Source of the DNA: an uncultured bacterium
GTDB lineage: Bacteria; CSSED10-310; CAZUFC01
Direction of reading: 5' to 3'
Assembly: GCA_964619725.1 (NCBI GenBank)
Contig: CAZUFC010000171.1
Span: 1 to 15,444 of the forward strand
DNA length: 15,444 bases
Numbering within the stretch: position 1 is the stretch's first letter; every line of letters begins with the position of its first letter. This document shows positions 1 to 15,444 of this stretch, piece after piece. The notes below the pieces were generated by a model, which worked only from the letters and a program-made list of their open reading frames with translations, had not been told where the DNA came from and made no database searches. The position numbers and the translations under genes were made by a program.

Positions 1-80
1 GGATTTTCACCTTCCGGGCGTCGATGAATGGTTTCAGGTTATTACATTGCCTTCCTCCTTTCACGAGCTTCTTGGCGTAC
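1..80 (-). mobile_element. Probable 5' end (start of domain I) of a group II intron; the rest lies beyond the left window edge
   Basis: The minus strand from position 80 reads GTACGCCAAGAAGCTCGTGAAAGGAGGAAGGCAATGTAATAACCTGAAACCATTCATCGACGCCCGGAAGGTGAAAATCC. This has a GUGYG-like start (GTACG) followed by CC, a purine-rich GAAAGGAGGAAG tract and a GGTGAAAaTCC motif, which I recognise as the usual layout of bacterial group II intron 5' ends. Domain V and the RT ORF are not in the window, so it cannot be confirmed here. Confidence 0.62.
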
Positions 81-119
81 TATGGACAAAAACCAGGTAA
101 ATGGGTGAGAAGGCAGACA

Positions 120-159
120 CCTATCAAAACCGCTTCCAGGCGGTGGCGGTTTTGATGGG
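120..159. repeat. Inverted repeat / stem-loop (14-bp stem with one G-T pair, 12-nt loop)
   Basis: CCTATCAAAACCGC (120-133) pairs with GCGGTTTTGATGGG (146-159). A perfect 12-bp palindrome CCCTATATAGGG follows at 174-185. Confidence 0.8.
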
Positions 160-201
160 ATTTTTCGATATAACCCTATATAGGGACCAGCCGGCACATT
201 T

Positions 202-498
202 GGCGTCAGAATCGGTATGGTCTATCGAAGGACCAAGAAATTCCTGAAACGCAAGGACCTTAAAAATAAAAAACTGGCCGTTTTTCTATCCAGCGGAATC
301 GCTGTCGAAAACCCGGAAAAATCAAAAGCTAAATTCCTCACGCCTCTCCTTAATAAATATAACCTGCACCCTGTTGCCTATGTTGCTTTACCCGGGAAAA
401 CTCCCGGACCCAAAGGAGAACTTCAGGACAAAACGGATGCAGAGCCGGCCAGGAATTGGGTAAAGGATTTATCCCGCAAATTGACGGAAGAAGGTTAA
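202..498 (+). pseudogene. 5'-truncated flavodoxin-like (Flavodoxin_5/HemG-like) gene, C-terminal portion only
   Basis: The frame reads GVRIGMVYRRTKKFLKRKDLKNKKLAVFLSSG...VAYVALPGK...DKTDAEPARNWVKDL, which matches the second half of short flavodoxin folds (G-I/V-x-x-G, KKxAxFxS, terminal D...W helix). There is an in-frame TAG at 181-183, and no N-terminal FMN-binding loop (Y-x-S/T-x-x-G-x-T) appears in any frame upstream. Confidence 0.6.
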
Positions 499-608
499 AA
501 ATGAGAAGTCGATTGAAAGAAAAAATCAGAGCTCCGGATGCTCTGTATGAACGCTATATCAATCCAGAATAAAAAGGGAACTTATCAAACACAGATTACA
601 TTTGACTC

Positions 609-644
609 AAAAAATAGGCGCCATGAAATGCTCATTAGCGCCTG
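609..644 (-). terminator. Possible intrinsic terminator-like hairpin
   Basis: The minus strand reads CAGGCGCTAATGAGCATTTCATGGCGCCTATTTTTT: an AGGCGC/GCGCCT stem with an inner ATGA/TCAT pair, followed by a T6 tract. No obvious minus-strand gene ends here. Confidence 0.3.
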
Positions 645-817
645 TCCGCTCTGGCATGCCGAATAAAAATGAGTTTGTGGACAGACGATCCCTGGTCAAA
701 GGGGAAATGATACGCTTATGCTGAGACGAAACAGAGTCGAATAAATGATGAAATATTCGGAAAAATTGTAACATCAAAAGAGGCATTTTTGATCAATTCC
801 AAAACCGGGACCACCAT

Positions 818-846
818 TTGACATTGTTTTTAAAAAACGTTAATAA
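818..846 (+). promoter_or_regulatory. Candidate sigma70-type promoter for the 948 gene
   Basis: Perfect TTGACA at 818-823, with an imperfect -10 (TAATAA) at 17-bp spacing, in an AT-rich intergenic region about 100 nt before the start. The spacer contains the dyad GTTTTTAAAAAAC (826-838). Confidence 0.35.
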
Positions 847-947
847 AAATAATGGCCCATAAGGGTAAACGGGATATACGGCTTCGTTTGACTCGTTAAA
901 ATTTTAAAAGACAAGAAATTTTAATCCTTCTTTTTTGGGAGAATTTG

Positions 948-3900
948 ATGAGTTTTACAATGAGATATTTCGAATTTAAAAAATTTTTACTTGCGTTGTT
1001 TTTGTCCTTTTCTTTAATTCTTTATTCAGGAATCACCGCAGAAGCCGCCTGGTACGATTCATCCTGGAATTATCGACAGCCAGTAACTATTTCCTCCGGC
1101 ATAACGGATTCGCATCTTTTGAATTTTCCTGTTCTTATAAAAATAGATGATGATTCGAATCCTCTTTTCACGAATGCCCAGTCCGACGGCGACGATATTT
1201 TATTTACGGAGAATGACGAAACCTCGAAACTCGATCATGAAATCGAATTATACGACGATTCTTCGGGAAAATTATTCGTATGGGTAAGAATTCCGACGCT
1301 TTCCAGTTCGTCAGACACAGTAATTTATATGTATTACGGAAATTCTTCCTGTGGAGATCAGCAAAACGTTACGGGAGTATGGGACAGTAACTTCGTCGGC
1401 GTGTGGCATTTGAACGAAACAAGCGGGACCATATATGACAGCACCTCAAATAATAATGACGGAACGGAAACTGTATCACCGGACAGCAACTTGAATGCTG
1501 CAGGCAAAGTTGCCGGTGCAGTTGATTTCGACGGTTCTGACGATTATATCTCCGTTTCTGACGCCGATTCTCTCCGTCCCGGTGACGTAACGCTCTCCGC
1601 CTGGTTTTATCCCGATGAAATGGACAATAACGATAAATGGACCATAGGGAAAATGTGCCGGGATATATGGGGCAATTATGATGCTTGCTCGTATGGCCTG
1701 CATGTCGACGGATATTCTGATAGTGATGATGTTCAAGGGGCAGCGCGTTGTGAGGATAACAGCAATCACACAGACGGCTACTGGGGTTATTTGGGGGCCC
1801 ATCAGAACTGGTATTACCTGACGATGACCTTTCAGGATTCGAACGATATTATTTCCACCTTTACGGACGGCGATCTGGCAGGCACAGAAGACCATGGTCA
1901 AAACTTGAGGTATACGAGTCCAAAAGCTCTATATTTCGCAGGGAACCACAGCGGAACCGGCGGCGGCATAAACAGATACTGGGACGGCAAGCTGGATGAA
2001 ATCAGAATATCGAATTCCGTACGTTCGGATGACTGGATACAAGCTTCTTATAATACGATGAACAGCCCTTCTTCTTATTTGACTATCGGAGACGAAACGT
2101 CAATGTATTCTCCCACGCCTGACGTTTCATCAACACCGACTCAAACTCCCACTGAAACGCCGACATTAAGCCCGACTGAATCGCCGACGCTGACGCCGAC
2201 TTTATCCCCGACCGTAACCCTGTCCCCCACTTTTTCTCCGACGTTGACTCCGACGATAACTTTGTCTCCCACCCACAGTCCGACCTTATCACCGACGCTG
2301 ACGCCTACTGAAACTCTGTCCCCGACCTTCAGCCCCACCAGCACGGTTACCTTAACGCCAACGATAACGCCGACGCCGACTCGTTCGCCCACTGTCCCTC
2401 CCACATTTACGCCGACGCCTACGGCCATGGGCACGAAAACCCCAACGCCCACATTCACCGCTACTTCCACTCCCGCACCCGACATCGTGCTCAGAAGCCA
2501 GGACATCCAGTTCGATCCTTCCTGTCCGGCAGAAAATGAAATGACGACGATTTACGCTACAGTGCACAACTGGGGCGATGAGATTTCGTCTGGATTTACG
2601 GTCCGCTTTTTCTCGAATGATGGTTCCGGACCGGTTCAGTTAGGAGACGACAAAATCGTCGCTCCTCTGGCGCCTGGAGCCTCGGAAACGTTAACCGAAA
2701 ACTGGACGGCGGCATGCGGAACGATCATTTCAACAGAAGCGGACGTTTACGACGAAGTTGCTGAATCCAATGAAACAAACAACGGCGGCGCTCGCAATGC
2801 TCCGATTATATATTGTGCAGACGCAGTAAATTTAACGCTTGAACCGGTTGAAGAGACGATTTCGATTGGCGAAGAGACCGAATTCGTCGTTACGGTCGAA
2901 AACGACAATATGGGTCCGGATACATTCGACCTGACGGTTAGCGGTTCACTGCCGGTTTCCTGGCATGAACTCGATGAAAACCCGCTCGTTCTGACCGCCG
3001 GAGAAACCGGCGAATCGGTTTTGAGTATAACGGTTCCCAATGACTGTGCGGAGATCGGAACATATCCTTTCCAGATAGAAGCGGCATCGCAGCAGATGGG
3101 TGAAAACTACGACGTTGCGGGATTGCTGGAGACGACCGGGGTTGTCGACATAAGCATGCGGCATCCCGGAAACGGCAGCAAAACGGGAAGCCGCGACGTC
3201 ACTTTAAGCTGGCATACGTCGGTGGAAGCCGACTCGACGCTGTATTATCGCGAATCAGGCGCAGGCGATTGGACGGAAGCTATGGTCGGACAGGGCTTGA
3301 TGCAGCATCAGCTCGATCTGGAGAACCTGACCCGAAACACCACATATCAGTGGTACGTGGAAATCGATTCCCTGTGCGGTTCCACGACTTCCAGCACATG
3401 GACCTTTACAATCGGAAACGGAGTCGTTTTCGATCAGAATTCCTACCTGTTTACCGTGGAAAGGGATTACGATCAGCGCAGACAGGTTTCGGTATATAAT
3501 GAAGATGTGGTGAGCCATGAAGTGCAACTTCACATCGAGAATCCCAACGATGATATTATTGTGAACTTCGTAGGACCGGGAAGCGAGGATGAAACGGTTA
3601 TTCTCGCCGGCGGGGAGACGGCTGATATAGAACTGGCGATACACGCTCAGGATGTCGAAGGCGACGGAGAGTCCAAACCGGTGGAGATATGTTTCGACAA
3701 TATAGTATTAACGTTGACTGCGGATGAAGAAGATGACCCGATTACCGACAGCGCTCCGGCGACTATATGCGTCGAATGGCCTGACATTAATTTTACGATA
3801 ACGGAAGAATATTCCGATCCCGTTTCGCTGGTAAAAACATGTCGTGCGACCAACTCAGGAGATCTCCTGACGGATATGACCGTGACGTCTGAAAACGGAT

Positions 3901-5558
3901 TGTCCGGACGCACCTTGTTCGTGCCCAAAGTCGAGCATATGAAGCTGGAAAACGGAGAACACATCGATTTTTATGTCGAACCGCTCTTTCAGCCGGGAGA
4001 TTCCACGCTTTCCGGCGAAGTGTGCGGAGAAGCTGCGGGAGTGCAGGAATGTCTGCCGCTTGTCTTCGATTGCGTGCCTCCCCGAAACATTTATGAAGTC
4101 GTGGTGGCTGAACCGGAATTATGTTACAGCATGGCGGGATGGTTCTGCACGAACAGGCCGAGGATATCGATGCATTTCGACGTATCGCTTGAGATGGAAG
4201 AAGTGGTCACTGCCGCCATATTTACGGAATTCCGGCCGCGGTCCAACGCTCGTCCCCATTTCGTGGATTTATTCATCAACGGCCATTTGATCGGCGAACT
4301 GAACGACATCATTCCCGACGGAGTTTACGGATTCGCTTTCGATCCGGCCTATTTGAATATATCTCCCAACGGGTCGGCTTCCAACACATTTTCCATCCGC
4401 ACACAGCACTTCAACGGCGGTCATTACATCGTATCCACCAATTCTCTGGCCGTTCTGACGATGGAAGCTACCACTCTTTACGTATGCGCCGACGACCAGG
4501 ACCAGGCCGACGACATAGCCGAATCGCTGCCGCATTTCTGCCAGGGATACACTTTCGATCTCGATCCGAGAATCCAGACCGTCGAAATACTGAACTCAGA
4601 TGAAGAACCGACCGATGTGTTCTATCCCGGCGAAATTGCGAAGATAAGAGTCAGGACCGAGAATCCTCACCCCTTCTACAGCTTCAACACGACGTATACT
4701 CTGAAGATCGACACGGACGGAGATACGGGAACAGCCGAATACGACAGTCATCTCGCAGATGAAGACTGGATAACGACACTGGAACACAATGCAGACGTTT
4801 ACCACACATGGGATTGGACCGTCCCCGGCGGCTCCCCTGAGATTCAACTGACCGTGGAGGCGCATGAAACGGCCGATTATGCCAATTGCTACGATTGCCC
4901 CGGATGGAACTGGGATTTCCACGTAGGCGGCGGCATAACCGGATACGTCAGGGAAGCGAACAATCTGCAGCCTATCGAAGGCGCTACGGTTACGGCTTCA
5001 GGAGGCTACTCCGATCCGGACGGCAGCGATGCTGCAGGCTATTACGAAATCAGACGCTTACCAAACGGCGTCTATGACGTAACCGCCGGCGCCCAGGGTT
5101 TCGTCCCTCAAACCCTCCAATATCTGAACGTACAAAGCGACATTCTCGTCAACCAGGACTTTGAGCTGCTTACGCCGACCGTTACGCCTACGCCGACTGT
5201 GACGAATACGCCGACCATAACCAATACGCCGACTATCACTCAAACGCCAACGCTCTCGCCGACGCAAACTCTCTCTCCCACACCAACGATCTCCTCCACA
5301 CCGACAATACCGCCGACTCAAACCGCTTCCCCTACAACATCCCCTACGATTTCTCCCTCGCCGACATACACATCAACTCCTTCGCCCACATTTACCTTTT
5401 CACCAACCTTAACGCCGACTTCTCCCACGCCCACGACAACAACCACACCGACCGTGCCGCCCATTCCCGCCTTAACCAGCGCCGGAATTTCGCTCCTGAT
5501 CATCCTGGTCGGATGCTGTTTCGCCTTTGCTCGCTTTAAGACTCTCAAGGATATTTAA
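948..5558 (+). CDS. Large modular cell-surface protein (~1536 aa): signal peptide, DUF2341, LamG/concanavalin-like, PT linker, CARDB, Ig-like/FN3-like domains, unassigned Cys/His domain, carboxypeptidase-regulatory-like domain, PT linker, IPTL-CTERM-like anchor
   Basis: Long ORF. GGGAGA at 937-942 precedes ATG 948 (TTG 945 and ATG 960 are alternatives). Signal peptide [27 protein letters not shown]2341-type motifs [16 protein letters not shown]...LDHEIE, WVRIP...IYMYYGN. LamG-type motifs [38 protein letters not shown]-type PDIV...IYATVHNWG...VAESNETNN (from 2481). GGITGYV...PIEGATV...[15 protein letters not shown] (from ~4929). C-terminal IPAL + hydrophobic helix + basic tail. Confidence 0.93.
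2109..2480 (+). repeat. Low-complexity Pro/Thr/Ser linker (xxPT repeats) within the CDS
   Basis: [35 protein letters not shown]...TPAP, about 124 codons with degenerate codon usage. Confidence 0.9.
5172..5462 (+). repeat. Low-complexity Pro/Thr/Ser stalk preceding the C-terminal anchor
   Basis: [31 protein letters not shown]...TTTTPTVPP, about 97 codons. Confidence 0.9.
5463..5558 (+). other. IPTL-CTERM-like protein sorting signal
   Basis: [31 protein letters not shown]: IPxLxxxG motif, transmembrane helix, basic residues, then stop. It lacks the Trp of the canonical IPTLxxWG. Confidence 0.75.
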
Positions 5559-5653
5559 TCGCCGATCGGGTGTAGTGAAATACAAGTAAATTCATTTCTG
5601 TTCAGGTAACTATGTGAACCCATGGGCAGACGAAAGAACTCAAACGTTTTCGG

Positions 5654-6112
5654 TTGCCTGTAGCGTTTCAAGGATTGTCTTCTTATTGCAATAATCCTCC
5701 CGCTACCCCTACCCATACTCCGGTTCCCGCTTCTCCGACACCGGAACCGACCATACCTTTAGGCATCGATCTGATTCTATCAAGCCGTTACTTTTCACCG
5801 AATGATATCTTCAACCTGACTGCTGAATTATCCAACCCCGGACCCGAAACTTACGAACAAATTCCGCTTGTGATCCTTCTCGAAGCATCAGGCATTTTCT
5901 TCTGGCGCCCGAATTGGAGCGAAAATTTTGATTTCGAATTGATCGATCTCGACATAGGGATAACCTCAAAATTAATCCTGGAATTCACATGGCCGGATAC
6001 CGGCGCTTCCCAAATGACCGGATTGATGTTCTGTGGAGCGTTTCTCGATGAGCAGATGACGGAAATCCTGGGCCTGTTCGATTGCGAAATGTGGGAATAC
6101 GGACCCTCATGA
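5654..6112 (+). pseudogene. Orphan 3' remnant of a secreted-protein gene: PT linker plus a ~120-aa C-terminal beta-sandwich-like domain
   Basis: TTG start with no RBS and no signal peptide; the frame is open back only to TGA at 5615-5617. It encodes PATPTHTPVPASPTPEPT followed by LGIDL...FSPND...SNPGP...PLVILLE..G.FF..P.W...ILEFTWP...FCGAFLD..MTEILG...WEYG, which reads like a terminal domain following a linker. Confidence 0.6.
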
Positions 6113-6348
6113 TGTAATCGAAAAGAGGCATTAATCAAATATCCGTGTTTCGCGGTTAAGATTTTCGCAGGCTAGAATAATTGAGAAGCCCTGACAATCT
6201 GATAAAGACGAAACAAATCTCCTCGTAATTATTTATTCCGGTTGCAACAGCTCCCCCGACCCCGATACCGCAATAAACGCGCCTTGATGAAACAAACAGC
6301 GGTGAATTCGTCCAACATTAAATTGAGGATTAGTTTCAGCTTGGTAAG

Positions 6349-6373
6349 AGGGATATCGCTCTCCCTGTTTTTT
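6349..6373 (+). terminator. Weak terminator-like hairpin between convergent genes
   Basis: AGGGA-tatcgctc-TCCCT followed by G and T6, 17 nt from the stop of the minus-strand gene. The stem is only 5 bp. Confidence 0.25.
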
Positions 6374-6390
6374 ATCTTAACAATTCAACT

Positions 6391-9300
6391 TTACGGCAAA
6401 CAATCTATCCCCCTTTTTACAATTCTCATTATTTCCGGCGCCTCCTGTTCCTCTAATGAAACGCCCGTAATGCCGGGGACGAGCCCCAGCGGCGTTTTAT
6501 CGCCGGTCAGGCTTTGCAGGTGGACCTTTTTTAACGGGAAGGTCAGTTTCATCAACATGTTTTCTCCGTTCCGGATATTATGTCCTTCCTGGCTGGGCAT
6601 GGCGCCGCGGCTGTAGTGATAGGCGGTTCCGTTGCAGTCGTAATCGTTTTCCCGTGAGAAATCGGTTGTGTTTCGGTGCAGGTAATCTTTTTCTCTTACG
6701 GGTTGTCCCAGGTATTGCTCATCGTAGGCGATTAATGCATCAACGGCCAGGATTCTTCCGGGCATTTCCGCGTTCAGTATCAGTTCTACCGTAATGAAGG
6801 CCTGGTTGCTCAATTCGCTGTATTCAGTAATCTTCAGTTCCAATTCGTTCAAGTTCAGAACATATCCTTCGGCGCGGGATTTACCGTTGATGTCCGGGAC
6901 GAAGGAGAGACGACCGTTCTGGTTGAGCCAAATGGAATAGTCGGCTGAATTGATAACGTCGTCGTCGTTGAAATCGCTCAGATCGTCCCAGTTGGGATCG
7001 GTCGGGATGCTGCCGTTGGCTACGAGCCATCTAACGAAATCTCCTGATGCGTTGACGAATCCGTCTCCATTCGCATCGCCTCCTCTAATGGCCAGCATAT
7101 CGTCGGCTTCCGGGCCCAAAGGCTCGAAGCCGTATGCCTGTATATAGTACGGGCTGTTTACATCGGAAAGGTTTACCGTCGTTTTGCCCACATAGGTGAA
7201 GTGCAGTCTTTCGCTGGTTATTACGCTGAGGTGATTTTTATGATCCACGAAGAGGTAATAATCGCCGCCCTGGTATCCAGTCATGGTCAAGTCGCCTGTA
7301 TTGCCGTTCGCGTCGAGAGGAACCTCTTCTATCCGGGCGTAGACGTGGACGGCTGTGTCTGGAGAGCTGCCTTGTCTGAGTTCTATATCTATCGATGCGG
7401 GCGCCTGTGAGCCTGAAGAATATATCCCGTCTATGAAGATCGTTAGGTTCAGGATGGGTTCCCCGGAGAATTCATCCGCTCCGATGTCGAATTCGCCTTC
7501 CAGCGGTCTGTCGTGTCCATCGTAGTCCCTGTCCGTCAGGTCATATTCCATCAGGAAGGCTCCGGCGTTGACGCAGGGTGACGTTTCATGAATGTGGTAA
7601 TCTTTGTTTCCCACGAATTGCGGATCATCCGGGATGTTGCCTTCCCCGGCATCACCATCGCTGACTGCGCAGTGGACGGAATCGACGCCGTACAAGTCGT
7701 CATTGTGGTTCCATACTATGCAGTTGGTAATTTCCAGGTTTCCGGAATTTTTGTATATTCCGTAACTGATGTTGTCCGCTATGGTGTCGTGATATATCCG
7801 AACCTTTTCACCCGAAGAGTTGCAATAGATGCCATAACCCTGGTTATTGGCAATAAAGCAGTCGACTACTTTCAAAGGATCGTTTGAGCCGATGTAAATG
7901 CCGTCGCCTACGGTGAAGTGGTCGGGGCTGCCCCAGGCATCATTGTCGCTGATTAATACACGATGAACAGTAACTTCAGCCGCTCCTCCCGCGATATAAA
8001 CGCCTCCGCCGTAGGAGTATCCGAGTTGCTGACTGTTTCCTGAGGCGTATGATTCTCCTTTGTTGTCCGTAATGAGGACGGATTCGTGAATAACGGCGCT
8101 TGCCCCGGAATCGACAGCCACGGCTCCGCCGTATGTGTTGCCGTAGGCGCGCCCGGAGCTTGCCTGTTCCCGGGCTGAAGCGTAAGCCGTATTTTCCATG
8201 AAGGCGCTGCGTCTGATTTCCGTTTGTGAGTTTGAAGCGCAGAACAACCCTCCGCCGTATGAATAAGCGTAAGCGCGATAGGAGCTTGCGGTATTTTCGC
8301 AATAGGAATAAGCGATATTATTGCGGAAGAAGTTGGATTCGAGAGTCAAATCGCTGTTTTCGCCTGCATATACAGCGCCGCCGTAGGAATATACGTAAAG
8401 GTAGTTGCCGTAAGAAGCGATTATTTCAACATGGGCTTCATTCCCAATGAATTTATTGTCATACAGCAGGGAATTGCCTTCCAGATAAAGAGCGCCGCCT
8501 TTTGCTGCAGCATCCCGTCCGATTGCGGTTGCGGAATTTGCTGAGAAGGCGTTTGAAAAAATGACCGGCGATGCATCGTCAGCGCAGTAAATGGCTCCGC
8601 CCATTTTAACAGCGGATGTTCCTGAGCCGGAAGCGCCATTGCCGGTAAACTCATTGTTGCTGATAACCAGTGTATCATCGGTATCGAAGCATGCGACAGC
8701 CCCGCCGGCCATCGGCGCCGTGTTCGATTCAAAGGAACAGGAATCGACAGACGTCAGACCGCACGATTGGATATGCAAGGCGCCGCCATAACCTTCGGAG
8801 GTTAGGACGACCTGGTTATCCAGGAATCTACAGCCGGTGATACGCACATCATAGCAATGAGCGAAAAACGCGCCGCCTCCCCGCGCCAGGTTGCCGTTTT
8901 CTCCGGCCGTGTTGGATTCAATGACGCAGTCTTTCATCATTATATGGCGGGACGAGTAACATGAGATGCCTCCCCCGTAATACTGCCTTCCGTTCATTAT
9001 TGCGAAACCGTCTATCGTCGTGTTGGAAGCGTTGTTTATAATGACCGCGGCATCCAGACGCCTGCCGTTGATGATCGTGGTATGAATCGAAGGGTCTCTG
9101 AGCCCTCCGCCTGAAGGATACCCTCCCAGAAGAGTGATATCGCCTGCCAAAAGAAGGTTTTCTTTATATTCTCCTTCTGCAGTATGAATGAAGCCGCCTG
9201 AAACCGCTGCATCCAAAGCTGCAGTGATGCTCGCTTTAGCTGCAACCCAGCTCAATCCGTCGTTTCCGTCGTCACCGTTAATCTGATCGACATAATATTC

Positions 9301-12300
9301 GGATGCAGGCGTCGACGTTGGAGAACCTGTCGGTGTAGGAGTATAAGGCGTTACGCTTGGAGGAGGAGTCGGATTCGTGAAAGTCGTTTCGTCCGCGCCA
9401 ATATCATTGCGCCCCAGGCTGAATGGCCTGTAATCTCCGTCGAAATCATCCATAGGAGCATAGTTGTTGGTTCCCCTATCAATACAACAGGATGAATGCC
9501 TCAGATGATAATCGCCGTCACCTTTAAAAGATGGATTGCATGGAGGCGTCAAATTTCCTTCACCGGACGCTCCGCTTTGAATATTGCTGTAGTCCGCGTT
9601 TAATCCGTAAAGGTCGTAATCGTTGTTCCACAGAAGACAGTTCCTTATAAAAGCGTTACCGCTTGAATTTCCGTAAATCCCATATCCGCTGTTGCCGGCG
9701 ATGGTGTTGTTTACGATAAGGGGTAAGGCGCTGTTCAGATAGACGGCATTTCCCGGATGGTCGACTATGAAGCAGTTATAAACCGTCGCCGGCGTTGCGT
9801 TGATATAGACGGCATAACCGTCTGAACCATTGTTCGGCGATGCCGTCATCTCGTTGGCCCGCATCATGAGTCCATTAAGGCGCACTTCGGCATCAGCGCC
9901 GGTGATGTATAACCCGCAGCCCCGGACGTAAGAAGCGCGGCTGCTCCCTTCGCTGTAAGCCTCACAGATGTTTTCTTCGATTATGGTTCCTCTTTCCATA
10001 ACAAGTTGTGCGCCGTCATTGCAATAAACAGCCGACCCGTATGAATAGGAATAACCTCGCCCGCTGCTTGCGACGTCCTTACCGAAAGAATACGCTATAT
10101 TATCTCTGAATAGATCGCTATGAACATGGACTGCAGAACCTTGATCGCAATATAACGCCGCGCCGAAGCCGTAAGCATAGGCCCTCTGACTGGAAGACCC
10201 GTTTTCAGCATGAACGTGGACTCTATTTTCCCGGAACTCATTAAAGGCAAAGGACACCAGGCTGCCGTCAGCACAATAGACGGCTCCGCCGTAAGAATAT
10301 TGATAAATGTTTGCTCCGTATCCGCTATTGAAATAGTTATAACTTTCATTGGCCAAAATGAGGTTTGAGATCAATTCGGCTTCCCCTGCGCAGTAAAGAG
10401 CTCCGCCCATCATGGTCGTATTGACGGAATTGGAGGTTACGACGCGATTCTGGATGAATTCATTATTGTCCAGGATCACAGATGCCGTTGAATCGACGAA
10501 AAGCGCTCCGCCTTTTGCATTGGGACTTTCTGCCATGTTGCCTTCGAATAGATTATCCGTCATCGTTACAGGACTGTCTGAATCAGCTATGTAAATGCCC
10601 CCGCCGATATTATCAGAGTAATTAAAACTGATTATGTTTCCCTCCAGAAGGATTTTACTGCCTCCCCCGCAGTAAATCCCCCCGCCCAGGACCTCTTCGC
10701 CTTCAACGAAGTTATCGATGATCGTGTTGTCGATCAAACGAATGTTGTTTCCATGGATATAAAGGCCGCCGCCCAGCGCGAGGTTGCGGGAAGATGGAAC
10801 GTCCACGCAGTAATTGTTTTCTATCCGGTTGTTGCTGATAAGGATATCCTGAGCCCGTCCGACATAGAATCCGCCGCCGTAGTCGCCTCGACCGTTGACG
10901 ATCATAAATCCGTCTATGGCGACGTTGATGACTCGGGGAATTCTCACAACAGTATCCATGTGAGCTCCGTCAATAACTGTCAGATGCATATCCGGGTCGC
11001 GCGTTCCTCCGCCCGCGGGATAACCTCCGAGAAGAGTCAAATAACTCACGCAGAAAATATTTTCCGTGTAATGTCCTTCGGCGACATGCACATTGCCGCC
11101 GCCCATATTCTCAGCCAGTATGATCGCTGATGTGATTGACGCTTTAGCTGAACCCCAGGCGAGTCCGTCATTTTCATCATTGCCGTTGAGAGAATCGACG
11201 TAGAAGTCTGCGGAAGGAGTCGGACTGGGACCGGGAGTATGAGTTCCGAAGGGCGTAACATATGGAGTCGGTGAAGGATTGGTTCTGGGAACTTCATCCG
11301 CGCCTATGTCCGGGACGCCGAATGCATAAGGGCGTTGTTCTCCATCCGCGTCATGGTCCAAATGCCCCTCGAAACTTCCCCTGTCTATACAGCAGGAGTA
11401 TCTCGACAGGTGATAATCGCCGTTCCCGATAAAGACTGGATTGCAGGGCGGGTCCAGGTTGCCTTCGCCCGGGTCTGCACCCTGGATGTCGCTGTAAGTC
11501 GCCGTTACGTTCACGAGGTCGTCCGGATGTCCCCAGAGTATGCAATTTCTGATGACGGGAATACTGCTTCCGGCCCCATAGATGCCGTTGTTAAGATTAT
11601 ATGCTATTGTGTTGTTGACGATGAGCGAGCTGGAATTCTGCAGATAGATGCCTGTTCCCGGATTCTCCACTATAAAAGAATTATAGAGCTGAACGGCTGA
11701 AGAATTGATGTATATCCCGTGTCCGATAGAGGCGTTATTGGGTGAAGCGTATAAAAAATTGTTGCGGACGGTCAAGCCGTCCAGAATGACGTCAGCCGTC
11801 GTTCCAGTTACATAAACCGCCCCGCCGTAGGTATAAGCGGCCCTGCTGCTTCCGTAAGCTTCTGCATGGCATTGATTGTCCTCCAGGAGGCTTCCGATGC
11901 CGATGACGACCTCCGATGCATCAGCGCAATAAAGGACCCCGCCGTATGCGTAGGCATAACCGCGACCGCTGCTTGCCGTATCTTTACCGTAAGCATAGGA
12001 CATATTTTCAGTCATCGAATCGTTAGACATCACCAGTTTGCCTCCGGCATCGCAGTATGCGACAGCCCCGTATCCATAGGCATATCCCCGGCGACTCGAA
12101 CTGGCGTTTTCCGAGTGGCTGTAAGCCTGATTTTCATTATAAACATTTAGCGACGATTCGAGAATTCCGTCTGTAGCGCAAAACAGCGCTCCACCGTAAG
12201 AATACTGGTAGGCATTGTCTCCATAACTGGAATTAAAATAATTATAACTCTGGTTTCTAATGAACAGGTTCCCGGAAACGCCGGCTATACCCGCGCAATA

Positions 12301-14988
12301 TATCCCGCCGCCTCTGACCGTCGTATTGACGTTGTTGGAATTTGAGGCCCGGTTGTCCCTGAATTCATTGTCCGTAACCGTTACCTCAACGCCCCTGTCG
12401 ACGAATAATCCGCCGCCCCGGCCCTCAGCCCCCGTCGCTTCATTCCACTCGAACACGTTTCCGAAAATAGAAACGGGAAAATCCGCATTCGTAATGGCAC
12501 ACCCTCCGCCGGCGTATTCGCACGTATTGTAAGATAGAGTATTGCCGCTTATGACGATACCGTGACCGTTAGGGCAGTAAATGCCTCCGCCCAATGCATC
12601 GCTCCCCGTAACCGTATTGTAGGAAATCGTGTTGGCGCTGATCCGGATATCGGTTCCCAGGGCGTAAATGCCGCCTCCTCTTGCCAGGTTGTTCGTTGCA
12701 GGATTGTGGACAGCTTTGTTTTGCGTGATCGTATTCCCGTTAATAACAACCCGGCGGGCATGACCGATGTAGATGCCGCCTCCATATTCCGCCAGCCCTC
12801 CCGTTAACACGAAACCATCAACAACGACGTTTGAAACCGCTCCTATTCTTATGGGAGCATCCTCATTATCGGCATCTATTACCGTAATATTGACTGATGG
12901 GTCTCTGTCCCCGCCGCCTGCCGGATAGCCTCCGTAAAGCCGCAAGTTATCAAAAGCGTTGATTTTTTCATGATAGGTCCAGGCTGCCGCATGAATATTG
13001 CCGCCTCCGTTTGCTTCAGCAAGTTCCAAAGCAGCGCCGACAGTTTCTTTGGCGCTCGACCAGCTCAATCCGTCATTGTAATCCTGCCCCAGCTCTCCGT
13101 CGACATAGTAGTCAGCAGCCGGCGTCGGGATAGGCGTTGCCGTGCCGAAAGGCGTCGAGTAAGGCGTCGGCGAGGGATTGATGTGTGCGCATTCGTCCGC
13201 TCCGATGTCGGGCATGCCGAAGGCGTATGGGCGATATTCACCGTCGAAATCATGATCTGGAATGTCAAGCGGATACCCGCGGTCTATACAGCATGAACCC
13301 GGAAGAATATGATAGTCGCCGTCTCCAACGAATAAAGGCGGGCACGGCGGGTCCAGGTTCCCTTCCCCCGGATCGCCCCCTTGAATGTCGGAATACTCAG
13401 CCGCAACTCCGTGCAAATCGTCGTTATTCCCCCATAGAATGCTGTTTCTGACCAGCGGATTGCCGCCGTCCGCATAAATGCCGTATCCGTCATTGTATAC
13501 GATTGTGCAGTGGATGATCTGAGCATCGCTTGAATACAGATAAACCGCTTCATTTTCATTGTCATGGATGAAAGAGTTGACTAATTGCAACGGCGTTTCG
13601 CGAACGTAAATGCCTTCGCCTAGAGAAGTATTGTTCGGAACGGCGTTCAAATGATTCGCTTTCAGCACGATACCGTCTATCGTCACATCCGCGTTCGCTC
13701 CCCATGTGCATATTCCTCCGCCGTATACATAAGCATAATCGTATGATCCTGATCCGGCACCCTGGGCAATCGCTGAATTCTCTTGCACTGTAACTCCCAG
13801 GCCGATTATTGCCGCAGAACCATCAGCCAGGTATAAAGCGCCTCCGTATGAATAACCAAAACCTCTGCCGCTGGAAGCCGTATCCTGTCCGTACGCATAA
13901 GCGATATTTTCCTCCAGGAGATCGCCGGCAGACTCCATATACCCGCCGGCAGCGCAATACAAAGCTCCACCGTAACTGTAAGCGTAAGCTCTTCGGCTTG
14001 ACGTCGTATTTATGATGTTCGCATAAGCCTGGTTCACATAATATTCGTTCCCGGAAGAAACCGTTATGCCCCCGGCGCCGCAAAAAACGGCTCCGCCGTA
14101 CGAGCATTTCTGCAAGTTGTCGTTATACCCGCCGTTAAACATTGACCTGGCTTCATTGCCGCTGAACAAACATCCGGTCATCGTCAATTCTCCCAGGCAG
14201 TAAATGCCCCCGCCTCCGGAATGAGTATCATGCGACCCTGTTGCAATTGAATAATTGTTCAATATTTCGTTATCGTTCATCACTACGACGCTGTTAGAGT
14301 CTATCCACAATCCGCCGCCGAAGGCCGATGAAGCGGTGACGGCGTTTTCCTGAATAACGTTGCCTGTCAAAGTCAGGTCGCTTTCAGATACGAAGATGCC
14401 GCCGCCATGATCCGCCCCGGCGCCTGTGTTGTTCTGAATGACGTTGTATTCCAGCGTAACCGACGAGAGAACGCACGAGATGCCGGCGCCGGCGACTGCA
14501 GCTTCATTTTGTTCTATGATGCAATTATCTATTATACATGAGGAGCAGGAAGCCATTGAAATTCCGCCGCCTTGATCGGCGGAACCGTTTCTTATCGTAA
14601 AGCCGTCGACCCGGAAGTTTGCAGCGTTTGATACGTTCAGTCCTGCTTCTGCGGAACTTCCGTCTACAATGCTGATATAATTGACAGGATCACGAGGGCC
14701 GCCGCCCGCGGGGTAACCGCCCAGCATCGTCACGTTATCGGCGCCGATGTTTACGTTTTCCGTGTAAATCCCTTCGGAGACATTGATCACGGACGGGGCA
14801 GAAACCATATCAACTGCCGCTTGAACTGTGGCTTTGGCCGTACCCCATGACAAACCGTCGTTGCCGTCGTCCCCGTTAAACTGATCGACGTAATAATCGG
14901 TTTGAGCGTAAGCGACATTCGCTGCCCCGGAGGCCAGTAAAACCGGAATTGCGAGCATTAACAAAAGCGATAAATATTTGTTCTTCAT
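6391..14988 (-). CDS. Giant secreted protein (~2865 aa from the internal ATG): four tandem right-handed parallel beta-helix (pectin-lyase-like/Pmp-like) modules, each ending in a choice-of-anchor-Q-like motif, plus C-terminal dockerin-like and cohesin-like domains
   Basis: AAGGAG (15000-14995) lies 6 nt before ATG 14988. A 28-aa Sec signal MKNKYLSLLLMLAIPVLLASGAANVAYA/Q follows. Each module starts (Y/F)YVD..G.D.NDGL.W..AK, contains many GGG(I/L)Y / GGA(L/V)Y and Asn-ladder repeats, and ends DYH(I/L)...S.C(I/V)..G...D.DG..RP...DIGADE. The C-terminus has GDANGDGFVN and DFNDDDVINSAD Ca-loop-like repeats. The ORF track starts this frame at 15348 because there is no stop upstream. Confidence 0.9.
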   Translation of the reverse strand: MKNKYLSLLLMLAIPVLLASGAANVAYAQTDYYVDQFNGDDGNDGLSWGTAKATVQAAVDMVSAPSVINVSEGIYTENVNIGADNVTMLGGYPAGGGPRDPVNYISIVDGSSAEAGLNVSNAANFRVDGFTIRNGSADQGGGISMASCSSCIIDNCIIEQNEAAVAGAGISCVLSSVTLEYNVIQNNTGAGADHGGGIFVSESDLTLTGNVIQENAVTASSAFGGGLWIDSNSVVVMNDNEILNNYSIATGSHDTHSGGGGIYCLGELTMTGCLFSGNEARSMFNGGYNDNLQKCSYGGAVFCGAGGITVSSGNEYYVNQAYANIINTTSSRRAYAYSYGGALYCAAGGYMESAGDLLEENIAYAYGQDTASSGRGFGYSYGGALYLADGSAAIIGLGVTVQENSAIAQGAGSGSYDYAYVYGGGICTWGANADVTIDGIVLKANHLNAVPNNTSLGEGIYVRETPLQLVNSFIHDNENEAVYLYSSDAQIIHCTIVYNDGYGIYADGGNPLVRNSILWGNNDDLHGVAAEYSDIQGGDPGEGNLDPPCPPLFVGDGDYHILPGSCCIDRGYPLDIPDHDFDGEYRPYAFGMPDIGADECAHINPSPTPYSTPFGTATPIPTPAADYYVDGELGQDYNDGLSWSSAKETVGAALELAEANGGGNIHAAAWTYHEKINAFDNLRLYGGYPAGGGDRDPSVNITVIDADNEDAPIRIGAVSNVVVDGFVLTGGLAEYGGGIYIGHARRVVINGNTITQNKAVHNPATNNLARGGGIYALGTDIRISANTISYNTVTGSDALGGGIYCPNGHGIVISGNTLSYNTCEYAGGGCAITNADFPVSIFGNVFEWNEATGAEGRGGGLFVDRGVEVTVTDNEFRDNRASNSNNVNTTVRGGGIYCAGIAGVSGNLFIRNQSYNYFNSSYGDNAYQYSYGGALFCATDGILESSLNVYNENQAYSHSENASSSRRGYAYGYGAVAYCDAGGKLVMSNDSMTENMSYAYGKDTASSGRGYAYAYGGVLYCADASEVVIGIGSLLEDNQCHAEAYGSSRAAYTYGGAVYVTGTTADVILDGLTVRNNFLYASPNNASIGHGIYINSSAVQLYNSFIVENPGTGIYLQNSSSLIVNNTIAYNLNNGIYGAGSSIPVIRNCILWGHPDDLVNVTATYSDIQGADPGEGNLDPPCNPVFIGNGDYHLSRYSCCIDRGSFEGHLDHDADGEQRPYAFGVPDIGADEVPRTNPSPTPYVTPFGTHTPGPSPTPSADFYVDSLNGNDENDGLAWGSAKASITSAIILAENMGGGNVHVAEGHYTENIFCVSYLTLLGGYPAGGGTRDPDMHLTVIDGAHMDTVVRIPRVINVAIDGFMIVNGRGDYGGGFYVGRAQDILISNNRIENNYCVDVPSSRNLALGGGLYIHGNNIRLIDNTIIDNFVEGEEVLGGGIYCGGGSKILLEGNIISFNYSDNIGGGIYIADSDSPVTMTDNLFEGNMAESPNAKGGALFVDSTASVILDNNEFIQNRVVTSNSVNTTMMGGALYCAGEAELISNLILANESYNYFNSGYGANIYQYSYGGAVYCADGSLVSFAFNEFRENRVHVHAENGSSSQRAYAYGFGAALYCDQGSAVHVHSDLFRDNIAYSFGKDVASSGRGYSYSYGSAVYCNDGAQLVMERGTIIEENICEAYSEGSSRASYVRGCGLYITGADAEVRLNGLMMRANEMTASPNNGSDGYAVYINATPATVYNCFIVDHPGNAVYLNSALPLIVNNTIAGNSGYGIYGNSSGNAFIRNCLLWNNDYDLYGLNADYSNIQSGASGEGNLTPPCNPSFKGDGDYHLRHSSCCIDRGTNNYAPMDDFDGDYRPFSLGRNDIGADETTFTNPTPPPSVTPYTPTPTGSPTSTPASEYYVDQINGDDGNDGLSWVAAKASITAALDAAVSGGFIHTAEGEYKENLLLAGDITLLGGYPSGGGLRDPSIHTTIINGRRLDAAVIINNASNTTIDGFAIMNGRQYYGGGISCYSSRHIMMKDCVIESNTAGENGNLARGGGAFFAHCYDVRITGCRFLDNQVVLTSEGYGGALHIQSCGLTSVDSCSFESNTAPMAGGAVACFDTDDTLVISNNEFTGNGASGSGTSAVKMGGAIYCADDASPVIFSNAFSANSATAIGRDAAAKGGALYLEGNSLLYDNKFIGNEAHVEIIASYGNYLYVYSYGGAVYAGENSDLTLESNFFRNNIAYSYCENTASSYRAYAYSYGGGLFCASNSQTEIRRSAFMENTAYASAREQASSGRAYGNTYGGAVAVDSGASAVIHESVLITDNKGESYASGNSQQLGYSYGGGVYIAGGAAEVTVHRVLISDNDAWGSPDHFTVGDGIYIGSNDPLKVVDCFIANNQGYGIYCNSSGEKVRIYHDTIADNISYGIYKNSGNLEITNCIVWNHNDDLYGVDSVHCAVSDGDAGEGNIPDDPQFVGNKDYHIHETSPCVNAGAFLMEYDLTDRDYDGHDRPLEGEFDIGADEFSGEPILNLTIFIDGIYSSGSQAPASIDIELRQGSSPDTAVHVYARIEEVPLDANGNTGDLTMTGYQGGDYYLFVDHKNHLSVITSERLHFTYVGKTTVNLSDVNSPYYIQAYGFEPLGPEADDMLAIRGGDANGDGFVNASGDFVRWLVANGSIPTDPNWDDLSDFNDDDVINSADYSIWLNQNGRLSFVPDINGKSRAEGYVLNLNELELKITEYSELSNQAFITVELILNAEMPGRILAVDALIAYDEQYLGQPVREKDYLHRNTTDFSRENDYDCNGTAYHYSRGAMPSQEGHNIRNGENMLMKLTFPLKKVHLQSLTGDKTPLGLVPGITGVSLEEQEAPEIMRIVKRGIDCLP
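7471..14904 (-). repeat. Four diverged intragenic module repeats: ~14904-13192, 13113-11293, 11208-9388, 9300-7471
   Basis: Boundaries were taken from YYVD/FYVD to DIGADE. Lengths are about 571, 607, 607 and 610 codons, separated by ~26-29-aa NP(S/T)P...TP linkers. Confidence 0.9.
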
Positions 14989-15444
14989 CAGCAGCTCCTT
15001 GAGGCGACATTGCTTCTTAACGAGCATAATACAGAAAAACAGGATCAGCGCCGTCAATCCGATTCCCGACAGAGCAGGAACGGGAGCAGGCGTCGGAGTG
15101 GTCGTAGGAGAAGCCGTGGGACCGGTTGTCGGCGTCCCGGTGGGTTCGCTCGTGGGCGAATGGGTAGGACTGTCTGTCGGCGTTGAAGTTGGCGAGATTG
15201 TGGGTGAAAGAGTATGCGTGGGCGAGACGGTCGGCGTACCTGTGGGTTCGCTCGTGGGCGAACAGGTAGGACTGTCGGTCGGCGTAGAAGTGGGAGATTC
15301 GGTAGGCGACAGAGTATGAGTGGGAGTCAGGGTGACGGTGGAACTCAATGTTGCCGTGGGAGAGAGAGTCGGCGTCAGGGTGGCGGTTCCGGTGGGGGAT
15401 AAGGTCGGCGTCAGGGTCGGCGTGTCGGTGGGAGGAATCGTGGG
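14989..15444 (-). CDS. 3' end of an upstream surface-protein gene (partial, begins beyond the window): PT stalk plus IPTL-CTERM-like anchor, no stop codon, in frame with the 14988 gene
   Basis: The frame is open from the window edge ([38 protein letters not shown]...) through TPTPAP VPALSGIGLTALILFFCIMLVKK QCRLKELL into MKNKY. The layout is the same as the C-terminus of the 948..5558 protein. The TTG at 15348 is an internal Leu codon. Confidence 0.85.
14995..15000 (-). promoter_or_regulatory. Shine-Dalgarno sequence internal to the fused reading frame
   Basis: The minus strand reads CTC AAGGAG CTGCTG ATG AAG AAC AAA. Confidence 0.8.
15121..15324 (-). repeat. 102-bp (34-codon) tandem duplication within the PT stalk
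   Basis: [34 protein letters not shown] / PTHTLSPTISPTSTPTDSPTHSPTSEPTGTPTTG. The 21-mer GTGGGTTCGCTCGTGGGCGAA occurs at 15140 and 15242, an offset of 102. Confidence 0.88.

Follow-up and report, generated by a model that had tools for sequence, protein, structure and literature searches.

An exosortase sorting signal joined in frame to a second export signal at a surface-protein locus of an uncultured microbial-mat bacterium

The window analyzed here is a complete contig (C171, 15,444 bases) of an uncultured microbial-mat bacterium, and reading of its minus strand reveals one frame (6391..15444) that runs for 3017 codons without a stop and reaches the contig edge; the start of the upstream gene and its body fall outside the assembled DNA. 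In the direction of translation, the frame leads from a PT-rich stalk through PVPAL, SGIGLTALILFFCIMLV and KKQCRLKELL to M, KNKY, LSLLLMLAIPVLLA and SGAANVAYA, and then into QTDYYVD. The stalk (15085..15444), the 3' part of an upstream surface-protein gene, comprises 120 open codons of P/T/S repeats and ends at the contig edge. It is followed by the signature motif of a sorting signal, VPAL (15070..15081, with its V at 15081-15079), which is identical in a second copy on contig C203 and marks the start of the tail-profile match described below. The transmembrane helix SGIGLTALILFFCIMLV of this signal (15019..15069; Kyte-Doolittle window >2.9) is predicted to run from outside to inside, and the basic loop KKQCRLKELLMKNKY (14974..15018; 15 residues, 6 K/R and 1 E) is predicted to be cytoplasmic and has a double role, closing the tag with its basic cluster and supplying the n-region for the signal peptide that follows. 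A CAA codon (15012-15010), a T5 run within CTG TTT TTC and a Shine-Dalgarno sequence AAGGAG (14995..15000), 6 nt 5' of an internal ATG (14988-14986), mark the joint at the nucleotide level.

From this ATG, a Sec-type signal peptide MKNKYLSLLLMLAIPVLLASGAANVAYA extends over 14905..14988, with its h-region at 14932-14973 and AYA at 14905-14913. By inspection, its positive n-region (MKNKY), 14 hydrophobic residues and AYA/Q site with A at -3 and -1 are those expected of a Sec/signal peptidase I signal. SGAANVAYA ends at 14905 and QTDYYVD starts at 14904, opening the mature giant beta-helix protein (6391..14904, minus strand, to the stop codon), which has four repeat units in about 2837 aa, matches Pfam Beta_helix (2.1e-63) and NosD (2.6e-28), and carries no sorting tag of its own. 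The junction anatomy given by an earlier sequence-only reading thus proved correct to the base. An ordinary substrate lies nearby on the plus strand (945..5558), a 1537-aa surface protein with Laminin_G_3, CARDB, CarboxypepD_reg and DUF2341 domains that ends normally in an IPAL-helix-basic tail (5412-5555; 36.3 bits against the genome tail profile) followed by a stop.

The criteria of Haft for tripartite sorting signals, as they appear in the source passages drawn on (bioRxiv 10.1101/2023.06.07.544157), ask for a signature motif, helix and basic cluster, for many occurrences per genome in unrelated proteins and for a cognate enzyme, and were used as tests here. From 140 of the genome's C-terminal tails, with seeds chosen by a regular expression demanding [IVLT]P[ATSG][LMIVF], a profile was made that, run against 76,915 six-frame ORFs (≥50 aa), identified 203 sites at i-E<0.01; in 190 of these, a stop follows within 12 aa. 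The same profile gave no match at this threshold on reversed ORFs (best 0.79). The standard tag of this organism reads [IV]P[AST][LMF]-xxxG, helix and basic cluster, and its carriers include LamG/CARDB, beta-helix, LTD/phosphodiesterase and SUMF1 proteins. At the junction, the internal tag scores 28.9 bits (i-E 2.9e-6) and shows the VPAL...G signature and a 17-residue helix followed by KK..R.K, but it departs from a C-terminal location, with 2873 residues after the tag match.

The sole exosortase found in the genome (contig C134; 190 aa; 65.7 bits with TIGR04178, whose cut-off is 23) is the candidate cognate enzyme and has an orthologue in all 14 genomes of the phylum. It scores below the XrtH cut-off (TIGR04177, 76.6 bits vs 86) and below that for ArtB (78.2 bits vs 150), so that by profile score it is XrtH-like without being a member of the XrtH family. 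The partner of XrtH is a motif of the IPTL type. The IPTL-CTERM label of the sequence-only reading is approximately right as a tag type, but it does not hold as an NCBIfam match: none of 18 tails matched IPTL-CTERM (TIGR04174) at E up to 1 or up to 10, a search in which matches this short may be lost to the filters of HMMER.

The in-frame junction is real and not an error. A false fusion could have come from a miscalled stop or from the T5 run being one base wrong: a one-base deletion there would bring the upstream frame to a TGA that overlaps the ATG, a one-base insertion would end it 8 codons later, and the assembly is a 344-contig draft whose estimated contamination is 6.5%. This origin is nevertheless very improbable, since the diverged paralogue on contig C203 presents the same in-frame junction on different sequence without the T5 run. 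The two copies are distinct loci (78% nucleotide and 82% amino-acid identity) with 23 codons changed among the 85 compared around the junction, hydrophobic swaps in the helix, a stalk of the same type with an in-frame length difference of 34 codons, and a single difference in the 33 nt preceding the ATG. These observations are further strengthened by an independently built Logan contig of public run X1 (332 nt, depth 8.8), which by itself contains the entire junction and spans 14889-15220 with no differences and no gaps, although X1 is possibly the genome's own source sample and such contigs drop rare variants; contigs of runs X2 and X3 leave 14963-15079 uncovered. The suggestion of a sequencing or assembly error, one half of the alternative that the sequence-only reading had preferred as simpler, is therefore rejected.

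The other half of that alternative, a fusion of two genes, fits the data, the CAA being possibly a former TAA. Of the eight beta-helix paralogues, six stand alone as genes preceded by non-coding DNA, and their N-terminal signals, homologous in position to the junction signal peptide, are all followed by Q[ST]DYYVD, from which it follows that the junction is a gene fusion. These six are more distant from the locus than the C203 copy is, and all eight paralogues have AAGGAG/GGAGGA 6-9 nt 5' of the ATG, so that two genes are joined here as in HVO_0405, with Shine-Dalgarno sequence and ATG kept at the joint. In addition, three tandem pairs of tag, stop and signal in this genome (C15, C172 and C36, with spacers of 3, 12 and 18 nt) are in frame with one stop between them.

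The age of the fusion is a separate matter. Between the two copies, dS is 0.107 in the stalk and 0.267 at the junction vs 1.28 in the beta-helix body (dN/dS 0.085), a young 5' module on an old body that suggests gene conversion. The two copies consequently do not testify independently to a long-kept junction, which may be a recent fusion; with a 5' module that looks recently homogenized, selection on this junction is no more than conceivable. The linker is only about 10 codons, so that the lack of a new stop there argues only weakly for selection. Outside this genome, the searches found no orthologue of the junction itself. Because, unlike in the conserved cases, the Shine-Dalgarno sequence and ATG are kept, read-through is not needed for the downstream protein. 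This retention would also suit a decaying remnant, in which stalk and anchor belong to a broken gene, only the beta-helix protein is made from its own start, and the open frame is inconsequential; in line with this, the contig edge falls inside the stalk with no linkable upstream body, and the database gene call starts the C203 protein at an internal Met (2879 aa). We consider such decay unlikely, as 120-154 stalk codons stay open in both copies despite the 34-codon length difference, motif, helix and basic cluster are intact in both, and dN/dS is 0.16 in the anchor and 0.30 in the stalk (few sites in either). Moreover, many contigs of the assembly break in PT stalks, which makes the truncation an assembly effect.

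Taken together, our main reading, to which we give a probability of roughly 0.6, is that two genes for exported proteins have fused and that exosortase and signal peptidase I cleave the hairpin between them, giving two proteins. This corresponds to the first proposal of the sequence-only reading (out-to-in helix, basic loop, in-to-out signal, two cuts), which is the best-supported mechanism on the likeness to HVO_0405, as described in the passages drawn on (PMC7157517); the topology, both cleavages and any benefit are inferred. The upstream product would be a PT-stalked surface protein closed by a standard exosortase signal, and the downstream product a giant beta-helix protein with its own Shine-Dalgarno sequence, ATG and Sec signal peptide, with no stop between the two. 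The tag helix would act as an out-to-in stop-transfer segment, the loop of 15 residues, 6 of them K/R, would remain cytoplasmic, and the signal peptide would restart export from inside to outside. Signal peptidase I would then cleave after AYA and the single XrtH-like exosortase at or near VPAL, leaving two mature proteins, while the hairpin between them, about 59 residues long, would be discarded. In addition, the internal start could yield the beta-helix protein by itself. The fusion most likely arose through stop loss or a frame change between close co-oriented genes and would persist because the hairpin renders read-through harmless, and it may even be useful through coupled 1:1 synthesis. 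A two-helix hairpin that is tolerated at the junction, and possibly useful, is thus our best reading.

Hairpins of this type, a tag with a second export signal, occur in three further protein families of this genome, with comparable junctions on C64 and on C155, C226, C10 and C126; four further genomes from the phylum contain such junctions too. Different genera retain them, including cases in which the second signal lacks its own start codon, which overturns the notion of a strain-specific accident without comparable junctions. In genome G006, a complete 1460-aa ORF combines a signal peptide, Ig repeats, an IPTL tag, a basic loop, a second signal (GFA/Q), a beta-helix and a C-terminal tag, and its G012 orthologue (60% identity) stays in frame despite a net 2-codon difference, with no Shine-Dalgarno sequence 5' of its only internal ATG. 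The C64-family hairpin is retained in G007 (51% identity), and orthologues without it in G003 and G008 are single continuous two-domain proteins. Finally, a split-domain CarboxypepD_reg/SUMF1 family, found in G012, G013, G002 and 9 database clusters, has an invariant motif Pro and an invariant Cys ending the second helix, directly after which the Pfam match starts at profile position 29-30. At the level of sequence, these families show a mid-chain tag with a second export signal to be a stable architecture in at least one uncultured phylum.

These families also bear on whether the chain is cut at all. If one or both sites were left uncut, the helices would form a permanent membrane hairpin holding both extracytoplasmic parts as one giant protein; the topology permits this, the split-domain hairpin sits inside an apparent single domain whose fold a cut would split, and the C64-family orthologues without hairpin are continuous. 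For the fused locus, this outcome appears improbable to us, considering that both cleavage motifs (VPAL...G and AYA/Q with A at -3 and -1) are intact and conserved, that the signal is homologous to those of the six stand-alone paralogues, where it is necessarily cleaved or N-terminally acting, and that the central archaeosortase site of HVO_0405 is cleaved according to the source passages. Beyond the doubly cut fusion, we tentatively raise a broader view that we hold to be less probable than not, in which the tag-loop-second-signal hairpin is a reusable, selected device of the phylum through which one chain gives rise to a surface protein that is passed to the exosortase and to a second one that is released or lipidated. 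On this reading, the hairpin can arise by fusion of neighboring genes (the present window; G006/G012) or inside a pre-existing interdomain linker (C64/G007 vs the hairpin-less G003/G008), and may arise within a domain loop (split CarboxypepD_reg/SUMF1), and our junction would be a young, still bifunctional member with both read-through and its own start.

Sorting tags of sortases and exosortases are defined and annotated as C-terminal, and as a result internal tags are missed or judged errors, and gene callers split or shorten the genes that contain them. The present locus and the conserved cases therefore bear on surface-proteome prediction, on substrate recognition by exosortases, whose chemistry in bacteria is to our knowledge still poorly known, and on whether bacteria make secreted "polyproteins." With a frame that is open to read-through and a further start inside it, the locus offers a convenient natural construct for size-shift tests of exosortase activity, comparable to HVO_0405 for archaeosortase.

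The layout with an internal tag is not new, and precedents are provided by HVO_0405, MXAN_5598 and the NCBIfam family "midcut-by-XrtH." The last (NF033207), known here from its name and alignments alone, states in its name a mid-protein cut by exosortase H, and the literature search found no paper on it. It aligns with our junction over profile positions 28-94 at 18.3 bits on DNA (14.9 bits on peptide), with 11 of 16 ordinary tails of the genome at positions of about 24-67, and with the split-domain family at positions 25-155 (28.4 bits in G012); every score falls below the 45-bit cut-off, and membership was rejected. Myxococcus xanthus MXAN_5598 likewise has an internal tag, by prediction only, but of the MYXO-CTERM type and with another enzyme class (CPBP-type myxosortase), and the source passages do not describe a hairpin with a second signal peptide. 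Haloferax volcanii HVO_0405 is described in the passages drawn on as an archaeosortase A substrate whose central tripartite signal is cleaved in dependence on ArtA, PssA and PssD (PMC7157517), and it is, as here, a gene-fusion protein with a central sorting site. It differs in being an archaeal Tat substrate with ArtA and PGF-CTERM instead of a small bacterial XrtH-like exosortase, and, compared by its central tag only, it contrasts with a tag that leads into an entire Sec signal peptide for which a separate Shine-Dalgarno sequence and ATG are present. With ordinary PEP-CTERM/IPTL-CTERM signals, the junction shares the motif-helix-basic build and a single cognate exosortase, and it departs from them in not being C-terminal.

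The draft genome G000, of which the window is one entire contig (C171, 15,444 bases), comprises 9.17 Mb in 344 contigs at 47% G+C, with an estimated completeness of 90.9% and contamination of 6.5%. A single minus-strand frame of 3017 codons runs open from the contig end at 15444 down to a stop at 6391. Its 5'-most part is a PT-rich stalk of 120 codons, followed directly by a PVPAL motif, a 17-residue hydrophobic helix and KKQCRLKELL, after which an internal signal peptide (MKNKY, LSLLLMLAIPVLLA, SGAANVAYA) begins at an ATG at 14988 that is preceded by a Shine-Dalgarno (SD) AAGGAG 6 nt 5' of it. The mature protein then opens with QTDYYVD, and right-handed beta-helix repeats (Pfam Beta_helix, 2.1e-63) make up the roughly 2830 residues that follow. 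A re-reading of this frame bore out exactly the positions, CAA codon and T5 run described in the sequence-only reading. A neighbouring gene at 945..5558 encodes an ordinary exosortase substrate whose tail has the order IPAL, helix, basic residues and stop. The beta-helix protein itself (6391-14904, minus strand) carries no sorting tag of its own and consists of four similar units joined by short P/T-rich linkers, each unit starting with a [DE][YF]YVD..G.D.NDGL.W motif that resembles the mature N-terminus. Its last 400 residues include a dockerin-like DxNGDG.. stretch, recognized by eye, with no Pfam match at E<=0.01.

The sorting tag was placed in its genomic context by a six-frame scan of G000, which yielded 375 sites for [IVLT]P[ATSG][LMIVF] plus a hydrophobic stretch, with a sharp peak of motif-to-stop distances at 24-36 residues. 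A tail profile seeded with 140 de-duplicated terminal tails gave 203 sites at i-E<0.01 among 76,915 ORFs, 190 of them within 12 residues of the stop, while reversed ORFs gave no site at this threshold (best i-E 0.79). The seed tails were picked by regular expression, so the apparent invariance of the motif is partly built in; the terminal position of the sites and the reversed-ORF control are independent of this bias. The sole exosortase-family protein of the genome, a 190-aa protein on contig C134, matches TIGR04178 at 65.7 bits (cut-off 23) and has an orthologue in 14 of 14 genomes of the phylum (38-58% identity). Its best subfamily scores, 76.6 for XrtH (cut-off 86) and 78.2 for ArtB (cut-off 150), fall below both cut-offs, and it is therefore XrtH-like rather than a member. 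The NCBIfam IPTL-CTERM model matched none of the 18 tails tested, and positions of about 24-67 of NF033207 ("midcut-by-XrtH protein") matched 11 of 16 tails weakly.

The exosortase gene (L030 4956-5528, minus strand, in the locus C134:8000-18000) overlaps a gene for a 214-aa membrane protein without a family match. Genes for a HEAT-repeat protein, a histidine kinase and a sigma-54 response regulator lie beside it, and the kinase/sigma-54 pair may be akin to the PrsK/PrsR regulators of PEP-CTERM systems. An adjoining 876-aa ORF, itself without a Pfam match, aligns at its end with the sorting-signal portion of NF033207.

The window junction is confirmed and is not an artefact. The sequence-only reading had allowed for a sequencing or assembly error, which is rejected on two observations. 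First, a paralogue on contig C203, with 81.6% amino-acid and 78.4% nucleotide identity to the window protein, has its junction likewise in frame; 23 of 85 compared codons have changed (11 synonymous, 12 not), and the two junctions share the motif, basic residues, SD, ATG and AYA|Q. Second, a Logan contig of the public sequencing run X1 (332 nt, depth 8.8) covers 14889-15220, with the whole junction inside, at zero differences; X1 may share its sample with G000, yet it was assembled independently. The sequence support consists of Logan contigs, those of two further runs, X2 and X3, leaving the junction uncovered. The only node common to the X1 contig and the paralogue (14879-14918, depth 20.5) sits downstream of the junction, and a paralogue swap therefore could not make the fusion. 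Slippage in the window's T5 run was also considered: with T4 the frame stops at a TGA overlapping the ATG, and with T6 it stops 8 codons on. A one-base slip there is excluded as the cause of the fusion by the C203 junction, which is in frame and lacks the T5 run.

Comparison of the two copies by the Nei-Gojobori method gave dS 1.28 and dN/dS 0.085 for the mature protein, dS 0.107 and dN/dS 0.30 for the PT stalk, and dS 0.267 and dN/dS 0.33 for the 59-codon junction. The dS of stalk and junction (0.11-0.27; window 14905-15444 against C203 1-560) is thus about five- to ten-fold below that of the rest of the paralogues, and homogenisation or copying of the 5' module from locus to locus is therefore far more recent than the divergence of the bodies, which suggests gene conversion or recent copying. 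Over their first 317 nt the two modules share 96.5% identity, and the two contigs end at equivalent bases. The idea that the frame had been kept since an old duplication was dropped, the junction dS of 0.27 being far below the body dS of 1.28. The existence of two copies proves the sequence to be real but not that it has long been retained, and the absence of a new stop in the window linker means little because the linker is too short. Judged from this locus alone, the fusion may be selected or may be just harmless.

The open frame across the junction is a fusion of two genes. Eight paralogues of the beta-helix protein occur in G000, and six of them (C19, C106, C215, C93, C42 and C81; 43-48% identity) stand alone: the DNA upstream of them is non-coding and rich in stops, a GGAGG-type SD precedes the ATG by 6-9 nt, and the signal peptide leads into Q[ST]DYYVD. 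A stalk and tag in front of the beta-helix protein were found only in the window (C171) and C203. Among 196 tail-bearing ORFs, 20 have a co-oriented ORF with a signal-peptide-like start within 150 nt downstream, 7 of them with a spacer of at most 30 nt. Tandem pairs of a tag gene and a signal-peptide gene lie in the same frame with one stop between them on C15, C172 (1114-1368; L070) and C36, with stop-to-ATG spacings of 3, 12 and 18 nt; judged from sequence, each pair is one substitution short of the window architecture. The fusion half of the earlier proposal, a lost stop codon, fits these stand-alone paralogues with their own SD and ATG and the tandem in-frame pairs one stop apart. The lost stop may have been a TAA at the CAA codon, or it may have stood at TGT, AAG or GAG of the linker, each likewise a single substitution away from a stop. 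In the -1 frame of the minus strand (14986-15042), the linker terminates at a TGA that shares bases with the ATG (TGATG), as is typical of coupled stop-start sites, so that a one-base gain upstream could also create the fusion; a frame change of this kind and stop loss at CAA are equally possible origins.

For the fused product, an out-in-out hairpin with both processing sites intact is plausible. The upstream part would be exported until transfer is stopped by the tag helix, and the loop, which contains six K/R and a single E, would remain in the cytoplasm according to the positive-inside rule, by which basic loops stay on that side of the membrane. Export would then be re-initiated by the signal peptide, signal peptidase I would cleave after AYA, and the exosortase would cut the helix off at or near VPAL and hand the stalk protein to its anchor, yielding two mature proteins and a discarded hairpin. 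The internal SD and ATG would still allow separate synthesis of the beta-helix protein. Since two separate genes would give the same outcome, loss of the stop would be of little cost, and the hairpin may be in use or only tolerated.

Relatives of the window junction were sought at several levels. The closest genomes are of the same phylum (n=14) and offered no orthologue of the junction for comparison, and metagenome contigs gave four weak loci (28-36% identity) with no relative of it. With HMMER, 18,393 matches were obtained among 1.84 billion representatives, and no tag-signal hairpin was seen in the five examined among the best 150 (P0057, P0145, P0111, P0094 and P0126), chosen for an internal match start in the signal-peptide region. 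A word-indexed search with residues 105-330 of database protein P0001 gave 49 matches, to paralogues within G000 and to distant beta-helix proteins; the table of matches pointed to no additional fused junction. For the upstream gene, no contig of the assembly overlaps the window's end; open frames rich in P/T/S reach 13 contig ends, in several cases as long PT stalks, and no such end is assignable to the window. In at least seven contigs (C1, C54, C70, C74, C104, C156, C192 and others) the end falls within a long coding frame for a PT stalk. Breaks of the assembly in PT repeats are thus systematic, and many surface-protein genes of G000 are therefore split between contigs.

Other tag-signal junctions are present in G000 and in other genomes of the phylum, conserved cases included. 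Seven of the 203 tail-profile matches in G000 lie more than 30 residues from the stop; one (C80) is merely a long tail, and the other six (C171, C203, C64, C155, C226 and C10) all have an internal tag, a basic cluster and then a second hydrophobic segment. The same profile also matches internal sites of G006, G012 and G013. The G006 protein (C9, L052 4197-8579) is a complete 1460-aa ORF on a 178-kb contig of a 20-contig genome, with the order signal peptide, PKD/Ig repeats, IPIPTL tag, RVCRNRIRIRNH, second signal GFA|Q, beta-helix and normal C-terminal tag. Its orthologue in G012 (C104, L054), of another genus and 60% identical, keeps the junction in frame; its helix and loop sequences are very different, and its net length differs by 2 codons. 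The downstream half also has stand-alone homologues, in G003, G005 and G008, which start with their own Met and signal peptide; in the fused forms this Met is gone and the nearest ATG has no preceding SD, so that the downstream half can be made only by read-through of the hairpin. As far as these gene structures tell, read-through hairpins are conserved and necessary in the phylum, which makes the proposed mechanism credible for the window. Each G006/G012 ORF holds two complete surface-protein units, one with an internal and one with a C-terminal sorting tag.

The C64 protein (C64:16142-18934; L069 1143-3935) comprises a signal peptide, lamin-tail domain, VPAA tag, KSTRR, second signal AHS|V, phosphodiesterase and BNR repeats, and close to the second signal there is a single ATG, which falls within the tag helix and has no SD. 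A word-indexed search with this protein matched only C64 itself. Its G007 orthologue (C15, L073; 51% identity), which belongs to a different family of the phylum, retains the hairpin (LPAT..., SRPKR, ...AYA|EF), whereas those of G003 (C35, L075) and G008 (C13, L074) have a hydrophilic linker without helices in its place. A protein that was already continuous has therefore either gained the hairpin or lost it. Two families of the phylum carry it in the linker between the domains, the third having the plain hydrophilic linker.

A further, conserved family is represented in G000 by C155:14892-16142 (L027 1893-3143), C126:13083-15284 (L026 2084-4285; picked up by regular expression only), C226:1528-1917 (L028) and C10, and elsewhere by G012 (C315, L043 1393-2955), G013 (L049), G002 (L047) and 9 database clusters. 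A signal peptide is followed by some 20 conserved residues (..G.AYK.G..DHSGI..), the tag, a basic cluster and a second helix, after which a CarboxypepD_reg match starts at profile position 29-30, with a SUMF1/FGE domain then present in most members. The hairpin thus looks as though it splits the CarboxypepD_reg domain; the 34 residues preceding the hairpin gave no match to that domain in a Pfam scan, and the split is therefore inferred. Invariant in 11 sequences are the motif Pro and a Cys and Ala at the second-helix end (Cys-x-x-[YT]-A), where the Cys could be a lipobox-like site. The C226 copy ends after 130 residues, within the CarboxypepD_reg part, and is possibly truncated or broken. NCBI names the members only "SUMF1/EgtB/PvdO family", and their NF033207 match is weak.

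Literature searches combining exosortase with IPTL-CTERM, exosortase with polyprotein, or PEP-CTERM with internal signal peptide returned nothing relevant, and no paper was found on the NCBIfam "midcut-by-XrtH" family, whose name already gives the idea of a mid-protein cut for exosortase H. Published exceptions to the C-terminal rule include ArtA-dependent cleavage at the central sorting tag of HVO_0405 (PMC7157517), and MXAN_5598 carries an internal MYXO-CTERM, such tags being stated to work in mid-protein (PMC11980579). The window junction thus belongs to a known, rarely documented kind; what is new here is the enzyme subfamily and the phylum, with informative conserved relatives nearby.
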